Shown here piece after piece: positions 1-64,000 of a DNA stretch of 64,000 bases (its first letter is position 1; the number at the start of each line of letters is the position of its first letter). This stretch comes from Escherichia phage Bp7, in sequence record NC_019500.1. One strand, given 5' to 3'. The translations under genes were made by a program, and so were the position numbers. Below the pieces are notes generated by a model. That model was given only the letters and a program-made list of their open reading frames with translations. It did no database searches and was not told the origin of the DNA.

Positions 1-855
1 ATGAAAAACCTTCGTTTTGATTCCCAGACTAAAGAGCGTTTGACTAGCCCTTATGGCGAAATCCGTAGTCATATTAAGTTAGATACTAAAAAGTTGGCCA
101 AAAGCATTCTGAATTCTGAAGCGGTATTGATGCCCATTATCGAAGCTGCTTTAGCACGTAAATTAGCAGCTGAAAAGGCAGCTGAAACTAAAGCCGCTAA
201 GAAAGCTTCTAAAGCCAAGGTCCATAAGCATATTAAAGCCAACTTATACGGCAAAGATGCTGATACAACCCTGTTCCTAACCGAAGGTGATTCCGCTATG
301 GGTCCTTTCATTGAAGTCCGTAATAAAGACCTTCAAGGTGGCTATCCATTACGTGGTAAGGTTATGAATACCTGGGGAATGACAGCAACAGATATCATGA
401 AGAACAAGGAACTATTTGATATCTGTGCAATCACTGGATTGATTATTGGTGAACCTGCAGAGAAAACTAACTATCGTAATATTGCTATTATGACTGATGC
501 TGATGTGGATGGTACTGGTTCGATTTATCCATCATTGCTAGCCTTCTTTAGCCAATGGCCTGAATTGTTCAAACAAGGCCGAGTACGTTTCTGTAAAACT
601 CCGGTAATTATTGCCCAGGTCGGTAAAGAACAGGAATGGTTCTATGATGTTCCTAGTTATACCAAAGCTAAGGACTCTCTACCAAAACATTCTATTCGGT
701 ATATCAAAGGACTAGGTTCTCTTGAGAAAGCTGAATACCGCCGAATGATTCAAGACCCTAAATTTGATGTTGTTCAATTACCTGAAGATTGGAAAGAACA
801 GTTCGAAATGCTCCTTGGTAATGACCCTCAACTCCGTAAGGCCTGGATGTCGTAA
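1..855 (+). CDS. 39: DNA topoisomerase II large subunit, C-terminal part (5' end outside window); gp39 and gp60 regions in one continuous frame
   Basis: Toprim motif IAIMTDADVDGTGSIYP and conserved tail HSIRYIKGLGSLEKAEYRRMIQ...LRKAWMS as in T4 gp60 C-terminus; rIIA follows as in T-even phages. Confidence 0.9.
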   Translation: MKNLRFDSQTKERLTSPYGEIRSHIKLDTKKLAKSILNSEAVLMPIIEAALARKLAAEKAAETKAAKKASKAKVHKHIKANLYGKDADTTLFLTEGDSAMGPFIEVRNKDLQGGYPLRGKVMNTWGMTATDIMKNKELFDICAITGLIIGEPAEKTNYRNIAIMTDADVDGTGSIYPSLLAFFSQWPELFKQGRVRFCKTPVIIAQVGKEQEWFYDVPSYTKAKDSLPKHSIRYIKGLGSLEKAEYRRMIQDPKFDVVQLPEDWKEQFEMLLGNDPQLRKAWMS

Positions 856-860
856 TAAAT

Positions 861-1061
861 ATGTATGGTACTAATTGGTGCCATACAAAAGGAGACTTTA
901 TGAGAAAGTACTGGGTTACGCTCGTCACAGGTGAATATGGTTATCTCTGGACAGATACACGTCCTCTTTTTGCAGAGTACGTTACTATCACAGTTGAAAC
1001 ATGGGACGGCGAAGTTTACCAAACCCGCGGACAAGTCTATAAGGTCGATTCAAGTAACTAA
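861..1061 (+). CDS. small hypothetical protein (rIIA.1 position); likely start at internal ATG 900
   Basis: ORF followed directly by a UUCG-loop terminator hairpin; no recognised motif. Confidence 0.35.
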   Translation: MYGTNWCHTKGDFMRKYWVTLVTGEYGYLWTDTRPLFAEYVTITVETWDGEVYQTRGQVYKVDSSN

Positions 1062-1064
1062 TAA

Positions 1065-1082
1065 GGGCCTTCGGGCCCTTTT
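1065..1082 (+). terminator. rho-independent terminator (GGGCC-UUCG-GGCCC stem then T-run)
   Basis: perfect GC stem with UUCG tetraloop followed by TTTT. Confidence 0.6.
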
Positions 1083-1086
1083 CGGG

Positions 1087-1116
1087 GTTTACAACTGATT
1101 AAAAGTATGATACGAT
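1087..1116 (+). promoter_or_regulatory. T4-type early promoter (-35 GTTTAC, -10 TACGAT)
   Basis: GTTTAC at 1087-1092 with TAnnAT hexamer about 18 nt downstream, upstream of ORF 1135. Confidence 0.45.
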
Positions 1117-1134
1117 TCTCTAAGAGGTGAGAAT

Positions 1135-1458
1135 ATGATTATGCAAGATAACAGTATAGTGAACACTGACAACCTGGCTCTATCCTTTATGGAAACAGCC
1201 ATTCGTAACTGTAACGACGAAGGAGTAGTGACTACAAGCGGTAAGGGACTTGAATACCTTAAGGCTGTAAAATCTATTGCCTTAAAGATTAAAGATAACC
1301 AGGCGCTCTCTCCTGTTGTCCAGGAAAAGGTTTTAGAGATAATGTATCGCCACAGAGAGCACAAAAGTACAATAGGTTCTATGAGAAGAATTCTGGCTGA
1401 ACTAGGTTCTACCAGAGAATATGTTCAACATGAGGTAGTTAAAAATGACAAACTTTAA
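1135..1458 (+). CDS. hypothetical early protein
   Basis: 107-aa ORF with SD (gaggtga) upstream; no recognised motif. Confidence 0.5.
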   Translation: MIMQDNSIVNTDNLALSFMETAIRNCNDEGVVTTSGKGLEYLKAVKSIALKIKDNQALSPVVQEKVLEIMYRHREHKSTIGSMRRILAELGSTREYVQHEVVKNDKL

Positions 1459-1648
1459 AGTGAATATTGATTTGTTCGATAAAGCCGTCCATAAAGAATT
1501 CCGGTTAATCCAGCGATTTTTTGATATCAATGCGGCTGAGGATTTTAAAGAACGCTTTAAAGAAATCAGATATAAAATACTCAACGACATCGCTACTAAG
1601 GACGAGCTCCTTGAAGTGGCAGACATTTTTAAACGTAACCTGAATTGA
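1445..1648 (+). CDS. hypothetical small protein
   Basis: 67-aa ORF overlapping preceding stop (translational coupling). Confidence 0.4.
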   Translation: MTNFKVNIDLFDKAVHKEFRLIQRFFDINAAEDFKERFKEIRYKILNDIATKDELLEVADIFKRNLN

Positions 1649-1655
1649 GAAAAAT

Positions 1656-3866
1656 ATGATTATTGAAACCGAAAAAGAACAAATCATTGGTAATGGTGCT
1701 AAGTCCACAGGCTTTACTATTCAGGCATCGCCTAAGGTCTTTAAAATTTTGTCATCAGACCTTTATAGTAATAAAGTACGTGCCGTAGTTCGTGAACTAA
1801 TTACCAACATGATTGATGCCCATATTCTAAATGGTAATAAAGAACGTTGGAAAGTACAGGTTCCTGGTAAACTGGACCCTCGCTTTGTATGCCGTGACTT
1901 CGGGCCGGGTATGAGTGATTTCCAAATTCGTGGTGATGAAAACGAAACAGGTTTGTATAACTCTTATTTCGCGTCGTCCAAAACCGCTTCTAACGATTTC
2001 ATCGGCGGCTTTGGCCTTGGTTCAAAATCTCCGTTCAGTTATACCGAAACGTTTAATATTACCTCATGGCACAATGGCGAAGTTCGCGGTTATGTAGCAT
2101 ATATGGATGGTGATGGCCCGCAGATTAAACCTACTTTCGTAGAACCTATGCAGCCAGGTGATAAAACAGGTATCGAAATCACGGTTCCTGTTGATGAAGA
2201 AGATTTCCGTAAGTTTGAAACTGAAGTTCGTTATATCATGCGGCCTTTCATTGGTCTTGGTGATGTAGACGGTGTTGAAGTTGATTATTTCCCTGAATTT
2301 GATGATTACTATCCTGTAACCACTACAAATTATGGCAGCTTCGAACGTTCAGGACTTTATGCAGTTTATGGTGGTATTGTTTATCCATTGGATTCCGCCT
2401 ATAATAAAGGCACGTGGATGCGTACTCGCCATGATGTAGTTTATATTAAATTCCCTATGGGTTCACTGGATATTGCTCCTTCTCGTGAAGTGTTGTCTCT
2501 TGATAAACGTACGATGGAAAATATTTCAACCCGTATCGAAGCACTGGATGCAGTGGTCTTTAAAAATGATACGAAGGAATGGGTTGAATCTGATAATCCA
2601 CGCCATGTTTATCGTGACCTTTCTAACCTTGGTTACAGTGCTCGTGACTATCTTACCAAAAAAGGTGGAACTAGCCTGTTTACTACAGAAAAATTGACAT
2701 ATGAGAAATTATACCAGCGTTATACCCTTCAAAACGACCTTATTAATTTAGGTGTGGTTTACGAAATCATTTCAGACCCACGTTTGAAACGAATTAAGTC
2801 AAGTGGTAATACTTCTTCGGTAGCAGGACTTAGTAATTTATTAGGCATTAATAAGAAAGAAATCCATGTTGTTTATGATGATGAAAAGGGTCGTGTGCCA
2901 CTAGTTCGAGGACTTTGGGCTCTAGCAATGGACAACAGTGCTTCGGCTAAGAAAATTGTTAAAGAGAACAATATTCCTAAATACGGAACTGACCTTATTT
3001 TTGTCGACCCAAATTCAATGTTGCAAATGCAACAACTTGAAAAGGTTAAAGAACTTTTTAAAGGTGACACAATTCATTTTTATAAAGTCTCTGAACTGAA
3101 TAAAATTGTTAAGCCATGGATTCCGGTTACTGTCCGTTCATCAGAACCGCGTCCTAAAACACCGAGTGCTTATCGTTGGTTCATTAAAGACGGGCGCTGG
3201 CAACAAGAGACCATGTATTTGACTGCTGCCGAAGCAGAAGAAATTACAGGTTATGTTCTGTTTGGCAGTCGTTCTGATATTATGGGAATGGATGAAGCTT
3301 ATGGTATCTTTGACATCAATACCACTACCATGTGTCGTATGGCTAATTTGATTGGTGCTACCGAATTCCATATCATTCGCCCTCAGATTGCCAAAAAGAT
3401 TAAAAAGTTAGGCCAATGCGAATGCTTGATGGAAGCTACATTAGAAGCTTATGCTGAAGCCTTAGACGCGGTAGATGTTGATGACTACCTTGGTAGCAAT
3501 ACTCGAGCTCGGTATTACCTTGAAATCATTGCTAAGTTCCCTCAGCTTAATTTCATGACCAAGTATTTCAGTGATAAGCCGGTAACTGAAGCATATACTC
3601 GTCTGAGTAATTTCTATGATATATTCCGTTATATGAATTTCCATGGTTATATCACTGATGATAAGCTTTCCGTTATCAAGAAAATTTGTAACAATACTTT
3701 TTTTAAGTTGACTGATAATGCTTCAAGCAACAATGATAAAATGACTGTACAGTTTGAATCTGATTACCATTTAGTTTCGGACTACATGTATCGTCGTGGA
3801 ACATCCATTACCGAGGCTTCTGTAGCTCAAATTGTTAAATTCATGAAAGCCGTGGAAGCGGCTTAA
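1656..3866 (+). CDS. rIIA: rIIA membrane-associated lysis-inhibition/exclusion protein with N-terminal GHKL-type ATPase fold
   Basis: 736 aa; N-terminal ATPase-like motifs (ELITNMIDAH, DFGPGM, GGFGLGSKS); size and position match T4 rIIA upstream of rIIB. Confidence 0.9.
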   Translation: MIIETEKEQIIGNGAKSTGFTIQASPKVFKILSSDLYSNKVRAVVRELITNMIDAHILNGNKERWKVQVPGKLDPRFVCRDFGPGMSDFQIRGDENETGLYNSYFASSKTASNDFIGGFGLGSKSPFSYTETFNITSWHNGEVRGYVAYMDGDGPQIKPTFVEPMQPGDKTGIEITVPVDEEDFRKFETEVRYIMRPFIGLGDVDGVEVDYFPEFDDYYPVTTTNYGSFERSGLYAVYGGIVYPLDSAYNKGTWMRTRHDVVYIKFPMGSLDIAPSREVLSLDKRTMENISTRIEALDAVVFKNDTKEWVESDNPRHVYRDLSNLGYSARDYLTKKGGTSLFTTEKLTYEKLYQRYTLQNDLINLGVVYEIISDPRLKRIKSSGNTSSVAGLSNLLGINKKEIHVVYDDEKGRVPLVRGLWALAMDNSASAKKIVKENNIPKYGTDLIFVDPNSMLQMQQLEKVKELFKGDTIHFYKVSELNKIVKPWIPVTVRSSEPRPKTPSAYRWFIKDGRWQQETMYLTAAEAEEITGYVLFGSRSDIMGMDEAYGIFDINTTTMCRMANLIGATEFHIIRPQIAKKIKKLGQCECLMEATLEAYAEALDAVDVDDYLGSNTRARYYLEIIAKFPQLNFMTKYFSDKPVTEAYTRLSNFYDIFRYMNFHGYITDDKLSVIKKICNNTFFKLTDNASSNNDKMTVQFESDYHLVSDYMYRRGTSITEASVAQIVKFMKAVEAA

Positions 3867-3880
3867 TCTAAGGAAATATT

Positions 3881-4849
3881 ATGTACAATATTAAGTGTTT
3901 GACCTCCGCTGAGCAAGTTGAAATCGTTAAGTTATATATTTCTGGTAATTATACTCAGAATGAGTTGGCTGACTGGTACAGTGTATCAGTTGATACAATC
4001 CGTAAAGTCCTGAAAAATGCTAAAGGAGCTGGACAGGCCCAGGTAGTTATTACCGGAAATATCAAAGTAACAGTTCCTAACGAGCCTCGTGAAGTTCCCG
4101 TTGAAGTTACTATTGGCGGCTCTCGCCCTGAAATTATCTGGAACGCGAGTTCTAAATTCGTATCCATCACTGAAGGTCGTACAGTATGGAACACCACTAA
4201 TAAGAACAAACATTTTGATGCCATCGTACAGGCTCTTAAAGAATCTCGTTTCGATGACGCGATTAAACTGATTTCCATTAAAGAAGCCGTTAAGGCCTTT
4301 GTTAAAGGCAACGTTCGTATTGAAGGTGGACGTCTGGTTTACCAAGGCATTGAATTGCGTTCAGGGTTGATTGACCGTATTATCACTTCAATGGAAAACG
4401 GTGAAGACTTCGAATTCTACCTGCCGTTCCTTGAGAACCTGTTAGAAAACCCAAGCGAAAAAGCTGTACAACGTTTGTTCGACTTCTTGGTGGCAAACGA
4501 CATCAAAATTACTGAAGATGGTCACTTTATTACGTGGAAGGTGGTTAACTCCGATTACACCGACTGCCGTACCGGTACGTTTGATAACTCACCAGGCAAA
4601 CCGGTTAAAATGCCTCGTTCTCGTGTAAATGACGATGATGAAGTAACCTGTTCAAGTGGTCTGCACGTTTGCTCTCGTAGTTATATCGGTCATTTTGGTA
4701 ACTCAAGCTGTAAAGTGGTTTCATGTAAAGTTAACCCACGTGATGTTGTTAGTATTCCGGTCGATTACGGTGATGCTAAAATGCGTGTATGTTATTATGA
4801 AGTTCTAGAAGACGTCACCGAACAGTTCGCAAACGAATACAAATACTAA
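3881..4849 (+). CDS. rIIB: rIIB protein
   Basis: 322 aa immediately downstream of rIIA; T-even rIIB size and synteny. Confidence 0.85.
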   Translation: MYNIKCLTSAEQVEIVKLYISGNYTQNELADWYSVSVDTIRKVLKNAKGAGQAQVVITGNIKVTVPNEPREVPVEVTIGGSRPEIIWNASSKFVSITEGRTVWNTTNKNKHFDAIVQALKESRFDDAIKLISIKEAVKAFVKGNVRIEGGRLVYQGIELRSGLIDRIITSMENGEDFEFYLPFLENLLENPSEKAVQRLFDFLVANDIKITEDGHFITWKVVNSDYTDCRTGTFDNSPGKPVKMPRSRVNDDDEVTCSSGLHVCSRSYIGHFGNSSCKVVSCKVNPRDVVSIPVDYGDAKMRVCYYEVLEDVTEQFANEYKY

Positions 4850-4886
4850 ATCAATAACGGAGGCTTCGGCCTCCTAATGAGGAATT

Positions 4887-5084
4887 ATGTTAGGTTACCA
4901 AGCACGTGTAGTTGAAGAATACGACCAGTTGGTTCTTAAAATTAACGCACTAGAAACCTTTATTGAAGGTGGTGTTTTTGAAACTCTTGATATCCGTCAA
5001 CAAGGGTTACTGATTGCACAACTGGATGCGATGGGCGCTTATGCTCATTGTTTAGAGGTTCGTATTTCTTATTTCGGTGAGTAA
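4887..5084 (+). CDS. hypothetical small protein
   Basis: 65-aa ORF after rIIB hairpin (ggaggcttcggcctcc). Confidence 0.35.
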   Translation: MLGYQARVVEEYDQLVLKINALETFIEGGVFETLDIRQQGLLIAQLDAMGAYAHCLEVRISYFGE

Positions 5085-5385
5085 AATGATTAATTACCTG
5101 AATGTCGGTGAACGTGATATCAAGATTTCTAATTTGCGTGGATTCCATAAAGCAGGTACTGTTTATTGTGCTAAGCTCGTTAAACACCCGGGTGATGTTC
5201 ATTACGCTTTTCTAGAATGCGATGAGGTGGTCGAAGGCGAATTTCCTTTAGCAGATTCTGATACTTTAGAACCCGACGACCGAATTTATTACGGTGAACT
5301 TCATATTCGAGGCATTTATGGTGAAGACGAACCCGGGACTACTCCGATTGGCAGCGATGCCGACATTTACCCTGAAGACATCTGA
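5077..5385 (+). CDS. hypothetical protein
   Basis: 102-aa ORF overlapping preceding stop. Confidence 0.4.
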   Translation: MSKMINYLNVGERDIKISNLRGFHKAGTVYCAKLVKHPGDVHYAFLECDEVVEGEFPLADSDTLEPDDRIYYGELHIRGIYGEDEPGTTPIGSDADIYPEDI

Positions 5386-5398
5386 TTTAACAGGTGAA

Positions 5399-5875
5399 AT
5401 GAAGGTTAAGATTAAGGATACCGTATTGTATTCCTTAAGCCAAGACCCGTCCCAAGATAAGAAAGAAGTATTGACTCGGTGTGTCATTGCAACGTATGCC
5501 GAGTACATGGTTGCTGATTGGTTGAAAGGATATGTTAACAGTGGTCTGGAAGACCATGACGACCCTTATACCTATGCATGGGATGTTTTAGCTCATCCTA
5601 TGTATTGTGGACTACGTGTAGAGGTCAAGACCCATCAGTCGGATTCTAAGTGGATTTCCTGCACTACAGGATACTCCGGTGACTTCCCTTATGGAACAGG
5701 GATTAACCTGGGGCCGCTCTTGAATCATAAAGTTGCAGATTGTATAATTATATTCGACACTTCGGTAAATGAGGCAGGCGATGTCCTGTTCACTCCTAAG
5801 TTCTCTGGTGACAGAGAAGCCATCACAAAGCTAGTCCGTAAGAGCAATTACAACGGCTGGTATCTCGCCTTATAA
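5399..5875 (+). CDS. hypothetical protein (158 aa); sits where denB lies in T4 but identity not verifiable
   Basis: ATG 5399 with SD aggtga; in-frame part of six-frame ORF 5294..5875. Confidence 0.45.
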   Translation: MKVKIKDTVLYSLSQDPSQDKKEVLTRCVIATYAEYMVADWLKGYVNSGLEDHDDPYTYAWDVLAHPMYCGLRVEVKTHQSDSKWISCTTGYSGDFPYGTGINLGPLLNHKVADCIIIFDTSVNEAGDVLFTPKFSGDREAITKLVRKSNYNGWYLAL

Positions 5876-5890
5876 TTTTTTAAAATAAGT

Positions 5891-5920
5891 GTTTACATAC
5901 GCCATGGATGGTGTTACTAT
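5891..5920 (+). promoter_or_regulatory. T4-type early promoter (-35 GTTTAC, -10 TACTAT) with conserved leader ...ctatcaactaatgaggag
   Basis: GTTTAC 5891-5896, TACTAT 5915-5920. Confidence 0.55.
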
Positions 5921-5948
5921 CTTCCTATCAACTAATGAGGAGAACAAA

Positions 5949-6215
5949 ATGGATATCAAATTATATTACGCTAAACACAAAGTTACAGGTATGGTTGTTG
6001 CCGCTATGTATGACGCGTCGGGTGAAGGTGATGATGTTACTACAGAGTTATCTCTTTCTGATTGTAAATTTCTCCGTCCCTTAATCGCATCAAAGGAAGA
6101 TTTAGAAAAGCTTATTGATGGAAAACTGGATAATGTTGACGGCATAGATATTCTTTATGACCTCCGCACGGCATTGTACAGGGGATTGATTGAGATAAAA
6201 GAGGTGGTGTTTTGA
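5949..6215 (+). CDS. hypothetical protein (88 aa)
   Basis: ATG 5949 preceded by SD gaggag in conserved leader. Confidence 0.45.
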   Translation: MDIKLYYAKHKVTGMVVAAMYDASGEGDDVTTELSLSDCKFLRPLIASKEDLEKLIDGKLDNVDGIDILYDLRTALYRGLIEIKEVVF

Positions 6216-6305
6216 GTAGCAAAACGTGGTGCCTTATTTGGATGGCCTGTATCCCAGTGATTTGCGTGTGTTTTAGTTTATTGTTGTGGAAATTGGCATA
6301 AATCA

Positions 6306-6358
6306 GTATACATCTCCATTAATCATGATATTATAGACCTATCAACTAATGGAGATGA
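6306..6358 (+). promoter_or_regulatory. PeSL-like early promoter inside an 11-bp perfect inverted repeat that includes the SD of the downstream ORF
   Basis: -35 GTATAC 6306-6311, -10 TATTAT 6329-6334; arms catctccatta (6311-6321) and taatggagatg (6348-6358). Confidence 0.5.
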
Positions 6359-6360
6359 TT

Positions 6361-6480
6361 ATGAAAAACTTACTTAAAGCAATTTGGAACATGTTTGTGT
6401 TGTTAATGGTATTGAGCATTTTCCCAATCGTTTTTATGATTGACCATGTACGTGTATTCTTTAACTTCTGAGGAAAATAT
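6361..6480 (+). CDS. small hydrophobic membrane peptide (39 aa)
   Basis: MKNLLKAIWNMFVLLMVLSIFPIVFMIDHVRVFFNF; SD ggag 3 nt upstream. Confidence 0.35.
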
Positions 6481-6481
6481 T

Positions 6482-6661
6482 ATGAAACTTTTTAAAGATG
6501 TGGTAGTCGGCGAGAGCTTTGTATTGCATAATGGCCAACAACTGATTCGCATTTCTCCTTTGCAAGTTGGGACCGAATTACAACCTGTTAATGCTACAGA
6601 CCTTTATGATTCAACTAAGCGGTTTTTGTGTAGGGCCAAGTGTACAGTGCCTTACTGTTGA
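6482..6661 (+). CDS. hypothetical small protein
   Basis: ATG 6482 in frame with six-frame ORF 6440..6661. Confidence 0.35.
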   Translation: MKLFKDVVVGESFVLHNGQQLIRISPLQVGTELQPVNATDLYDSTKRFLCRAKCTVPYC

Positions 6662-6704
6662 TGAACTGATGGAATTTCTGTTGACGCTGAATAAGGAAAA
6701 TATT

Positions 6705-7049
6705 ATGTCTAAATTATTTTTTGGTAATCGCAACATTATGTTCTTTAAACAGATTAGCATGTCAGAAACATTTGATTTAAGTTATTCGGGTGACACAAAA
6801 GCTGTTAACCTTAAAAATTTGGTGTCTGCAGAATTTGCATTCTATCAGGACCCTGAAACTGGTTTCTATAAATTTATTAAGTTCCGCATGACTATGGACC
6901 GCGATTATCGCGATGTTTATTATACAAGTTATGAGAGTGCTATCAATGCAATTCGCGAAGCTTATGGATTGGATTCGTTGTCTCTTGACCGCCTGTATAA
7001 TGCAAGCCTTTACACCAGCGGATTTATTTTAGAACAACTTCAAAAATAG
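6705..7049 (+). CDS. hypothetical protein (114 aa)
   Basis: ATG 6705 with SD aaggaaaa; in frame with ORF 6567..7049. Confidence 0.4.
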   Translation: MSKLFFGNRNIMFFKQISMSETFDLSYSGDTKAVNLKNLVSAEFAFYQDPETGFYKFIKFRMTMDRDYRDVYYTSYESAINAIREAYGLDSLSLDRLYNASLYTSGFILEQLQK

Positions 7050-7085
7050 TTTACAACCTCGAGAATCATGTTATAATGGTTCTCG
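7049..7085 (+). promoter_or_regulatory. T4-type early promoter (-35 GTTTAC, -10 TATAAT) with flanking 6-bp inverted repeat cgagaa/ttctcg
   Basis: GTTTAC 7049-7054, TATAAT 7072-7077, 17-bp spacer. Confidence 0.6.
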
Positions 7086-7126
7086 TTGACTGGATAACAA
7101 AACATTAATCTACTGAGGAAATTGAT

Positions 7127-7576
7127 ATGAATACTTATATGACTCGCCGTAACGTTCTGTCTGCTGGTGCTACTACTGTTGCTTATGTTAAGAACGGTGA
7201 ATACCAAAATGGTAAACCTTCTAAAGAAATCTCTGCTCAGCCAGGCTTCTACTTCTTTGTTAAAGGTGGAGCTGATTCTCGTGTCGTAGCGGCTCGTTTT
7301 TATGTCGGTAATCAACGTTCGGCCCAAGGGCTCGACGGTATCGTGGCTAACATTCGTAAGAAACGTTCTCAATCAGCTCGCACTATGGCAGTGAACGGTG
7401 TTGTGTATGAAGTTCTTTATGTACCGGCTTCTAAGATGAAACCCCTGACTACAGGTTTTGGTAAGGGTCAAATTGCAATGGCTTTCACACGTAATCATAG
7501 TTCCGACCTCCAGACACTGGAAGAAATGAACCGTATGTTGGCTGATAACTTTAAATTCATCCTTCAGGCTTACTAA
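7127..7576 (+). CDS. ndd: Ndd nucleoid-disruption protein
   Basis: 149 aa; conserved segments [30 protein letters not shown] and C-terminal [17 protein letters not shown] matching T4 Ndd. Confidence 0.85.
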
Positions 7577-7663
7577 TGAGTAATTTCCATAACGAACATG
7601 TGATGCAGTTCTATCGTAACAATCTTAAAACTAAAGGCGTCTTCGGACGCTAATGAGGAAAAT

Positions 7664-7825
7664 ATGATTATCGTAGTTTTTATTGAACTTATTACGGCTA
7701 TAGTCTGTTCGGTTTGCTTCTTTTTAGGTGTGTGGACCCCTGGTCCGATATTCTTAAGTTTTCTGCTTATTGGTTGGGTTCTTTCTACTTTTGTCGGTTT
7801 ACTTAAGACGATTAAAAATGATTAA
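7664..7825 (+). CDS. small hydrophobic membrane protein (53 aa; ac/stp neighbourhood)
   Basis: MIIVVFIELITAIVCSVCFFLGVWTPGPIFLSFLLIGWVLSTFVGLL...; SD gagga upstream. Confidence 0.4.
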   Translation: MIIVVFIELITAIVCSVCFFLGVWTPGPIFLSFLLIGWVLSTFVGLLKTIKND

Positions 7826-7958
7826 TAAAATCCTGGGCTACTCGTTAGCCCTTGCTGCTTTATTAGTAGCGCTGTATTACGGAGTAATGTTCGGACTTAT
7901 CCAAGTTGTGCTTTTTATTTCCGATGTTATTATGGCTATTCATTCACTAGTATGGTAA
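7818..7958 (+). CDS. small hydrophobic membrane protein (46 aa)
   Basis: MINKILGYSLALAALLVALYYGVMFGLIQVVLFISDV...; overlaps preceding stop. Confidence 0.4.
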   Translation: MINKILGYSLALAALLVALYYGVMFGLIQVVLFISDVIMAIHSLVW

Positions 7959-7962
7959 AATT

Positions 7963-9291
7963 ATGGAATTAACATCTCGTGGTTTAAAAAGTATTATCGA
8001 CAACGAAGCATTGGCTTATGCAATGTATACTGTCGAAAACCGAGCCATTCCGAATATGATTGATGGCTTTAAACCTGTACAACGGTTTGTAGTTGCTCGT
8101 TGTCTTGATATGGCTCGTGGTAATAAAGAAAAATTCCACAAACTAGCTTCTATTGCTGGCGGCGTAGCCGACCTTGGATATCACCACGGTGAAGGTTCTG
8201 CTCAGGAAGCAGGGGCTTTGATGGCTAACACATGGAACAACAACTATCCATTGTTAGACGGTCAAGGTAACTTTGGTTCCCGATTGGTTCAAAAAGCTGC
8301 AGCCTCTCGTTATATCTTTGCACGTATTGGAAGTAACTTTGCAAAAGTTTATAAGGACACAGAATATGCTCCGGTTCATGCGGATGTCGAACATAAGCCA
8401 CCGGCTTTTTATCTGCCTATTATTCCTACTGTTCTTCTTAATGGCGTTTCCGGTATTGCAACTGGCTATGCAACTAATATTCTTCCTCATAGTTTTGATT
8501 CTGTTAAGAAAGCTGTATTGCAAGTTCTTCAGGAAAAACGAGTAACCAAACCCAAAGTGGCTTATCCTGAATTCCGTGGTGAAGTTGTTGAGATTGAACC
8601 TGGTAGTTATGAGATTCGTGGAACGTATAAGTTCACATCCCGAACCCAAATGCATATCACGGAAATCCCATACAAATACGACCGTGAAACATATGTGGCT
8701 AAGGTATTAGACCCTCTGGAAGACAAAGGGTATATCACATATGATGATGACTGTGACGAGAACGGTTTTGGCTTCAAGGTTAAGATTCGTAAAGAATACG
8801 AATTGCCTACTGATGAAAACAAGAAGCATGAAAAAATCATGAAGGACTTCGGGTTAATCGAACGTCGTTCACAAAACCTGACTGTCATTAATGAAAAAGG
8901 TAAACTTAAGGTTTACGAAGATGCAGTTGAACTGATTCGTGATTTCGTTGAGGTCCGTAAGACCTTTGTACAGAAACGTATTGATGGTAAAATCATCGAA
9001 ACTGAAGAAGCTTTCAAACTGGCATTGGCTAAAGCCACATTTATCAAAGATGTTATTGATGGTGTAGTGGTTATCCAAGGTAAGACCCGTAAGGTTTTAA
9101 CCGAAGAATTGACCGGTAATAAAGTCTATGGCGAATATGCCGATAAACTAGTGGCCATGAACATTTTCCATATCACTTCTGACGAAGCCAAGAAACTGGC
9201 CCTCGAAGCCAAGGCTAAGAAAGAAGAGCATCAATATTGGAAAACCACTGATGTTGTAACTGAGTATGTTAAAGATTTGGAGGCTCTATGA
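7963..9291 (+). CDS. 52: DNA topoisomerase II medium subunit (GyrA-like)
   Basis: 442 aa, same length as T4 gp52; motifs AIPNMIDGFKPVQR and active-site region ASRYIFARI. Confidence 0.9.
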   Translation: MELTSRGLKSIIDNEALAYAMYTVENRAIPNMIDGFKPVQRFVVARCLDMARGNKEKFHKLASIAGGVADLGYHHGEGSAQEAGALMANTWNNNYPLLDGQGNFGSRLVQKAAASRYIFARIGSNFAKVYKDTEYAPVHADVEHKPPAFYLPIIPTVLLNGVSGIATGYATNILPHSFDSVKKAVLQVLQEKRVTKPKVAYPEFRGEVVEIEPGSYEIRGTYKFTSRTQMHITEIPYKYDRETYVAKVLDPLEDKGYITYDDDCDENGFGFKVKIRKEYELPTDENKKHEKIMKDFGLIERRSQNLTVINEKGKLKVYEDAVELIRDFVEVRKTFVQKRIDGKIIETEEAFKLALAKATFIKDVIDGVVVIQGKTRKVLTEELTGNKVYGEYADKLVAMNIFHITSDEAKKLALEAKAKKEEHQYWKTTDVVTEYVKDLEAL

Positions 9292-9392
9292 GCCTTGGAG
9301 TCGAGTTCTTGTTACTCTGTATCTTTGCTGTTATCCTAGGCCTGGCGACAGGCTTAGCTATAGGTTTAATAGCAGCCAACTTTAAAAAGTAA
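9288..9392 (+). CDS. small membrane peptide (34 aa) overlapping gene 52 stop
   Basis: MSLGVEFLLLCIFAVILGLATGLAIGLIAANFKK; ATGA overlap with gene 52. Confidence 0.3.
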   Translation: MSLGVEFLLLCIFAVILGLATGLAIGLIAANFKK

Positions 9393-9414
9393 GGAACCTT
9401 CGGGTTCCTTTTTT
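9393..9414 (+). terminator. rho-independent terminator (GGAACC-UUCG-GGUUCC then T6)
   Basis: perfect stem, UUCG loop, TTTTTT. Confidence 0.65.
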
Positions 9415-9432
9415 GGGTTTAGTGCAAAAAGA

Positions 9433-9461
9433 GTTTACATCTGCTTTAAACATGATACTAT
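9433..9461 (+). promoter_or_regulatory. T4-type early promoter, member of the near-identical cassette gtttacatctgctttaaacatgatactatagacctatcaa
   Basis: GTTTAC 9433-9438, TACTAT 9456-9461, 17-bp spacer. Confidence 0.6.
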
Positions 9462-9481
9462 AGACCTATCAAAACAACAGA

Positions 9482-9715
9482 GTGAAATGGAGATACAAAA
9501 TGAACAAGATGAAAAATACCCAAAACGCTACCGTCCGTTTCGGTAAAGTTAAACCTGGCATGAATGCTAAACGTAAAGAACTAGTTGAAAAACTAAATTG
9601 GTTGGAAGTAGAGATAAATTCCTTAGTAGTTCGCGGCTCTAATGGTCGTGAACTGGAAAAACTCCGTGAAGGAAAAGCTGCTTTAATCGCCGAGATTAAA
9701 GACCTATCAATCTAA
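9482..9715 (+). CDS. hypothetical small basic protein (start 9482, 9500 or 9509)
   Basis: 77-aa ORF downstream of early promoter. Confidence 0.4.
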   Translation: MKWRYKMNKMKNTQNATVRFGKVKPGMNAKRKELVEKLNWLEVEINSLVVRGSNGRELEKLREGKAALIAEIKDLSI

Positions 9716-9756
9716 GTAATTTTTACCAGAGCTCTTGAAAAAGAGCTCAAAATAAA

Positions 9757-9785
9757 GTTTACTTCTGCTTTAAACATGATACTAT
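9757..9785 (+). promoter_or_regulatory. T4-type early promoter (second copy of the cassette) preceded by hairpin gagctctt/aagagctc
   Basis: GTTTAC 9757-9762, TACTAT 9780-9785. Confidence 0.6.
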
Positions 9786-9820
9786 AGACCTATCAAATAA
9801 ATGGTTATCGGAGATACAAA

Positions 9821-10455
9821 ATGTCTAAAATTACTTATATCATCAAAGCTTCTGAAGACGCCCTGAATGAAAAAACGGCTTCGATCTTAGTACATATCAT
9901 CAAGCATAACTTCATCACTTCAGGCGAAGTCCGTGAAGCCCTGAGTGAGCAATTTAGTGCTGCGGTAGTTAACTCTAATATCGGTGTATTAATTAAGAAA
10001 GGATTCATCGAAAATCTGGTGACGGACTAGTGGCTACAGGTGAAGCAATGGACCTAGTTCAAAAAGCTGCTGACTTGTTCGCTTCTGAAAATGCTCCAGA
10101 GATGTTGGAAAAACGTAAAACGCGTAGTTCACGTGGTGTTACTCCTGAAATGGTAACACTGGCTGATGAAGTTAAAGCTTTATTAGAAGACCGTATCGAG
10201 ATTCGTGAAATTGCTGAAAACCGTAGCAACCTTGAAGTTCGATTCGCTAAACGTACCAACGGTATTCGTCAAATCGAAGTCCGTCGTGATGGAATGATGC
10301 GTATCTTCGGTTATAATATGACTGATAAAGAAAAACAAGTGTTTACTTCCTTGAATCTTGATGTTAAGATTAAGACTGGTGGTAAGAATACTTATATCGA
10401 CTTCCAAAACGTATCATCTGAAGTTATCAAAACCGTAACCAACGCAATTATCTGA
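9821..10455 (+). CDS. motA: MotA middle-transcription activator; reading frame needs a 1-nt correction at the A-run 10011-10014 (ORFs 9821..10030 and 10030..10455)
   Basis: N-terminal ORF MSKITYIIKASEDALNEKTASIL...NSNIGVLIKKGFIE and C-terminal ORF ...SENAPEMLEK...KRTNGIRQIEV...MRIFGYNM match T4 MotA domains; the +1 frame across the junction reads KSGDGLVATGEA, continuous with the T4-like sequence. Confidence 0.75.
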
Positions 10456-10469
10456 CTGAGGAAATTATT

Positions 10470-10799
10470 ATGAACAAGCTGAATATTGTTAATGAACTTC
10501 GTCGTTGTGCAGAACCTACTCAAGAAGGTTGGGACATTTGGTACCATGGCGCTTATCTTGGAACTATTGTCAAGGTTAAAGCAGGTAAATACTTAATCAT
10601 CCGTGGTGGTTCTGAAGCTTCTATGGGAATTCGCAAAAACTTTATGGCGGCAATCAGCACCTTTGTCCCAGCGGCTTATGAAGTCTATAAAGCGGACTAC
10701 AAAGAATACCAAGAATCACAACCGGTTATCCGTTCAATTGGTGTTAATAAAGCTCAACAGAAATCTTTATGGCAGCGTATTAAAGGATGGTTCAAATGA
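10470..10799 (+). CDS. hypothetical protein (109 aa)
   Basis: ORF with SD (tgaggaaatt) upstream; no recognised motif. Confidence 0.45.
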   Translation: MNKLNIVNELRRCAEPTQEGWDIWYHGAYLGTIVKVKAGKYLIIRGGSEASMGIRKNFMAAISTFVPAAYEVYKADYKEYQESQPVIRSIGVNKAQQKSLWQRIKGWFK

Positions 10800-11134
10800 T
10801 TCCGATGGAACTTAACTGGGACGGTGAAGGTCATTCCCTTAAATTGATTGAAGAACAACGTAATGATTGGGACGAGCGTGTAGCTTTGGTAAGCGGTATT
10901 AAGAAAATTTACCAACTCGATCTCCAGATTGATAACGTTTATCTTGAATTTGGTATGCAGTTATTACGATTTCTTGAGATTATTTTTATTGAAAAGGTAA
11001 ATATAACTTCGTATGGCGAGGGCCAAACAGTTAATATTAAATTATCATCCTATTATAAAGGTGATTTAATTGAAACTGCCACCAAAATTCAAGAATTTGC
11101 TAAAGATAACGGCCATAAGGTGATTTTCAAATGA
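10787..11134 (+). CDS. hypothetical protein (115 aa)
   Basis: overlaps preceding stop. Confidence 0.45.
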
Positions 11135-11619
11135 ATCTATTAAAAGGTAAAGCATTATCCTTTAAAGACCGTATGGCTTTATTAGATAAAGCTCTTTCTC
11201 GTGAGACGCCTGAAAGTCTAGCAGCTAAATTACGGGCATATGGTGATTACACCGAATATACAGAAGAGGATGTTTTAGAAGAGGTTCCTGAAATATGTTG
11301 GCAGATTGCTTATTGGAACAACAATGAAAAATATCAGCGCAGGATTGTGTGTGCAGCCAACCGCTTTAAGTTAAAAGACGGTGGGACTCTGGTTATTCCT
11401 GGTGCTCGTCATTATTCTAAAGATATGGCTGAAGTTCTCGACCAGGTAAGTGATAAACTTGTATCAGACCATGTTTGTGGTGATGACCAAGGATTTATTG
11501 ACCAATATTCAAACTATTGGACTCGCGAAGAAGCAATGATTATTGCGACTTATGCTAATCAAGTTCGTATTGAACGTGGCGGTAGTGAAAAAGAACTTTA
11601 CTCTGAGGACCTTTACTAA
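11131..11619 (+). CDS. hypothetical protein (162 aa)
   Basis: ATGA overlap with upstream ORF. Confidence 0.45.
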
Positions 11620-11900
11620 TGAATCTTAAACAACTCCAAATTGATGCAATCGAAGCCCATATTAATCATGTTAAACGACTGAATGTTATGGTGGAAGACA
11701 ACTGGGGAACTTATGTCAACCAGCCGGCTTGGGATGCCTTAGACCATGAATATATAAAGAATATTAGTTCTAAGACAATCCATGGTAATATGGAAGGGTT
11801 GAAGCCATTCCTACGTGATATGTATATTGCAACTAATAAAGAAATTATCAGCTCTCTTGAATATCAACTAAGGAAATTACGTGAACAATCTGGTAGCTAA
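11619..11900 (+). CDS. hypothetical protein (93 aa); position and size compatible with Arn, unverified
   Basis: sits between the motA-distal ORFs and asiA as arn does in T4. Confidence 0.4.
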   Translation: MNLKQLQIDAIEAHINHVKRLNVMVEDNWGTYVNQPAWDALDHEYIKNISSKTIHGNMEGLKPFLRDMYIATNKEIISSLEYQLRKLREQSGS

Positions 11901-11989
11901 GCACGATTTCAATAAGGCTTCTGTCCATAAGGATAAGAAGAAAAATCTTAAAGAGTCTAAACGTAAACAGAAACATAAGGGTAAAGGCT

Positions 11990-12148
11990 ATGAGTCATAA
12001 CTTAGAGAATACCGTAACAGGCATGCGTACACGTGAGCAGGAGTGCTTTGAGGAATTCCTGGGAGCTGATTTTAAGTTCCAGGAACCAATAGAAGAGATG
12101 TATCAGGAATATGTTAAAAAGAACGAAGAACATGTTTACAATCCCTAA
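11990..12148 (+). CDS. possible small acidic protein (52 aa)
   Basis: ATG 11990 after ggtaaagg SD-like sequence; 3' end overlaps the asiA promoter. Confidence 0.3.
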   Translation: MSHNLENTVTGMRTREQECFEEFLGADFKFQEPIEEMYQEYVKKNEEHVYNP

Positions 12149-12162
12149 GGATATGTTAGTAT
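12134..12162 (+). promoter_or_regulatory. T4-type early promoter for asiA (-35 GTTTAC, -10 TAGTAT)
   Basis: GTTTAC 12134-12139, TAGTAT 12157-12162. Confidence 0.55.
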
Positions 12163-12203
12163 AGCCCTATCAGATAATGACGTACTGAATTGAAGAGAAT
12201 ATT

Positions 12204-12479
12204 ATGACTAAAATTGAAATTGTTTCCGAAATTGCTACTATTGTTTCCATTTTGATTAAAACGGATTGTGAAGACATCATGCAACGTCGTGATGAGTTTA
12301 TTGCCTTTTTGAATGAGTTAGGTATTCGTAATGAACATGGAAAGGAACTTAATGGTTTGTCTTATAACAAATTATTTAAGTCATTAACTGAAGATGAACG
12401 TGATACTCTTATTGAGCAATTTAATGAAGGGTATGAAGATATACACCGCTATCTAATGATGTATACCTCCAATTTTTAA
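12204..12479 (+). CDS. asiA: AsiA anti-sigma-70 factor
   Basis: 91 aa; IVSILIK, FIAFLNE and C-terminal LIEQFNEGYEDIHRYLMMYT closely match remembered T4 AsiA. Confidence 0.8.
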   Translation: MTKIEIVSEIATIVSILIKTDCEDIMQRRDEFIAFLNELGIRNEHGKELNGLSYNKLFKSLTEDERDTLIEQFNEGYEDIHRYLMMYTSNF

Positions 12480-13129
12480 CGAGTTCGACCTAATGTCCTC
12501 CCGGCTTGACCACACATAGACGAAAGTCTAGGAAATCCTAAATCCGGTTTGACATCGTACCAGTACAACGATATCGAGCCGGAGTAGACGTTATCCAAAT
12601 TAAAAAACGGGCACGAAAACATATACGTGAATTGTGTTTTCTTCTTTGTAGGAAGGAACACAGTTTCGGTACTTGATTCAAAATAGTTCCCGTTAACTCC
12701 CGCCATATATTCTATTGACGTTTTGTCAATTGGAAACCCTCCCGTGTTTTTTGCGTCTACCGTTTCCGGTAATTTACCCTCATAAGCCACCATATCCACA
12801 AAATAATTCATGTTGGTCGGCCTAAAAGAATATATTGCTGTGAAGTCTGCACCTGAAGAAGAATGCACTATTCGGAGCTGCTCGATAGCCGCAATTTTAA
12901 ATCTATTGTCCTGGTCTTGTCTAATCATTTCAGTATAAGAGGCATAAGTAGTCTCTTTATAAAAGTTTAGAATATACTCGCCTTTATACCAAACCAATGC
13001 CATAAAGAACAATAATATTACGACTAGGACCCGGGAAAAAACTACTTTCCCGGAAGAAGTATCTTTAAAAATTCTATCAAGAAGTCCAAAAAGTAGGTCT
13101 GATAATGAAAATCCTACTTTTGGTTCCAT
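12476..13129 (-). CDS. t: holin T
   Basis: 217 aa; N-terminal LLFGLLDRIFKD, a single TM (VVILLFFMALVWY) and large periplasmic domain with YSFRP.N.NYFVD and SCPFFNLDN.Y.G.I..YWY as in T4 holin. Confidence 0.9.
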   Translation of the reverse strand: MEPKVGFSLSDLLFGLLDRIFKDTSSGKVVFSRVLVVILLFFMALVWYKGEYILNFYKETTYASYTEMIRQDQDNRFKIAAIEQLRIVHSSSGADFTAIYSFRPTNMNYFVDMVAYEGKLPETVDAKNTGGFPIDKTSIEYMAGVNGNYFESSTETVFLPTKKKTQFTYMFSCPFFNLDNVYSGSISLYWYDVKPDLGFPRLSSMCGQAGRTLGRTR

Positions 13130-13147
13130 ACTTTTCTCCTTTAAAGA

Positions 13148-13155
13148 TATTTATA
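13148..13155 (-). promoter_or_regulatory. T4 late promoter TATAAATA upstream of holin t
   Basis: plus-strand tatttata = minus-strand TATAAATA, about 20 nt upstream of t start. Confidence 0.5.
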
Positions 13156-13157
13156 AT

Positions 13158-13949
13158 TTAATACTTTCGTATTATAACCAAGAGCCATAGATAGCGCCTG
13201 TAGCGCCCCACGTTGGAGACTTCCGAATACCGCTCTACCAGGAGCACCACCGCCAGATCTAGATAAGTGATTATCCCATCCTCTCCGCCCCGACCTCCAG
13301 CATCACCGCCATTGCCTCCGCCGAATTGGGAAGTGTAACCGGCACCACCCGGGGCGTCATAACTAGCATTACCACCCGGCCAATTAACGCCGCCTCCACC
13401 GATGCCAAATGGTCTACCACCACCGCCACCTGCTGTAGCATTTGGCGCCCAGCTATTCTGTAATGACACTGCACCACCACCGCCGCCGCCTGATGCAATA
13501 ACGCCATAGTTCCAAATACGAAGTCTTCCGCCGATATCATTTTGGATTACATCGCCGCCATTTGTGCCAGGGTTTCCGTTTACAGTACCGTTACCACCTC
13601 GTCCCCACATATGAACTCCACCATGAATATTCAAAGTAACATATTCGTTAGGGGTATCACCGTACATAAAGAACAATGGAACATCTTTAGTATATGATAC
13701 TAAGTTGCCTGTGATATTAAACACTATAGGAGCACCACCAGCTTCAAAACAACGGTCTCTAAACCACTGCCCGTTAAAGTTATGGTCTGCTCCGAGCGTG
13801 TGAATAATCTCACGAGACCGACCTGCAAATTGAGACATCCAAGATGGGTTACCAAGACGCAATTCTCTAGAAGCGGCCGTCATCCAACGTTGACCTGTTT
13901 CAGCCACTGCTGATGTTCCAATCCAACCAGGAATTCCTACTACTGCCAT
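13158..13949 (-). CDS. 38: tail-fibre adhesin gp38 (T2-type, glycine-rich motifs)
   Basis: 263 aa directly after gene 37; several poly-Gly segments ([22 protein letters not shown]) separated by variable stretches, as in T2/Ox2-type gp38. Confidence 0.75.
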
Positions 13950-13978
13950 AAAAACCTCCAGGGCCCGAAGGCCCTTTC

Positions 13979-16900
13979 TTATAATAATGATTTAATTAAT
14001 GCTTTCAATTCAGCAATTTCAGATTTCAATTCCTTGATTTCGTCAGTATGCTCATTGATAGTAGCAGTATTTAAACCGATAATACCGTTATAGTTTAAAC
14101 GAAGTAAGCCAGTCTCTTTATCTTCGGTCACAAGTTCAGGCAATACTTCTTGAACTTCCTGAGCAATTAAACCTGCTGACGGTTTAACTTCGTCAGTAAC
14201 AGAGTTTTTAAGCAGATAAGTATAACCACCTAAGAGTTTGGATTTCTCTTGAGCGTTATCAATAAGCTTAATTTCAGACTTACAACGAATATCAGAACGA
14301 ATATAAACGTCGTTAACATCAATGTTATCACGAACATACATACCAGCGTTAACGTTAAGGGCCACGTCGCCAAATGTCTGGGCAAGTCCGGCTCGAATAC
14401 TGAATACACCTTGGCCATTAGCATACATGTTGTATATACCATCGGATTCCCAGACCAATCCAGTGTCAGCGTCACCAATTGCTATGCATGGCCCAGTCCA
14501 GGCGGGTTCAACACCTACGCCAATACCCGCCCAACCCGAAACAATTCTTCCCGGGGAAGTAAACTGCCCGTTGGCCAAAAATTGATAAATCGCCGCAGGA
14601 TGACCACTTTCCGGGGTATTTTCTGATGAACGGACAATTATACAACCAGTACCCCAGTCAGCATTACCACTGCGTAACGAGCCTAGTTCTACGCTTGTGT
14701 GATATCCATGCCCTGCTGAAGAACTTCGTCCTTTAATAATAGGATAGTACACGTTCCCGTTTAATTCGCCGTGTTCTACAAATATAGGGGCTTCAAGGCC
14801 ATACTGTGGATTAATAGCCCCAGCGTTTTGAGAGACCCATCTAGTAGCATTAACGTACATGCGGTTTTGGCTCATATTAACCAAACCAAACCCGCCCGGG
14901 CTAAATCCGATTGTCCTGTTATCTGATAAATCAATACCGGTAGTTGTTTTGTAGTTATAAAAAGATACTGAACCGCTTTCACCACCTTTACCAACAAACC
15001 AACTATTAGCACCACCAACTTCTGAACGAATATGCGAACTATTAGTGGCATTAGGTGCTCTAATTACTAAAGCATCATCGGCCGCAGCAATAGTCAGCTT
15101 ACCGGTCATCGTGTCACCTTCTTTAGAAACACGAGTAGCTATTGCATCACGAATGTTAGTTATATTACCTGCACCATTAAATCCGTTCCAAATGTCAGAG
15201 AAAATATTACCATTTCCAGCAATAATAGCTTTGCCGCCGCCGACCTCCACGTGTTCCGGGAAGTTAACTGTACCGTCAGCATTAAATCTTGAGGTATGAC
15301 CTCCGGTCCCGTCTTCTTTTAAATGATGTAAAACAAAAGTACCAGATTCTATTTCAGTACCTAAAGACCAAACTGCTTTTCCTTGTAAGAATTTCTGCTT
15401 GACAATAGGATAATATTTACTTACTGCGTCATCATCGATTTCCTGGAAAATAGGAGCTGCTTGAACATATTGAATATCATATCCACCGGCACCGGCGCCG
15501 TGACCAGTAAATTTAATATACCCGTTTGCTGCGAACGTATTGTAACTTGATTGTAAATCTGGAATAGTAACTTTACCAGTATCTAAAGCCAAACTAAATG
15601 GACGAAGTGGTCCGATATCACCAGTTTTACCTTCGCCAAAGGCGGTAGGAATAATATGAAGACTTCCTTCCGAACGGCGGAAAATGGCACCGTAGTCGTC
15701 GTTCCAAATTCTAAGGGCATTGACAGCATTACCAGCAATAGTACCGGATACGTTAACTTCTTCACCTACATTTATGCTTTCGTTTACACCTAAGGTGCCG
15801 TTTAAATGGCTTTGAATAGCACCTGAAGTCAGACGTTGATAATATTGAATCCAACTAGTGGCATCAGATATTTCCATTACGTTTTTGCGGTCACCTGCGA
15901 CATTAGTAAACGTATTACCCCATACAGAAATTGTCATATTATCAACTGAACTGCTACCAGTTGTGTTACCTCTAAACATCAGCGTAGAAGCATTATTTCG
16001 ACCATCAATATTAACCGAACCACCAACAACATCAATATTACCAGGAGTAACTAACAAACCGCCGTGAGTATTAACGTTTGTAGTACCTTTACCACGGAAA
16101 TAGTGGTGATAATTACCGCCTTGATAATAACCTAAAAGAGTTTGTCCGTCACCTACCGCGTTATTATCATGATAAGTGACAACTGTCGCCAAAGCATAGT
16201 TTTCCGACGGAGGAGTGGTTAAATCGGTACCGTTTACAGAATAACCCATAACCATTTTTCTAAGACTGGTGGTTTCTGCCGGGCCGCTCAGGAAAGTTCT
16301 TGTGCCGTTGTTTACACTAAAGAAATAACCATCTTGGTGCCATTGTAAGCCGGTATCATTATCACCAAGAGCAATTGAAGCCGTTCCTAATTCAGAATAT
16401 CCTTTAGAGCCACCTGGAAGACCTACAGAAATAGAATGACCTGCTTTCAATCCGCCCGACCATGTAAATGACCAAAGATAGGCGTCTAATCCATCTCCAG
16501 CATACCAGGTTATTCCATCATTATCTTTAACTTCATGGAAAATGCCCGAACCAACTGCATTTCGCATAACACGGAGATGGTTAATAGCTGTTTCACTTTC
16601 TGCCAATGGGGTATTATCGGCCAATGAATAGATATCATAATCTCCTGCAACTTTACCGTTGGTAATAACTTTATTGGTATAAATTACCGGAGTTGATACA
16701 GATTTCCATCCAAAAACTTCAGGAGAAGAAAACACACCATTGCCTGAAAACGCATAAGTGCTTTCGCCACTTGTCGCATAATCTTGTACGCGAATATTAA
16801 CTACCTGAGTGGTCGCTCCAGCATTATTTGGCGAAAAGATAATGCCACGTTCGCGGTTATTGCCATCGAAAAAACGAACATGTGATGTACTTGAACTTTT

Positions 16901-17239
16901 TGTAATAAGTTCTCCACCCTCAGTCATAATCTGCCCGGCGGCAATAATGTCACGAGTTACACGAGCAATACCGGTTAAATTAAAATCACCGGTTTGGGTA
17001 AAGGTACCATTTAGGGTGTAATCGCCTGTCTGGTTATAGTTACCGTTATGAATAACATTGCCGTCAATATTACCACCTTTAGCAAAGCCAAGGTCGATAA
17101 TCGCTCCGGTATCGTCTTTAGTAAAAAGTAATCGGTCCTTTAAGTTAATAGCCAGTTCGCCTTCAGCCAACTGTGCCGGTGTCGGACGTACACCGGCTAC
17201 TTTACTTCTTTTAAATTGGATTTGCTTTAAAGTAGCCAT
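13979..17239 (-). CDS. 37: long tail fibre distal subunit gp37
   Basis: 1086 aa, position after gene 36, Gly/Asn/Thr-rich beta-structure composition. Confidence 0.85.
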
Positions 17240-17247
17240 AATGCCTC

Positions 17248-17895
17248 TTAATAATAACCAAAATCTTGAATAGAATCTTTAATAACAATCTGGTCAAAAC
17301 GAGGAACGTGTCCTGCGTCAGAGGCCGGATTCAGCGAAATAAAGTTAGGAGCAGCAAGTACTCCGGTCATTGTTTGCATGTTAGTATTATTTATTTGGAC
17401 CTGTTTTGCGTTATCTACTAACGATAATCCTACTTGAGCTTTAGTAGGGGTGTTGCCTGGGCTGAATACACGACCTGATTCGTCATAAACTTGACGGAAT
17501 AATGAATCACCCATTACTGTAAGGCGTTTAGCACCTACTACTGTACTTGGGTTGAATATTATGAACGGAGTAGCGTCTTCCGTTTCATATCCAAAAGCGC
17601 CTTTAATACGGAAAGAAGCCGTGAACGGTGCTCCGCCAGTTCTTGCTCCTAATTTAATACCGTATCCATTAGTATCATTAAAGGTCAGCCCTTTTTCAAA
17701 ATACACGTTATTCTTATAATTACCACCATTTGCTTTTGAAACAAAGTCGTTATCAGTGGCTTGTGGTTTATTATATTCTGTGTAAACTTTATATGTTTTG
17801 TAAAGAAGGTCATTTGATACAGGCGTTAAGGGGAAATTACCTTGGTGCCATAATACTGAACCTCCTGCTGTAGAACCTAATTTTAAATCTGCCAT
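17248..17895 (-). CDS. 36: long tail fibre distal-half connector gp36
   Basis: 215 aa between 35 and 37. Confidence 0.8.
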   Translation of the reverse strand: MADLKLGSTAGGSVLWHQGNFPLTPVSNDLLYKTYKVYTEYNKPQATDNDFVSKANGGNYKNNVYFEKGLTFNDTNGYGIKLGARTGGAPFTASFRIKGAFGYETEDATPFIIFNPSTVVGAKRLTVMGDSLFRQVYDESGRVFSPGNTPTKAQVGLSLVDNAKQVQINNTNMQTMTGVLAAPNFISLNPASDAGHVPRFDQIVIKDSIQDFGYY

Positions 17896-17947
17896 TTGAG
17901 TTTCCTTTGGGAGTTATAGCCTTTTATATATTTATGGCTGTAAAAAC

Positions 17948-17969
17948 GAAAAAGGAACCCGAAGGTTCC
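17948..17969 (-). terminator. hairpin terminator directly after gene 35 stop (GGAACC-UUCG-GGUUCC then U-run on minus strand)
   Basis: plus-strand aaaaaggaacccgaaggttcc; on the minus strand the stem is followed by TTTTT. Confidence 0.5.
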
Positions 17970-19091
17970 TTAATATTTTTCTCTAAATTCGGCGACCCAA
18001 ACCTGACCAGGTTTAGTGCCTGTTTTATCATATAGCTGGGCTATGGTAGTACCCATATTTTTAGTTTCTGTACCAAAGTTCATACGAATACCGTTAACAC
18101 CAAATTCAGCAGGTTTTGGCTGAGGTTCTGATTCAGATATCTCACCGAACATAACATTTCGAACTCCGCCTTGGCCAGCCGAAGCTGTTTTTCTGGCATA
18201 AAGGGTAAAGTCTGTAGTACCTTCAGGAACCATTACTACCCGTTCAAATGTCATCCATGCACCAGCAGGAACATTGGAAGGAACTTCCATATTAACTGTC
18301 CCGGTTAAAGCACCTGAGGCATTAAAAAATCTAACAGACATCTGAGAGGTCCCGACGTCTTTTAAAGCTTGGTCACACATTAATTGAAACTTAAGGTAAA
18401 AGAATTCACCTGGCTTCATGTTATAATCTGTTAATGGGGTGGTAGGAGATTCGGTAGGAAATCGCTTAATTTCATCTCCCTCATTGCTTAGATAAGTGCT
18501 TTCGTCTTCAACAATTCTGACAGGATATCCTGTACCGCCAACGTCGCTGATATCATCAAATACCACTTCTAATGGAGTAGAAACATCTTCGACCAATACC
18601 CCATCATTATAAAGCACATGTTCCATTACTATAGCATTCCTTCCTGAAACATAAAATGCAGAATAAGATGGCTCAAACCGGTCTATTAACCATTTAGTCG
18701 GGAATGCGGTACTTCCTGCTGCACGGAACCAATCGATAAGTTTTTGTGAAGCATTTAATCTACCAGAAGATACTAAACAAACTATTCTATTGGCCGGTAT
18801 AGAATTTATATACATTATAAAAGCTTCAGAAATAACATCAAAATCTTTTGTAAAACTATAAGTTTTGTTAGCCACTATTTTAGGTTCAGCACTAACATCA
18901 ATTTCTATAAGGTTTAATCCATTTTGAAAATTCTGGGAACCGAAGTTCCCATCTTGAAATTTAACATATGCTTTTGTGGTAGACTTAGTACAACTACCCG
19001 CTATACTAAGTTTATACCTTACAGCATTGTTTTCAGATAATGTAGGAACCTGGACATATCCTTGTCCAAATTCTGCCATAAATCTTTCCAT
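17970..19091 (-). CDS. 35: long tail fibre hinge protein gp35
   Basis: 373 aa (T4 gp35 is 372 aa) between 34 and 36. Confidence 0.8.
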   Translation of the reverse strand: MERFMAEFGQGYVQVPTLSENNAVRYKLSIAGSCTKSTTKAYVKFQDGNFGSQNFQNGLNLIEIDVSAEPKIVANKTYSFTKDFDVISEAFIMYINSIPANRIVCLVSSGRLNASQKLIDWFRAAGSTAFPTKWLIDRFEPSYSAFYVSGRNAIVMEHVLYNDGVLVEDVSTPLEVVFDDISDVGGTGYPVRIVEDESTYLSNEGDEIKRFPTESPTTPLTDYNMKPGEFFYLKFQLMCDQALKDVGTSQMSVRFFNASGALTGTVNMEVPSNVPAGAWMTFERVVMVPEGTTDFTLYARKTASAGQGGVRNVMFGEISESEPQPKPAEFGVNGIRMNFGTETKNMGTTIAQLYDKTGTKPGQVWVAEFREKY

Positions 19092-19102
19092 AATACCTCC
19101 TC

Positions 19103-22100
19103 TTATTCAATCCACTCAAACTTAACGGATTTAGTGACCGGGTCAGGAATAATACGAACGTTACCAATACGTAACCAATCAAGGATTGTAATGTTACCCA
19201 TTGTAGCGTTATCAGCAGGCAATGCACCAACCTCTTCCGCAGAAGGAGGGTTATCTGCCGTATAGACCATAGAGAACGTAGTCCATGCGTTTTTATTTTT
19301 CTGCCAGGTACGTGTATAACGAATAGTACCACCATTCAGTCCTGTAGGATAGCACACCCAATCTTGATAACATGAATCCAATGTATTACCAAACTGAGTT
19401 AACGTACCAGGATATTTAACTTCCTTATCACGAACAGAATAATCAAACCAAGTACCACGTAATTTCTGACCCGTCGTACTGAGAACTTCGTCACCAAAAC
19501 TACCGTCTTCGTTACGATAACGAATAGCCGGAGAACTAAATGCACCCGTTTCTGTCAACCAACCAGAAGCATTCCATATCTCATCAGAAACACCGGCAGG
19601 TTTAGTTTGGACCGTATCGATATTAACCTGACGTTTAGTTTTCATCGTCCAATAACCAGGGAACAGGTTAAATGTAGCCGAATCATTGATATCGACAGAC
19701 CAGAAGCCAACGGTTTCTGCAGTAGGGGCCTGGGATGCTAATGTAGGTTTAACACCAACAGAACGGACGTATTTTTGAGCAACCAAACCATTATTTGCCG
19801 ATACCTGCCCGGTAGAAACGATAGTACCTGAAGTAGTTACGTTTTGTAATGAAGACAGAGCAGAAGCATTTAATGTAGTTGTAGAAACACCGTTAGAAGT
19901 AGTTGTACCGGTGATATTAGCGTTCTTGGAAATACTAATAGAACCACTATTAACAGCAAAATCACCGGTCGTATTAAAGGTCCAGTAGAAAGATTCTAAA
20001 GAACCCGGCGATGGAAGATAATGTATTTTAAAATCACGAGTTCCGTCGTTTACAGTGCCTAAAGAGAATGTACCTTGCCCTAAACGTTGTTTAACAATAG
20101 GATGGAACTTGGCATCCGGGGTCGAATTTATCTCGGCAAAAATCGGAGCTAAAGTATCACCTTGAGAGTTCCAAGTACCTGCACCAGATTGGGGTCCTAC
20201 AAATTTAATAGATTTACCTGAGCTAACAGATACATCATTTTTAAAAGTAGAATTTCCAGTTACTTCTAGAGAACCTAAAATAGTGTTGCCGGTAATATTA
20301 GCCGTACTAGAAGACACCAGAGGAGCGGCCAGGTTCAATTGTTTTGTCAACGTTAAAGAACCATTAACCGTTTGGTCAACGTCTCTACGAATGAACTGGA
20401 GTGAATCTAGGCCATCCAATTTCTCGGAGTTCACAGCCGTAGCATTTATAGGTAAAAAGTTCTGTAAAGTTTTATTCATCTCGTAAGATGAAACAGCATA
20501 ACCTGTTTTAGGGTAGTTAGCTGCGTTCAGAACAGTATCGTCGTTCTCATAAAGGCCTGTACCTGAGTTAAATTTAACACCAGAACCGGTAACTTTATTT
20601 CCTGAATAGGTTAAAGCACCTTCGGTTAATTTAACAAATCCACGACGAAGTGCAGTAGCTTCCCAAGTGGTTTCGGTCTGTACTACATATTTTAAACCAG
20701 AAGGGCTTACAGCCAGAACTTTAGAAGTTCCTGCGGTTGTTTCGGTATTCGTTGCAACACGAATAATACCTTCAGAACTTTCAGTAGATTTTTTAGAATG
20801 TAATTTCAAAGGAGTGACGATAGTTTTATCATCAGTACCAACGTTGACTTCGGTCTGGGTCGCCAGGCGAGCAGTACCACGTTGAGTCTCATTTGCTTCT
20901 CTAATATCTAGTGTATAATGGTTCCATAAGGTTCCTGATTCAACCAAACCACTGGCTGCTGAGACAGAAGTTCTAGCGGTATCATTAAATCTTGTTTTAA
21001 TTTTCAACGGAGTTGAAATAACATTATCTAATACACCTGCATCAAATTCTACCTGTGTTGCAATTCTAGCAATACCAGTCAATCTTTCCGTAGCTTTCCT
21101 ATCATTTAACGTCTTAGGCGTTACCGCACGAGTATAATCTGTTCCAGTATCAGTCTCTGTTTGCGTAGCAATTTCAATTAACCCTGTACGAGTATCAAGA
21201 GCCACACGAGCATGTAATGTTTCAGGAGAAACAGCACTGTTGGCAAATCCACTTGCAGTTTGACCTGCGTTAACTTCAGATTGGTTAGAAAGATATACTG
21301 TACCCTGTTGAACTTGGGTAGCTTTATACTGGTCGAGAGCTTTAGGAGAAATAACCAAATTGCCTACGTTCTTATTATAAACGTTAGTACCTACAGTGTC
21401 TCTAGCAGTCGCAGGAGTGGTTCCTACAGTAGAGGTATATGTTACAATACCTGAAAGACTTTCCGAACCCTGGCGTGCTTGTAGCTTCTTAGGAGTGATG
21501 ATTGTAGTATCATCTGTACCCGTGTTAGTTTCAACTTGCGTAGCAATTTCAGCAACACCACGGCGAGTTTCGGTTGCAGTACGTTCGTTTAATTTCTTAG
21601 GAGAAATAATCAAATCGTCCTGGAATGCGAAGGTTGTGTCCTGGTTCACCTGAGCAGTAGTAGCAATACGAGCAATACCACGACGAGATTCAGTCGCTAC
21701 ACGATTAGCTAAAGTCTGTGGAGTAATTGCAAGTTCTTTCTCAGGGTTATTTTCATGGTCAACGTTTGCCTGAGTCTGCGACGCAAGGGCAATAACACCT
21801 AAACGAGCACGAGTTAAATCATCTTTAGAATCTACACGTTCTATAGTAGGAACGTTCTGAGCAACAACCCAATATTTGCCACCTGTAGTGGTGTCTTCGA
21901 TATAACTCAGTTCAATAACCGGAGTATAACTTATATCGCCATTAAAGGTCAGTACATCATTCAACACCCATTCAGTATCCGGCGGATATTCAGAACGTTT
22001 AGGGAACTGGAGCAATTGAACTGAAGAAGCAATTTTATATCCTACAGCAGCCTTAATATTTACCGTCTGAGCTTTACGGAGATAGTTCAGAGCAATCTTA

Positions 22101-23152
22101 ACGACATCACCCTGGGCTACGCCTGTAGGTAATGTGATATTAATCGTCTGCGGCGTTGTATTATTAGGACCAAAAACAATAATACTTTCGTTAGCCAAGA
22201 GTTCAACATCATCGCGAATTACACGTAAACGGGTTTTAAGGTCACCGTCCCAAACATACCATAATTTTTCGGTAGAGTTATAAACAAAGAATCCATCACC
22301 GGAGGTACGGAATTCCATGCTATGCTGTCCGGGTTTACCTAATGCAGACGAAGCATCAAACGTTTCAACGATTAAATGGAATTTACTTCCTAAACCATCG
22401 ATATCAGCGGTTTTAATAATATCGCCTTGGTTCGCATACTTAGGAAGAGTAAACTTAATTACTGCACCTGAAGTATAACGACGGAGGATGTTATCACCAG
22501 CTTGAGCTTGGAACTGGGCGGTGTTAGGTTCTACACGGATACCACGTTCTTCGTTACCTGATTCCCAGAAATGCCATAAACGGTTGGCAAAGATAATCAT
22601 ATTATAGGAAAAAGGCTTCGTAATTAAGGTCTCAGTGAACTGGTTACCGAAACGGACAATTTTCTGGTTACCACCGCCCGGAGCAGAACTAGACTGAACC
22701 TTGATTTCATTATAACCAACACGTCCACCGATATCTTTAATTACAACGGTATCGCCATCTGTAGGGTTAGGAGGCAGGGTAAATGTAGTAAAGCTAGCAG
22801 CAGAATCCACTGCAATATATTCACCAGAAGCCAGTTGGCGTGTAGGAGATGCTACGGTAATCCATTTAGGGTCAGTACGGGTAGCAGTCCAATAACCAGG
22901 TACAAAGGTTCCTGCTGGAGCATTGATATCACGTTGAGCAACCCAGATACGTTGGTCATGGATTACGGCAAACCCTTTCTTATATCCGCGCGTCTCGTCG
23001 TACGCCTGGATGGTGTTCTCATCTATAAAGAATTCAACGTTGACGCCGTCGTCTAATACATTGTAATCGGCTTTGGCAACATTGATAACTTTCTCGCCTG
23101 CAGCATCGAGTCCGGATGTAGCACGGAAGGCAGGTTTTAAAATATCGGCCAT
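19103..23152 (-). CDS. 34: long tail fibre proximal subunit gp34
   Basis: 1349 aa with internal repeats (ATQ.E...GT....AVTP..L), adjacent and opposite to rnh as in T4. Confidence 0.85.
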   Translation of the reverse strand: MADILKPAFRATSGLDAAGEKVINVAKADYNVLDDGVNVEFFIDENTIQAYDETRGYKKGFAVIHDQRIWVAQRDINAPAGTFVPGYWTATRTDPKWITVASPTRQLASGEYIAVDSAASFTTFTLPPNPTDGDTVVIKDIGGRVGYNEIKVQSSSAPGGGNQKIVRFGNQFTETLITKPFSYNMIIFANRLWHFWESGNEERGIRVEPNTAQFQAQAGDNILRRYTSGAVIKFTLPKYANQGDIIKTADIDGLGSKFHLIVETFDASSALGKPGQHSMEFRTSGDGFFVYNSTEKLWYVWDGDLKTRLRVIRDDVELLANESIIVFGPNNTTPQTINITLPTGVAQGDVVKIALNYLRKAQTVNIKAAVGYKIASSVQLLQFPKRSEYPPDTEWVLNDVLTFNGDISYTPVIELSYIEDTTTGGKYWVVAQNVPTIERVDSKDDLTRARLGVIALASQTQANVDHENNPEKELAITPQTLANRVATESRRGIARIATTAQVNQDTTFAFQDDLIISPKKLNERTATETRRGVAEIATQVETNTGTDDTTIITPKKLQARQGSESLSGIVTYTSTVGTTPATARDTVGTNVYNKNVGNLVISPKALDQYKATQVQQGTVYLSNQSEVNAGQTASGFANSAVSPETLHARVALDTRTGLIEIATQTETDTGTDYTRAVTPKTLNDRKATERLTGIARIATQVEFDAGVLDNVISTPLKIKTRFNDTARTSVSAASGLVESGTLWNHYTLDIREANETQRGTARLATQTEVNVGTDDKTIVTPLKLHSKKSTESSEGIIRVATNTETTAGTSKVLAVSPSGLKYVVQTETTWEATALRRGFVKLTEGALTYSGNKVTGSGVKFNSGTGLYENDDTVLNAANYPKTGYAVSSYEMNKTLQNFLPINATAVNSEKLDGLDSLQFIRRDVDQTVNGSLTLTKQLNLAAPLVSSSTANITGNTILGSLEVTGNSTFKNDVSVSSGKSIKFVGPQSGAGTWNSQGDTLAPIFAEINSTPDAKFHPIVKQRLGQGTFSLGTVNDGTRDFKIHYLPSPGSLESFYWTFNTTGDFAVNSGSISISKNANITGTTTSNGVSTTTLNASALSSLQNVTTSGTIVSTGQVSANNGLVAQKYVRSVGVKPTLASQAPTAETVGFWSVDINDSATFNLFPGYWTMKTKRQVNIDTVQTKPAGVSDEIWNASGWLTETGAFSSPAIRYRNEDGSFGDEVLSTTGQKLRGTWFDYSVRDKEVKYPGTLTQFGNTLDSCYQDWVCYPTGLNGGTIRYTRTWQKNKNAWTTFSMVYTADNPPSAEEVGALPADNATMGNITILDWLRIGNVRIIPDPVTKSVKFEWIE

Positions 23153-23184
23153 TTTATTTCCTTTTCGTTTTCAGGGTATAGAAC

Positions 23185-23192
23185 TATTTATA
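23185..23192 (-). promoter_or_regulatory. T4 late promoter TATAAATA for gene 34
   Basis: plus-strand tatttata = minus-strand TATAAATA, 33 nt upstream of gene 34 start. Confidence 0.6.
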
Positions 23193-23199
23193 GCAAGAT

Positions 23200-23229
23200 G
23201 TTTACTTCCTTAAAACCCATGATATAATG
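23200..23229 (+). promoter_or_regulatory. T4-type early promoter for rnh (-35 GTTTAC, -10 TATAAT)
   Basis: GTTTAC 23200-23205, TATAAT 23224-23229. Confidence 0.55.
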
Positions 23230-23259
23230 GACCTCTCAACTACTTGAACAGAGGTTCAT

Positions 23260-24207
23260 ATGAACGATTTAGATTTTTTACTTCCTGAAGAAGACCAACA
23301 AAAAGATGGATTTTTACTCCTAGATTTCAGCCAAATCATTATGGCGGCGGCTTTCCAAGAGTTTGGTGAGAATGCTGGATTTCCTAAAGTAACTACCGCA
23401 ATGCTTCGACACCTCGTGTTGAATTCAATTAAGAAAAACATTAAAGACTTCCGTAAACAAGGTTACAACCAATTAATTATTTGTGTTGATAACTCCAAAT
23501 CAGGTTATTGGCGTCGTCGTTATTCTTCTTATTATAAGAAAAACCGTGCTAAGGCTCGTGACGAATCACCATTTGATTGGGAAGGTTTATTCACAGCAAT
23601 GCATATTATTGTTGATGAACTGGAACAAAACATGCCTTATATTGTTATGAATATCGATACAATCGAAGCTGACGACCATATTGCTGTTTTAACCCGAATC
23701 CTTACGGCTTTAGGCCACCCTGTTATGATTGGTTCTTCTGATGGTGACTTTACCCAACTTCATAAATTCCCTGGTGTAAAACAATGGTCCCCAATGCAGA
23801 AAAAATTCGTCAAAACAAAATCTGGTGATGCATTGCTTGATTGCGTGACTAAGGTTGTTAAAGGTGACCGTAAAGATAACGTCGCGAGTATTAAAGTTCG
23901 TGGTGATTATTGGTTGACCATGGTTGAAGGCGAGCGTACTCCTAGCACTCGTGCCAAGGAACTTGAAGCAATTGCTCTTAATTATTATGACCATGATATA
24001 ATTAAAACACTTCTTACTGAAGAACAATATGAACGTTTCTGTGAAAACCAAATCTTAATTGATATGGACTTTATTCCGGATGATATTGTTGCTTTAATTA
24101 CTGAAAGATATAATACGTATAACAAACCTTCGAAATCTAAAGTTTATCCTTATTTCGTTAAATCGGGTTTGTCTAAACTAACCGCTACAGTAGCTGATTT
24201 TTATTAA
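23260..24207 (+). CDS. rnh: RNase H (5'-3' exonuclease/flap endonuclease)
   Basis: 315 aa; LNSIK, CVDN.KSGYWRR..YYKKNR, EADDHIAVL, SSDGDFTQLHK, KDNVASIKVR match T4 RNase H. Confidence 0.9.
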   Translation: MNDLDFLLPEEDQQKDGFLLLDFSQIIMAAAFQEFGENAGFPKVTTAMLRHLVLNSIKKNIKDFRKQGYNQLIICVDNSKSGYWRRRYSSYYKKNRAKARDESPFDWEGLFTAMHIIVDELEQNMPYIVMNIDTIEADDHIAVLTRILTALGHPVMIGSSDGDFTQLHKFPGVKQWSPMQKKFVKTKSGDALLDCVTKVVKGDRKDNVASIKVRGDYWLTMVEGERTPSTRAKELEAIALNYYDHDIIKTLLTEEQYERFCENQILIDMDFIPDDIVALITERYNTYNKPSKSKVYPYFVKSGLSKLTATVADFY

Positions 24208-24217
24208 GGTGAATATA

Positions 24218-24487
24218 ATGGCTAAAGAAAAAGTGAAAGTTGAATTCAATCAAGAAGAACATGGTAACACATTGGCACAACTGATTAAGTCTGCTTCCGA
24301 TACTAAATTAAAAATGGAAGCTTACGGCGACGAAATTAAAGATATCAAAGACCGTGCTAAGACTGAACTTGGCGTAGACGGTAAAATGTTTAACCAACTG
24401 TTCTCTCTGTACCATAAAGGCACTCGTGAACGTTTCGAAGACGAAAAAACTGAAGTGGTAGAACTGTATGACACAATCTTTGAATGA
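24218..24487 (+). CDS. dsbA: DsbA double-stranded-DNA-binding late-transcription protein
   Basis: 89 aa from ATG 24218 (T4 DsbA is 89 aa); between rnh and 33. Confidence 0.7.
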   Translation: MAKEKVKVEFNQEEHGNTLAQLIKSASDTKLKMEAYGDEIKDIKDRAKTELGVDGKMFNQLFSLYHKGTRERFEDEKTEVVELYDTIFE

Positions 24488-24770
24488 TTTTGATGGAGCG
24501 GTTAATACCGCTTCCGAACCTGTCCATGTGCTCGTAAACAAACAACAGAACGGTCTTGATATTGAGGCCTTTGTTGAAGCTGAAGGTTGTAGCTATCTCG
24601 AAGCGGCTACCGCATGGTTGGAAGAGAACAGCATCCCTGAAGGTAACTTTGCTCGTTATTTGCCTGCAGGAATTATTGATAAAATTATGAACGAAGCCAT
24701 TGATGATAACTTGCTTCGACCTTCAATGGCTCGAACGCAAAAAACTAATACTCTGGATTTCTTGTTATGA
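24468..24770 (+). CDS. 33: gp33 late-transcription co-activator
   Basis: 100 aa between dsbA and 59; acidic with hydrophobic C-terminal tail. Confidence 0.65.
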   Translation: MTQSLNDFDGAVNTASEPVHVLVNKQQNGLDIEAFVEAEGCSYLEAATAWLEENSIPEGNFARYLPAGIIDKIMNEAIDDNLLRPSMARTQKTNTLDFLL

Positions 24771-25420
24771 TTAAGATTCGCATGCCACCAAACAATAACC
24801 GTATGGTGAACGGCAAAAGTGTATATTCCCTATATTTGATGTTAAAGCATCATTTCAACGCCAAATACGACGTTATCAAATACAACTGGGTCATGCGAAT
24901 CTCTGATACGGCTTATCAAAAACGTCGTGACAAATATTTCTTTGAGAAATTGAGTGATAAATACACTTTGAAAGAGCTTGCTCTTATATTCATGAGTAAC
25001 TTGGTAGCTAACCAAGACGCATGGATTGGCGACATCAGTGATGCTGACGCCTTAGTCTTTTACCGAGAATATATCGGTAGACTTAAAAGAATAAAACAAG
25101 TTTTTGAGGATGATATCAAAAACATTTATTATTTTAGTAAGAAAGTGGAAGTTCAAGCGCTTTCTGAAATTTTTGATTATAATAAAAAAGTTAACTCGAG
25201 CTATATTTTTAAGCTCCTTCAATCGAATGTTATTTCATTCGAAACGTTTATTTTGCTTGATTCATTTATGGATATAATTGATAAGCACGATGAAAAGACT
25301 AACGATTTAGTGTGGTCTAAGTATTCGACTAAATTAAATGCTTACAAAAAAATTCTTATAGTAGATTCTATTGAGGCTCGTAAATTGTTCATTGAAACAA
25401 TTAAGGGTTGTAAATTTTGA
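24767..25420 (+). CDS. 59: gp59 helicase-loading protein
   Basis: 217 aa (same as T4); KSVYSLYLM.K.H.N.KYDVIKYNW.MR.SD.AYQKRRDKYFF.KLS.KY.LKELALIF.SNLVANQDAWIGDISDADALVFYREYIGRLK almost identical to T4 gp59. Confidence 0.9.
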   Translation: MIKIRMPPNNNRMVNGKSVYSLYLMLKHHFNAKYDVIKYNWVMRISDTAYQKRRDKYFFEKLSDKYTLKELALIFMSNLVANQDAWIGDISDADALVFYREYIGRLKRIKQVFEDDIKNIYYFSKKVEVQALSEIFDYNKKVNSSYIFKLLQSNVISFETFILLDSFMDIIDKHDEKTNDLVWSKYSTKLNAYKKILIVDSIEARKLFIETIKGCKF

Positions 25421-26052
25421 ATATAGTTTATAAAATGACTTGGCTTAATCGTCAGGCTAATAATATTAAGCCGTTTTCGTACATAGGTTCTAAAACTAAT
25501 TGTACTTTTGAAAATGGCGTGATTATTGACTGTAAAGGTAAAGAGTATTGGACCTCTTGCGAGCAATCAAGATTTAAAGAGGCCATCGAAGAAGAAAAAC
25601 CTATTGTTGAAATTTTGGCTATAACGCCATTTGATATTGTTATTAATATTGAACGTTCAGAACAATTGGAAGTTCAAGCTAGAGATAATGATGATTATTT
25701 TAATTTGGTTTATGCCGGTGGCGGATTTGGAGTCTTTGGATGCACTCACCCAGCCAAACGTCCTGAAGTTAGAGCCCATATGAAAGCTGCTAACTATATG
25801 AATCAACCCGATTACCGTCCTTGGAAAACTTCTAGAGCAAACCCTTTAGATTGGATGCTTAGTGATATTGCTTATACTAATTATTGTATAATTAATTCTA
25901 GTGGAAGAGCTTGTGGATGGAGGCGTCTCATTAACTCTGGTATAAATGTTAGTGAAACTACATCAAAGAGTATGATTAAACAATTTAATGAGGGTTGGGT
26001 TCCTAATGATGACCCTGAATTCATTAAGTTAAAAATGCTTTATTCGAAGTGA
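25417..26052 (+). CDS. ORF at the segG position; possible degenerate GIY-YIG-type homing endonuclease (start TTG 25417 or ATG 25435)
   Basis: inserted between 59 and 32 where T4 carries segG; N-terminus IVYK...PFSYIGSKT loosely resembles GIY...YIG; overlaps gp59 stop. Confidence 0.4.
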   Translation: MNIVYKMTWLNRQANNIKPFSYIGSKTNCTFENGVIIDCKGKEYWTSCEQSRFKEAIEEEKPIVEILAITPFDIVINIERSEQLEVQARDNDDYFNLVYAGGGFGVFGCTHPAKRPEVRAHMKAANYMNQPDYRPWKTSRANPLDWMLSDIAYTNYCIINSSGRACGWRRLINSGINVSETTSKSMIKQFNEGWVPNDDPEFIKLKMLYSK

Positions 26053-26150
26053 TATATAATTACTTCATCTTCAAAACCTAGTTATCAAGGTAAACGTGAT
26101 AACAACAACTGTTAATAAATTTATTAAATATATCAAATAAGGTAAATAAT

Positions 26151-27062
26151 ATGTCTATGTTTAAACGCCGTAATCCTGCTGAACTTGCTGCTCAACTGTC
26201 TGCAATGAAAGGTGGCTCTTCTTTCTCGTCTGATGACAAATCCGAATGGAAATTGAAAGATGACAATGGCGTAGGAACCGCAGTTATTCGATTCCTTCCT
26301 TCGAAAAACGAAGCTAATCCATCCCCATTCGTTAAGCTTGTTAACCATGGTTTTAAGAAAAATGGTCAGTGGTATATCGAATCATGTACGTCTACTCATG
26401 GTGATTTCGATTCATGTCCTGTATGTAAATACATGAACCAGAATGATACCTTTAATACTAATAATGCCGAATACAAACTGATGAAACGTAAAACTTCCTT
26501 CTGGGCTAACATCCTTGTTATTAAGGATAGTGCAGTGCCTGCTAACGAAGGTAAAGTGTTTAAATTCCGTTTCGGTCAGAAAATTATGGATAAAATCAAC
26601 CAGATGGTTGAAGTTGATACTGATATTGGTGAAGTGCCGGTTGACGTAACATGTCCGTTTGATGGTGCGAACTTCGTACTGAAATCTAAGAAAGTTGGCG
26701 ACTTCAAAAACTACGACGATTCCAAATTCATGGGTCAGTCTGAAATTCCTAACATCAATGATGAAGCTTACCAAGCTAAATTGATGGAAGAAATGCACGA
26801 CCTTTCTAAACTGCTCGATTTCAAATCATTCGAAACTAACGAAGCCAAGTTTAAGAAAGTTGTTGGTACAGCTGCTCTTGGTGGTGCTGCCGCTAAAGCT
26901 TCTGCTGCCGCTGATAAGATTGGTGATGACCTGGACGCATTCAGTGCAGACCTTGATGCATATGATTCCAAACCGTCTACACCTGCTCGTTCCACCACTC
27001 CTGAGCCGTCAGTAAGTCCTTCTGATGACGATGGTCTGGACGACCTGTTAGCTGGTCTATAA
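26151..27062 (+). CDS. 32: gp32 single-stranded DNA-binding protein
   Basis: 303 aa; [65 protein letters not shown], acidic C-terminal tail. Confidence 0.9.
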
Positions 27063-27078
27063 GTTATTGATTTATAAT

Positions 27079-27103
27079 GGGAAGACTTCGGTCTTCCCTT
27101 TTT
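27079..27103 (+). terminator. rho-independent terminator after gene 32 (GGGAAGAC-UUCG-GUCUUCCC then T5)
   Basis: perfect stem-loop plus T-run. Confidence 0.65.
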
Positions 27104-27114
27104 GGCATTTAATG

Positions 27115-27143
27115 GTTTACAATGCCTTTAAACATGATACTAT
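27115..27143 (+). promoter_or_regulatory. T4-type early promoter (cassette variant ggtttacaatgcctttaaacatgatactatagacc)
   Basis: GTTTAC 27115-27120, TACTAT 27138-27143. Confidence 0.6.
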
Positions 27144-27173
27144 AGACCTTATCAACTACATGAGGAAATAAAA

Positions 27174-27536
27174 ATGGAAACTGGTAAAACTTACGCATTA
27201 GACCCTTCTTCTAAAAGAAAATTCATTGAGGGTAGTCCTGACGATAACTCACGTATGGTCAAACTGATGGAACAACACGGTGGTTCCTTTAAAGTCCTGG
27301 ATATGTGTTATATCGACGGTGATTATTTTGTTGAAAAAGTTGAAATGAAAGACGGTACTATCTTAGATAGCCTAGATAATGCTGATGAATATTTTGAACT
27401 CGCTGAATGGGAATTCAAACACTTCATAGAAGTAGATGATACCCCTGTAATAGATATCCAAACCATTCATGTACAAGTCAATCATAAAAATGCGGCAGAA
27501 GTTGTTGCCTTGATTAAAGCTACCTTTGGAATTTAA
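27174..27536 (+). CDS. hypothetical protein (120 aa; frd.3 position)
   Basis: ORF after early promoter and SD gaggaaa. Confidence 0.5.
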   Translation: METGKTYALDPSSKRKFIEGSPDDNSRMVKLMEQHGGSFKVLDMCYIDGDYFVEKVEMKDGTILDSLDNADEYFELAEWEFKHFIEVDDTPVIDIQTIHVQVNHKNAAEVVALIKATFGI

Positions 27537-27798
27537 CATGACTAAAGATGATTTCCTGGATGCAGTAGAAAAAGCCAGCGAACAATTCGAAGTTATGGGT
27601 GTACGAGTCCATAAAGACAGAAATTACGGGCTCGATATCCAAACGTATTCATTATGGCTTGTAGGTGAACATAGTCTTGTAACCACCTTAGTTATGGGTG
27701 TTGATGCACAACCTTTACTGGTTAAATTCAGAAGTATGGAAAAAGCTACCAAAGAAATGATTAAACTTGGTAAATGGCTCGATAAAATTCAAAAATAA
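27526..27798 (+). CDS. hypothetical protein (about 87-90 aa; frd.2 position)
   Basis: overlaps upstream stop; alternative ATG 27538. Confidence 0.45.
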   Translation: MEFNMTKDDFLDAVEKASEQFEVMGVRVHKDRNYGLDIQTYSLWLVGEHSLVTTLVMGVDAQPLLVKFRSMEKATKEMIKLGKWLDKIQK

Positions 27799-27800
27799 GC

Positions 27801-27829
27801 GTTTACATCTGCTTTAAACATGATACTAT
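27801..27829 (+). promoter_or_regulatory. T4-type early promoter (third near-identical cassette copy)
   Basis: GTTTAC 27801-27806, TACTAT 27824-27829; 40/40 identical to 9433-9472. Confidence 0.6.
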
Positions 27830-27861
27830 AGACCTATCAACTAATGAGTGAGGAAAATAAA

Positions 27862-28089
27862 ATGGCTAAGGTTAATATTGATATCGTTGATTTTGAATAC
27901 ACTTACGAAGTTATCCGTAATCGTTATCCTTCTTTAGTTATGACCCATATTAAAGATACTCAATTCTGTAGTATGCAAATTGAAGTCCAAGGTCCTCTTG
28001 AAGACCTTACCCGCTTTATGGCTGACGAGTATTGTGACGGTATGCACCCGGAAGACGCTAAATTTTATACGGGCTTAATTCAAAAATAA
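27862..28089 (+). CDS. hypothetical protein (75 aa)
   Basis: ATG 27862 after leader ctaatgagtgaggaaaataaa; the 27844 ATG lies in the SD region and is rejected. Confidence 0.45.
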
Positions 28090-28123
28090 GTTTACACCAG
28101 GCTATGGTAGTGATACTATAGCC
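28090..28123 (+). promoter_or_regulatory. T4-type early promoter with 7-bp inverted repeat aggctat/atagcct around the -10
   Basis: GTTTAC 28090-28095, TACTAT 28114-28119. Confidence 0.55.
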
Positions 28124-28144
28124 TTATCAACTAAGGAGAATAAA

Positions 28145-29830
<1,686 letters not shown>

Positions 29831-29891
29831 AAATTCAAATAATCTGTACTCTGTTTTTGGTTATTATGGTTGGGCTGAATTTGGTGCTATA

Positions 29892-30185
29892 ATGAGAGTT
29901 TGCAGAGTTGTTAACAAGTATAAAGAAGACTTTGATGTCAATATCCAACGTGGAACTATGTGGGGTAATCCATTTAAAGTTGGAACCCGCGAGGAAAACA
30001 TCAAGAACTTTAAAGAATACTTTATTGCTAAAATAAAATCGGGCGAAATTAAAAGAGAACATCTTGAAACCCTTAGAGGTATGCGTATAGCGTGTACCTG
30101 TAAACCTAAGGACTGTCATGGGGATGTGATAGCCCTGGTTGTTAACAAACTTTTCAAAGACACGTTCTCATTAGAAGACCTATAA
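29892..30185 (+). CDS. small conserved protein (97 aa) with WGNPF and C-x-C...C-H motifs; nrdA.1/nrdA.2 position
   Basis: MRVCRVVNKY...GTMWGNPFKVG...MRIACTCKPKDCHGDVIALVV; start 29892 chosen from in-frame ATG. Confidence 0.45.
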   Translation: MRVCRVVNKYKEDFDVNIQRGTMWGNPFKVGTREENIKNFKEYFIAKIKSGEIKREHLETLRGMRIACTCKPKDCHGDVIALVVNKLFKDTFSLEDL

Positions 30186-30194
30186 ATATCAGTC

Positions 30195-30233
30195 CATGCT
30201 TAACAGGTTCTATGATAGAATAATTATAGAACC
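30195..30233 (+). promoter_or_regulatory. candidate MotA-dependent middle promoter for nrdA inside an 8-bp inverted repeat ggttctat/atagaacc
   Basis: MotA-box-like TGCTTAA 30197-30203, -10 TAGAAT 30216-30221 at 12-bp spacing; a TATAAATA late-promoter match also lies at 30181-30188. Confidence 0.4.
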
Positions 30234-30251
30234 TAACATATTGAGGAAATT

Positions 30252-32507
30252 ATGCAAGTACAAAAAAGTAGTGGTGTATCCCAAGATTTTGACGCACAAA
30301 AAATTATTAAAGTTCTGACTTGGGGCTGTGAAGGAACCCAAATCGACCCCTATGAATTATACGAAGAAATCAAATCCCATCTTCGTGACGGTATGACTAC
30401 CAAAGATATCCAAAATCTGACTGTTAAGGTAGCAGCCAACCTTATCTCGGTTGAAGAGCCTGATTACCAATATGTTGCTGCAAAAGAATTGATGTTTGCA
30501 CTGCGTAAAGAAGTTTATGGGCAGTTCGAACCACGTAGCTTTATCGACCATATTTCCTATTGTGTTAACGAAGGTAAATATGACCCTGAATTGTTGTCTC
30601 GATATTCTGCAGAAGAAATTACTTTCTTAGAATCTCATATAAAGCATGAACGCGATTTCGAATTGACTTATGCTGGTGCGATGCAGCTTAAAGAGAAATA
30701 TCTGGTTAAAGATAAAACAACCGGTAAAATCTACGAAACCCCTCAGTTCGCTATCATGTGTATTGGTATGGCCTTACACCAAGACGAGCCAGGTAATCGT
30801 TTAGCACATATTATTCGTTTTTATGATGCTGTAAGTACCCGTCAGGTTTCATTACCAACTCCTATTATGGCTGGAGCACGTACACCAACCCGTCAATTTA
30901 GTTCTTGTGTGGTTATTGAAGCAGGCGACTCACTGAAATCTATTAACAAAACTGCTAACTCAATAATTGAATACATTTCTAAACGTGCCGGTATTGGTAT
31001 CAACGTTGGTATGATTCGTGCTGAAGGTTCTCGTATTGGCATGGGCGAAGTCAAGCATACCGGTGTTATTCCATTCTGGAAACATTTCCAGACTGCTGTT
31101 AAATCATGTTCACAAGGTGGAATCCGTGGCGGCGCTGCTACTGCTTATTATCCTATTTGGCATTTGGAAGTTGAAAATCTGCTCGTTCTGAAAAACAACA
31201 AAGGTGTCGATGAGAACCGTATTCGCCATATGGACTACGGAATCCAGATGAACGACCTTATGATGGAACGTTTCGGTAAAAATGATTACATCACGTTGTT
31301 TAGTCCTCATGAAATGGGTGGTGAGCTTTACTATTCTTATTTCGAAGACCAAGACCGTTTCCGTGAATTGTATGAAGCCGCAGAAAAAGACCCTAGTATT
31401 CGTAAGAAACGTATTAAGGCACGCGACCTTTTCGAATTGTTCATGACTGAACGTTCAGGCACTGCACGAATTTATCCTCAGTTCGTTGATAACACTAACA
31501 ACTTCACACCATTTATTCGTGAAAAAGCTCCTATTCGTCAGAGCAACTTGTGTTGTGAAATTGCTATCCCGACTACTGACGTGAATAGTCCTGACGCTGA
31601 AATTGGTTTGTGTACGTTGTCTGCATTCGTATTGGATAACTTCGATTGGCAGGACCAAGACAAAATCAACGAGCTGGCTGAAGTACAAGTACGTGCACTT
31701 GATAACCTGTTGGACTATCAAGATTATCCTGTTCCTGAAGCTCTGAAGGCTAAGAAACGTCGTAACCTGGGTGTTGGTGTTACGAACTACGCCGCTTGGT
31801 TAGCAAGCAACTTTGCTTCTTATGAAGACGCTAACGATTTAACTCATGAATTGTTTGAGAGATTACAATATGGACTTATCCGAGCATCCATCAAGCTGGC
31901 CGAAGAAAAAGGACATTGCGAGTATTATTCAGACACTAAATGGTCTCGAGGCGAATTACCTATCGACTGGTACAATAAAAAGATTGACCAAATCGCAGCC
32001 CCTAACTATGTTTGTGACTGGACGTCGTTGCGGGAAGACTTGGCTAAACATGGCATCCGTAATAGCACATTATCAGCACTTATGCCGTGTGAATCAAGCA
32101 GCCAGGTTTCCAACTCTACAAACGGTATCGAACCTCCACGTGGTCCGGTAAGTATTAAAGAATCTAAAGAAGGTAACTTCCGTCAGGTAGTTCCTAATGT
32201 AGAACATAACCAAGGACTCTACGATTACGCTTGGAGCCTCGCTAAGAAAGGTAATAAACCTTATCTTACCCAAGTGGCAATAGCGTTGAAATGGGTGTGT
32301 CAATCGGCATCAGCTAATACATATTATGACCCACAGATTTTTCCAAAAGGAAAAGTTCCGATGTCGGTAATGCTTGATGACCTGCTGTATTTCTGGTACT
32401 ACGGTGGTAAGAACCTTTACTATCATAATACCCGTGATGGCTCTGGTACTGATGACTATGAAATCGAAACTCCTAAAGCCGATGATTGTGCAGCTTGTAA
32501 GCTTTAA
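30252..32507 (+). CDS. nrdA: ribonucleotide reductase large subunit
   Basis: 751 aa; N-terminal ATP-cone, class Ia catalytic motifs (NLCCEI, C-terminal Cys pair CAACKL). Confidence 0.9.
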   Translation: MQVQKSSGVSQDFDAQKIIKVLTWGCEGTQIDPYELYEEIKSHLRDGMTTKDIQNLTVKVAANLISVEEPDYQYVAAKELMFALRKEVYGQFEPRSFIDHISYCVNEGKYDPELLSRYSAEEITFLESHIKHERDFELTYAGAMQLKEKYLVKDKTTGKIYETPQFAIMCIGMALHQDEPGNRLAHIIRFYDAVSTRQVSLPTPIMAGARTPTRQFSSCVVIEAGDSLKSINKTANSIIEYISKRAGIGINVGMIRAEGSRIGMGEVKHTGVIPFWKHFQTAVKSCSQGGIRGGAATAYYPIWHLEVENLLVLKNNKGVDENRIRHMDYGIQMNDLMMERFGKNDYITLFSPHEMGGELYYSYFEDQDRFRELYEAAEKDPSIRKKRIKARDLFELFMTERSGTARIYPQFVDNTNNFTPFIREKAPIRQSNLCCEIAIPTTDVNSPDAEIGLCTLSAFVLDNFDWQDQDKINELAEVQVRALDNLLDYQDYPVPEALKAKKRRNLGVGVTNYAAWLASNFASYEDANDLTHELFERLQYGLIRASIKLAEEKGHCEYYSDTKWSRGELPIDWYNKKIDQIAAPNYVCDWTSLREDLAKHGIRNSTLSALMPCESSSQVSNSTNGIEPPRGPVSIKESKEGNFRQVVPNVEHNQGLYDYAWSLAKKGNKPYLTQVAIALKWVCQSASANTYYDPQIFPKGKVPMSVMLDDLLYFWYYGGKNLYYHNTRDGSGTDDYEIETPKADDCAACKL

Positions 32508-32561
32508 TAAAATCCGATTATAATTGACTCACGGATGAGTCACTAACAAAATGAGAATAAT

Positions 32562-33236
32562 ATGTCTACAGTTTTTAATACTACCCCAGTTGATGTTTTA
32601 GTCGAGCCGATGTTCTTTGGTTCAGGATTAGGTATCGCCCGTTATGATATCCAACGTCATAAAGTGTTCGAAGAGCTTTGTGAAAAGCAACTATCATTTT
32701 TCTGGCGTCCAGAGGAAGTTAACTTGATGATGGACTCTGCGCAGTTAATAAGCTTCCAGAGTTCCAACAAAATATATTTACCAATAACTTGAAATATCAG
32801 TCGCTTTTGGACAGTATTCAGGGCCGGGCTCCTTCTGCTGCACTCCAAGCCTTGATTTCTGACCCTAGCCTTGATACATGGGTGGCAACATGGACCTTTA
32901 GTGAAACTATTCACTCGCGTTCGTATACCCATATCATGCGTAACCTCTATACAGACCCATCTAAGGTATTTGATGAAATTCTGTTAGATGACGCTATCAT
33001 GAAGCGCGCTGAATCCATTGGTCGTTATTATGATGACGTTATTGAGAAAACTAGATATTGGCAGAATGCTAAAGCTGATATTGAGTACCAAAAAGAAATT
33101 AACGCAGACGAAGATGATATTGAAGATGCCATAGAGCATGAGATGTATTGGAAACGTGAACTGATGCGTTCTCTTTATCTCTGTTTGCATGTTATCAATG
33201 CCTTAGAAGCTATTCGTTTTTATGTATCTTTTGCGT
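32562..33236 (+). CDS. nrdB: ribonucleotide reductase small subunit, exon 1; apparent 1-nt frameshift near 32723-32750 (ORFs 32562..32792 and 32789..33238)
   Basis: N-terminus ...FFWRPEEV in one frame; downstream NrdB motifs [35 protein letters not shown] in the -1 frame; exon ends with U at 33236. Confidence 0.8.
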
Positions 33237-33320
33237 AAAATGCGCCTTTAAACGGTAACGTTTATCGAAAACTCCTTTAATTGCTGGAAAGTCCTTTATA
33301 GGAAAACTAGCAGCCAAGGT

Positions 33321-33354
33321 TTTGCTTGCACCTTTAATTAGTATAATATAAATA
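33321..33354 (+). promoter_or_regulatory. candidate middle (MotA-box-like + TATAAT) and late (TATAAATA) promoters upstream of the intron endonuclease ORF
   Basis: tttgcttgca 33321-33330, TATAAT 33342-33347, TATAAATA 33347-33354, SD aagagga 33367-33373. Confidence 0.35.
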
Positions 33355-33381
33355 TGATTATACTTTTAAGAGGATGCACAA

Positions 33382-34188
33382 TTGAACTATAGAAAAATTT
33401 GGATAGATGCTAACGGACCTATACCTAAAGATTCTGATGGAAGAACATACGAAATCCATCATAAAGACGGTAACCGTGAAAATAATGATTTAGATAATTT
33501 GATGTGCCTTTCTATACAGGAACATTATGATATACATTTAGCTCAAAAAGATTACCAGGCTTGTCATGCTATAAAGCTTAGAATGAAATATTCTCCTGAA
33601 GAAATTTCTGAATTAGCTTCTAAAGCCGCAAAATCTAGAGAAATCCAGATTTTTAATATCCCTGAAGTACGAGCTAAAAATATTGCCTCTATTAAATCTA
33701 AGATAGAAAATGGTACATTTCATCTTTTAGACGGTGAAATACAGCGTAAATCTAATTTAAATAGAGTTGCATTAGGTATACATAATTTCTCTAGAGGAGC
33801 CCATGCAAAAGTTAAAGAACGCAATATTGCAGCTATAAAAGAAGGTACTCATGTATTTTGCGGTGGTAAAATGCAGTCAGAAACTCAATCAAAACGGGTA
33901 AATGACGGTTCACATCATTTCTTGTCAGAAGACCATAAGAAAAGAACATCAGCAAAAACATTAGAAATGGTTAAGAACGGGACCCATCCTGCACAAAAAG
34001 AAATCACATGTGATTTCTGCGGTCACATTGGTAAAGGTCCTGGATTTTATCTAAAACATAATGACAGATGTAAATTAAATCCAAATAGAATTCAATTGAA
34101 TTGTCCATATTGTGATAAGAAAGATTTATCACCATCAACATATAAACGATGGCACGGCGACAATTGCAAAGCAAGGTTCAACGACTAG
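33382..34188 (+). CDS. HNH-family homing endonuclease (I-TevIII-like), intron-encoded; apparent TTG start
   Basis: 268 aa; N-terminal HNH motif EIHHKDGNRENNDLDNLMCLS..EH and C-terminal Cys/His-rich region (CDFCGH, CPYCDK); lies in the nrdB intron as I-TevIII does. Confidence 0.8.
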   Translation: MNYRKIWIDANGPIPKDSDGRTYEIHHKDGNRENNDLDNLMCLSIQEHYDIHLAQKDYQACHAIKLRMKYSPEEISELASKAAKSREIQIFNIPEVRAKNIASIKSKIENGTFHLLDGEIQRKSNLNRVALGIHNFSRGAHAKVKERNIAAIKEGTHVFCGGKMQSETQSKRVNDGSHHFLSEDHKKRTSAKTLEMVKNGTHPAQKEITCDFCGHIGKGPGFYLKHNDRCKLNPNRIQLNCPYCDKKDLSPSTYKRWHGDNCKARFND

Positions 34189-34324
34189 TCTTCGGACGTA
34201 GGGTCAAGCGACTCGAAATGGGGAGAATCCCTCTGGGATTGTGATATAGTCTGGTCTGCATAGTAATATGTAGCAGTTCATAAGAGAACGGGTTGAGAAT
34301 TAGCGAGCTCAATCGAACATAACG

Positions 34325-34827
34325 GTACCTTTAACTTCCATAAGAACATGGAAATCATGGAAGGTAATGCTAAGATTATGAAGTTCATTGCACGTGATGA
34401 ACAGCTCCACCTTAAAGGCACCCAGTACATTATTCGTCAGCTCCAACTTGGTACTGATGGCGACGAATGGGTTAAAATTGCTCAAGAGTGCGAACAAGAA
34501 GCAGTTGATATTTTCATGGAAGTTAACCGTCAAGAAAAAGAATGGGCCGCTCACCTGTTCAAAGATGGTACTTGCCCTGGATTAAATACTCAGAACATGG
34601 GTGCTTTTGTCGATTACCTGACAGTTTCTCGTATGAAGCAATGTGGCTTACCGTGTCCTATTACTGATGCTCCTACTCGCCATCCTTATCCTTGGATTCG
34701 CGAATACCTGAACTCTGATGCTGTACAGGCTGCTCCTCAGGAAGTGGAAATCAGTTCTTACCTTGTAGCACAAATTGATAACGATGTTGATGAAAAAGTA
34801 ATGGCATCGTACAAGAAATATTTTTAA
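34325..34827 (+). CDS. nrdB: ribonucleotide reductase small subunit, exon 2
   Basis: ELMEGNAKI...ARDE.LHL.GTQ...C-terminal APQEVE.SSYLV.QID; in frame after splicing. Confidence 0.8.
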
Positions 34828-34830
34828 GGA

Positions 34831-35268
34831 ATGGGGCTTCGGCCCCTTATTGCTATGAAAGAAATCGCAGACGAATTTAGCTTTATCAAGTACGTCACCC
34901 TAGAACTCCAAGATGACGCCACCATAGCTCCACTCACAGTACCAAATAAACAAAATGTCATATATGCTATAGCGGTTGATGATATACTAGTCTACGTTGG
35001 GAAGACTAAAAATCTTCGTAAGCGCATCAACTACTACCGAACCGCTATTAATCGTAAGGACCAAACGTCGGATTCGACTAAGTCCATTCTGATTCATGAA
35101 GCATTAATGGCTGGTAAAAAGGTAGAGTTCTATGCACGGCAGTGCTTTAATCTGTCGATGACTAACGAACTTGGAACTATGTCAGTTGAGACCATGTCTC
35201 TTGAAGAGCCAATGTTCATAAAGAAATTTAATCCACCTTGGAATACCCAACACCGATTAAAAGGATAA
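34831..35268 (+). CDS. denA: endonuclease II (GIY-YIG family); start 34831 or ATG 34855
   Basis: 145-aa ORF with GIY-YIG-like core VIYAIAVDDILVYVGKT...RKRINYY; position between nrdB and rnlA. Confidence 0.7.
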   Translation: MGLRPLIAMKEIADEFSFIKYVTLELQDDATIAPLTVPNKQNVIYAIAVDDILVYVGKTKNLRKRINYYRTAINRKDQTSDSTKSILIHEALMAGKKVEFYARQCFNLSMTNELGTMSVETMSLEEPMFIKKFNPPWNTQHRLKG

Positions 35269-35272
35269 AGCA

Positions 35273-36421
35273 ATGATTGAATTATATGATAACTTGATGG
35301 CCCTGGTTAAAAACTCGACTAAATCTAAGTTCTTCTTTAAAGACTTTCAGAGTGCGCTAGGAGTCAACTATCGCATCTTTAGTTATAACTATGCCTCGTA
35401 CAGTGATTGGTTGGAAGACGGCGCGCTAGAGGGCCGAGGCATTATGTTTGAAATGGACGAGAACGGTCCAGTACGTATTGCTGCTCGTCCTATGCAAAAG
35501 TTCTTTAACCTTGACGAAAACCCTCTGACCATCGGTCTAGATTTGTCACCAGAAAATATTGACCTCGTAATGGCTAAGGAAGATGGTTCTCTGATTTCTA
35601 CATTCATGGACCGACAGTATCTTTCTGTTAAATCTAAAGGCTCTATCCATTCATCAATGGTGCATGATTCTTTACGGTTCCTTCGTCTCCCTGAGAACGA
35701 GGCTTTTGCCGCACGTCTAGAAGAAATCACCAAAGCTGGGTATACCTGCAACCTTGAATATGTAGCACCTACCAACCGTATCGTTCTGGCTTACCAAGAA
35801 ACAAACCTCATCCTGTTGAACGTTCGTAATAATGAAACAGGTGAATATATTCCGTATGCTGAATTGTTTAAAGATGGTGCCCTGCGTAAGCATTTGGTTG
35901 AAAGCTATGACCTCGCTGAAGGTGATTTCGTAGAAAACATCCGTAAACAAGAAGGTATTGAAGGTTTCATCTTTGTACTGAAAGATGGTACGTTCTTTAA
36001 ACTCAAAACCGCCTGGTACAGTGCACTGCACCATACCAAAGATTCCATTAACAATAACGAACGTTTGTTTGAAGTTGTAGTGGCTGGTGGAACTGATGAC
36101 CTTCGTGGATTGTTCAGTACAGATTCGTTTGCTATCGAGAAAATCGATGCCTTTGAACGTATCCATTTAGATTACTTAGAACAATCATTAGCCTTGTTAG
36201 AAGCAGCGTACTCCCAACTTAAGGGTCGCGACCGTAAGGACTACGCCGTTACTGGTCAACTAATCCTTAAGGACTTTCCAGGGTTGTTCTCTATTCTTAT
36301 GCAGGCGTACGTAGGCGGCATTAATTATGATACGGTCATGGACCAGATTAACTCTGTGTTCTTGAAAAACCATAAAGCCCAAATCCCTGAAAAATATTTG
36401 AAAGAAATTGTGGTAGAGTAG
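35273..36421 (+). CDS. rnlA: RNA ligase 1
   Basis: 382 aa; YRIFSYNYASYSDW, GIMFEMD, RPM.KFFNL.ENP, FVAPTNRIVLAYQE, LLNVRNNETGEYI match T4 Rnl1 (gp63). Confidence 0.9.
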   Translation: MIELYDNLMALVKNSTKSKFFFKDFQSALGVNYRIFSYNYASYSDWLEDGALEGRGIMFEMDENGPVRIAARPMQKFFNLDENPLTIGLDLSPENIDLVMAKEDGSLISTFMDRQYLSVKSKGSIHSSMVHDSLRFLRLPENEAFAARLEEITKAGYTCNLEYVAPTNRIVLAYQETNLILLNVRNNETGEYIPYAELFKDGALRKHLVESYDLAEGDFVENIRKQEGIEGFIFVLKDGTFFKLKTAWYSALHHTKDSINNNERLFEVVVAGGTDDLRGLFSTDSFAIEKIDAFERIHLDYLEQSLALLEAAYSQLKGRDRKDYAVTGQLILKDFPGLFSILMQAYVGGINYDTVMDQINSVFLKNHKAQIPEKYLKEIVVE

Positions 36422-36473
36422 TTTACATCTCCTCATGATGTGTTAGTATAGACTTACCAACTAATGAGGAGAA
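36421..36473 (+). promoter_or_regulatory. PeSL-like early promoter with 9-bp inverted repeat tctcctcat/atgaggaga that includes the alc SD
   Basis: GTTTAC 36421-36426, TAGTAT 36444-36449; arms 36428-36436 and 36465-36473. Confidence 0.55.
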
Positions 36474-36479
36474 AACAAA

Positions 36480-36980
36480 ATGAATATGCAAATGATTACT
36501 AACGAAATGGTTGTTAAGGCTTTTGGTGACTCTACCGACGGTATCCAAGTTTTTAAAGGTTCTCGTGCAGTAGGTTACCTGACCGATCTTCGTGTTACTT
36601 TAGCTAAAAATGCTAAAAAGAAAATCAAGCAAAAAGAATACTCTACCCGTTACGCTGAAGAAAAGCGTGAAGCCATGCCCGAAGCTGTTAACTCTATGGT
36701 TGAGTTTCTCCGAAACAACCTTTCCAAGTATGATGCTGAGGTGTTCATTAATATTAGCCAACCTAATGTTAAAATCTCAGGCATCACTTTCTATTTGATT
36801 TGTGACCCATTAAGCGACAAGTTTAATCGCCTTGGCATTTCAAGTCCTTACCATACCGCTGAAGAATTGTGTTTTATGTTCGAAACGTACAAAATTCAGT
36901 GCGAAAATCCTAAAACGGTTCTTATTAATTCCCTGTCACGTGATGACATCATCGAGATTATTACCAAATGTCTAAATTAA
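36480..36980 (+). CDS. alc: probable Alc (transcription-unfolding protein); assignment by synteny and size only
   Basis: 166 aa (T4 Alc 167 aa) between rnlA and the spanin pair. Confidence 0.45.
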   Translation: MNMQMITNEMVVKAFGDSTDGIQVFKGSRAVGYLTDLRVTLAKNAKKKIKQKEYSTRYAEEKREAMPEAVNSMVEFLRNNLSKYDAEVFINISQPNVKISGITFYLICDPLSDKFNRLGISSPYHTAEELCFMFETYKIQCENPKTVLINSLSRDDIIEIITKCLN

Positions 36981-37321
36981 GTATTTACCTTTTAGCTGGA
37001 GCCATTGCAGTAGGTGCTTACGGTTTTATTTCGTATCAATCAAGTCGTATTGATACCCTTACCGAAGAACTGAAAACAACCCAGCAAACAGCTAAACAGA
37101 ACGCTGAAGCTGTAGAGGACCTTCGCGGTCAATACTCTGATATCGAATTCCGTACTACTGAAATGAATGCCCGAATGGATAAAATTAAGGTAGAAAATGA
37201 AAAGCTCCGTAAAGATTCGAAGAAGGCGCACGTGGTGGCAAGTAAGCCAGGACTGGTCGAAAAACAAATCAACAAGTCCTTCGATTCCTTTACAGAAGAC
37301 TTCAGGAGCATTACAGAATGA
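36968..37321 (+). CDS. i-spanin (Rz-like; pseT.3 position)
   Basis: N-terminal TM (IYLLAGAIAVGAYGFI) followed by charged coiled-coil region. Confidence 0.6.
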   Translation: MSKLSIYLLAGAIAVGAYGFISYQSSRIDTLTEELKTTQQTAKQNAEAVEDLRGQYSDIEFRTTEMNARMDKIKVENEKLRKDSKKAHVVASKPGLVEKQINKSFDSFTEDFRSITE

Positions 37322-37608
37322 TTAAATTATCTGTGGTAGTATTATCTATTGGCTTGTTAGTTGGATGTGCCCAGGATATCCCTGTAGTGCCTAAGCAACA
37401 GCTGCATCCTTCATGGCCACAACCTATTGCCGAACATAATGTTAAATGGCAGGTTAAGGTAATCGATGGTAAAGCTTGGGTTGGAATGCCTTTCGAAGAC
37501 TCCCAAGAACATCGTATTTGGTTGAATGACGTAAAAAGATATGTACAAGACCAGAAATCTATGTTATGTTATTATCGTTCTGGACTAAAAGAGGAGAAGT
37601 GCAAATGA
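37318..37608 (+). CDS. o-spanin lipoprotein (Rz1-like; pseT.2 position)
   Basis: signal peptide with lipobox LLVGC, Pro-rich mature region; overlaps i-spanin stop. Confidence 0.6.
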   Translation: MIKLSVVVLSIGLLVGCAQDIPVVPKQQLHPSWPQPIAEHNVKWQVKVIDGKAWVGMPFEDSQEHRIWLNDVKRYVQDQKSMLCYYRSGLKEEKCK

Positions 37609-37712
37609 TTGAGTCTTGTATCGATGGGTCGGATATCATTCTATTTGGCTTTACATGCTTTTGTTTTGGAATCGTGCTTAGCATGTGTATGCATGGTCTT
37701 TTTGGAAAGTAG
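37605..37712 (+). CDS. small membrane peptide (35 aa)
   Basis: MIESCIDGSDIILFGFTCFCFGIVLSMCMHGLFGK; ATGA overlap with upstream gene. Confidence 0.3.
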   Translation: MIESCIDGSDIILFGFTCFCFGIVLSMCMHGLFGK

Positions 37713-37746
37713 TTTACAAACTCTTGGGAGCAGAGTATAATGCTCC
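37712..37746 (+). promoter_or_regulatory. T4-type early promoter with 6-bp inverted repeat ggagca/tgctcc around the -10
   Basis: GTTTAC 37712-37717, TATAAT 37736-37741. Confidence 0.55.
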
Positions 37747-37775
37747 TACGGATTATAAAAATTGAGGAAATTATT

Positions 37776-38075
37776 ATGAAAGAATTATTAGAGAATTACA
37801 TCAAGTGTTCAGACAATTACGTGGATTTATGTTATGGATTGAAAATATCTGAACATGATGAAGATGCGGCGCATCTGGCATTAGATACCGCAGGTAAAGC
37901 CTTGCGTAAAGCAGCTAAAGCCCAGGGCGTTGATATGGCTGAACTAAAGAAACATTTAATTATGTTTATCTCTGCTAACGTCTCTAGCCGGTCGGGTAAC
38001 AAAGCTGTCGCAAAATCAGGTGAAGAACGCACTGAACTACGCATTCAGCTCCTCAAAACCTCTGTTGGGAATTAA
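37776..38075 (+). CDS. hypothetical protein (99 aa; pseT.1 position)
   Basis: ATG 37776 after SD gaggaaa. Confidence 0.45.
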   Translation: MKELLENYIKCSDNYVDLCYGLKISEHDEDAAHLALDTAGKALRKAAKAQGVDMAELKKHLIMFISANVSSRSGNKAVAKSGEERTELRIQLLKTSVGN

Positions 38076-38983
<908 letters not shown>

Positions 38984-38984
<1 letters not shown>

Positions 38985-39181
38985 TGAATAATATCGAAAA
39001 GATTTTTCGTACAATCGAAGAAATTGAAAAACGTAAATGCTTTTTCTTCGGCGTATGGCCTTTAACTGATGGACGTATTGGCCTGGATGTGATGGACTAT
39101 AAAGATGAAGACAAGGTCGATGGTGGTATTTTTAAATCCGCTCCTGAACTCCTTGCCTTCTTGGAAGAACATTATGTATAA
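38984..39181 (+). CDS. hypothetical small protein
   Basis: 65-aa ORF; ATGA overlap with pseT. Confidence 0.4.
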
Positions 39182-39389
39182 CAAACACCATGAAGTTGAA
39201 GAAGAAGCTTATAAAGAGCTTCAGAAATTGGTAGGTCAGAATATGTCTCCTACCCTCATTAACTCACTAGCGGCCCTTCGTAATGACCTCAATGAACGTT
39301 ACAAAGGCGAGTACTATGTTGAGTTCGTTCCTCTGACTGAAGTCGTTGACCGGTTTATTGTTAACGTGAAGGTCCATACAGTACACTGA
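39174..39389 (+). CDS. hypothetical small protein (71 aa)
   Basis: ATG 39174 overlaps preceding stop (ATGTATAA). Confidence 0.4.
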   Translation: MYNKHHEVEEEAYKELQKLVGQNMSPTLINSLAALRNDLNERYKGEYYVEFVPLTEVVDRFIVNVKVHTVH

Positions 39390-39396
39390 GGTAATT

Positions 39397-39675
39397 ATGT
39401 TCCCTACTTATTCTGAAATTGTTAAAGTAGTTTTTAGTCAGATTGTATCTGATTATCTATACGAAACCGTCGACACGTCGACTGAACTAAAAGTGCACGG
39501 TCGTTTGTCTGCTATTCTGGAAATCATGTTCCCGGATGCAGTTGATGCAATCACTGTTCAACTCACGCCTGGTGCAGCATTTGCAATTGTTCCATTTAAA
39601 ATTGATAACCACATTTTGGCTATTTCATGCAAAATGGACTTCCAGAAACAAACGGTAGTTGTCGAAGCAATTTAA
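39397..39675 (+). CDS. hypothetical protein (92 aa)
   Basis: ORF with SD gaggtaatt upstream. Confidence 0.45.
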   Translation: MFPTYSEIVKVVFSQIVSDYLYETVDTSTELKVHGRLSAILEIMFPDAVDAITVQLTPGAAFAIVPFKIDNHILAISCKMDFQKQTVVVEAI

Positions 39676-39677
39676 GT

Positions 39678-39716
39678 GTTTACACTATGGTAGGACTGTG
39701 GTATAGTAGTCCTACC
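39678..39716 (+). promoter_or_regulatory. PeSL-like early promoter with 9-bp perfect inverted repeat ggtaggact/agtcctacc around the -10
   Basis: GTTTAC 39678-39683, TATAGT 39702-39707; arms 39689-39697 and 39708-39716. Confidence 0.55.
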
Positions 39717-39737
39717 GAAACAAATGAGGAAATCGAA

Positions 39738-40292
39738 ATGAGCCAGTTCTTTGAAGAGCGTAAGTTTTATAAGTTCGTTGGTGAATACACTAAAAACAAA
39801 TTCACTAATAACGGTGCTTATGGCCTCAATACAGCTTTTGCCAAGTATGTAGGTATGAACCCGTTTGAAGTTGAAATTGATTACCATAACGGGAAGCCAC
39901 GTGTAAGCCGAATTCGTGTATACGATGAGTTGATGTTTGTTGACCTGAGCAAAATCACAGGTAATCCCGATGATGCAACTAGTGTTCTTTTTAATTCAGT
40001 AGGCGCCTTTGCCCATGAATTCGAATACTTTATTGAAGTAGTACGTCCACTGGCTACTACGAGTATTGCTGTAAAGCCGGAACCTAAGCCAGTAAAAGCT
40101 ACAGCCGATTGGAAAGTGCTTATTGTTAAAAATGGTAAGATTGAAGTTCATTCTCGCCATAACACAAAGGAACAAGCCGATCGTCAGGCTGAAGAGCTTT
40201 TGACTAAGTCGTTCCAACAAGTGTGTTATATTGTTAAAGGCGACATTACCCAAGCTACCACTACCAAACAACTTAAGTTGGAGAGCATCTAA
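39738..40292 (+). CDS. hypothetical protein (184 aa)
   Basis: ATG 39738 after SD gagga; in frame with ORF 39627..40292. Confidence 0.5.
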   Translation: MSQFFEERKFYKFVGEYTKNKFTNNGAYGLNTAFAKYVGMNPFEVEIDYHNGKPRVSRIRVYDELMFVDLSKITGNPDDATSVLFNSVGAFAHEFEYFIEVVRPLATTSIAVKPEPKPVKATADWKVLIVKNGKIEVHSRHNTKEQADRQAEELLTKSFQQVCYIVKGDITQATTTKQLKLESI

Positions 40293-40525
40293 TGCTGAGC
40301 GAACAACCTATTACTGTAGAGCAGTTCCAAGTTAAAGTTAAAGAATTTGCTCAGGCCCTGATTAATAAGGTTTCTGTACGTTTTCCTGACGCAACTCTGC
40401 GAGTAATTCAGGAATCACCACGTGCGGTATTGGTTATCGTTAATCCTAAAAATGGCGGCCAGATTACCCAGTTGAAACTTGGTTCTGATGGTCTGGTCGA
40501 AGCGCAGCGAGTGTTCATAGAATGA
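40292..40525 (+). CDS. hypothetical small protein (77 aa)
   Basis: overlaps upstream stop and the cd start. Confidence 0.45.
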   Translation: MLSEQPITVEQFQVKVKEFAQALINKVSVRFPDATLRVIQESPRAVLVIVNPKNGGQITQLKLGSDGLVEAQRVFIE

Positions 40526-41067
40526 AAGCAAGCACATACCTTCAGATTGCATATCTGATTTCTCAGGAATCAAAATGTTGTTCATGGAAAGTGGGCGCGG
40601 TTATTGAAAAGAATGGCCGCATTATTTCTACAGGGTATAACGGTTCACCATCCGGTGGTGTTAACTGTTGTGACCACGCTGTGGAACAAGACTGGACCCG
40701 TGTTGTGTATGACCCAGCGCGGATGTCGCACAAATCCGTTCTTCTTAAAGAACACCGTATGGCTCATGCAGCATGGTCATCCAAAAATGAAATCCATGCT
40801 GAACTGAATGCCATTTTGTTTGCAGCTCGTACCGGAAGTTCTATTGACGGCGCTACGATGTACGTGACGTTATCTCCATGTGCAGATTGTGCTAAGTCTA
40901 TTGCGCAGTCTGGAATTAAAACATTGGTTTATGCTGAGCTATATGACCGAAATCCTGAAGGATGGGACGATATCCTCCGTGAATCAGGCATAGAAGTTAT
41001 CCAGTATAATCGTACAGGTCTCCGTTCTCTGAACTGGGAATCAATTCAAAACTATTGTGGTGAATAA
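40522..41067 (+). CDS. cd: dCMP deaminase
   Basis: 181 aa; zinc-binding deaminase motifs HAE...NAI and SPCADCAK; characteristic ISTGYNGSPSG. Confidence 0.85.
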   Translation: MKASTYLQIAYLISQESKCCSWKVGAVIEKNGRIISTGYNGSPSGGVNCCDHAVEQDWTRVVYDPARMSHKSVLLKEHRMAHAAWSSKNEIHAELNAILFAARTGSSIDGATMYVTLSPCADCAKSIAQSGIKTLVYAELYDRNPEGWDDILRESGIEVIQYNRTGLRSLNWESIQNYCGE

Positions 41068-41339
41068 TGAAATTTCGTCTAGTTAAATTTTCAGGTCTGA
41101 ACTCAAAAGGTGAAAGCTTAGTAGCCTATTCAGTAGAATATAAAAAGTACTTTTTCTCTCGATGGAAATCGTACTATAAATCTGATTGGGTTTATGCCAA
41201 CATGAATTACAAAACAGTACCTATTCTTGATAATTGCCATAGCCTATTAAGAGCTCTAAAAGAGCGTAACGCAACCACTATCAAAACTATCTGGAATAAT
41301 TATGATTTTAACCGAACAAGAAACAATTCGTCTCCGTGA
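41067..41339 (+). CDS. hypothetical protein (90 aa)
   Basis: ATGA overlap with cd. Confidence 0.4.
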   Translation: MKFRLVKFSGLNSKGESLVAYSVEYKKYFFSRWKSYYKSDWVYANMNYKTVPILDNCHSLLRALKERNATTIKTIWNNYDFNRTRNNSSP

Positions 41340-41601
41340 AAAAGTCAAGACTATTTTGTCTGTGGGTACTCACGAAGTCCTGTTTGAAAAGGCCGACGGT
41401 AGTGCACGTCGTATGACTTGTACACGTGACTTAGACCTGCTTCCATATAAAGAAGTCCAGGCCCCTGGGCCTGAAGCCAATAAAGAACCTGTTAATTATA
41501 TCAGAGTATTTGATACCAAGGTTAATGAATGGCGTTCATTCCGTTTCGATAAGCTGATTTCCGTTAATGGGCTTCAGACTGAAACTCTGCTTGTCATGTA
41601 A
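41302..41601 (+). CDS. hypothetical protein (99 aa)
   Basis: ORF between cd and gene 31. Confidence 0.45.
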   Translation: MILTEQETIRLREKVKTILSVGTHEVLFEKADGSARRMTCTRDLDLLPYKEVQAPGPEANKEPVNYIRVFDTKVNEWRSFRFDKLISVNGLQTETLLVM

Positions 41602-41628
41602 TATGCTTTAAGAATAGCGTGTTATTAT
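41602..41628 (+). promoter_or_regulatory. candidate MotA-dependent middle promoter for gene 31
   Basis: MotA box TGCTTTA 41604-41610, -10 TATTAT 41623-41628 at 12-bp spacing. Confidence 0.45.
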
Positions 41629-41659
41629 TAATCTATCAACAAAACAATATGGATTAAAT

Positions 41660-41983
41660 ATGGAACTTCCTATTAAAGCGGTCGGAGAATATGTTATTCT
41701 CGTTTCCGAACCAAAACAAGCTGGTGATGAAGAAACTACTGCATCTGGTATCGTTATTGGCAAACTTCATCAAGGTGAAATCCCTGAACTTTGTGAAATT
41801 TATTCTGTAGGACCTGATGTCCCTGAAGATTTTTGTGAAGTAGGCGATTTGACTCCACTTCCTGTTGGTAAGATTGCTAACGTGCCTCATCCTTTGGTTG
41901 CATTGGGTATTAAACAACCTAAAGAAATTAAACAAAAATTCGTTACCTGTCACTATAAAGCTATTCCTTGTCTTTATAAGTGA
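41660..41983 (+). CDS. 31: gp31 co-chaperonin (GroES analogue)
   Basis: 107 aa; [21 protein letters not shown]...[21 protein letters not shown]-terminal [23 protein letters not shown] as in T4 gp31. Confidence 0.9.
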
Positions 41984-42129
41984 TATAAATAATAATATGG
42001 ATTGGCTGCCGGACTAGTTAGTTAACCGGAGAATCCTAAGCGGTGGACTACAACTGAGAGACTTGCCGAAAGGAAGTGAAATTCAGAAGAACGTGTCCAC
42101 CAATCTTTATCTCGAATTGAGAAACTAAA

Positions 42130-42378
42130 ATGAACAAACAATTGAATCACGCTCTTGAACTGCAACGCAACGCTTGGAACAACGGTCACGAAAACTACGG
42201 CGCATCTATTGATGTTGAAGCCGAAGCACTGGAAATCCTGCGTTATTTCAAACATCTGAATCCTGCTCAGGCTACTCTGGCTGCTGAACTGGAAGCTAAA
42301 GATGAACTGAAATTTGCTAAGCCTTTGGCTTCAGCAGCTCGTAAAGCAGTACGTCATTTTATTATTACCCTGAAGTAA
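42130..42378 (+). CDS. rIII: rIII lysis-inhibition accessory protein
   Basis: 82 aa (same as T4 rIII), immediately downstream of gene 31. Confidence 0.8.
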   Translation: MNKQLNHALELQRNAWNNGHENYGASIDVEAEALEILRYFKHLNPAQATLAAELEAKDELKFAKPLASAARKAVRHFIITLK

Positions 42379-42642
42379 ATTAAATCGAGGAGCCGTCGAA
42401 CTGTTTGATTAATGATTTGCGAATCATTATAGTTTTAAGACCCCAACAGTTTTACGGTGTACCTCTTGAATGTATTTTGTACTATCACGCGTCAGAAAAA
42501 GGTTATCTGTCTAAGCCGTGGTCGGTATGATGACGAGGTTTATGGTTATCCTGTCGTTAAATATCCGAAACCTATGTTCCCCTTGAGGGCTTGCGCAGGC
42601 AACGCCAATAAGTCCTGCATCCTAATTTAAGAGATTTAAAAA

Positions 42643-42804
42643 TGGCTAAGAAAGAAGTTAAAGTAGTTGACGGTACCTCTAAACGCGCTGGTTACAAGCG
42701 TGCGTCCAACAAGCGTATCAATCAGGTAGTTGATAAGCTTCAAGCTCGTGCTCGTGCAGTATTGCGTGCAGATGCTGCTTGCTTTGGTAAGCCTCAGGCA
42801 TAAG
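42643..42804 (+). CDS. small basic protein (53 aa)
   Basis: ATG 42643 after aagagatttaaaa; followed directly by a strong terminator. Confidence 0.35.
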
Positions 42805-42808
42805 TTAT

Positions 42809-42833
42809 GGGACTCTTCGGAGTCCCATTTTTG
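42809..42833 (+). terminator. rho-independent terminator (GGGACUC-UUCG-GAGUCCC then T-run)
   Basis: perfect 7-bp stem, UUCG loop, TTTTTG. Confidence 0.65.
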
Positions 42834-42854
42834 TTTCTAAATCTTTAAAAAAGG

Positions 42855-42883
42855 GTGTACATCTCCGGTAGGCATGATACTAT
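42855..42883 (+). promoter_or_regulatory. T4-type early promoter (-35 GTGTAC, -10 TACTAT) followed by duplicated 45-nt leader
   Basis: GTGTAC 42855-42860, TACTAT 42878-42883. Confidence 0.5.
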
Positions 42884-42924
42884 AGACATGTACCAAATAA
42901 TACGAAAACAAACTGGAGAATAAA

Positions 42925-43257
42925 ATGAAAACTGTAAATCTGAATGCATCTGTTAAAGCTAAATGTTTCAACGGTGAATATCAAGAAACCATGTGGGTCC
43001 TGACTGCAGTTGAAGGTGATATCATCGAAGTTGAAACAACTGAAGGTATGGGTACTGATTTTACATTCACCATCGAGCTTCACAACTTCTTTACAGGTTG
43101 GATTTATGAACTGAAAACTGTAATTACTGGTCGTATTGAAGAAAACAAAAATGGTGAATTCTATTATGTTAATGCCCGTACACGTGCTGAACGTCTGATT
43201 GCTCAGATGAAAAAAGTTGGTAAACTTGATATGAAAAATTGGAATGTTGTGAAATAA
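42925..43257 (+). CDS. hypothetical protein (110 aa)
   Basis: ATG after SD ggagaa in duplicated leader. Confidence 0.5.
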   Translation: MKTVNLNASVKAKCFNGEYQETMWVLTAVEGDIIEVETTEGMGTDFTFTIELHNFFTGWIYELKTVITGRIEENKNGEFYYVNARTRAERLIAQMKKVGKLDMKNWNVVK

Positions 43258-43260
43258 ATG

Positions 43261-43300
43261 TTTTACTTTGGTACAGGTTGTGTTATTATAGACCTGTACC
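43261..43300 (+). promoter_or_regulatory. PeSL-like early promoter with 8-bp perfect inverted repeat ggtacagg/cctgtacc around the -10
   Basis: -35 TTTTAC 43261-43266, -10 TATTAT 43284-43289; arms 43270-43277 and 43293-43300. Confidence 0.5.
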
Positions 43301-43330
43301 AAATAATACGAAAACAAACTGGAGAATAAA

Positions 43331-43696
43331 ATGAACTACATCAACTTCGAACGTAAATATGTTTCTAACGGTATCGCTGGTTCTTCTGAAGTTATTTGCC
43401 TGTGGAAACACAACAACGGCGCGGTGTGCGAAATCGAACAGTGCATGACTCCTAACTACGTTTATATGCGCTTTGAAAATGGTATTACGGTTTCAATCAC
43501 AATGGAAGGTTCTACTTTTAAAATCGCTTTAGATGATGATTTCCGTCAACGTGATTTAGGTACCCATCCTTGCTGGAACGGTTCTAATCGTAAGCTTCTG
43601 GTTAAAACCTGGATTCGTCACATCCTGAGCAACCGAGCTAAACCTGAACACCTGGAAGCAATCTTTGATGTAGTTCTGAATGAATTCGATATCTAA
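43331..43696 (+). CDS. hypothetical protein (121 aa)
   Basis: ATG after second copy of the duplicated leader. Confidence 0.5.
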   Translation: MNYINFERKYVSNGIAGSSEVICLWKHNNGAVCEIEQCMTPNYVYMRFENGITVSITMEGSTFKIALDDDFRQRDLGTHPCWNGSNRKLLVKTWIRHILSNRAKPEHLEAIFDVVLNEFDI

Positions 43697-43737
43697 TCTT
43701 AAAAATGGAGGCTTCGGCCTCCTTTGAGGAAAATATT

Positions 43738-44025
43738 ATGTTTATGACCACTTATTTTGATACTCGTAAAAATTTCTGTGAAGTTGTTTTCTCTAAAGCA
43801 GGTAAAGATGTTCCTGCCGACAAACAACCTACTCGTGAATCTATTAAGGCTTATGCCGATGTTGTATGCCCGGTAGAATTCCGTACTGTTAATGGTCGTG
43901 ATACCCTAGCAATCACTAAGCTAAACCATGATATCAATATCGACCCAAGTGTCGCCCGTGAAGTCAATACCTCTGACATCTATGGTGGTAATGTTAAATC
44001 ACATGGCTTTCAGATGAGGTTCTAA
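43738..44025 (+). CDS. hypothetical protein (95 aa)
   Basis: ATG 43738 after SD gagga; the 43705 ATG lies in the upstream hairpin and is rejected. Confidence 0.45.
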   Translation: MFMTTYFDTRKNFCEVVFSKAGKDVPADKQPTRESIKAYADVVCPVEFRTVNGRDTLAITKLNHDINIDPSVAREVNTSDIYGGNVKSHGFQMRF

Positions 44026-44219
44026 TGCAACTATTCTTATCACAAACTGTTCAGCTAAAAGGTGTAGGTATTCCTGGAATGATTTCAAAGGTTCTACCTG
44101 CTTTTAAATTAGGTAATGTTACTATTAAAGAAGCCTACACCGTCCTATGGGTCGATGGAACTGAAGATGTTCGCATGGGTGGTGAACTGTCTGTAATCAA
44201 ATGTTTAAAGCGAGGATAA
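44025..44219 (+). CDS. hypothetical small protein (64 aa)
   Basis: ATGA overlap with upstream ORF. Confidence 0.4.
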   Translation: MQLFLSQTVQLKGVGIPGMISKVLPAFKLGNVTIKEAYTVLWVDGTEDVRMGGELSVIKCLKRG

Positions 44220-44220
44220 T

Positions 44221-44436
44221 ATGGTTAAGAAATTGATTCAGAAATTATTAGGTACGGAAATGGTCGAAGTGACTTATCGTGTGACTGATGTTTCTCCTCA
44301 TACGGCAGACCATTTAGAACCTTATATCATGACAATTAAAATGGCCAAATATGACGGTGGTTTATCCATTGAAGACCGTCTGCCAGGTTACGGGCATTGG
44401 GCTGATGTCGAAATTATAAGTGTCAAAGATGTCTGA
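44221..44436 (+). CDS. hypothetical small protein (71 aa)
   Basis: tightly packed between neighbours. Confidence 0.4.
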   Translation: MVKKLIQKLLGTEMVEVTYRVTDVSPHTADHLEPYIMTIKMAKYDGGLSIEDRLPGYGHWADVEIISVKDV

Positions 44437-44887
44437 GTTAGAAATCAGAAGTAATTTTCCGTGGCCATCGTGTGCATTAAGTAACTTTGCTAAATGGCCT
44501 TTCGTTATGGATGGTATCCAATTTGGAGGGCTCGAAGGATTCCTCCAAGGGTGTAAGGTGAGAAATCATGAACAACAAAAACGTATATTTGGGATGTCCG
44601 GTCTGGCCGCACAACAAACTGGAAGAGCTTATGCAAGAGCTGCGGACCGTGGGACGCTTTTCTGGCTTGGAATTCCCTTTTCAAGATACTCTACATCATG
44701 GAAAGAGTTGTATACAAATGCATATTTTGAAGCAGCGCTCCAAAACAAAGGATTCCGCGACGCATTACAAGCTACAAAGGGCAAAGTTTTAAAGCATTCG
44801 ATGGCGAGCCACCTTACAGAATGTGATACAATACTAACTGAAAAAGAGTTTATCGACATCCTAAACAAATTGAGAGATTTATTATGA
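44420..44887 (+). CDS. YbiA/NADAR-like (DUF1768-type) protein, putative N-glycosidase / ADP-ribose-processing enzyme
   Basis: N-terminal core SNFAKWPFVMDGIQFGGLEGFLQGCK resembles the YbiA/NADAR signature (SNF..WP...DG......EHYFQ..K); call is from memory of the family. Confidence 0.5.
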   Translation: MSKMSELEIRSNFPWPSCALSNFAKWPFVMDGIQFGGLEGFLQGCKVRNHEQQKRIFGMSGLAAQQTGRAYARAADRGTLFWLGIPFSRYSTSWKELYTNAYFEAALQNKGFRDALQATKGKVLKHSMASHLTECDTILTEKEFIDILNKLRDLL

Positions 44888-45522
44888 AACCAGTTATCTT
44901 AACAGATATCGATGGAGTATGTTTAAGTTGGCAGTCCGGCTTGCCTTATTTCGCACAGAAATATAATTTGCCTTTAGAACATATTTTGAATATGATTCAG
45001 GACGAACGTTTCTTATCTCCTGGTGAGCTGTTTAATTGTGATAATGAATTAGGCGCTCGTTTAATCGAGAAGTACAATCAGTCAGATTTTATTCGTTATC
45101 TGTCTCCTTACATGGACGCATTAAAACATATCAACAAGCTCAAAAAAGACTTCGATTTTGTAGCCGTGACTGCGCTAGGCGACTCAATTGATGCACTGCT
45201 GAATAGACAATTCAATTTGAATGCTTTGTTCCCTGGCGCATTCAAGGAGATTCTGATGTGTGGTCATTCAGAATCAAAAGAAGACCTCTTCATAAGAGCT
45301 AAAAATACGTACGGTAAACGTATTAAGTTTTATGTTGATGATTTGGCTCACCACTGTGATGCTGCATCTAATGTTCTCATGGATATCCAAGTTTATTGGT
45401 TAGCTCGTGGTGAACGTGACTTTAAACCTAATTTAGCCGTAAAGGTTAATTCATGGGACGATATCGCAGCAATCGAATCCCTTCGTAATAATGCCGCAGT
45501 TGAATGGATTGCTCGAGGTTAA
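44884..45522 (+). CDS. HAD-superfamily hydrolase (putative nucleotidase/phosphatase)
   Basis: N-terminal HAD motif I ILTDIDGV; later FYVDDLAHH consistent with HAD motif III/IV; ATGA overlap with the NADAR-like ORF. Confidence 0.55.
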   Translation: MKPVILTDIDGVCLSWQSGLPYFAQKYNLPLEHILNMIQDERFLSPGELFNCDNELGARLIEKYNQSDFIRYLSPYMDALKHINKLKKDFDFVAVTALGDSIDALLNRQFNLNALFPGAFKEILMCGHSESKEDLFIRAKNTYGKRIKFYVDDLAHHCDAASNVLMDIQVYWLARGERDFKPNLAVKVNSWDDIAAIESLRNNAAVEWIARG

Positions 45523-45523
45523 T

Positions 45524-45802
45524 ATGTTTGTAGTTCATACAATTTCAGACTATGGTCCTACCACTACAATGGATTATGGTCATGTAAACCAGTTTATTCG
45601 TCATGTGAATCATGATTACTCATTTGATGTAAATCCGGCTAAAGACCATCCTGTTTGGCGCGAATGCGTCGAACAGGGATTCATTTATGTCCACTTTATG
45701 TCCAAGTTCAAATCTGATGGGCGAATGAGATTTGTGTTCTCTTATCATAAGCGATTAGACTTGCTTTTGGCTGATGTGGCTTATAATAGAATCCATGACT
45801 AA
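45524..45802 (+). CDS. hypothetical protein (92 aa)
   Basis: ATG 45524 in frame with ORF 45491..45802. Confidence 0.4.
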   Translation: MFVVHTISDYGPTTTMDYGHVNQFIRHVNHDYSFDVNPAKDHPVWRECVEQGFIYVHFMSKFKSDGRMRFVFSYHKRLDLLLADVAYNRIHD

Positions 45803-45812
45803 TGAGGTGATT

Positions 45813-47336
45813 ATGATTTTAGATATTTTAAACGAAATTGCTGCTATTGATTCTACTAAAGCTAAAGAAGCCATTATTGCTCGTGAAAAGGACAATGAGC
45901 TTCTGAAACGTGTTTATCGTATGGCTTATACCCGTCGTCTGAACTACGGTATTAAAAAGTGGCCAGAACCTGGATTTACATCTCAATCCTTTGGTATGAT
46001 TACTCTTGAAGACCTTCTTGATTTCGCTGAATTCACATTAGCCACACGTAAGATTACGGGTAATGCGGCTATTGAAGAACTGGCTCAAATCATTGCTGAT
46101 GCTAAGGCCCCGGATGCCGAGGTATTACGTCGTGTAATGATGCGCGACCTTGAATGTGGTGCATCGATTTCTATTGCTAACAAGGTTTGGAAAGGTTTAA
46201 TCCCTGAACAACCGCAGATGTTGGCGAGTTCTTATGATGAAGCTTTGATTAAGAAAAATATTAAATGGCCAGCGTTTGCTCAATTAAAAGCTGATGGCGC
46301 TCGTTGTTTTGCTGAAGTTCGTAACGATGGTGTGACATTCCTTACTCGTGGTGGTAATGAATATCAAGGGCTTAATCTTTTGGCGGCTGAATTAATGGCC
46401 ATGACCGAAGAAGCTCGCCAGCGCCATCCTAATGGTGTTATGATTGACGGTGAATTAGTTTACCATACTCCTAAGGTAGAACCTAAAGCATCTAATGATT
46501 TGTTTAGTATGTTTGATGAGGAACTTCCTGAATTAAGTAAGGCTAAGGAATTCCAAACTGTCGCCGATCGTTCTACGTCAAATGGATTGGCTAATAAGGC
46601 TCTTCAAGGAACTATTACTCCAGCCGAAGCAGCCGGTATGGTATTACAGGCGTGGGATTATGTCCCATTGGATGTCGTATATTCCGAAGGTAAAATTAAA
46701 GGCGATAAGTATGATGTACGCTTTACAGCCTTAGAACTTATGGTTGCTCATAATGTCGTATTGCATGGTGCAACGCGTGTTGAAGCTATCGAAAACCAGT
46801 GGGTTAATAATCTTGAAGAAGCTAAAGTTGTTTATAAGAAATATGTCGACCAGGGCCTGGAAGGCATTATCCTTAAGAACATGGACTCCTACTGGGAAAA
46901 CCGCCGTTCTAAGAATCTTATCAAGTTCAAAGAAGTAATCGATATTGCTTTAGAAGTGGTAGGTTATTATGAACACTCGAAGGACCCTAACAAACTTGGT
47001 GGTGTCGAGTTGGTATCGCGTTGTCGTCGAATTACAAGTGACTGCGGTTCAGGCTTTAAAGATACCACCCATAAGAAAGATAAATCAGGTAAAAAGGTAT
47101 TAATTCCATTGGAAGACCGTCCTGATTTAGACCGTGAACTTCTTATGAAACAAGCTCGTGAAGGTAAGTTGATTGGACGTATTGCTGACTGTGAATGTAA
47201 TGGTTGGGTTCATTCTAAAGGACGTACTGATACTGTAGGTATTTTCCTTCCAATCATTAAAGGTTGGCGTTTCGATAAAACAGAAGCTGATACATTTGAA
47301 GATGTATTCGGTGATTGGTCTCAAACTGGTCTATAA
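45813..47336 (+). CDS. 30: ATP-dependent DNA ligase
   Basis: about 507 aa from ATG 45813 (SD gaggtga); adenylation motif KADGARC, EGIILKN, KFKEVIDI, C-terminal FEDVFGDW; close to T4 gp30. Confidence 0.9.
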   Translation: MILDILNEIAAIDSTKAKEAIIAREKDNELLKRVYRMAYTRRLNYGIKKWPEPGFTSQSFGMITLEDLLDFAEFTLATRKITGNAAIEELAQIIADAKAPDAEVLRRVMMRDLECGASISIANKVWKGLIPEQPQMLASSYDEALIKKNIKWPAFAQLKADGARCFAEVRNDGVTFLTRGGNEYQGLNLLAAELMAMTEEARQRHPNGVMIDGELVYHTPKVEPKASNDLFSMFDEELPELSKAKEFQTVADRSTSNGLANKALQGTITPAEAAGMVLQAWDYVPLDVVYSEGKIKGDKYDVRFTALELMVAHNVVLHGATRVEAIENQWVNNLEEAKVVYKKYVDQGLEGIILKNMDSYWENRRSKNLIKFKEVIDIALEVVGYYEHSKDPNKLGGVELVSRCRRITSDCGSGFKDTTHKKDKSGKKVLIPLEDRPDLDRELLMKQAREGKLIGRIADCECNGWVHSKGRTDTVGIFLPIIKGWRFDKTEADTFEDVFGDWSQTGL

Positions 47337-47337
47337 T

Positions 47338-47520
47338 ATGAAAGCTTATTTAGAAACCGTGGTTATTGGATATAAAGAAGGTGGGGATGTCTCCACTGCA
47401 GTGTCCCAAATTGTCCTTGAATTTGAAAATGAAATCGCGTTCGCTGATTTTAAAGATAATTTCGACCGCTATGAAAAGGGTCCTAAATTTGAAGTGTACC
47501 GTACGCTGTTAGTACTTTAA
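47338..47520 (+). CDS. hypothetical small protein (60 aa)
   Basis: ATG 47338 overlapping ligase stop; followed by terminator. Confidence 0.35.
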   Translation: MKAYLETVVIGYKEGGDVSTAVSQIVLEFENEIAFADFKDNFDRYEKGPKFEVYRTLLVL

Positions 47521-47523
47521 TAA

Positions 47524-47540
47524 AGGCCTTCGGGCCTTTT
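47524..47540 (+). terminator. rho-independent terminator (AGGCC-UUCG-GGCCU then TTTT)
   Basis: UUCG-loop hairpin plus T-run. Confidence 0.6.
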
Positions 47541-47574
47541 CTGGCATAAATAAGGTTATTAAAGAGGAATTATT

Positions 47575-49659
47575 ATGACCGAACAATTAAATGAAGTGTT
47601 TGAGTCCGAAGGCACACTGCCTACAGTAAACTTGAACCCAAAACTTAAAGTACCCCAGATTTGGAAGATTGGTGACGCAGAATCCCAATTAGTGGCGCGT
47701 ATGGTATCCTACGCTTCTGAAGGTGATGCTATTAAACAGGTTAAGATGGGTGATAAATATGCCCACGTTATCCTTATGAGCCTTTCAGCTAAAGGTTCGC
47801 CTGCCGAACTTAAAGGTGGCCTAGGCCCTACTCCCGTAGATGCGATTAATACTATTTTTGATGTGGTTTATGACCAAGTTAAAAAGCTTCGTATGGATGC
47901 CGTGATGTTCCGTTTCCCTACTAAGAAAATGAAAGGTCAAGGCCCTATCGTTCAACGGATTATCCAACGTTTGGTAGCACAGAAAACAGGTGGACGTTTT
48001 AAAGTAGTTCCGGCTATGTACCAATTTACCGGTAAACATACTTATATCCTAGTAGTTCGTAAACAGGCTGATATCGAAGATATCAAAGGTATGCCAGGAA
48101 TTAATGCCGAATTATACACTAAGGTAGATTCTGATGTCGGTGAAGTTTATATTTCTAAAAAAGAAGGCGTGCAGGTTACTAAAGAAACTGCTATTGCCGG
48201 CAGTATTGCTAAAGTTGAAGAACGTCGCACTGATAAAATGGTTATAACCAAGACTAAGATTTCTCGTCGTGCCATTGCAGCAAGTCAATCGTTAGAATCT
48301 TATCGTAATGAAAGTGAACTGTTTAAGAAATATGAAGCAAATGCCGTAGATTTTAATAAACCTGCAACAGCTCCATTAATCCCTGAGGCCCAGGAAATGG
48401 TTACTAATAACAATTCTCCCGCGGCTAAAAATAAGGTTGCTAATATAGTAGCTGAAGGTACTGCTGAAGAATTGCATTATGATTATAAAATGTTTCCTCT
48501 TCACGGTATAGGTGAAATCCAAGAGAAAATTAAAGATAAAATTCTTGCGGCCATCAAAAACGAACCTTTGACATCTGTTAAAGCTCTAGAAAAATATGCC
48601 TCTGCTATTAATACCGTTTTCGAAGAATACAAAGGTGAATGGCTGGCCCGGCATAACAAAACTCGTAAAGGCCAACCTGACGACCTCTGGAATGAATTGA
48701 CCGATGCGAAGTGGAAAGCCGCCAAGACCAAGTTCATTAAAAAACGTGTATATAGTTTTGCCGGTGTAGGTGGCGGTATTATGGTCGATATTACTATTGC
48801 TCGTGAGGGCTCTAAATATACCCCATCACAAAAGCGCGGCATCAGAGAATATTGTGGCTCAGGATATACAGACATAAATAATCTTCTTTTAGGACGCTAT
48901 AACCCTCAGAACTATGAGGTTATGGGCGAAAAAGATATCGAATCTGCAGTTAATAATTTGGATTCTGCTTTTGAAAATGGCGACCGTATACCAGAAGGCA
49001 TCACAGTTTATCGTGCACAGAGTATGACTGCTCCTATATACGAAGCACTAGTTAAAAATAAAGTGTTCTATTTCAGAAATTTTGTATCCACTTCATTGAC
49101 TCCTATCATTTTTGGACGTTTTGGTGTTACACACGCCGGTATCGGTCTTTTAGAACCGGAAGTTCGCGATGAATTGACAGTCGATAAAAATGAAGAAGGA
49201 ATAACTATTAATCCTAATGAAATAAGAGCATATAAAGAAAATCCTGATTATGTTAAAGTTCAAATAGGATGGGCTATTGATGGGGCTCATAAAGTTAATG
49301 TCGTATATCCAGGAAATCTCGGAATAGAAACTGAAGCCGAAGTTATTCTACCGCGTGGATTAATGGTCAAAGTTAATAAAATAACAGATGCTTCTAATAA
49401 TGATGGAACAACATCTAGTAATACAAAACTCATCCAAGCTGAAGTTATGACAACAGATGAGCTTCAAGAATCTGTGGTATATGATGGTGACGTACTAATG
49501 GAAACCGGCGAGTTGGTCGTATATAAAGATGACTTCGATACTTCCGAAAGCCCTGTATCTTTTGATTCATTTGTTAAATCTACACGGTTTGATGTATTGC
49601 CTCTTTTGGCTTCATGCATAGACCTCTATGACATCCCAGAAAAATTCATCCAAGGGTAA
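47575..49659 (+). CDS. alt: Alt-like ADP-ribosyltransferase, paralog 1
   Basis: 694 aa (T4 Alt 682 aa); C-terminal R-S-E ART motifs (KRGIREY, FVSTSL, ETEAEVILPRG); N-terminal region shared with paralog 2. Confidence 0.8.
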   Translation: MTEQLNEVFESEGTLPTVNLNPKLKVPQIWKIGDAESQLVARMVSYASEGDAIKQVKMGDKYAHVILMSLSAKGSPAELKGGLGPTPVDAINTIFDVVYDQVKKLRMDAVMFRFPTKKMKGQGPIVQRIIQRLVAQKTGGRFKVVPAMYQFTGKHTYILVVRKQADIEDIKGMPGINAELYTKVDSDVGEVYISKKEGVQVTKETAIAGSIAKVEERRTDKMVITKTKISRRAIAASQSLESYRNESELFKKYEANAVDFNKPATAPLIPEAQEMVTNNNSPAAKNKVANIVAEGTAEELHYDYKMFPLHGIGEIQEKIKDKILAAIKNEPLTSVKALEKYASAINTVFEEYKGEWLARHNKTRKGQPDDLWNELTDAKWKAAKTKFIKKRVYSFAGVGGGIMVDITIAREGSKYTPSQKRGIREYCGSGYTDINNLLLGRYNPQNYEVMGEKDIESAVNNLDSAFENGDRIPEGITVYRAQSMTAPIYEALVKNKVFYFRNFVSTSLTPIIFGRFGVTHAGIGLLEPEVRDELTVDKNEEGITINPNEIRAYKENPDYVKVQIGWAIDGAHKVNVVYPGNLGIETEAEVILPRGLMVKVNKITDASNNDGTTSSNTKLIQAEVMTTDELQESVVYDGDVLMETGELVVYKDDFDTSESPVSFDSFVKSTRFDVLPLLASCIDLYDIPEKFIQG

Positions 49660-51714
49660 ATGATGGAAAATTTAAACGAAGTTTTTGATAGCGATTCCGC
49701 TAAAAACTATCCAGTAATAAATCTTAAACCAGGTTCCGGTATCCCACAGATTTTCTCTATTAAAGCACCGGGTAATGATAACCTGGTTGCTCGTATGGTA
49801 TCTTATGCGTCTCAAGGAGACGCTATTAAAATGGTTAAGCCGGGCGACAAATATGTCCACGTTATTCTAATGAGTTTGTCAAGCAAGGGTGCTCCGGCTG
49901 AACTCAAAGGTGGTCTTGGTTCTGACCCACTCGGTACGCTGAATACCATTTTTGATACTGTATACGAACAAGTAAACAAACTTAAAATGGATGCGGTTTT
50001 ATTCCGTTTCCCTACCAAGAAAATGAAAGGTAAGGGCCCTACTGTTCAGCGTGTATTAGCTCGTTTGGCTATGGCTCGTACTGGTGGTAAGTTTAAAGTT
50101 GTTGATGCCATGTACCAATTCACTGGAAAACATACCTATGTTCTTTTAGTACGTCGTGGCACTAATATTGAAGATATCAAGGGTATGCCTGAAATTGATG
50201 CCGAACTTTATACTAAGGTTGAGTCCAAAGTTGGCGAAGTTTATGTTTCTAAGGAAACCGGCCAGTCCGTAAGTAAGGCCGAAGCTGTCTCGGCAAGTAT
50301 AGCTAAGGTTGAAGAGAAACGTACTGATAAGGCCGTCATTACCAAGACTAAGATTTCTCGTCGTGCTATTGCTATGTCGCAATCCTTAGAATCGTCACGA
50401 TTTGAAACTCCTATGTTTAAGAAATTTGATTCTAATGCTGCTGAATTGAATAAACCGGCTACGGCTCCTTTAATGTCAGAAGCAAATGAAATAAAGGTTA
50501 TTTCTAATTCTTTCTTGGCTTTAGAAAATACCATTAGTGCTAATACTGGTGGTATGTCGTTTAAAGACAACCTTCTTATTCCAGAAGATAAAATGGAAGA
50601 AATTAATACCGACATAAAAATGAGAGCTTTTGAGAAATTACATGGATTAAATGTGACTTCAGTAAAAGCCCTAGAAAATTATGCTTCAGTGGTTGATGAC
50701 GTCATCGAAGAATATAAAGGTCCTTGGCTTCAAAAGCTAATGGCTCAACATTCACACCTAGGTTATCACGAAGCAGTCGAGTTGGCTGAAAATTCTTGGA
50801 ATGCTATAAAGACCAAAATTATTCAACGTGAGCTGCGTGTTTACGCTCTTACCGCCGGTTGGCAATTGCATTCTATTATAGAAAATAAAGACGCGTCTCG
50901 TTATACTCCTGCCCAGAAACGTGGTATTCGTGAATATGTTGGCTCCGGTTACGAAGATATGAATAATGTTCTTTTAGGTCTCCATGACCCGAATGTAAGA
51001 AGCAGTATTCTGACTAATGAAGACATAGAAAAAGCTATCAATAACTTAGATTCTGCTTTTGAAAATGGCGAACGTCTACCACCAGGTATTACTCTTTATC
51101 GTTCCCAACGAATGATTCCTGATATTTACTTGGCTATGATTAGCAATAAAGTATTCTATTTCAGAAACTTTGTTTCAACTGCGATATATCCGAATATTTT
51201 TGGTACATGGATGACTGATTCTGGTGTTGGTCTTTTGCCTGACGAAAAACGTCGTGATGTTGCATTAGACAAATCGGATGAAGGTTTAGTATATTCGAAT
51301 AAAGATACTTTAGTAGGTATTGGTTGGGCCTTTACCGGTACAGATAAGGTAAATGTCGTTTTACCTGGTGGAGACTTGGCTCCTTCTAACGAAATGGAAG
51401 TAATTCTTCCTAGGGGTTTGATGGTCAAAATCAATAAAATTACAGATGCTTCATACAATAACGGAACTACTCGTTCTAACAATAAGTTCGTTCAAGCCGA
51501 AGTAATGACTGCAGACGAACTTAATGAAGCCGTGGTGTACGATGGTGATGCTCTGATGGAAACAGGCGAACTAGTTGTCTATAAAGAGGGTAATGAGCTT
51601 TCTTTTGATTCTTTTGTTTCTAATGAGAAGAAAAAGAAATCAGACAGAGGTCTTGGCTTGTTAGCTTCTTGTATAGATATCGACGCTCTCCAGTATAAAT
51701 TTGTACAAGGGTAG
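49660..51714 (+). CDS. Alt-like ADP-ribosyltransferase, paralog 2
   Basis: 684 aa; N-terminal region closely similar to paralog 1 (ARMVSYAS.GDAIK.VK.GDKY.HVILMSLS.KG.PAELKGGLG); ART motifs KRGIREY, FVSTAI, NEMEVILPRG; starts 1 nt after paralog 1 stop. Confidence 0.8.
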   Translation: MMENLNEVFDSDSAKNYPVINLKPGSGIPQIFSIKAPGNDNLVARMVSYASQGDAIKMVKPGDKYVHVILMSLSSKGAPAELKGGLGSDPLGTLNTIFDTVYEQVNKLKMDAVLFRFPTKKMKGKGPTVQRVLARLAMARTGGKFKVVDAMYQFTGKHTYVLLVRRGTNIEDIKGMPEIDAELYTKVESKVGEVYVSKETGQSVSKAEAVSASIAKVEEKRTDKAVITKTKISRRAIAMSQSLESSRFETPMFKKFDSNAAELNKPATAPLMSEANEIKVISNSFLALENTISANTGGMSFKDNLLIPEDKMEEINTDIKMRAFEKLHGLNVTSVKALENYASVVDDVIEEYKGPWLQKLMAQHSHLGYHEAVELAENSWNAIKTKIIQRELRVYALTAGWQLHSIIENKDASRYTPAQKRGIREYVGSGYEDMNNVLLGLHDPNVRSSILTNEDIEKAINNLDSAFENGERLPPGITLYRSQRMIPDIYLAMISNKVFYFRNFVSTAIYPNIFGTWMTDSGVGLLPDEKRRDVALDKSDEGLVYSNKDTLVGIGWAFTGTDKVNVVLPGGDLAPSNEMEVILPRGLMVKINKITDASYNNGTTRSNNKFVQAEVMTADELNEAVVYDGDALMETGELVVYKEGNELSFDSFVSNEKKKKSDRGLGLLASCIDIDALQYKFVQG

Positions 51715-51743
51715 TTTACAAACGCCAAGGATGGTGGTACTAT
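51714..51743 (+). promoter_or_regulatory. T4-type early promoter (-35 GTTTAC, -10 TACTAT)
   Basis: GTTTAC 51714-51719, TACTAT 51738-51743; leader with SD gaggag. Confidence 0.55.
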
Positions 51744-51771
51744 TACCTTACACAAACATGAGGAGAACATT

Positions 51772-52062
51772 ATGAAATCTGCATTCCGCTTTAACGGTCA
51801 AGAACTGGTAGTTGAAAACGTTATCCCTGCTTCCGAAGAGTTTGACAGTGCAGTTGGTAATGAATTGCGTCGAGTTTTCGGTGAAGATAAGCAATTTGAT
51901 ATCCGTCCTGTTGAGAACTTTTCTCATCCGGAACAAACCGAAAACATTTTTAATGGTGTAGTGACTGGTCAGCTTGAATCTGAAGCTCCTATTTCAGTTA
52001 CGGTGTTTGTTAAAAAGCAACCACTAATGACTGCAGCAGGTTTCATTTCGTTCCGTAAATAA
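51772..52062 (+). CDS. hypothetical protein (96 aa)
   Basis: ORF between own early promoter and strong terminator. Confidence 0.5.
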   Translation: MKSAFRFNGQELVVENVIPASEEFDSAVGNELRRVFGEDKQFDIRPVENFSHPEQTENIFNGVVTGQLESEAPISVTVFVKKQPLMTAAGFISFRK

Positions 52063-52070
52063 ACCCCTAA

Positions 52071-52095
52071 AGGAGAGCGTACGCTCTCCTTTTTT
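52071..52095 (+). terminator. rho-independent terminator (AGGAGAGCGU/ACGCUCUCCU then T5) between convergent genes
   Basis: 10-bp perfect palindromic stem followed by TTTTT. Confidence 0.65.
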
Positions 52096-52108
52096 GTTAT
52101 AGCAACCT

Positions 52109-53050
52109 CTATATTCCATTATTAATAGCACGCCCGCCGAATGTATTAACTAATCCTGTTAATCCACTAGAAGCTCCTGAAAGTCTACTTAATTTGGCCA
52201 CTGAAGAACTCAGGGAATTGCTCTCACTTATACCCGCCACGCCTTTAAGGACTTTATCTTCCAGCCATTCGTAAGCAGCCTGTTTACCGACTGCGCCTGT
52301 CTGTACACTTCTATAAGCAAATGTAACATCAAACGAAGCAATTTGGTTATCGCCGTCGTAAGATAATTCCGGGGAAGATACGCTCACAGGAACGCAACCA
52401 TTAAGCATTACTACCGTATGTGGTAATCCATTACGGGAATGAAGGTTGACTTGAATGTCAGCTTCAACATCCTCCGGTAATGCTCTTAATTGTGTAATAG
52501 GGTCTTGAACACTATTGACCCAATCATTAAAAGCACGGTAGTTAGCAGCTTCAGAATCCATACGGAAGCTTAATACTAATGGAGAATATTCTCTTCCGGT
52601 AATTTTGATGTTAGGTGAGTTGTGGTTCAAATCCATTTCATAGTTCAAAGTATTATCCGGGATTTTAACGGCGTGGACTAAAAGACCTGCCGTAGGATAG
52701 GCCATATTGAAAAAATCCATCAGATATGTACCTACTTCAAACTCCCCTAGTAAGCTCTGCACAACCCTGGATGACATAGCTCCAATCAAATATTTACTTA
52801 TGCCTGACTTACGAATCAACTTCTGAGTGCCCGCTGTCACTAATGTCGTAACACCTTGGGTCAACTCTCCTTGTGTAATACCAAACAAATCGCTATTCAA
52901 TGGGATATTGTTAAATAAAGCTCCACCGAACTGGTCGAGGAGCGTCTGAGATTTAGAAGAAGGAACTGTGGCAAATACCACACTAAACAGGTTATTCCTT
53001 TGTAGGTCAATATTAATTGCCTGATTCTGAAATTCTTGTAAAGTATACAT
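52109..53050 (-). CDS. 54: baseplate tail-tube initiator gp54
   Basis: 313 aa (T4 gp54 320 aa), follows gp48 on the same strand. Confidence 0.8.
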   Translation of the reverse strand: MYTLQEFQNQAINIDLQRNNLFSVVFATVPSSKSQTLLDQFGGALFNNIPLNSDLFGITQGELTQGVTTLVTAGTQKLIRKSGISKYLIGAMSSRVVQSLLGEFEVGTYLMDFFNMAYPTAGLLVHAVKIPDNTLNYEMDLNHNSPNIKITGREYSPLVLSFRMDSEAANYRAFNDWVNSVQDPITQLRALPEDVEADIQVNLHSRNGLPHTVVMLNGCVPVSVSSPELSYDGDNQIASFDVTFAYRSVQTGAVGKQAAYEWLEDKVLKGVAGISESNSLSSSVAKLSRLSGASSGLTGLVNTFGGRAINNGI

Positions 53051-54138
53051 TAGAATCCTTCCGTATAAAGTGAGCCACGGTTCAGAGTAATAATTTCACG
53101 GAAAGTAACTTCTAAACTAAACGTAGATGGTAAGTTAGGAGCAATAGCCAATCCGTTAAAATGGCCGTCCGGAGTTTTATCAAAACGGATACTCTGGATT
53201 TGGCATGGGCCAAAAATATCTTCACGACCATCATATGAACTGCTATCACCAAAGTTTCGGATATACCAAATGGTTGGGTTACTTACCACAATAACATTAG
53301 AAAGGAAGCTTGTAATACTTTCCCCTAATAGCTTACCATCAAACTTGTCAATAGCTTCTTTTTTAAATGTAGAACGATACCAAGTATCAATCTTCTCTTT
53401 TAATTCACCTGCGAAAGCCGAATTACCCGTTTCGCCGTAAGAATAATAGTTGAAGATTTCGTATATTTTAATAATCTGGATAAGGTCTTGGGCATTTCGT
53501 GGAGTCATTTCCCAAGTGAATACCTTAGTACGGTTATCCGGACCGGCGTACATACTACGAGCTGTAGTGTATATCTGTTCGCCTGAATCAGCCATTACGC
53601 CGTTAGTCACAGATTCTAATGCACCAAATACCGCGGTACTAGCAACGTTACTTAAAATACCTGTAGCAGTACCACCGCCTTTAGTAATTAAGGACTCACC
53701 AACATCATTAAATTTGTGTGATACGGAATCCACATCAGATTTAGAACGAGGTAAAAGGATATTAGCTAAGGCTTGGGTATCAAATTTAACGCCCTTAGTA
53801 TTTCCACCAAATAAGTTTTTAACAGCACTATATGTTCCACTATTGCCTGTTAATTTGCTGGCTGCACTTGAGAACTTTTTAGTCATTTGACTCGAACGGT
53901 CGTTACGCAAATCCGGAGATACACGAGAACTAAAATTATATGCGGTAAAAAGCAATCCATTTTTATAGAGGTCGTTTAATACCATATCGGTTGAGGTATC
54001 ATTACCTGAAGCACGCTCAGCTGGATACTGAGCGGTTACCGTGGTTTTTATTGCTGGTGTTTTAGATTGACCTGCGGAGGTCTTTGAACCTCCTTTAAAC
54101 AAGGAGGCTACATCAAAGTCAAGTTCTTTTACTTTCAT
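53050..54138 (-). CDS. 48: baseplate tail-tube cap gp48
   Basis: 362 aa (T4 gp48 364 aa), between 29 and 54. Confidence 0.8.
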   Translation of the reverse strand: MKVKELDFDVASLFKGGSKTSAGQSKTPAIKTTVTAQYPAERASGNDTSTDMVLNDLYKNGLLFTAYNFSSRVSPDLRNDRSSQMTKKFSSAASKLTGNSGTYSAVKNLFGGNTKGVKFDTQALANILLPRSKSDVDSVSHKFNDVGESLITKGGGTATGILSNVASTAVFGALESVTNGVMADSGEQIYTTARSMYAGPDNRTKVFTWEMTPRNAQDLIQIIKIYEIFNYYSYGETGNSAFAGELKEKIDTWYRSTFKKEAIDKFDGKLLGESITSFLSNVIVVSNPTIWYIRNFGDSSSYDGREDIFGPCQIQSIRFDKTPDGHFNGLAIAPNLPSTFSLEVTFREIITLNRGSLYTEGF

Positions 54139-54146
54139 TATTAATC

Positions 54147-55883
54147 CTAATTAACTTTAGTAGCTTGACGCATACCAGGGGCCGGAGTAGAGGACTGTGG
54201 AGGTAAATTATAGCTTGTCTTACTCGTTTTCTTGATATTCGTTTGCTGATTTATTTGAGTTGGAGCTTGCTGACTATATTTAGCATTTTCCTTTGCTCTC
54301 ATTTGCTCATCAACCTTTTTAACCTGGGTATTTTCAGGAGATTCCGCTACAGAAGCAGGTTTAGGCTTTTCAGCTTCATTAAATTTCTCTAAAGATTTAT
54401 TCATCTTATCAAGTAATTGCTGGATATTAAGGTCCTTCGGTGCTCCGCCTTTAGCCATAATAGGGTCGGCCAATTGTTTCTCGATATCAGCTTTAAATGC
54501 TTTGGCATTTTCGATATCTTTAGAATCAGGCTTCATTATATTATCGGCAGTTTGAGTCAAACGAATAATATCAGCCTGGGCTTTATCACGTTTCTTGAAA
54601 TACTCTAAACGTTCTTCTTCAGGGAGGTCACGGAAGCTTGTGTCAATTCCACCTGCGCGTAATTGGTCAGCTTGTTCTTTAGTAAGATTACCGTATTTCT
54701 CTGCCTGGTTTATAAGCTCAGGTTTATCCTTATACTTCTTATTCATTTTCTCGGCTGTTTCTAAAGCCTCAGCAGAACGTCTATCATGGTACTTGGCTAC
54801 TTTAGTTTGGTCTTCGACATCCAAAGTGGCTCCGGTATTTTGTTGATACGACATTAAAGCAGAAGCCTCTACGTTTTCAGCCAACTCACCCATACCAGGT
54901 ATTTTGCTTAAAATAGCAGAAATCAACTTAGAAATACCGAGCATTAAAAGCTGGGCCATATTTTTAGTAAGATTAACCATACCACGAATAATGGCTTCAG
55001 CCAGACCTAACCAGTTCCCTTCACTAAACATAGCTTCGGCATTCTTGGCCCATGTCATTAATCCTTCAAGTAACGGGCCCCACTCTTTAAACTTATCATT
55101 AAATTCTTTCCACCCTGACTCAAATTGGTCCATGAAATATTGGAAGTACACACGAATGGCATCTATACCAAATATTAAAAGGACTAAACCTGCGGCGAGT
55201 TTAGCAGCTTCAGCGGCAGCGGTAATGGTATACTTAAAAAGCATGCCTGAAATTCTATCAGCGACGCCTATAGAAGCTTTAAATCCCTTTTCAGTTATTT
55301 TAGTAAGGGCTTCAATTTTATCAGAAAGAGAAGTCTTATCACCTTCTTTACCTTCATCTGAATTTTTAGGAGGCTCGGGCATAAATTCAGCGTCAGGTTT
55401 ATTATCTTCAGGCGGAAGAATATCTTCAACAACAGCAGGAACTTTAGGAGTTTCGGCCTTAGGTTCTTCTGGAATAGAGTCTTCAATAACCTTTAATGAA
55501 CTCCCTTCCGGTGGAATAGAAATACCAGAAAATTTAGCCTCTAACATATTAGAAAGCTTATTAATCTTTTCGTTTAGTGCATCCGAAAGAGCTTTAGATT
55601 GTTGAGTTTGTTCTGATATAGCTTCAGCCGTTAATTCTGTCCCAGCAACAACATCTTGGACGCTTTTATCTACTCGGTCTACAGAACTAATAATCTGATT
55701 GGACTTTGTCTCAACCACTTCAGAGAGCAATTCAGACGCCGCCTGGGAATCGGATAAAACATCTGATATATTTCCTAATTCGTCGTTCTGAGTTTGGGCT
55801 AGCGCCTCAGCACGACGCTGAGGAGCCATTTCTTCAATCAGTTTATTGCGACGAAAACTATTCTGATTAGATTCGTTCTTCAT
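54147..55883 (-). CDS. 29: baseplate hub / tail-length determinator gp29
   Basis: 578 aa (T4 gp29 590 aa); extended coiled-coil composition typical of tape-measure-like proteins. Confidence 0.8.
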   Translation of the reverse strand: MKNESNQNSFRRNKLIEEMAPQRRAEALAQTQNDELGNISDVLSDSQAASELLSEVVETKSNQIISSVDRVDKSVQDVVAGTELTAEAISEQTQQSKALSDALNEKINKLSNMLEAKFSGISIPPEGSSLKVIEDSIPEEPKAETPKVPAVVEDILPPEDNKPDAEFMPEPPKNSDEGKEGDKTSLSDKIEALTKITEKGFKASIGVADRISGMLFKYTITAAAEAAKLAAGLVLLIFGIDAIRVYFQYFMDQFESGWKEFNDKFKEWGPLLEGLMTWAKNAEAMFSEGNWLGLAEAIIRGMVNLTKNMAQLLMLGISKLISAILSKIPGMGELAENVEASALMSYQQNTGATLDVEDQTKVAKYHDRRSAEALETAEKMNKKYKDKPELINQAEKYGNLTKEQADQLRAGGIDTSFRDLPEEERLEYFKKRDKAQADIIRLTQTADNIMKPDSKDIENAKAFKADIEKQLADPIMAKGGAPKDLNIQQLLDKMNKSLEKFNEAEKPKPASVAESPENTQVKKVDEQMRAKENAKYSQQAPTQINQQTNIKKTSKTSYNLPPQSSTPAPGMRQATKVN

Positions 55884-56394
55884 TTAAGATATCCATGATT
55901 TTAAGCAATCCTTTGATAGGACCATTAGGACCAGGGATAGCTATAGTAGAAGTTATATCGTCGGCCCATGTAGCAACAAAGGCAGGCATATCCAGAAAAT
56001 CTGGTACATCATCACCAAGGTAAAGGGACTGTAATACACTATCAACAGGTCCAAATGTTTGAAATGGTTCATGTGATTTAAATTTAAATGTTTTACCTTG
56101 GAATTGGAATTCAAGTCGTTGGCAGATATAAAGGTCATTTAAGTTATAAGTAAACCCGTCTTTGGTTACTTTACTTTTTAATCTTCCGTTGAATTCTAAA
56201 AGGTGAAGAGCGGCAAAATCGGTCTCTGCCGCGGATAAATCTTTATAAATGGAATTCATTAATATGTGAAGAGCCTTGTAAGGGTCTTTTTCATCTTTAA
56301 CCAATTTCTGGTGTTTAAGACCCAATTTAGGAATAGAAATCTCTTTATCACCCAGCGTTATTTTCTTGATCGGGAGTATCAGTTTTAAGTTCAT
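55867..56394 (-). CDS. 28: baseplate hub distal subunit gp28 (start uncertain; six-frame ORF extends to 56436)
   Basis: about 175 aa from internal Met (T4 gp28 177 aa), between 27 and 29. Confidence 0.65.
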
Positions 56395-57517
56395 TTTTAA
56401 CCTTCGGTGGTTCTTCAATCTTAATAGGCTTACCATTAGTAAACATATAAAGGTTTGTAATTGATGTATTGTTACTCACTTCATGAATAACTTCGTCTAC
56501 ATAAAAATCGTATTGGAATTGGTTTTTAGGGTCATAGAAATTAATCTTATCGCCTGGAGTTAGTTCAAAGTTACCGTATACCTTACAATGCGCGTAGCCG
56601 TCGTATTGGGCCATAGTAACTAATCTATCGGCTTCTTCAAATCCGTTTCGGTAGGTATAATCAGAATATCCACCAGAGCGAGAAACCAATATACTGTTTT
56701 GCCCATCGCCAAAAGTAATTCGTGTGGCGTTTTTGTCTAAGAAAGAGTGGGCGTATATAGTAGCGTTTTCATATGGCTTTCTGGAATGCTGGTTGGCTTT
56801 AGTTAACCATTCAAAATCAAATGCGATAGGAGTATCCATATCTTGAACGTATTGGCCTATTAAACGCGGCTCACCCACCACAAAATTAATTGGCTCTTGA
56901 TTAACCATAAATTCATAGTCCATAATAGAAATACCATCTATATCTTCCCAGACAAATACAAATTTATCAGATTCAACGGCCATACCTACTTCTCGTACAA
57001 ATTCCATATAACGGTCCATTGAATCGCACCAAGGGACATTAGGAACATAAACGTTTATCCCGTTCAATGGAGGTGCAAGAAGTGGACGGTCTTGGTAAAT
57101 AACACCAATCATTTCTGTTAATGTTTCTTGAACACTAGGGAAGAACATACGCCCGAATTTAAGATTTTCTAAAAAGTGGATTGGGGCGAGTTGTATTGTT
57201 ATGATATTGTCGCCCTTCGAATCCACTCCTACAGCAAAGTGTTTGCTTCCATAAATTCTTGACTGGGTACGCTCGGAGTTAGCGTTCTTAACAGAAATTT
57301 GGATAATCTGCTCACCGTCCATTTTAGTATGAAGGTTCTTTGCATCATAAAACTGGAGCAGCCCTTCATTACTACCGTAAAGCCCATCTCGCATTGTTAG
57401 AGTAGTAAATGTTGCGCCTAGTTCAACAAAACGATGCTCTAACCAGGCGTCATAATCTTCGTAAAGGCGTATACTGATATTAGGAAAGCCTTCACGTTGC
57501 ATAGTTTTTGAACTCAT
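56348..57517 (-). CDS. 27: baseplate hub subunit gp27
   Basis: 389 aa (T4 gp27 391 aa). Confidence 0.8.
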
Positions 57518-58266
57518 TTCTTAAGGTCCTTTTCAACCAAAGACAAAGCAATACCGCGTTCGATTGGAATCATCTGCATAATGCTTTCTAATGAATAATT
57601 GTTCTTTACCAATAAATGGTTTATTTGGTAAAATAAAAATATCTCATCCGGATTGACTATAAGCTTAAACACCTCTAAAATATCGGTATACGTAATTGTT
57701 CTACGATTACAGCACCCATATTTGAGTTCGAAATGAATAGGGCTAGTTTGTTTAACTATATCCTCTAAAGTGGATAAGTCAATAGCATCTATTACGGCTA
57801 ATTGGTCCTCTTCTGAAAGGTCTGACCAATTATATTTTCCGTTTTCATCTTCTACGGTTTGGAGGGTGTTCAAAATCAATTCAGATTTATCGTGATATTC
57901 TATTTCCGGAAATTTGAATGTTAGCTTCAAGCCTGCCACTTCAATTGTAGGGTTATCTAACTTGGCCTGTTTCAAATTGAATAAGACTTGTCTATCCTTT
58001 TCACACTTACTGCAAGTGTATCGGATAGGAATTTTTGTCTTGCCGAGTGATGACGTGTAAAGTTCAATGAACATATACGGGCGCCATGACATAGGATATT
58101 CACCGAAGTATTCTTCCAGTAACTCATCTAAAATTTGTTTTTGCTCTTCAGGCGATTTATTATTCATGTCATTTCGAATCAAAATAAAATCACGATAATC
58201 AGCTACTGTAAAAGGTTTAAATCGGTGGACTCCATCAGGCATTTCACAACGTACTATATTAGCCAT
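57514..58266 (-). CDS. 51: baseplate hub assembly protein gp51 (start at internal Met MANIVRCE)
   Basis: 250 aa from ATG 58266 (T4 gp51 249 aa); SD aagagga and late promoter upstream. Confidence 0.75.
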
Positions 58267-58286
58267 AGGGTGTCCTCTTATTGATG

Positions 58287-58294
58287 TATTTATA
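58287..58294 (-). promoter_or_regulatory. T4 late promoter TATAAATA for gene 51
   Basis: plus-strand tatttata = minus-strand TATAAATA, 21 nt upstream of ATG 58266. Confidence 0.6.
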
Positions 58295-58298
58295 AATA
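58291..58298 (+). promoter_or_regulatory. T4 late promoter TATAAATA for gene 26, overlapping the divergent gene-51 promoter
   Basis: TATAAATA 58291-58298, SD aaaggag 58304-58310, ATG 58317. Confidence 0.65.
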
Positions 58299-58316
58299 AG
58301 CTTAAAGGAGAAGACA

Positions 58317-58940
58317 ATGAATTATACTTTTGACGTAAAAATTAAAAACAAAACCATAAAATGCAGAGCATTTACCCTCAGAGAGTATAAGGACTTGCTC
58401 CAAGCTAAATTAGAAGGCAGAATAGAGTCCTTTATCAATGAACTCATTTCGAATTGCACAGATGCTCGTGATTTAAACAAGCAAGAATCTGAGCTCCTGG
58501 TGATAAACCTGTGGGCCCATTCATTAGCTGAAGTGAATATAGAACGTGAGTGGAGTTGTAGTTGTGGTCGCTCACAGGTTGTCCCTATGACACTAACTCG
58601 AGCAACATTGGGTAAAGAGCCGGATGTTATTAAAGACTTTGGCAACTTTAAAATTGTTTTCAGATATCCTAAACTCTTTGAAGATAAAAATAGAGCTATG
58701 ATGGTCGCCGGGTGTATCGATTATATTTTAACTTCTGCAGGCGAAAAGCTTTTTCTTTCCGATTTAAGCGATGCGGAACTTGATGACCTTTATTCTGTGA
58801 TAACAGAAAAAGATATAAAAGAAGTTTATGATGCACTAGTCGCCCCTAAGCCTATTTTGGCTATACCTATTTCTTGTGAATGTGGTGAACACACCGTCCA
58901 CGTTATTGAGGGACTTAAAGAGTTCTTTAAGGTGATGTAA
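58317..58940 (+). CDS. 26: baseplate hub subunit gp26
   Basis: 207 aa (T4 gp26 208 aa), divergent from 51. Confidence 0.8.
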   Translation: MNYTFDVKIKNKTIKCRAFTLREYKDLLQAKLEGRIESFINELISNCTDARDLNKQESELLVINLWAHSLAEVNIEREWSCSCGRSQVVPMTLTRATLGKEPDVIKDFGNFKIVFRYPKLFEDKNRAMMVAGCIDYILTSAGEKLFLSDLSDAELDDLYSVITEKDIKEVYDALVAPKPILAIPISCECGEHTVHVIEGLKEFFKVM

Positions 58941-59329
58941 TGAATATCAATAAAATGTATTCAGATTTAGACCCTGAAATGAGGACGTCTTGGAATAGAG
59001 ACGTCGCTAAAGCTACAGGTGCTCGCGCAGTAAAAAATAGTTTGTTAGGCATTATTACTACTCGCAAAGGTTCACGCCCTTTTATGCCAGAATTCGGTTG
59101 TGATATCAGTAACCAACTGTTTGAGAATATTACTCCACTAATCACGGATACCATTAAGCGTAATATAGTTTCCGCTGTGCGGAACTTCGAACCCAGAATT
59201 TCTACCCTGGCTGTAGGTGTGACACCTGTGTACGATGATAACTCGATTATAGTGACGGTTCAGTTTAGTATAGTTGATGACCCTGATACATTAGAGCAAA
59301 TTAGAATCCAACTCTCACAGAGTGGTTAA
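58940..59329 (+). CDS. 25: baseplate wedge subunit gp25 (gpW/lysozyme-like fold)
   Basis: 129 aa; LLGIITTRKGSRPF.PEFGCD...QLFEN and RNI.SAVRN.EPRI match T4 gp25. Confidence 0.9.
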   Translation: MNINKMYSDLDPEMRTSWNRDVAKATGARAVKNSLLGIITTRKGSRPFMPEFGCDISNQLFENITPLITDTIKRNIVSAVRNFEPRISTLAVGVTPVYDDNSIIVTVQFSIVDDPDTLEQIRIQLSQSG

Positions 59330-59330
59330 T

Positions 59331-59356
59331 TGCTGTTCAATTGAATAGTGTATAAT
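59331..59356 (+). promoter_or_regulatory. candidate middle promoter for uvsY (MotA-box-like TGCTGTTCA + TATAAT)
   Basis: tgctgttca 59331-59339, TATAAT 59351-59356 at 11-bp spacing. Confidence 0.4.
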
Positions 59357-59387
59357 GGTCCTATGGTTATTACACAGGAAACATGCG

Positions 59388-59822
59388 ATGAGTAAAGAGA
59401 TTGAATATAAATTAGAGTCGTTTCAAGATGCTTTGGATGAAGATTTAAAGATTGATGGGACTCGTTTACAGTACGAAGTACAGAACAACGTTTTGCTGCA
59501 CAGCAAATGGCTAAGGCTGTATACGAATTGTAAGAAAGAAATAATGAGATTAGAAATCCAGAAAAAGACCTCACTTAAGAAGCGATTAGATTTCTACACG
59601 GGCCGTGGAGAGCCTGGTGATGAGGTTTGTATGGACCAATATGAGAAGTCTGAATTAAAGACCGTTATGGCTGCGGATTCTAGTGTAATTAAAATCGACA
59701 CATCAATTCAGTATTGGGCTTTATTACAAGACTTTTGTAGTTCAGCACTTGATGCTATTAAGGCGCGTGGTTTTAACCTTAAGACCATGCATGAGATGAG
59801 ACAATTTGAGGCAGGTAAATAA
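59388..59822 (+). CDS. uvsY: UvsY recombination mediator
   Basis: 144 aa from ATG 59388; LQYE..NN..L.SKWL, RLDFYTGRG, YEKSELKTV, C-terminal IKARGF.LK..HEMRQFEAGK match T4 UvsY. Confidence 0.9.
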   Translation: MSKEIEYKLESFQDALDEDLKIDGTRLQYEVQNNVLLHSKWLRLYTNCKKEIMRLEIQKKTSLKKRLDFYTGRGEPGDEVCMDQYEKSELKTVMAADSSVIKIDTSIQYWALLQDFCSSALDAIKARGFNLKTMHEMRQFEAGK

Positions 59823-59920
59823 TGAGACGTACTAAAAATACCAAACCCATTAAAGTAGATGCCGATAAAATGAAACTTCTTCAAGAATTCATTAATGCCG
59901 CTTTATCAAGTAATAAATAG
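59822..59920 (+). CDS. small basic peptide (32 aa; uvsY.-1 position)
   Basis: ATG overlaps uvsY stop. Confidence 0.3.
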   Translation: MRRTKNTKPIKVDADKMKLLQEFINAALSSNK

Positions 59921-59948
59921 ATATGTAAGTTAAACTAAGGAGACAATC

Positions 59949-60116
59949 ATGTCAGATAAGATTTGCGTTGTCTGTAAAACTCCAATCGATGCTGCATTGG
60001 TTGTTGAAACAGAAAAAGGTCCGGTTCATCCGGGTTCATGTTATAATTACGTTCAAAGCCTGCCTGTTACGGAAAACACTGAAGAACAGCTGAACGAAAC
60101 CCAATTACTACTTTAG
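59949..60116 (+). CDS. small zinc-ribbon-like protein (55 aa; uvsY.-2 position)
   Basis: MSDKICVVCKTPID...HPGSCYNY with CxxC...C spacing; SD aaggag upstream. Confidence 0.4.
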   Translation: MSDKICVVCKTPIDAALVVETEKGPVHPGSCYNYVQSLPVTENTEEQLNETQLLL

Positions 60117-60143
60117 TCTAGTGAGTCTAGCCCTTTAGGGTTA

Positions 60144-60173
60144 CCGGCCCTTCCGAAAGGTTGGGCCTTTTTT
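60144..60173 (+). terminator. rho-independent terminator at the convergence of the uvsY operon and uvsW.1
   Basis: stem ggccc...gggcc followed by TTTTTT. Confidence 0.55.
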
Positions 60174-60175
60174 GT

Positions 60176-60403
60176 TTAGAAATCTTCCTCTTCCTCGTCG
60201 TCCATCGACTCCAATTCAGCTCTCTTACCAGCCAATGCATCACGCACGCTAATATCATCCGAATCACGAAGTTCGGCTTCCTTACTACGAGTTTTGTAAT
60301 ACTTTTCCAATTCCTTCAGACCATCCATAGTCTGACAAGAACCAATTTTAGCCATGAAGCTTTCAATAGATGCTTCCTGAATAACTTCTTTAAAGGTTTT
60401 CAT
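60176..60403 (-). CDS. UvsW.1 small acidic protein
   Basis: 75 aa (T4 UvsW.1 76 aa) with acidic C-terminal tail DDEEEEDF. Confidence 0.6.
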   Translation of the reverse strand: MKTFKEVIQEASIESFMAKIGSCQTMDGLKELEKYYKTRSKEAELRDSDDISVRDALAGKRAELESMDDEEEEDF

Positions 60404-61182
60404 AATATTTCCTCGAAAAATTTGGTAACCATTTTACCGTAATGCACATTAGGATAACCGGCTTTAATGGCTTCTTTTGTAAATTTACCAACTTTAAGCT
60501 TTCCTGTATTTATCCAAAGCTCTTTAAGCTCATCATACATTAACCAGTGTGGATATTTCTTAGCCAAAGTAGCTTGCCAATTTTTAGAATGGTCCTCAGA
60601 CCTAAACGATTTCTTTACACCTTTATTGGCTTTGCCAGCTTTTGAACACGTTTCATAATCTCCGGCTTTAATAGGTGTAAATCCTTTCATTGCTTTAGAC
60701 CTTTTGGCTATGGTCTCTTTGGATTGCTTGGAGCCTTTATTTTTGGTCCAAGCCTTTTCTAAAGCTTTTAATTTGGCTTCTGTTAATCCAACTTTAGCCA
60801 TAGCTTTTCGGTGTATTTCTCTTCGTTCATCAGTCCATTCATAAGAACCGTTTGTATTACCAATCATGGCTTCGCTTATTAATCTAGAAGCATTTTCTTT
60901 TAAAATGGAAATAGACCTAGAGCTTATCTCATTTAATCTTTTGCCACATGTCATACCAAATGCGGCACGCCATAATTTTCCACCTTGAGCTTTAGCCAAG
61001 ATTATATGGCCCAAAATATGTTCCCTAATAGTCAATGCAACTAAATTGTTAGGGTCATCGGAACCACCTATCGACTTAGGAATAATATGATGAATTTCGA
61101 TTTTACAGGGCGCAGTAGCTTTGGTCCATCCTCTGGACCTAGCATTCTCTATTAAATCATCGTAAATTTTCTGATAATTCAA
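60400..61182 (-). CDS. free-standing HNH homing endonuclease inserted between uvsW and uvsW.1
   Basis: 260 aa; N-terminal HNH motif CKIEIHHIIPKSIGGSDDPNNLVALTIREH; basic C-terminal DNA-binding-like region; start and stop overlap both neighbours. Confidence 0.75.
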   Translation of the reverse strand: MNYQKIYDDLIENARSRGWTKATAPCKIEIHHIIPKSIGGSDDPNNLVALTIREHILGHIILAKAQGGKLWRAAFGMTCGKRLNEISSRSISILKENASRLISEAMIGNTNGSYEWTDERREIHRKAMAKVGLTEAKLKALEKAWTKNKGSKQSKETIAKRSKAMKGFTPIKAGDYETCSKAGKANKGVKKSFRSEDHSKNWQATLAKKYPHWLMYDELKELWINTGKLKVGKFTKEAIKAGYPNVHYGKMVTKFFEEIL

Positions 61183-62682
61183 AGCTGCACCTCTTTCATA
61201 ACATAATTAAATTTCTCGTCGGCGTATCGTTGTATACGTTCCAATCCATGTTTCAGGCAATAATTTAAATGAACATATTTCTTTTTAGAATCTTTAGATT
61301 TAGGGCGGACTCCCATATCATCCACGAGGTCCCAGACTTGGGCCACTTGTTTGCTATCGTGCTTACGTAGAACACGCCCAATTGTTTGCAGAACAATGAT
61401 TTTAGATTTTACGCCGTGAGCAAATACAACGTGGTGAAGGTTCTTAACGGAAATACCAGTAGAGAACACACCATAACTTGCCACAACAATAATACCCTTA
61501 CCATTTTCCGCCATTACTTTCAGAGCATTACGCGTTTCGGTATTAACTTCACCTGATACGTAATAAACTTCTTTATGTTGCTCTTTAACCATTTCAAAAA
61601 GAGTTTTACCGTGTTCGATGTTTTTAAACATCAGGAATACGTTCTCTTCTTTCTTAGCGAGTTTAACAGCTAAATTAGCAACCCATTTATTACGACGAGT
61701 AGCCTTAGTAATGACCTTGATTTCTGATTGGTAATCTTTACCTTTCATCTTAACAGTGAATTCGTCTGGGTATCGAAGGAAAATACTGTTGATTTTAAGG
61801 TCGGTAACCTGTCCTTCTTCCATTAACTGGGAAGTGGATACCGGCTTAAACACATCACCAAACAAACCCATATATTGCATTAAATTAGCTTTACCATCTT
61901 TTAAAGAACCAGACAAACCGAATTTAAACATACAGTTGGTTAGGCCTTCGATGATAGTAGAAATAGATTTACCTGTAGCCAAATGGCATTCGTCGTTCAT
62001 AAACATACCGAACTGAGCAAACCATTCTTTAGGTTGCTTGATAGCAGTTTGATAAGTTGAAACGTAAATCATTGCATCAGAATCACGAGCAGTACCTGAA
62101 CGAATACCAAGCATTGCTGCTTTAGGGAACAATCGATAATCGATGAAGTCATTAATCATCTGGTCGACAAGTGCAGTAGTAGGAACCAGAATAAGGATTT
62201 TACCTTCATAGTTCTCAACGTAATATCGACTCAGGAGCGCCTGGATTAATGATTTACCTGCGGATGTAGGTAAATTCAGAATTGCACGACGTTTTGTCAG
62301 GCCGTTGTATACGGCTTCATTCTGATACCAATGAGGCTCAATCTTGGTAGACCCTGAATAAATTTCTTGAGAAGCTACCCATGAATCAAAATCTTCACGA
62401 GAAATATCTTCCTGTTCAAGAATACGCGGGTCAATCCACAGAGAATATTCAAATTGTTCAGCGAACTTTTTAATTTGAGGGACAAGTCCATAAGGGCAAG
62501 TTTACGGCAGTTACGTAATCTAGAAGAAGAAGACTTCCATCCCATTGCCCATAACGAAATTTAGGGTTGAATTTATATCCATCGGCTTCAAAGCTAAAAT
62601 AGTCTCTGAGTTCGTAGAATGTGGATTCATCACACTCAATACGAACATGACTAAAATTATCGAAATGTACTTGAATTTGCAT
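61179..62682 (-). CDS. uvsW: UvsW helicase (SF2); reading frame needs a 1-nt correction at the G-run 62494-62496 (ORFs 62470..62682 and 61179..62159)
   Basis: N-terminal ORF VHFDNFSHVRIECDESTF.ELRDYFSFEADGYKFNPKFRYG.WDG matches the T4 UvsW N-terminus; the -1 frame continues with PYGLVPQIKKF...NLPTSAGKS (Walker A), DECH, QTIGRVLR. Confidence 0.8.
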
Positions 62683-62696
62683 AAGTAATTCTCAGT

Positions 62697-62704
62697 TATA
62701 AATA
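62697..62704 (+). promoter_or_regulatory. T4 late promoter TATAAATA for inh
   Basis: TATAAATA 34 nt upstream of ATG 62738. Confidence 0.55.
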
Positions 62705-62710
62705 TAGTTA

Positions 62711-62718
62711 TATTTATA
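62711..62718 (-). promoter_or_regulatory. T4 late promoter TATAAATA for uvsW
   Basis: plus-strand tatttata = minus-strand TATAAATA, about 29 nt upstream of uvsW ATG. Confidence 0.55.
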
Positions 62719-62737
62719 CACCAACAAGAGACTAATT

Positions 62738-63409
62738 ATGGATACTCAATATATTGAAGAGCTTCGTGCACTCGAAGATAAAAAAGAAGCTAAAGCTAAG
62801 TTAATCGAATACGGCGAACAGTTCGGTTTAAAACTTAAGAAAACCCGTTCGTTTGATAATTTGATTATCGATATCTCTGAAGGCCTTAAAGCCCTGGCTG
62901 ATGAACCACTTCCAGAAACCGAAGGGTTGTCTATTTCTGATTTGATTGATGCTGATAACGAACTCACCGGTGGTAATGACTTTATCGAAGGTGTAGAACC
63001 AGCTAAAGAAGAAGCCACCCTGTTGTTCGATGCTCCTGAGGCTGTAGTCGAAGTCATTGAGGTAGCCGAACTTCCTAAGGTCGAGATTATTGAAGAAGAT
63101 GTCCCATTTGACGAAGAGAAATTCAAAGAGGCTGTAGCCAAGGTTGTTGAATTGGAAAAACCTGTATTCTCTTTACCTGAAAACTTCAGCCCTAATCTTT
63201 TGCTTATCGGTAAGAACCCTGGCTATTGCACCGTTCCTTGGTGGATTTACCAATGGATTTCTGAGACCCCGGATTGGAAAGAACGTCCAACTGCTTTCCA
63301 ACATCCTTCTGCCCACCAAACATTATTTAGTCTGATTTATTACATTAATCGTAATGGTTCAGTATTAGTACGTGAAACTCGTAACTCATCTTTTGTCACT
63401 TTAAAATAA
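62738..63409 (+). CDS. inh: probable Inh (inhibitor of prohead protease); by size and position
   Basis: 223 aa, acidic, between uvsW and hoc as in T4. Confidence 0.5.
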   Translation: MDTQYIEELRALEDKKEAKAKLIEYGEQFGLKLKKTRSFDNLIIDISEGLKALADEPLPETEGLSISDLIDADNELTGGNDFIEGVEPAKEEATLLFDAPEAVVEVIEVAELPKVEIIEEDVPFDEEKFKEAVAKVVELEKPVFSLPENFSPNLLLIGKNPGYCTVPWWIYQWISETPDWKERPTAFQHPSAHQTLFSLIYYINRNGSVLVRETRNSSFVTLK

Positions 63410-63418
63410 GGGTTTATT

Positions 63419-64000
63419 ATGGCTTATACCGTAGATATGGCTCCTTTGGCGGCTACGGCCGTTATTGGAGCAACAACCAATTTCACTGCGACCGGTTCCG
63501 GTGCTGCAGCTGAAGGTACCGAATCATTTGTCTGGACCGTTGATGGCGTTCCTCAATCTTCTGTGACTGCTGCAATGGATTATGTTGCTGTTGGCCCGGC
63601 AGGCAGCAAGACTATTAAAGTTGTTGCAACAACTACACCGGCGGACGGCGAACCAGAAACAGCTGAAGCCGAAACAACTTTAACTATCCAGAATAAAACC
63701 ATTTCCGGTGTTTCTGTGACATTAACCCCAGCTTCGATTAATGTTCCGGAAGGCACTCCAGCTTCTTTTAAAGCGGATGTGGTCGGCGCTCCTGCTGGTG
63801 CTACTTTTGCCTATTCTTGGAAGAAAGACGGTTCTCCTGTAGTTGGCACCACGGATACTCTAGCAATCGATACAAGCACTGAAGGTTCACAGGTTATTGA
63901 AGTTTCTGTTGTGGTTTCGGCGACTGATTATAACCCGGCGACTGTCACAAAAACCGGTAATGTAACAGTCACGGCTAAAGTCGCACCGGTTCCGGATGGC
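63419..64000 (+). CDS. hoc: Hoc outer capsid decoration protein, N-terminal part (3' end outside window)
   Basis: Ig-like repeats with T4 Hoc signatures: FTAT.SG, KTIKVVAT, GEPETAEA.TT.TI.NKT, FAYSWKKD.SPV.G.T, TDYNPATVTKTGNVTVTAKVAP. Confidence 0.8.
   Translation, partial: MAYTVDMAPLAATAVIGATTNFTATGSGAAAEGTESFVWTVDGVPQSSVTAAMDYVAVGPAGSKTIKVVATTTPADGEPETAEAETTLTIQNKTISGVSVTLTPASINVPEGTPASFKADVVGAPAGATFAYSWKKDGSPVVGTTDTLAIDTSTEGSQVIEVSVVVSATDYNPATVTKTGNVTVTAKVAPVPDG

Follow-up and report, generated by a model that had tools for sequence, protein, structure and literature searches.

Introduction

PeSL elements were defined in studies that included promoter/terminator reporter assays (PMC2839356, PMC4122927), and the promoters of the PST/T4 class have the consensus TTTACW-N17-TAYWAT (PMC4122927). 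[quoted passage not shown] Their N-terminal domain was reported to be LSm/SH3-like and built as a bent five-stranded antiparallel β-sheet (Kim et al. 2025, PMC12152347). The gain-of-function mutant GoF(D25Y) stabilises the T4 gene 41 mRNA, and in a reporter assay the wild-type forms of GoF and MotB.1 did little (PMC12152347). In a CRISPRi-ART screen frd.2 was the sole T4 gene without known function to be scored “Fit” (PMC11879866).

Here we describe the segment between pseT and cd of Escherichia phage Bp7, found in a stretch of 64,000 nucleotides from sequence record NC_019500.1 (the window). By nucleotide identity, which is 96% to phages MX01, PSD9 and QL01 and 93% to JS98, Bp7 is a JS98-like Dhakavirus. 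Gene content, junctions and proteins were compared with the corresponding loci of JS98, T4, T6, VR25 and RB69. For a T4-type phage of the JS98 kind the block is an ordinary pseT-to-cd set of small early genes, and the interpretation given in the first-pass annotation, which regarded it as five unannotatable ORFs, one of them borne on a cassette, is partly supported. We give a probability of roughly 70% to the reading that this is the Dhakavirus version of the non-essential early pseT–cd cluster, carrying behind a resident PeSL a GoF-like accessory gene whose product would, by analogy, be RNA-directed.

Gene content of the pseT–cd segment

The features of the segment are listed in Table 1. The five predicted ORFs of 65, 71, 92, 184 and 77 aa were all found at their expected coordinates, and the identification of PseT and dCMP deaminase on the two sides by Pfam bears out the assignment of the region as a cd.x block. 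All five are real genes, with dN/dS ratios between window and JS98 of 0.06–0.38 and homologues in hundreds of phage records, and each matches a PHROG family. The earlier statements that they could not be annotated and contained no recognisable motif were overturned by profile searches (Pfam, PHROGs) and by the existing JS98 record, in which three of the ORFs are already named Cd.4, Cd.3 and Cd.2. Two of them belong to Pfam DUF families, the 71-aa ORF is a member of the RB69 ORF227c family and the 184-aa ORF codes a GoF/Frd.2-superfamily protein (see below). Four of the five genes thus have named relatives on record that are themselves without demonstrated function, and none of the five is homologous to a cd.x or pseT.x protein of known function. 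PDB sequence searches with the five proteins were negative, except for one compositional match of the 184-aa protein.

Table 1. Features of the pseT–cd segment of the window and the paralogous frd.2 gene.
Feature	Position	Strand	Evidence
pseT (polynucleotide kinase/phosphatase), left boundary	38076..38984	+	Pfam HAD_PNKP 2.6e-57, AAA_33 5e-21; phrog_505 8e-123; 89% identity to T4 PseT
cd.4 orthologue, 65 aa	38984..39181	+	JS98 annotation cd.4; phrog_2360 4e-37
71-aa RB69 ORF227c / JS98 orf214 family protein	39174..39389	+	phrog_3609 2e-41
cd.3 orthologue, 92 aa	39397..39675	+	Pfam DUF7355 1.1e-31; phrog_1695
Putative sigma-70 (T4 early-type) promoter	39678..39707	+	Promoter scan and alignment to relatives
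Predicted hairpin around the −10 box	39689..39716	+	Inverted-repeat search, RNA fold, covariation
Conserved leader with SD and start codon	39719..39740	+	Near-identity at the same junction in relatives
184-aa GoF/Frd.2-superfamily protein gene	39738..40292	+	phrog_5804 5e-71; goF phrog_2980 4e-5
cd.2 orthologue, 77 aa	40292..40525	+	Pfam DUF7320 5.9e-34; phrog_1504
cd (dCMP deaminase), right boundary	40522..41067	+	Pfam dCMP_cyt_deam_1 8e-25; phrog_174 2e-72; 69% identity to T4 Cd
frd.2 orthologue, 120 aa, paralogue of the 184-aa protein	27174..27536	+	Pfam FRD2 1.1e-32; family HMM E 6.8e-9; hhalign 89.5%

The genes are tightly packed. The start codon of cd.4 overlaps the pseT stop codon (TAATG), the 71-aa ORF overlaps the end of cd.4 by 8 nt, cd.2 begins within the stop codon of the 184-aa gene (TAATG) and ends within the start of cd (ATGA). 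cd.3 is the final gene of the upstream pseT transcription unit, and the 184-aa gene is the first one of the unit started by the predicted promoter at 39679–39707. The 184-aa gene lies directly downstream of the pseT RNA-repair unit.

The Cd.4, Cd.3 and Cd.2 proteins are 54%, 43% and 64% identical to their T4 counterparts (BLASTP, E 4e-26 to 8e-30). Cd.4 (dN/dS 0.14 relative to JS98) shares 95% identity with the JS98, 85% with the VR25 and 40% with the RB69 protein, its match to T4 Cd.4 having an E-value of 4e-26, and the PDB sequence search yielded no relative. Cd.3 (dN/dS 0.06) is equally distant from its T6 homologue and 95% identical to that of VR25. Cd.2 (dN/dS 0.23), found in 794 phage records, is 64–69% identical to the T4/T6 proteins and 80% to the one of RB69. 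The 71-aa ORF begins at an internal ATG of the listed ORF 39105–39389. Its product, 73% identical to RB69 ORF227c and under strong constraint (dN/dS 0.06), has no match in Pfam or PDB; tblastn found the family in 336 phage records (Mosigvirus, Dhakavirus, Gaprivervirus, and Enterobacter and Klebsiella T4-likes). These four genes are orthologous by sequence and synteny to T4 cd.4, cd.3 and cd.2 and to RB69 ORF227c, all located between pseT and cd. T4 differs by having in addition cd.5 and cd.1 and by lacking an ORF227c-type gene, while the gene order of the window is that of RB69 with an added GoF-like gene. Literature searches found no functional work on cd.2, cd.3, cd.4, DUF7355 or DUF7320.

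The promoter–hairpin–SD module

Between cd.3 and the 184-aa gene, 62 nt are taken up by a module in which an early promoter and a perfect 9-bp inverted repeat, both described in the first-pass annotation, were confirmed, with the −10 box of the promoter enclosed by the repeat. The −35 box TTTACA (39679–39684; GTTTACA from 39678) is separated by a 17-nt spacer from the −10 box TATAGT (39702–39707), which is of the extended type (TGgTATAGT, 39699–39707; TG at 39699–39700). With 10 of 12 consensus positions plus the TG, it ranks among the three best matches of the promoter scan in 7 kb; promoter-like matches as a class are not enriched in these 7 kb (16 found for 17 expected). The predicted transcription start is near 39714, ~7 nt past the −10 box. 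The module ends with the leader AACAAATGAGGAAATCGAAATG (39719–39740), which includes an SD sequence (GAGG, 39726–39729) and the ATG (39738–39740). This leader is identical or nearly so at the same junction in T4, T6, JS98 and RB69-like contigs, and is found also at other PeSLs of S16-like genomes (four copies in each of two genomes).

The arms of the inverted repeat, GGTAGGACT (39689–39697) and AGTCCTACC (39708–39716), pair perfectly across a 10-nt loop. This is one of just two inverted repeats of at least 8 bp in 1.7 kb. As RNA it has a folding energy of −17 kcal/mol (z = −2.2), a value reached by 6 of 200 shuffled sequences, which taken alone is only mildly unusual. Nor is it very improbable that a 9-bp repeat should turn up in 1.7 kb, and this one covers the −10 box, a site suited to an operator. 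That the palindrome arose by chance, or that a protein binds it as an operator in duplex DNA and no hairpin forms, is nevertheless very improbable, given how the sequence varies among relatives. The arms are the same in JS98, are replaced by GGTAGAGTT and AGCTCTACC in T4 and T6 and by GGTGGAGTT and AACTCTACC in RB69, and yet the pairing is kept in all 63 cells (100%) of seven distinct orthologous sequences from three genera, with three of the nine pairs changed on both sides; slid controls gave pairing in 21–57% of cells. The stem is therefore beyond chance expectation, because its pairing is conserved with compensatory changes. VR25 and IME341 carry a different hairpin at another position of the same promoter, a stem surrounds the −10 box of at least five early promoters of the window, and many further early promoters, of this and other T4-type phages, are accompanied by unrelated stems in this location. 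The hairpin would exist only in RNA that reads through from upstream, or in DNA that is single-stranded, and would be absent from transcripts that start at the 39679–39707 promoter. No T-run comes after the stem, the next sequence being GAAACAAATGAGG, which means that it is not a canonical intrinsic (Rho-independent) terminator; the terminator scan did not report it.

The −35 box, −10 box and SD are conserved in the aligned junctions of T4, T6, JS98, VR25 and RB69. In T4 the record notes an early promoter, Pe133295, at the cd.3/cd.2 junction, which has the same −35, extended −10, 9-bp stem round the −10 box, SD leader and flanking genes, differing in three stem pairs by compensatory changes. 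What the promoter drives first is different: the T4 copy drives cd.2 directly, and in T4-like and RB69-like contigs the cd.2 ATG stands at the same distance from the SD, while in JS98, T6 and VR25 types, as in the window, the GoF-like gene is placed between module and cd.2. Alignment of these junctions thus shows conservation of the module, covariation of its stem, and presence of the module with or without the 184-aa gene.

The designation of the element as a PeSL promoter in the first-pass annotation agrees with the published description of promoters associated with a stem-loop (PMC2839356, PMC4122927). Its TTTACA-17-TATAGT arrangement conforms to the PST/T4-class consensus, and the features of a PeSL are present, namely a sigma-70-like promoter, a stem-loop overlapping it, an SD and ATG at the 3′ end, an intergenic position and dispersed copies. 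Other T4-type genomes carry the module GTTTAC-N35-AACAAATGAGGAAA at several loci. The PeSL cassettes of RB49/phi1, PST/T4 and nt-1/KVP40 (Arbiol et al. 2010; Comeau et al. 2014) have the same composite of sigma-70-like promoter, stem-loop, SD and ATG, a stem-loop over the −10 box being one common published subclass among them, and are likewise intergenic, beside a variably present ORF and at a break of sequence identity. They differ in that the ORF of the window is not bracketed by two such elements. By this comparison the element is a stable part of the junction, with counterparts in several genera, and does not mark a recent insertion. Judged from the alignments, the module is a resident junction feature in several genera and one copy of the dispersed PeSL.

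Family and domain structure of the 184-aa protein

The 184-aa ORF begins at an internal ATG of the listed ORF 39627–40292. The start at 39738 is the right one, because GAGG is found 8 nt upstream and all homologues begin with MSxFFEE. Longer readings (221 aa from 39627; 201 aa in PSD9) were rejected because of their overlap with cd.3, the missing SD and the alignment of all homologues from MSxFFEE. The protein is the orthologue of JS98 orf212. Direct homologues, JS98 orf212, VR25 gp232, the 175-aa T6 ORF EcT6_00217 and RB32 ORF214c (87%, 48% and 30% identity), occupy the same slot between the same promoter module and cd.2 and fall in the same phrog_5804. They differ by sequence divergence only, and are annotated “hypothetical protein” with no link to GoF. 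The family was found in 375 phage records. A word-indexed protein search retrieved close relatives only; a mixed alignment brought in T6-type and Serratia-type members together with some truncated or frameshifted fragments. An exhaustive profile search of 1.84 billion representative proteins found only 24 clusters of ~160–180 aa, none of them cellular.

The 184-aa protein is, on the evidence of sequence and profile comparisons, a distant relative of T4 GoF and a member of the GoF/Frd.2 superfamily. BLASTP aligned it to T4 GoF with an E-value of 7e-5. The profile of its family matched the T4 GoF family in hhalign with 95% probability (3.5e-8) and with 97.6% over 91 columns (3.7e-12). It matched the window's own Frd.2 at 2e-6, the family HMM hit to Frd.2 lying in the N-terminal domain, and MotB.1 weakly (30%). 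PHROG goF families were matched by 9–11 of the 23 sequences of a family alignment that has T4 GoF itself among them. Two motifs, FExxKWYxF...N..IA..IG..PF and EFxYFxEVxxP, are common to the family and GoF.

T4 GoF (ComC-alpha), a 141-aa early protein annotated “mRNA metabolism modulator”, has the same build of N-terminal domain, flexible linker and separate C-terminal domain, and is also phage-restricted in Tevenvirinae. The homologous N-terminal domains share FExxKWYxF, N..IA..(I/L)G..PF and E(F/A)xxFxEVxxP. The homology, of ~23–31% identity, is confined to this domain, the C-terminal β-β-α-β unit of the 184-aa protein being unrelated. The genes also differ in location, at cd.3/cd.2 for the 184-aa gene and at 39-goF-cef for goF. 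At the position of GoF D25 the 184-aa protein has an asparagine (N25), which by alignment neither supports nor excludes RNA binding. T4 Frd.2 and its window orthologue (Pfam FRD2) belong to the same superfamily, with the motif EFxHFIEV in common, but Frd.2 has 120 aa, is conserved across T4-likes and is coded by a fitness gene (PMC11879866), while the gene of the 184-aa protein is an accessory one and varies much more.

Structure prediction by AF2 gave a two-domain model (pLDDT 81) with a low-confidence linker. Residues 1–101 (39738–40040) form the N-terminal domain (pLDDT ~90), a disordered linker covers about residues 105–121 (below 50 for 107–121), and the β-β-α-β unit extends over residues ~123–167 (40104–40238; pLDDT ~80). 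Linker and C-terminal domain are variable in the family alignment. Fold matches in BFVD were uncharacterised Straboviridae proteins and VR7 GoF. Against PDB, Foldseek searches with two models (pLDDT 71 and 81) returned nothing better than E 0.3 and did not recover the LSm/SH3-like fold of the N-terminal domain; the top matches, namely retinoic-acid-binding proteins, a DRB4 dsRBD pair and one SmAP (E 3), do not rise above chance. Outside the family, nothing related to the C-terminal domain could be recognised. A HicB- or dsRBD-like identity, considered on account of an “FT.eEA...A” pattern after two strands, had no Pfam support when six C-terminal domains were scanned with an E cutoff of 10. 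A Pfam DOMON match (E 0.03 for the whole protein and 0.0078 for the C-terminal domain; 15–17 bits for a cutoff of 32.7) was attributed to chance, and the PDB match to a de novo designed ATPase (E 7.5e-4, linker and helix) to composition.

The dN/dS of the gene (0.38) is the highest of the block, with dN about equal to dS over codons 76–120 (window versus JS98). The 184-aa gene is a variably present, fast-evolving accessory gene.

Possible origin and function of the GoF-like gene

The claim that its own PeSL marks the 184-aa gene as cassette-borne stands in part. The gene is variably present (375 phage records compared to 794 with cd.2), and the nucleotide identity to VR25, 92–98% in cd.3, falls to ~50–70% from 39673 on, a break located exactly at the PeSL, so that the module does look like a recombination junction in the alignment. 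The promoter, however, belongs to the junction and not to the gene, since the same module is found at cd.3/cd.2 in T4 and RB69, which lack it. For a mobile cassette, in which the ORF with its promoter and stem-loop had integrated between cd.3 and cd.2 by a mini-circle, independently of its neighbours, speak also the otherwise collinear flanks of T4 and RB69, the clean presence/absence difference between T4 and T6, whose flanks are nearly identical (Cd.3 of a T6-like contig is 100% identical to that of T4), and a distant family member located elsewhere in Serratia phage CHI14, between 30.8 and 30.7. We consider this origin rather improbable. There is neither promoter nor stem-loop between the gene and cd.2, and this single PeSL together with the TAATG overlap means that the two-PeSL topology of the mini-circle model is absent, although under the model a redundant PeSL on the downstream side may be lost later (PMC4122927, Fig. 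6B legend). In CHI14 the gene lacks a separate promoter and lies 7 nt after the preceding ORF. The gene is in the identical slot in Dhakavirus, Gaprivervirus and many Tequatrovirus, where alleles have 30% and 48% identity and their divergence tracks that of Cd.3 (43% to T4/T6), a pattern for which long residence is at least as good an account as repeated insertion. The same shared position leads to another scenario, with a chance that we place somewhat short of even, in which the gene was ancestral and the T4 and RB69 lineages lost the segment from its start codon to that of cd.2, fusing cd.2 to the resident promoter and SD. The cd.2 ATG of gene-less phages is at the SD distance of the GoF-like start elsewhere, the two starts of the window share an AATG context (GAAATG and CTAATG), and T4 Cd.2 has an extra residue at the junction (MLLSEKP for MLSEKP in T6). 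At least two independent and equally precise deletions would be needed, though, and simply joining the T6 sequences does not give the T4 junction AAAACAAAATGTTGCTAAG.

In the favoured reading, that of an accessory gene behind a resident PeSL, pseT, cd.4, the 71-aa ORF and cd.3 would form a translationally coupled unit read from an upstream early promoter near 37713, and the 184-aa gene, cd.2 and cd a second coupled unit starting at the promoter of the module. The host sigma-70 RNA polymerase would start these early transcripts ~7 nt after the −10 box. The hairpin, formed only in read-through RNA of the first unit, may attenuate transcription or give a stable 3′ end, and the ~60-bp conserved module may also be a site of homologous exchange. 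The 184-aa gene would use the ribosome-binding site of the module, as cd.2 probably does in T4 and RB69. Its predicted product, with a small β-rich N-terminal domain of the GoF/Frd.2/MotB.1 superfamily, a flexible linker and a subfamily-specific C-terminal domain, could, if the analogy with GoF(D25Y) holds, act post-transcriptionally and early in infection, its target being either RNA or a host factor that handles RNA. Laboratory growth would not require the protein, and selection on it would depend on the host. The GoF homology and the domain architecture are well established by the comparisons described above. It is less probable that the protein is not RNA-directed and binds a host protein in host takeover or counter-defence, the N-terminal barrel being a mere scaffold. 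An early promoter, an accessory distribution, a phage-restricted, multi-copy family with variable C-terminal domains, the top dN/dS of the block, with dN about equal to dS at residues 76–120 between close relatives, and the lack of a clear RNA effect of wild-type GoF (PMC12152347) would all suit such a role. No similarity to a known anti-defence protein or inhibitor was found in Pfam, PHROGs or PDB, and the variable stretch consists mostly of predicted loops and linker, for which relaxed constraint is as good an explanation as an arms race. Quite unlikely is a more specific proposal, that the proteins of the cd.3/cd.2 slot are a distinct fast-evolving GoF-like branch whose conserved C-terminal β-β-α-β domain is an effector against a host RNA-handling or RNA-based defence factor. 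Were it true, allele diversity and presence or absence at the PeSL junction would reflect host-specific counter-defence, expression would fall in the first minutes, and the GoF family would amount to a modular set of adaptors, early and RNA-directed, and not to a single orphan gene.

Conclusions

The five ORFs of the block become four named conserved hypotheticals and one GoF/Frd.2-superfamily member, a result that is mostly housekeeping. Linking phrog_5804, whose 375 phage records are all “hypothetical”, to GoF extends a family that includes frd.2, a gene that matters for T4 fitness. The promoter–hairpin is a conserved junction element in common with T4 and not the tag of a newly arrived cassette. 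The junction offers a clean natural case in which one conserved promoter/SD module precedes different first genes in close relatives, and is convenient for testing the PeSL shuffling model because its hairpin is backed by covariation and the identity break falls exactly at the module.

Gene content of the pseT-cd block

Five short ORFs separate pseT from cd in the window; the lengths (65, 71, 92, 184 and 77 aa) and the coordinates given in the first-pass annotation matched exactly on re-reading of the sequence. The genes of the block are densely packed, with successive overlaps TAATG, ATGTATAA, TAATG and ATGA. Only the 92-aa and 184-aa ORFs are set apart, by a 62-nt gap that contains a promoter, an inverted repeat and a GAGG sequence. 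Comparison with JS98 revealed purifying selection on all five ORFs, which are real genes.

Features of the pseT-cd block and of related loci in the window
Feature	Coordinates	Strand	Description
pseT-to-cd region	38076-41067	+	pseT, five short ORFs and cd, all on one strand
pseT		+	302 aa; first gene of the region
cd		+	181 aa; last gene of the region
65-aa ORF	38984-39181	+	54% identity to T4 Cd.4; dN/dS 0.14
71-aa ORF	39174-39389	+	73% identity to RB69 ORF227c; T4 counterpart absent; dN/dS 0.06
92-aa ORF	39397-39675	+	43% identity to T4 Cd.3; Pfam DUF7355 (1e-31); dN/dS 0.06
184-aa ORF	39738-40292	+	87% identity to JS98 orf212, 48% to VR25 gp232, 30% to T6 175-aa ORF; dN/dS 0.38
77-aa ORF	40292-40525	+	64-69% identity to T4/T6 Cd.2; Pfam DUF7320 (6e-34); dN/dS 0.23
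Predicted promoter	TTTACA 39679-39684; TGgTATAGT 39699-39707	+	17-nt spacer; 10/12 consensus positions plus extended -10
Inverted repeat	39689-39697 / 39708-39716		perfect 9 bp, GGTAGGACT / AGTCCTACC; -10 box inside
Shine-Dalgarno GAGG	39726-39729	+	8 nt 5' of ATG at 39738
Other stem-bearing promoters	7050-7077; 28091-28119; 43262-43289	+	stems of 8-13 bp around -10 box
Promoter of 111-aa ORF	37713-37741	+	strong; TTTACA-17-TATAAT, 11/12; stem within the same 8-13 bp range around -10 box
111-aa ORF	37740-38075	+	RB32 ORF217c-like per JS98 annotation
Frd.2 orthologue	27174-27536	+	120-aa ORF just 3' of gene 32; Pfam FRD2 (1e-32)
gp31.1 orthologue	41302-41601	+	Pfam WYL_2 (Sm-like SH3 beta-barrel), 2.6e-12

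The 3.1 kb spanning the block is 96% identical in nucleotide sequence to Escherichia phages MX01 and QL01 and Shigella phage PSD9, and ~93% identical to JS98, JS10 and IME08 (genus Dhakavirus). The five genes are annotated in JS98 as cd.4, orf214 ("similar to RB69 ORF227c"), cd.3, orf212 and cd.2. Each of the five proteins matched one PHROG family without assigned function, and PDB sequence searches found no relative for any of them. The ORFs had been described as unannotatable, which holds for function only: JS98 gene names, identities to T4 and RB69 proteins, and Pfam and PHROG families supply name and family. The accompanying statement that no motif was recognized in any of the five was overturned by profile searches, which assign DUF7355 to the 92-aa protein, DUF7320 to the 77-aa protein and a PHROG to each. 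By name and family, the five ORFs belong to the usual complement of the T4-type pseT-cd cluster. The 111-aa ORF adjoining the 5' side of pseT occupies the place of T4 pseT.1 and has no Pfam match.

The promoter-hairpin module of the cd.3|cd.2 junction

Promoter and repeat scans recovered the early promoter previously noticed within a perfect 9-bp inverted repeat (39689-39716) 5' of the 184-aa ORF. Its designation as a PeSL (promoter-early stem-loop) is correct: the window module has the published layout of a sigma-70-like promoter, a stem-loop that often overlaps its -10 box, and then a Shine-Dalgarno (SD) sequence and an ATG (PMC2839356). The consensus of the PST/T4-class PeSL promoters is TTTACW-N17-TAYWAT (PMC4122927). 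The same module is found at the T4 junction (GGTTTACTTTACGGTAGAGTTGTGATATTATAGCTCTACCAAAACAAATGAGGAAAACAAAATG), and an early promoter is noted there in the T4 record. Alignment of the junctions of the window, JS98, VR25, T6 and T4, together with a separate reading of the RB69 junction, showed conservation of GTTTAC, of the -10 box and of the leader AACAAATGAGGAAA.

The stem changes in sequence while its pairing is kept, the arms being GGTAGGACT / AGTCCTACC in the window and JS98, GGTAGAGTT / AGCTCTACC in T4 and T6, and GGTGGAGTT / AACTCTACC in RB69. In seven distinct orthologous sequences pairing holds in all 63 cells, and three of the nine pairs are altered on both sides; sliding the partner by 1-3 columns left 21-57% of cells paired. 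This covariation, though it comprises few independent events, is the signature of a selected hairpin. The hairpin has no T-run 3' of it and is not a canonical terminator.

IME341, IME281 and VR25 (comparison records L025, L027 and L004) retain the -35 box, the -10 box and the SD of the junction promoter, and in place of the -10 hairpin they have another short hairpin that lies between the two boxes (TCACC-AAGGAC-GGTGA; CACCA-TGGA-TGGTG). The ATG opening cd.2 in RB69-like contigs (GAAATAGAAATGCTAAGT) is AGG in RB69 itself (GAAATCGAAAGGCTAAGT; L007 2540-2575), whose annotated cd.2 start is an ATG within the SD region (CAATGAGGG) that adds six residues; either the start codon has truly moved or the two readings differ through sequencing. 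GenBank states that T4 positions 133300-133313 (L002 3301-3314), the hairpin loop between the inverted repeats, were formerly reported as the inverted complement, which may go back to an early sequencing error or suggest that the loop can invert.

Viral contigs scanned for GTTTAC-N32-38-AACAAATGAGGAAA yielded the cd.3|cd.2 junction and also unrelated loci, with four copies in each of two S16-like genomes. Other early-type promoters of the window have the form TTTAC[AT]-N16-17-TAnnAT followed by an SD and an ATG. Counting the one at 39679, at least five early-type promoters on the + strand carry a stem around the -10 box (7050, 28091, 37713, 39679 and 43262), so that the PeSL architecture is common in this genome.

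A junction property and an apparent recombination boundary

The gene orders are pseT, cd.5, cd.4, cd.3, [promoter], cd.2, cd.1, cd in T4; pseT, cd.4, ORF227c, cd.3, [promoter], cd.2, cd in RB69; pseT, cd.3, [promoter], 175-aa ORF, cd.2, cd.1, cd in T6; and pseT, (mobE-like, opposite strand), cd.4, gp234, cd.3, [promoter], gp232 (180 aa), cd.2, cd.1, cd in VR25. The comparison of gene content recommended by the first-pass annotation describes the block of the window and JS98 as the RB69 order plus the 184-aa gene after the shared promoter. That annotation had also read the PeSL as marking the 184-aa gene as cassette-borne, which is not borne out as it was meant. In T4-like and RB69-like contigs cd.2 comes immediately after the module, with its ATG at an unchanged spacing from the SD; in JS98-, T6- and VR25-type phages the ATG of the module starts the GoF-like gene and cd.2 comes next with overlapping stop and start codons. 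The promoter-hairpin-SD module is hence a feature of the junction. No second PeSL lies 3' of the 184-aa gene, and so the two-PeSL topology yielding mini-circles is absent.

The junction behaves, to judge from the alignments, as a recombination boundary. Nucleotide identity between the window and VR25 is 92-98% in cd.3 and ~50-70% from 39673 onward, and the flanks in T4 and T6 are almost the same, with the GoF-like gene cleanly absent from T4 and present in T6. The gene may have been present ancestrally at the junction and lost in T4 and RB69, or may have been exchanged repeatedly at the module. The divergent alleles, which share one slot and diverge in step with Cd.3, slightly favour long residence. 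By tblastn, the 184-aa family is present in 375 phage records, Cd.2 in 794 and the 71-aa family in 336; a more distant member of the 184-aa family lies at a different locus, 30.8|30.7, in Serratia phage CHI14.

The cd.3 gene itself is a ~270-bp island with 92-98% nucleotide identity to Gaprivervirus VR25 between flanks of only ~50-70% (window 39397-39700 against L004 1656-2000). Its right edge is the stop codon and PeSL and its left edge a short gap 5' of cd.3; it looks like a recent single-gene-module exchange between genera.

Relationship of the 184-aa protein to GoF and Frd.2

Searched exhaustively by profile, 1.84 billion representative proteins yielded 24 clusters, nearly all of 160-180 aa, which make up a small, phage-restricted family. 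The 184-aa protein has a weak N-terminal PHROGs match to "goF mRNA metabolism modulator" (4e-5) and a BLASTP match to T4 GoF (7e-5). A profile of its close homologues matched the T4 GoF family with 95% probability (E 3.5e-8), and a broader profile from which GoF sequences were excluded did so with 97.6% (E 3.7e-12, 91 columns); the latter also matched the window Frd.2 (89.5%, E 2e-6) and T4 MotB.1 (30%, E 5e-4). Motifs held in common are FExxKWYxF, N..IA..IG..PF and EFxYFxEVxxP. Structure prediction, likewise recommended at first pass, gave a two-domain AlphaFold2 model (28 family sequences, mean pLDDT 81) with an N-terminal domain (residues 1-101, pLDDT ~90), a disordered linker (107-121) and a beta-beta-alpha-beta C-terminal domain (123-167). 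Its matches among predicted viral structures include VR7 GoF and numerous uncharacterised Straboviridae proteins, in many cases several from one genome. We assign the 184-aa protein to the GoF/Frd.2 superfamily with a probability of about 0.85. The Frd.2 orthologue is then its paralogue, and the window encodes at least two GoF-like members.

The protein evolves fastest in the block, with dN close to dS over codons 76-120 (window against JS98). Nucleotide identity to JS98 falls to 73-87% over 39850-40110 (residues ~40-125) between flanks of 95-100%, owing either to relaxed constraint, to diversifying selection or to exchange of part of the allele. The gp31.1 orthologue, only 1 kb 3' of the GoF-like gene, is another small beta-barrel early protein. 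A 114-aa metagenome protein (P0022, 644-nt contig) has an N-terminal segment matching PF08993 (precomputed Pfam) fused to the N-terminus of a T6-type GoF-like protein; it has arisen either by recombination or through misassembly.

Proposed expression and role

The proposed working takes as established the gene order, translational coupling, conserved promoter, hairpin and SD, N-terminal homology to GoF and Frd.2, two-domain build, accessory distribution and fastest evolution. The host sigma-70 RNA polymerase would generate early transcripts from ~39714 encoding the GoF-like protein, Cd.2 and dCMP deaminase. Because the hairpin lies 5' of this predicted start, only RNA reading through from the pseT unit would contain it, and there it may attenuate transcription or stabilise a 3' end. 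The 184-aa protein might act post-transcriptionally, with RNA or an RNA-handling factor as its target, a tentative and rather doubtful proposal made by analogy with GoF(D25Y), which lengthens the half-life of an RNA that bears the gene 41 leader; in the same work, the effect of wild-type GoF and of MotB.1 was small (PMC12152347). A protein-directed role in host takeover or counter-defence is about equally likely. Among T4 genes without an assigned function, frd.2 alone was scored as a fitness gene by CRISPRi-ART (PMC11879866).

The finding stands but is ordinary: the block is the standard set of early genes of a phage group already known. Four of its genes are conserved hypotheticals already named, the cd.3|cd.2 PeSL corresponds to a T4 early promoter, and the accessory 184-aa gene can now be placed, with good probability, in the GoF/Frd.2 superfamily.

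Follow-up and report, generated by a model that had tools for sequence, protein, structure and literature searches.

Adjacent PeSL-type early promoter cassettes share a duplicated leader at genes 30.8 and 30.7 of a JS98-like Dhakavirus

The closest described relatives of the locus considered here are the 'promoter-early stem-loop' (PeSL) cassettes of T4-type phages, which consist of an AT-rich region, a stem-loop, an early promoter, an SD and a start codon (Arbiol 2010, PMC2839356; Comeau 2014, PMC4122927). They are known from RB49/phi1 (PMC2839356) and from T4/PST and KVP40/nt-1 (PMC4122927), where they are intergenic among small early ORFs in variable regions and are present in many copies per genome. 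PeSLs serve as crossover points at which genes are deleted or swapped; genes 30.8 and 30.7 are named neither in the 2010 text nor in the portions of the 2014 text consulted. The stem-loop can lie 5′ of the −35 box, between the boxes, over the −35 or the −10, or just 3′ of the −10 (PMC2839356). A further comparison is offered by the lambdoid morons, which carry their own promoter and terminator and are likewise autonomous one-gene units between other genes (PMC2839356). The morons lack conserved bounding repeats that mediate exchange (PMC2839356), however, whereas here the flanking cassettes are themselves the apparent crossover sites.

The window examined (the whole 64-kb stretch of DNA) comes from a JS98-like Dhakavirus of the T4 family. 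Two adjacent ORFs to which the first-pass annotation had drawn attention are genes 30.8 and 30.7, and both were correctly placed there according to the ORF list. The genes and the repeated segments that precede two of them are as follows:

42642–42803, + strand: gene 30.9 ORF, 53 aa, upstream of the first cassette (ORF list; JS98 annotation of the 98%-identical locus)
42875–42929, + strand: repeat copy 1 (exact core 42889–42929), with −10 box, predicted start at ~42890, 35-nt A-rich 5′UTR, SD GGAG and ATGAA of 30.8
42925–43257, + strand: gene 30.8, 110 aa, type I allele, between the two repeat copies (Pfam PF06019, E = 6e-48)
43281–43335, + strand: repeat copy 2 (exact core 43295–43335), with −10 box, predicted start at ~43296, identical 5′UTR, SD and ATGAA of 30.7
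43331–43696, + strand: gene 30.7, 121 aa (Pfam PF06919, E = 2.9e-52)

A repeat search of the window found one direct-repeat family, 55 nt long with 52 of 55 positions identical (95%), whose two copies start 406 nt apart. Each copy runs from a T4-type early promoter −10 box through the whole predicted 5′UTR and the SD to ATGAA. The exact 41-nt core (TGTACC...ATGAA) occurs precisely twice in the window, even with three mismatches allowed, and has matches in none of 100 dinucleotide-preserving shuffles. The duplicated leader reported in the first-pass annotation is therefore confirmed, with an actual extent of 55 nt. The string singled out at the time, 49 nt with one N, lies at 42881–42929 and 43287–43335; of the coordinates given for it, the first pair was off by at most 1 nt and the second was shifted by 1–2 nt.

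Both copies are embedded in larger units that have the PeSL build, from an A/T-rich stretch, stem-loop and sigma70-type early promoter to an SD and ATG at the 3′ end. The elements upstream of and within the repeats are:

42807–42836, + strand: terminator-like hairpin ATGGGACTC-TTCG-GAGTCCCAT followed by a T-run, the stem-loop of the 30.8 cassette, 5′ of the −35 (terminator scan, fold)
42839–42883, + strand: predicted early promoter P30.8, with A/T-rich AAATCTTTAAAAAA, −35 GTGTAC (42855–42860), 17-nt spacer with TGn and −10 TACTAT (42878–42883)
43261–43289, + strand: predicted early promoter P30.7, preceded by A/T-rich AAATAAATG, with −35 (G)TTTTAC, 17-nt spacer with TGn and −10 TATTAT (43284–43289)
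43268–43302, + strand: hairpin enclosing the 30.7 −10 box, with arms TTGGTACAGG (43268–43277) and CCTGTACCAA (43293–43302), 10 bp perfect

The cassettes occupy the intervals between 30.9 and 30.8 and between 30.8 and 30.7, among small early ORFs in a region that varies across genera (SP18 has an inserted 30.6A, HX01 has a 615-nt gene in place of 30.6, and 30.8 exists as two alleles). In both, a sigma70-like early promoter with TGn and a GTTTAC-like −35 follows the A/T-rich stretch. P30.8 fits the T4/PST PeSL promoter consensus TTTACW..TAYWAT as well as the UP/−35/TGn/−10 pattern of T4 early promoters (sequence, family scan), and the promoter scan at P30.7 returned TTTACT-16-TATTAT with TG; P30.7 is conserved in Dhaka-, Tequatro-, Mosig- and Gaprivervirus. 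From these motifs, both promoters are predicted to be active and to start at the positions listed above. At the 3′ end, each cassette has GGAG, 6 nt and ATG (42915–42927 and 43321–43333), and the segment from SD to AUG is predicted to be largely open in promoter-proximal transcripts, with mean P(unpaired) values of 0.75 and 0.67 (RNA fold prediction) and an unstructured 5′UTR for 30.8 (0.75).

The stem-loops of the two cassettes are both unusually stable for their composition. The 30.8 hairpin has nine pairs plus TTTTTGTTT (terminator scan), and its stem-loop (42807–42828) folds at −15.7 kcal/mol (z = −3.97), with none of 200 shuffles as stable. The 30.7 hairpin (z = −4.19; none of 200 shuffles folds as well) belongs to the PeSL subclass in which the stem-loop overlaps the −10, and can form only in transcripts initiated upstream of P30.7. 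Among 13 distinct sequences of this hairpin, one of 19 arm positions is variable, by a change that keeps a G.U pair, as against five of nine loop positions outside the −10 hexamer; distant orthologous 30.7 loci have other arm sequences in the same place. The first-pass annotation had placed the second leader copy inside an 8-bp inverted repeat. The inverted repeat is real and longer than was thought, but only its right arm is in the repeat copy, the left arm lying in the promoter spacer upstream. An Rfam scan of 42400–43800 gave two sub-threshold hits at chance level (19.9 bits where the gathering score is 55, and 18.7 bits where it is 50), and a known structured RNA family in the leader was rejected. 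Compared with the published PeSLs, this example is in the 30.8/30.7 locus of a JS98-like Dhakavirus, it is the leader half, not the promoter half, that the pair has in common, and the partner stem-loops differ in place, being upstream and terminator-like at 30.8 but −10-enclosing at 30.7.

The two cassettes are members of a larger family, with 16 such cassettes on the + strand of the window, several of which share ~40 nt of identical promoter. The pair at 42855/43261 has the highest pairwise local score among the 16 (46), followed by 9433/27801 (40), 9757/27801 (38) and 9433/9757 (38). A leader present in front of many genes had been named in advance as the mark of a merely common promoter-leader type, and this holds for half of the element: its ends (−10/+1 and SD–ATG) are found 16 times in the window, but the ~27-nt middle is restricted there to genes 30.8 and 30.7. 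Judged by their sequence, the repeat copies are the 3′ half to two-thirds of two adjacent PeSL-type cassettes. The finding is thus real but ordinary, a known kind of repeated regulatory module in front of two neighbouring small early genes.

Comparison across genera indicates which of the two leaders is the older. The gp30.7 protein is at least 89% identical in amino acid sequence across four genera (a search of viral contigs found no relatives below 90% identity, and distant orthologues were taken from tblastn of the phage collection), whereas gp30.8 is 78–80% identical to that of T4/RB14 but 38–40% identical to the Mosigvirus/Gaprivervirus allele. At 30.7, the leader element CCTGTACC has a hairpin partner, and the P30.7 arms and leader start are conserved in the four genera. 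The CNTGTACC copy at 30.8 is without an 8–10-bp partner arm of the kind seen at 30.7; by eye, there is only a 6-bp GTACAT/ATGTAC match, which is missing in ESCO10 and HX01. In addition, the 30.8 leaders of T4 and Gaprivervirus differ from that of Dhakavirus. Because of this hairpin partner, the four-genus conservation at 30.7 and the other 30.8 leaders in T4 and Gaprivervirus, the 30.7 leader appears to be the source. These comparisons support an ancestral 30.7 cassette whose leader was probably copied onto 30.8 in Dhakavirus, and in part in Mosigvirus.

The locus is mosaic, in that 30.8 promoter type and ORF allele assort independently among genera, and two genomes have junctions within the cassettes. 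JM10 is collinear with HX01 up to the start of 30.8 and then jumps to 30.7, leaving no 30.8 and a single chimeric cassette with a Mosigvirus promoter and a Dhaka-type leader; this mixture means that an intramolecular deletion by itself is too simple a history. The deletion junction is present as one contiguous piece in JM10 alone of the 30 best-matching records listed, and deletions of 30.8 appear to be rarely fixed. In IME341, a Dhakavirus, the leader pair of the window is retained (49 nt exact) but encloses a Gaprivervirus-type 30.8 allele, with junctions in ACTGGAGAATAAAATGAAA and GTTTACTTTGGTACAGGTT. JM10 and IME341 are natural deletion and replacement recombinants, respectively; crossovers between −10 and ATG, and a flanked ORF that one of two close relatives has lost or exchanged, have likewise been described for PeSLs. 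The proposal of recombination between cassettes, made when the repeat was first noticed, is supported by these junctions and by the copying of the 30.7-native leader to 30.8. In Jiaodavirus phages, a version of the leader peculiar to them recurs 2–3 times per genome; in JD18 it precedes an unrelated gene. The two copies are usually identical to one another (nine Dhakavirus genomes and IMG/VR loci), but private differences in one copy are found in WG01/QL01/IME281, UGJNEcP3, VR5 and ESCO10, the last two having a different 3′ end and SD region at 30.7. Strictly concerted evolution is contradicted by such single changes, and one or a few past events, without ongoing gene conversion, suffice.

We consider it likely, with a probability of roughly 0.8, that these are two PeSL-type cassettes made alike by recombination or gene conversion, with the 30.7 leader copied onto 30.8. 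Each cassette would give one small early gene a strong, independent early promoter of the sigma70 type and an A-rich leader free of structure, with the GGAG SD set in a RegB-type context, and the stem-loop may insulate the gene from upstream transcription or attenuate it. The starting point would have been cassettes already alike in short blocks, the TAYTATAG... −10/+1 region and GGAGAATAAAATGAA. Homologous recombination or gene conversion between them would have generated the leader identity, with transfer from 30.7 to 30.8 in the Dhakavirus lineage. Gene 30.8 would then be flanked by direct repeats of 41–55 nt, which the phage recombination system could use to excise, delete or replace it; from the repeat spacing, excision in the source phage is expected to yield a 406-bp circle.

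The leader SDs also resemble the RegB/S1 sites of early mRNAs, for which a strong cleavage consensus, GG*AGRAYARAA, has been described (Uzan and Miller 2010, PMC3014915). The regB gene is widespread in T4-related phages, JS98 being unnamed in that account (PMC3014915); any regB of the source phage would lie outside the window. Two sites are in the repeats:

42915–42925, + strand: GGAGAATAAAA, full match to the strong RegB/S1 consensus, overlapping the SD of 30.8 (pattern search)
43321–43331, + strand: GGAGAATAAAA, RegB/S1 consensus match, overlapping the SD of 30.7 (pattern search)

As at the published sites (PMC3014915), the GGAG SD is in an A-rich context in the initiation region of an early gene and the GGA is predicted to be unpaired, and RegB may cleave at these two putative positions. 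The match covers only 11 nt of the 41–55-nt repeat, however, and cleavage here is a prediction from the sequence.

These sites bear on a different explanation, namely that selection holds the leaders identical because a single trans-acting regulator, whether RegA, RegB or some other RNA-binding factor, uses both as its operator. The two genes would then be under joint post-transcriptional control, and the identity would reflect function rather than recombination history. Both copies of GGAGAATAAAA fit the RegB/S1 consensus at every position, the window contains four such sites against 0.41 expected (pattern search), and GGAGAATAAAATGAA is kept at both genes in four genera. RegA sites are A/U-rich and unstructured, lie over or just 5′ of the AUG with 5′ poly(A), and follow no strict consensus (SELEX, aaAAUUGUUAUGUAA; PMC3014915). 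The AAUAAAAUGAA segment next to the AUG is A/U-rich and predicted to be unstructured, as at described RegA sites, but the RegA criteria are too loose to discriminate. Against an operator, the 30.7 leader body 5′ of the SD differs between genera despite gp30.7 identity of ~90% or more and is therefore not a conserved operator, and VR5 and ESCO10 have another SD region altogether, so that an operator covering all 41 nt is contradicted. Only the last ~11 nt of the leader, GGAGAATAAAA, are conserved across genera, and the conserved 11–15 nt are found at other early genes too (28135 and 5939). Since other early genes have the RegB/S1 site too, it does not account for the duplication, and an exact match of 41 nt speaks for common descent rather than convergence. 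We regard a shared operator as unlikely: the suggestion, also made in the first-pass annotation, survives weakly in the fit of GGAGAATAAAA to RegB/S1, not RegA, and fails as the reason for the 41-nt identity.

A dedicated site-specific recombinase, acting in an integron-like manner with the hairpin as recognition element in place of general homologous recombination, is less probable still. The promoter hairpins are conserved in position but not in sequence, the IME341 and JM10 junctions lie in or beside conserved blocks, and the PeSL authors leave a targeted recombinase or helper protein open (PMC2839356). All junctions seen, however, fall within shared stretches of ~19 nt or more, as homologous exchange predicts, and the reported crossover points of mini-circles, the circular products excised when neighbouring PeSLs recombine, are variable in position (PMC2839356/PMC4122927). 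Tandem gene duplication, with 30.8 and 30.7 as diverged paralogues whose upstream regions are still alike, might be suggested by neighbouring ORFs of similar size behind the same upstream sequence. We find this highly improbable, since sequences and profiles alike already contradict it: BLASTP of gp30.8 against gp30.7 gives no similarity (E = 25), their Pfam families differ with no cross-hit at E < 0.01, and profile–profile comparison (hhalign) gives a probability of 0.2%, as expected from the original impression of two unrelated proteins. T4 and Gaprivervirus, moreover, carry both genes but with different 30.8 leaders. A chance A/T-rich match or an assembly artefact, for which only the A-rich composition of the leader speaks, is already refuted by the shuffles and by recurrence of the pair in many independently sequenced Dhakavirus genomes.

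Beyond a role as terminators or attenuators, the cassette stem-loops could conceivably couple each small early gene's translation or stability to transcription from its own promoter, an idea we put forward tentatively. In T4, the initiation regions of genes e, soc, 49 and I-TevI are masked by RNA structure in read-through transcripts (PMC3014915). As in those genes, the promoter here is in or beside a helix arm, such that transcripts from upstream can fold and promoter-proximal ones cannot. The known cases have late rather than early promoters, however, and the 30.7 hairpin in the window is off the SD. At 30.7 loci, the 3′ arm is at +1 or on the SD, and between orthologous loci the arm sequences are completely different (GGTACAGG/CCTGTACC in the T4 type). 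Hairpin lengths are 13–14 bp in EcS1, 14–15 bp in R3_1 and 11 bp in the Karam/Gelderland type, where the 3′ arm is the SD itself, as in the masked T4 regions. The idea that promoter spacers generally mask the SD was rejected: permuting cognate against non-cognate spacer–SD pairs across all 16 cassettes gave a marginal result (p about 0.03–0.07), 30.8 offers only a weak helix of 8 bp, one of them G.U (z = −1.6), and the SD is half open on read-through, P(unpaired) at 30.7 in the window being 0.75 even in read-through RNA. Separately, the cassettes at 6306 and 36421 in the window have 9–11-bp spacer-to-SD complementarity. If a link to own-promoter use were general, each junction would silence or process the read-through RNA arriving from the cassette before it, and the resulting autonomous expression of each cassette would explain their free shuffling.

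The scientific gain is modest, since both the class and the mechanism were published in 2010 and 2014. For annotation, the locus is a warning that identical leaders in front of unrelated T4-like early genes are cassette repeats and not evidence for a special regulator. For phage engineering, direct repeats of 41–55 nt predict spontaneous loss of 30.8 and provide natural landing sites where small genes could be exchanged. With this locus, Dhakavirus, a group used in phage therapy work, gains a clean and well-delimited example of modular exchange through PeSLs, with three allelic states of 30.8 in public genomes, resident, replaced (IME341) and deleted (JM10), and junctions resolved to ~19-nt blocks.

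Repeat search of the window, inspected across 42500–44000, returned one strong direct-repeat family, a 55-nt sequence whose two copies are 95% identical, lie 406 nt apart from start to start and form the leaders of genes 30.8 and 30.7. An exact 41-mer within it, TGTACCAAATAATACGAAAACAAACTGGAGAATAAAATGAA, occurs twice in the 64-kb window, still twice when three mismatches are permitted, and gave no match in 100 dinucleotide-preserving shuffles. The duplicated leader reported in the first-pass annotation is confirmed as a 55-nt repeat with a 41-nt exact core, and its two ORFs appear as given in the ORF list; the second pair of leader coordinates was displaced by 1–2 nt, and the inverted repeat is present but measures 10 rather than 8 bp.

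Features of the 30.8–30.7 locus (plus-strand coordinates)
42807–42836, terminator-like hairpin and T-run upstream of copy 1 (terminator scan; fold z = −3.97)
Copy 1 promoter (predicted): AAATCTTTAAAAAA, GTGTAC, 17-nt spacer with terminal TGA, TACTAT
42875–42929, repeat copy 1
42925–43257, 30.8 ORF
43268–43277 and 43293–43302, inverted repeat arms TTGGTACAGG and CCTGTACCAA, 10 bp
Copy 2 promoter (predicted): (G)TTTTAC, 17-nt spacer with terminal TGT, TATTAT
43281–43335, repeat copy 2
43331–43696, 30.7 ORF

Each copy starts within the −10 hexamer of a predicted T4-type early promoter (sequence inspection and promoter scan). Both copies conform to the T4 early promoter description (UP/−35/TGn/−10), and both promoters match TTTACW..TAYWAT, the T4/PST consensus given in passages of PMC4122927 for promoter-early stem-loop (PeSL) cassettes. 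Transcription would start near 42890 and 43296, ~7 nt past the −10, and the 41-nt core would then be essentially the entire 5′ UTR plus ATGAA. Folded from these putative starts, both leaders are nearly unstructured, with mean P(unpaired) across SD to AUG predicted at 0.75 and 0.67. The terminator scan finds no terminator upstream of copy 2, whose −10 box sits within the 10-bp hairpin (fold z = −4.19; 0/200 shuffles as stable).

Scanning the window for GTTTAC-like −35 elements and TAYWAT −10 elements followed by SD and ATG identifies 16 such cassettes on its plus strand, with the general consensus GTTTACATCTGCTTTAAACATGATACTATAGACCTATCAACTAATGAGGAG..ATG. As to whether the leader is simply ubiquitous, its left end TGATACTATAGAC and right end GGAGAATAAAATG are of this common type, the latter with five matches at ≤1 mismatch in the window versus 0.12 expected, but its ~27-nt middle occurs in the window only at 30.8 and 30.7. 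These two give the top pairwise local alignment score among the 16 cassettes (46), ahead of 9433/27801 (40), 9757/27801 (38) and 9433/9757 (38), pairs that, unlike 30.8/30.7, have ~40 nt in common in the promoter half. A near-identical ~40-nt block, GTTTACATCTGCTTTAAACATGATACTATAGACCTATCAA, lies in four early promoters (9433–9475, 9757–9800, 27115–27160 and 27801–27845) that precede different ORFs at spacings of 0.3 to 18 kb; these direct repeats could also be recombination substrates.

The surrounding 1.2 kb is 98–99.5% identical to the JS98-group coliphages IME281, QL01 and JS98 (Dhakavirus, T4 family), where the ORFs are annotated 30.9, 30.8, 30.7 and 30.6 and the locus is flanked by rIII and DNA ligase. 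The two proteins are indeed dissimilar, as had been claimed: gp30.8 belongs to PF06019 (E = 6e-48) and gp30.7 to PF06919 (E = 2.9e-52), BLASTP finds no similarity (E = 25) and hhalign, on small family alignments, gives no profile–profile similarity (probability 0.2%). Paralogy is ruled out by these three comparisons.

Further variation at the cassette level is evident around the locus. SP18 (L003 1655–2005) carries an additional gene, 30.6A, between 30.9 and 30.8, and in HX01 (L004 3395–4009) and PECP20 a 615-nt ORF replaces the 288-nt 30.6 of other phages. The ~260-nt rIII–30.9 interval (42380–42640), where JS98 annotates no gene (L001 2182–2273), contains short recurring 23-nt blocks; JM10 and JS98 share two of them at 100% identity, with differing offsets. 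Between 30.7 and 30.6 (43700–43740), a GC-rich hairpin, GGAGGCTTCGGCCTCC (43707–43722), lies immediately 5′ of the 30.6 SD; 30.6 is probably co-transcribed with 30.7, because no promoter is present in this interval. The public annotation of ESCO10 (L011) looks shifted or wrong here, labelling the rIII homologue thymidine kinase, gp31 endoribonuclease and gp30.8 'putative ABC transporter ATP-binding protein'.

Strong RegB/S1 sites have the consensus GG*AGRAYARAA and lie within early-gene translation initiation regions (PMC3014915). GGAGAATAAAA agrees with this consensus at every position at both 30.8 and 30.7, and RegB-mediated early shut-off is therefore probably common to the two genes. The window holds four consensus matches versus 0.41 expected, three at the cassette start codons 5949, 42925 and 43331 and a fourth ending at 28145. 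It is nevertheless improbable that the 41-nt identity constitutes a shared operator for a trans-acting regulator: the RegB match spans 11 nt, is common to other early genes and leaves the 41-nt identity unexplained. Rfam returns no RNA family match at the leader region. RegA sites are described solely as A/U-rich, unstructured and AUG-proximal (PMC3014915), and the leader agrees loosely with this description, whose criteria are not diagnostic. The first-pass annotation had proposed either cassette recombination or a translational operator; a dedicated operator is not supported, whereas recombination between cassettes is, by comparison across genera and by the phages JM10 and IME341.

We compared the upstream regions of 30.8 and 30.7 in 11 genomes from four genera, later adding 14 IMG/VR loci. 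Dhaka-, Tequatro-, Mosig- and Gaprivervirus all retain the 30.7 cassette, GTTTAC-TTTGGTACAGG-N15-CCTGTACC; past CCTGTACC the leader body varies by genus, even though gp30.7 identity is 89% or higher. For the 30.8 cassette, these genera show three promoter/leader types, one in T4/RB14, one in Gaprivervirus and a promoter common to Dhaka- and Mosigvirus with the 3′ end TACTATAGACNTGTACCA. Only in Dhakavirus does the complete 30.7 leader stand upstream of 30.8. In the 30.8 leader, CNTGTACC lacks the 8–10-bp partner arm that it has at 30.7; visual inspection shows just a 6-bp GTACAT/ATGTAC match, which is missing from ESCO10 and HX01. Because the 30.7 cassette is conserved, the 30.8 types vary and the partner arm is missing, the simplest interpretation is copying of the 30.7 leader onto the 30.8 cassette. 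This event would have been seeded by blocks already common to both, the −10 region and GGAGAATAAAATGAA.

At 30.8, promoter type assorts independently of the ORF allele: Dhaka and T4 carry the type I ORF, Mosig and Gapriver the type II ORF (38–40% amino acid identity to type I), and the Dhaka promoter is Mosig-like. Within Dhakavirus the two copies are mostly identical, with sporadic private changes, and VR5/ESCO10 have a different SD region at 30.7; ongoing conversion between the copies is not demonstrated by these changes. A separate version of the leader, TACTATAGACCTGTACCACCCAAACAGATA..GGAGAATAAAATG, is present in phages of Jiaodavirus (Klebsiella) at 2–3 places per genome (JD18, L005 2440–2552 and 2770–2845; PKO111, L036 830–900), upstream of an unrelated 71-aa ORF in JD18 and of the 30.7 homologue in PKO111. 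The next JD18 cassette has a −10-enclosing hairpin, GGAGCT/AGCTCC.

Two phages are natural recombinants. JM10 (Mosigvirus) is collinear with HX01 across the 30.8 promoter to ATGAA and then continues directly into 30.7; tblastn finds no 30.8 in this phage. Its only cassette here is chimeric: a Dhaka-type leader is fused at the −10 to the −35 and spacer of Mosig P30.8. Among the best 30 matching records this junction is contiguous only in JM10; the others match in two pieces over 785 nt, a span that includes 30.8. In IME341 (Dhakavirus), the Dhaka promoter and leader stand at both flanks, 49 nt exactly identical, and enclose a type II ORF allele that most resembles the Gaprivervirus type. Alignment places its junctions in ACTGGAGAATAAAATGAAA and GTTTACTTTGGTACAGGTT, both common to the parental types. 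Deletion and replacement of a bracketed ORF with junctions inside the cassettes, as read from these sequences, are outcomes predicted by the PeSL model.

The promoter-embedded hairpin yields a side result, its covariation. Across 13 distinct T4-type 30.7 promoter sequences, 1/19 arm positions varies (C to T, retaining a G.U pair), as against 5/9 loop positions outside the −10 hexamer (one-sided p ~0.007, hypergeometric on these counts). Distant 30.7 orthologues retain a hairpin at the same position with arms unrelated in sequence.

Hairpins at distant 30.7 orthologues
EcS1 (L032 845–885), GCTGATTGAGTGT / ACACTCAATCAGC, 13–14 bp, fold z −4.68
R3_1 (L033 845–885), TTGGTGTAGGAGTA / TACTCTTACACCAA, 14–15 bp, fold z −4.59
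vB_VIPECLUMC02 (Karamvirus) and STML-198 (Gelderlandvirus), CTCCGTTGTAT / ATACAACGGAG, 3′ arm = SD, 11 bp, z −7.34 and −4.14

Ursula has the same arms as the last pair, by eye only. In all genera examined a hairpin encloses the promoter of the 30.7 orthologue (including comparison loci L035, L037 and L034, about 835–900), with 10-bp arms at 43268–43302 in the window, where the predicted fold leaves the 30.7 SD open. Unrelated arms in the same place amount to covariation-like evidence that an RNA structure, formed in read-through transcripts only, is conserved, and support a structural role in RNA arriving from upstream, in agreement with the literature proposal that PeSL stem-loops act as attenuators. 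In several cassettes the promoter spacer just past the −35 shows complementarity to the cassette's own SD region; in the window, permutation of cognate against non-cognate pairs gives p ~0.03–0.07.

Spacer/SD pairings
6306 (6306–6365), CATCTCCATTA/TAATGGAGATG, 11 bp
36421 (36421–36485), TCTCCTCAT/ATGAGGAGA, 9 bp
30.8 (42861–42868 with 42912–42919), TCTCCGGT/ACTGGAGA, 8 bp, one G.U
Upstream of T4 30.8 (L007), TCCTTTGT/ACAAAGGA, 8 bp
ESCO10, TTCTCCAGT/ACTGGAGAA, 9 bp

PeSLs, as described in PMC2839356 and in passages of PMC4122927, combine an A/T-rich stretch and a stem-loop with a sigma70-like early promoter and a 3′ SD and ATG; they recur through the variable regions of T4-type phages and serve as crossover points to insert, delete or replace the ORFs they flank. 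The 30.8/30.7 cassettes are PeSLs. The segment in which PeSL crossovers are described, from the −10 to the ATG, is the one duplicated here, and the stem-loop positions of both copies are among the five catalogued in PMC2839356. Genes 30.7 and 30.8 are absent from the text of that paper and from the passages of PMC4122927 consulted. The pair is a new, well-documented instance of an already published class, and its main added value lies in the natural deletion and replacement variants.

Follow-up and report, generated by a model that had tools for sequence, protein, structure and literature searches.

Two overlapping genes of Escherichia phage Bp7 very probably serve separate ends: the open reading frame (ORF) at positions 44429..44887 is adfN, a gene directed against the DarTG1 defence, and the one at 44884..45522 encodes gp30.2, a HAD phosphatase that works outside that mechanism. 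The window analysed here is a stretch of 64,000 nucleotides from sequence record NC_019500.1, and it is ~98% identical to IME281 (Dhakavirus, Tevenvirinae). For the NADAR-like product of the first gene, the initial annotation had offered three functions, namely the reversal of host DarT-type DNA ADP-ribosylation, nucleotide or cofactor salvage, and the editing of ADP-ribosylation products of the phage itself, of which experiments on the T4 orthologue have demonstrated the first (PMC11257639, PMC11125620). The anti-DarT role of the gp30.3 family is correct, and already known rather than new: between 2022 and 2025, published work first predicted the NADAR nature of AdfN/gp30.3 and later established that it acts as a DNA ADP-ribosylglycohydrolase by which T-even phages counter DarTG1.

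The T4 protein gp30.3 was renamed AdfN (anti-DarT factor NADAR) by Johannesman et al. (bioRxiv 2024/Nat Commun 2025; PMC11257639, PMC11825919). [quoted passage not shown] The in vitro activity of AdfN is specific for guanosine and not for thymidine, and the residue carried by the last beta-strand is a His in phage NADARs, a Glu in YbiA and an Asp in DarG1 (Toxins 2024, PMC11125620). In the absence of infection, T4 AdfN fails to neutralise DarT1, and its rescue of non-T-even phages is weak (PMC11257639, PMC11125620). Demonstrations of DNA ADP-ribose removal and DarTG1 resistance concern the T4 and T2 orthologues only. An independent confirmation of the role of AdfN has been provided by the genome-wide HIDEN-SEQ transposon screen of T4, from which we use the DarTG1 sheet and the essentiality table. 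In the former, insertions in 30.3 show a log2FC of -7.25, and those in 30.4 are mildly depleted (log2FC -1.79, adjusted p 0.014), probably by a polar effect on adfN.

The locus follows the gene order 30.4-30.3-30.2-30.1-30-alt, which is common to T4 and to the Bp7 window, and comprises the following features:

44221..44436, + strand, gp30.4 homologue of 71 aa (PHROG 2042, E 2.5e-35)
44429..44887, + strand, adfN, the gp30.3 orthologue, 152 aa (Pfam PF08010 Phage_30_3, E 3.9e-64)
44884..45522, + strand, gp30.2 orthologue, HAD phosphatase of 212 aa (PHROG 420, E 1.5e-70)
45524..45802, + strand, gp30.1 homologue (Pfam DUF3045, E 5.9e-16)
45813..47336, inside ORF 45774..47336, + strand, gp30 ATP-dependent DNA ligase (Pfam DNA_ligase_A_M, E 4.2e-23)
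47575..49659, + strand, Alt-type ADP-ribosyltransferase copy 1, 694 aa (Pfam ADPrib_exo_Tox, E 4.7e-35)
49660..51714, + strand, Alt-type ADP-ribosyltransferase copy 2, 684 aa (56% identical to copy 1 over its whole length)

The ORF list and the translations bear out the two plus-strand frames described in the initial annotation as NADAR and HAD, together with the peptides SNFAKWPFVMDGIQFGGLEGFLQGCK and ILTDIDGV on which their recognition was based, and the Phage_30_3 and PHROG 420 matches indicate that neither of them is a chance ORF. The 4-nt overlap reported between them can be read in the sequence as the ATGA at 44884..44887. One correction concerns the NADAR start, which had been placed at GTG 44420 and which homology to T4 gp30.3 and the cloning primers in PMC11257639 move to ATG 44429. 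Upstream, the last 8 nt of the gp30.4 homologue overlap the start of adfN, and T4 30.4 and 30.3 have the same position and the same 8-nt overlap. Downstream, the gp30.1 homologue is 43% identical to T4 gp30.1 in an alignment that begins with MFVVHTI, and its start is likely ATG 45524 (MFVVHTI...) rather than the upstream ATG 45491. The true start of the ligase is likely MILDILNEI at 45813; in the IME281 record, which is 98% identical, the ligase CDS has 1524 nt. The ligase and the two Alt-type ADP-ribosyltransferases named as neighbours are confirmed by the ORFs, by Pfam and by the identity between the copies (the Pfam ADPrib_exo_Tox match was obtained for copy 1, and copy 2 was assigned by its identity to copy 1), and the distance of about 2 kb also holds, the first alt starting 2.05 kb past the end of the HAD gene. 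Both copies are full-length in the Bp7 window, whereas T4 keeps only remnants of the duplication (alt.-1, alt.-2). Since promoter-like sites between 42000 and 48000 are no commoner than in shuffled sequence (12, the shuffled mean being 16), we make no claim about transcription units; the sole standout of the promoter and terminator scan of this region is a terminator-like hairpin at 42807..42828.

The product of the first gene is a NADAR-fold orthologue of T4 gp30.3 with an intact C-terminus. It shares 86% identity with the T4 protein (152 aa, with the N-terminus MSELEIRSNF...), has equal length, and is colinear with it to the last residue, with 22 substitutions in between. The Phage_30_3 profile is matched with 215.1 bits (cutoff 36) over positions 2-138 of 138. 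The NADAR models themselves behave otherwise: the HMMER check that had been proposed against Pfam DUF1768/NADAR (PF08719) gave nothing at E<=1, a PADLOC scan of the ORF returned no match, and the NCBIfam scan gave only a faint TIGR02464 match (E 0.093, 13 bits against a cutoff of 73.7), so that direct Pfam, NCBIfam and PADLOC scans, in which no NADAR model was matched, were set aside as a basis for the assignment. Because the Bp7 protein falls below the PF08719 threshold, the case for its NADAR membership is built on the fold, the motif and homology of a transitive kind. In this regard, 19 of the 80 family members do match PF08719 (best E 1.5e-7), and the family profile finds YbiA with E 0.011 in an alignment spanning the catalytic motif, the single-sequence search of PDB sequences being weak (E 1.2). 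The AF2 model (pLDDT 94.6, pTM 0.89) was compared with the PDB by Foldseek, where a probability of at least 0.97 was reached only by 2B3W, 8BAU and 8BAT, all others having E>3; the comparison with YbiA that had been proposed thus came out positive, with 2B3W as the best structural match (E 1.3e-4). The initial annotation had made its family assignment depend on the catalytic residues, and E36 and K43 are present; together with Q40 and H123 they are invariant in an alignment of 80 homologues. In both sequence and profile searches E36/Q40/K43 align with E48/Q52/K55 of YbiA, H123 directly follows the modelled strand 120-122, and the C-terminal helix 138-151 is intact and modelled at pLDDT >90. 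The YbiA/NADAR assignment, which had been given as provisional, is upheld by the PF08719 matches of the relatives, the family profile, the AlphaFold fold and the catalytic residues.

Set beside known systems, the Bp7 protein is closest to T4 AdfN, with which it shares the flanking genes, the overlaps with 30.4 and 30.2, the residues E36, K43 and His123, the C-terminal helix and a single-domain architecture without the N-terminal extension of DarG1; the two differ by the 22 substitutions mentioned and belong to Tequatrovirus and Dhakavirus, respectively. The NADARs of DarG1 (Geobacter/Trichlorobacter lovleyi, 8BAT) and of P. nicotianae (8BAU, with ADP-ribose) have the same fold (Foldseek probability 0.97-1.0) at a sequence identity of only 15-17%. 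According to the literature, both remove ADP-ribose from guanine in DNA, a reaction shared with AdfN. DarG1, however, carries an Asp in the last strand and an N-terminal extension, whereas AdfN has a His and lacks the extension, and the gene of DarG1 stands next to that of the toxin. Uninfected cells are protected by DarG1 but not by T4 AdfN. YbiA of E. coli (2B3W; PF08719 NADAR/DUF1768), with a TM score of 0.67, has the motif SNFA-W-P...E-x-F-x-Q-x-x-K in common with AdfN but only 19% identity, and its last strand bears a Glu instead of the His.

By analogy with the T4 protein, we infer that Bp7 AdfN is a guanine-specific DNA ADP-ribosylglycohydrolase that would behave as its orthologue does. 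The DarT1 toxin of the host would ADP-ribosylate guanine bases of the replicating phage DNA, and AdfN would hydrolyse the N-glycosidic bond of guanine N2-ADP-ribose, so that unmodified DNA would be restored, replication would go on and the DarTG1 defence would fail. AdfN may be regarded as an orphan enzyme similar to type IV antitoxins, which would act on the DNA with no binding of the toxin. Bp7, a Dhakavirus, should resist DarTG1, since its adfN is intact and predicted to be functional.

The second gene encodes a HAD-superfamily phosphatase with a helical C1 cap. Its product is 74% identical to residues 1-191 of T4 gp30.2 and represents a short allele, without the C-terminal tail of ~85 aa that the T4 protein has. 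The catalytic motifs are D8-x-D10-G-V (motif I), T96 (II), K132 (III) and D152-D153 (IV). No exception to D8, D10, G11, K132, D152 or D153 occurs among 83 homologues, in which T96 reaches a conservation of 90% or more, and D8, D10 and K132 are invariant even in 93 distant relatives. A second Asp in motif I is typical of HAD phosphatases. In the AF2 model (pLDDT 93.4) the core is Rossmann-like, and we find helices in residues 16-86, between strand 1 and the strand 91-97, which form the C1 cap inserted between motifs I and II. Foldseek returned 156 matches at E<=1e-3, the best 50 of the 156 being all members of the HAD superfamily, including the NT5C-type enzymes (PF06941) cdN (2JAO) and mdN (4MUM). 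Motifs, model and structural matches all agree with the HAD hydrolase of the initial annotation.

The relationship of gp30.2 to the NT5C 5'(3')-deoxyribonucleotidases appears to be distant and indirect. The protein itself scores below the gathering threshold of Pfam NT5C (13.4 against 24.8 bits, E 0.074), and against cdN 2JAO, among PDB sequences, we obtained the weak values of E 0.25 with the single sequence and E 0.15 with the family profile. On the other hand, 37 of 92 distant relatives match the NT5C model (best E 4.2e-10), and by hhalign the set of distant relatives aligns with an NT5C protein of Vibrio phage Va3 with a probability of 91.5% (E 8.5e-7), whereas the profile of the close family aligns with it in motif I alone. 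Larger proteins with a gp30.2-like domain (P0295, P0337, P0285, P0242) yielded no informative fusion partner in a Pfam scan, and a literature search on gp30.2 found no biochemical data. One source labels a relative of gp30.2 as 'FMN phosphatase YigB'. The enzyme is predicted to be a Mg-dependent aspartyl-phosphate phosphatase whose substrate would most likely be a small phosphomonoester, possibly a nucleotide.

Small molecules also enter a different explanation of the pair, according to which the NADAR acts mainly on riboflavin-pathway N-glycosides or on soluble immune signals derived from ADP-ribose, with gp30.2 as its partner phosphatase. YbiA has been assigned the physiological role of a riboflavin-intermediate N-glycosidase, as have NADARs of its type, and both the faint TIGR02464 match and the YigB label would fit such a function, which we nonetheless consider unlikely. 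The TIGR02464 score is far under its cutoff, the Glu of the YbiA type is replaced by His in the phage subfamily, and the in vivo phenotype and the in vitro substrate demonstrated for the T4 orthologue concern ADP-ribosylated guanine in DNA. In addition, 30.3 and 30.2 are both non-essential on E. coli K-12 in the HIDEN-SEQ essentiality table, and neither is among the genes that its authors list as depleted in minimal medium.

A closer partnership can be conceived as well, in which AdfN and gp30.2 make up a module of two enzymes and the HAD is the other phage factor, one that processes, for example, the ADP-ribose set free, phosphorylated products of its breakdown or a by-product of nucleotide type. 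A second T-even factor for full AdfN activity was left open by the AdfN authors (PMC11257639), and either an extra phage factor or a preference of AdfN for modified DNA may be involved; moreover, the rescue experiments were done in RB69, which carries its own 30.2. The gene arrangement is also suggestive, as every close Tevenvirinae locus keeps the ATGA overlap and so does one locus with a 44%-identical AdfN, the two genes lie 1 nt apart in an Acinetobacter phage of the Twarogvirinae, and the adjacency is maintained across at least two subfamilies of the Straboviridae. In Va3 (schizoT4), adfN is overlapped by a bona fide NT5C-type HAD (Pfam E 3e-12), the protein to which the wider gp30.2 family was related above. 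This gene was rejected as a gp30.2 orthologue, because motif I is all that could be aligned, whether by BLASTP of the pair or with the profile of the close family, and it is a related HAD for which orthology is not demonstrable; a gp30.2 homologue sits elsewhere in a related Vibrio phage genome of 248 kb.

Against the two-enzyme module, insertions in T4 30.2 are not depleted in the DarTG1 sheet (log2FC -0.12, p 0.61, 71 sites) while those in 30.3 vanish, and purified AdfN de-ADP-ribosylates DNA in vitro by itself (PMC11257639, PMC11125620). A gp30.2-type gene is found within ~4 kb of only 20 out of 86 AdfN-family loci and is missing from the other 66, and the genes flanking the adfN-family member are unrelated ones in phages of Aeromonas, Caulobacter, Agrobacterium and Brevundimonas. 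Overlaps of 4 nt are, furthermore, routine in the Bp7 genome, the same one occurring at 6 of the 80 same-strand junctions of the window, and they are nothing unusual in the way T4 packs its genes. In view of the transposon data examined for T4 and of the lack of co-occurrence beyond the T4-like core, gp30.2 was rejected as the missing factor, and a module of this kind is very improbable. The functional coupling of HAD and NADAR implied in the initial annotation finds no support in the DarTG1 sheet or in the 20 of 86 loci, and adfN and 30.2 most likely lie side by side without forming a functional module. Their co-transcription and translational coupling would be merely that of many adjacent early genes of T4.

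From the position of the pair 2 kb upstream of the alt genes one might also suppose that the NADAR reverses or edits the ADP-ribosylation carried out by Alt, ModA or ModB of the phage itself, an editing at which the initial annotation had hinted. The NADAR and alt genes do share an early region, and an earlier paper remarked on the co-expression of the NADAR with the ADP-ribosyltransferases of T4-like phages (PMC9503650). Nevertheless, the proximity is inherited T4 synteny, alt lies on the opposite strand in the Acinetobacter phage, most AdfN-family loci have no Alt nearby, and in the DarTG1 sheet T4 alt insertions show no interaction (log2FC -0.01), all of which leaves such self-editing hardly credible.

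Beyond AdfN there is gp30.2, an NT5C-like phosphatase that is conserved but non-essential and is found in more than 1400 genomes of T4-like phages. The adjacency of adfN and HAD genes could reflect a shared role outside DarTG1, and gp30.2 might join AdfN, or run parallel to it, in some conflict that centres on nucleotides or ADP-ribose and does not involve the plasmid-borne DarTG1 tested to date, although we give this little credence. Examples would be the clearing of ADP-ribose-derived or modified-nucleotide products, or the countering of another nucleotide-based defence. Such a joint role, if true, would explain why an NT5C-type HAD stands beside a NADAR in Tevenvirinae, in Twarogvirinae and, in a different form, in Schizotequatrovirus. 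The present analysis adds little to science, and its practical value lies in annotation: in the closest RefSeq genome the adfN ORF is unannotated, and the labels of its neighbours are shifted one gene out of register.

The window comes from a T4-like coliphage, and it contains both ORFs, with their quoted peptides, that the initial annotation had reported. Among the matches listed, IME281 (Enterobacteria phage vB_EcoM_IME281; Straboviridae, Tevenvirinae, Dhakavirus) is 98% identical over 4.1 kb around adfN, and the other best coliphage records reach 96-98% over the same 4.1 kb. The + strand gene order (cd, 31, rIII, 30.9 ... 30.4, 30.3, 30.2, 30.1, 30 (DNA ligase), alt) is that of T4, where it is read on the opposite strand. 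The first ORF had been opened at a GTG (44420), which is replaced here by the ATG at 44429 (MSELEIRSNF...), following T4 gp30.3 and the published cloning primers; adfN then shares 8 nt with the upstream 30.4 homologue, exactly as in T4. The 4-nt overlap between the two ORFs stands, as ATGA at 44884..44887. The features are as follows:

44429..44887, + strand, adfN (gp30.3 orthologue), by PF08010 and identity to T4 gp30.3
44884..45522, + strand, gp30.2 orthologue, HAD phosphatase, by identity to T4 gp30.2, HAD motifs and model
47575..49659 and 49660..51714, + strand, complete Alt-type ADP-ribosyltransferase genes in tandem, with 56% identity and zero bases between the two

The first-ORF protein falls in Pfam PF08010 (Phage_30_3; E 3.9e-64) and aligns to T4 gp30.3 without gaps over all 152 residues, with 86% identity. 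The NADAR profile match sought for it was negative for the protein itself, as PF08719 (NADAR/DUF1768) gave no match at E<=1 and phmmer reached YbiA only at E 1.2. Despite this, the AdfN/gp30.3 family belongs to the NADAR superfamily, because 19 of 80 homologues match PF08719 directly (best E 1.5e-7) and the family profile reaches YbiA (E 0.011) across the catalytic motif. The comparison with YbiA proposed by the initial annotation gave a match: the only three meaningful PDB matches of the AlphaFold2 model (mean pLDDT 94.6) are the three solved NADARs, namely E. coli YbiA (2B3W; E 1.3e-4, TM 0.67), a Phytophthora NADAR with ADP-ribose (8BAU) and a Geobacter DarG1-type NADAR (8BAT). The catalytic residues, whose absence would have counted against a NADAR, are present, Glu36 and Lys43 being invariant across the family and aligned to YbiA Glu48 and Lys55. 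His123 is also invariant, and this last position distinguishes NADAR kinds, with His in phage NADARs, Glu in the YbiA type and Asp in the DarG1 type. A C-terminal helix (residues 138-151) is intact in the model of the window allele.

On DNA, purified T4 gp30.3 hydrolyses ADP-ribose linked to guanosine but leaves that linked to thymidine in place (2024 study, PMC11125620). Johannesman et al. mapped DarTG1 resistance of T-even phages to gene 30.3, renamed adfN (PMC11257639; Nat Commun 2025 16:1598): without it, T4 and T2 became about four logs more sensitive; RB69, which has an allele of its own cut short by 15 residues, was rescued by adfN in trans; rescue was lost with E36A and with K43A; and AdfN did not bind DarT1 and took ADP-ribose off DNA in vitro (PMC11257639). 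In an independent T4 transposon screen, 30.3 was non-essential on E. coli K-12 (bioRxiv 10.1101/2025.11.20.689424) and its insertions were lost on DarTG1 (log2FC -7.25, adjusted p 0; Extended Data Table 6, sheet Data S6). The mechanism is thus established for the T4 orthologue and, since the window allele retains every feature known to matter for AdfN, it very probably acts as a functional anti-DarTG1 DNA ADP-ribosylglycohydrolase. The suggestion that a phage NADAR could reverse DarT-type DNA ADP-ribosylation was therefore correct, as shown experimentally for the 86%-identical T4 protein; this function is already published, so the anti-DarT reading holds nothing new.

In the published transposon screen, T4 30.4 insertions showed a mild but significant depletion on DarTG1 (log2FC -1.79, adjusted p 0.014). 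This is likely due to polarity on adfN (30.4 overlaps the adfN start by 8 nt), and a role of 30.4 itself (window homologue 44221..44436) on DarTG1 is less likely. Inside adfN, the frame 44568..44792 (+) is the counterpart of the annotated out-of-frame T4 ORF 30.3', with no sign of separate selection (61% identity to the T4 version vs 86% in the main frame). The closest RefSeq genome, NC_055740.1 (IME281), leaves the adfN ORF (L088, the IME281 locus, 1634..2082, equivalent to window 44429..44887) in an unannotated gap between its '30.4' CDS and the following CDS; its gp30.x notes are one gene out, the HAD gene being called gp30.3 and the DUF3045 gene gp30.2.

The two Alt-type genes placed about 2 kb downstream are indeed there, full-length and beginning at 2.05 kb; T4 retains only fragments of such a duplication (alt.-1, alt.-2). 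The closeness of adfN to alt is inherited T4 synteny. That AdfN edits the phage's own ADP-ribosylation products found no support: Alt is described as a modifier of host proteins, e.g. the RNA polymerase alpha subunit, whereas the T4 NADAR activities reported in PMC11125620 and PMC11257639 have ADP-ribosylated guanine of nucleic acid as their target, and T4 alt insertions have no DarTG1 phenotype (10.1101/2025.11.20.689424).

The second ORF is 74% identical to T4 gp30.2 residues 1-191 and lacks the C-terminal tail of about 85 residues of the T4 protein; the short form is common in other genera (homologues of roughly 200-220 aa). This distinct 212-aa allele has copies at least 99% identical in 41 phage records, and the nearest group, merely 60-80% identical, in most cases has a C-terminal low-complexity extension of 60-90 aa, like T4 30.2 (T4 locus L001, 6475..7311). 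The HAD motifs, namely D8-x-D10-G (I), T96 (II), K132 (III) and D152-D153 (IV), show little or no variation among 83 homologues; the second Asp of motif I is typical of phosphatases, not dehalogenases. The AlphaFold model (pLDDT 93.4) shows a Rossmann-like core and a helical C1 cap, and the best 50 of its 156 Foldseek matches at E<=1e-3 are all HAD-superfamily enzymes, cytosolic and mitochondrial 5'(3')-deoxyribonucleotidases among them. Direct sequence links to NT5C did not reach threshold (E 0.074 for Pfam, 0.15 for cdN); in an exhaustive profile search (1184 cluster representatives at E<=1e-3), 37 of 92 distant relatives matched Pfam NT5C (best E 4e-10). Motifs, model and structural and family matches therefore make the fold and catalytic class secure, bearing out the HAD-type assignment, and calling it an 'NT5C-like nucleotidase' is a reasonable guess at the substrate, though unproven. 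The term 'gp30.2' was not found in the literature searched.

The coupling of adfN to the HAD gene, as proposed initially, was not borne out. All the close Tevenvirinae loci examined share the 4-nt overlap, as does one further locus with an AdfN of merely 44% identity, and an Acinetobacter Twarogvirinae phage has the two genes 1 nt apart. The HAD gene that overlaps adfN in Vibrio phage Va3 is a different one, a bona fide NT5C member with a relationship to the gp30.2 family in its broader sense; moreover, the AdfN authors leave room for another T-even factor needed for full activity. However, both this genome and the T4 region commonly have overlaps of 4 nt and 1 nt, purified AdfN is active alone in vitro, and T4 30.2 insertions (71 sites) were unaffected by DarTG1 in the transposon screen (log2FC -0.12, p 0.61). 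A gp30.2-type gene lies within about 4 kb in just 20 of 86 AdfN-family loci, all 20 with T4-like synteny, the remainder having varied downstream genes (ligase, helicases, small unknowns). A functional module is accordingly very improbable, and adfN and gp30.2 are concluded to be neighbours within a conserved early-gene block. Directly after the 30.9-like ORF lies a strong terminator-like hairpin (42807..42828, +; a 9-bp stem with 5 G-C pairs, and a T-run), possibly the upstream boundary of the 30.8-to-30 transcription block.

In Va3 (L006, 6007..6958) the overlapping gene encodes a 166-aa protein of the 5'(3')-deoxyribonucleotidase family with motif I DMDNV, and the related Vibrio phage phi-Grn1 carries a gp30.2-type gene elsewhere in its genome. 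Beyond the T4-like core, genes of the AdfN family often adjoin DNA-repair genes (also at comparison loci L005 and L007), as in Agrobacterium phage Atu_ph04 (L004, 6004..8134), where a helicase of the DinG/Rad3 type (Helicase_C_2 in Pfam, E 1.5e-15) is followed by endonuclease V; CcrColossus has an RNA ligase and a helicase beside its AdfN-family gene. Such loci echo the reported setting of E. coli ybiA in an operon with dinG.
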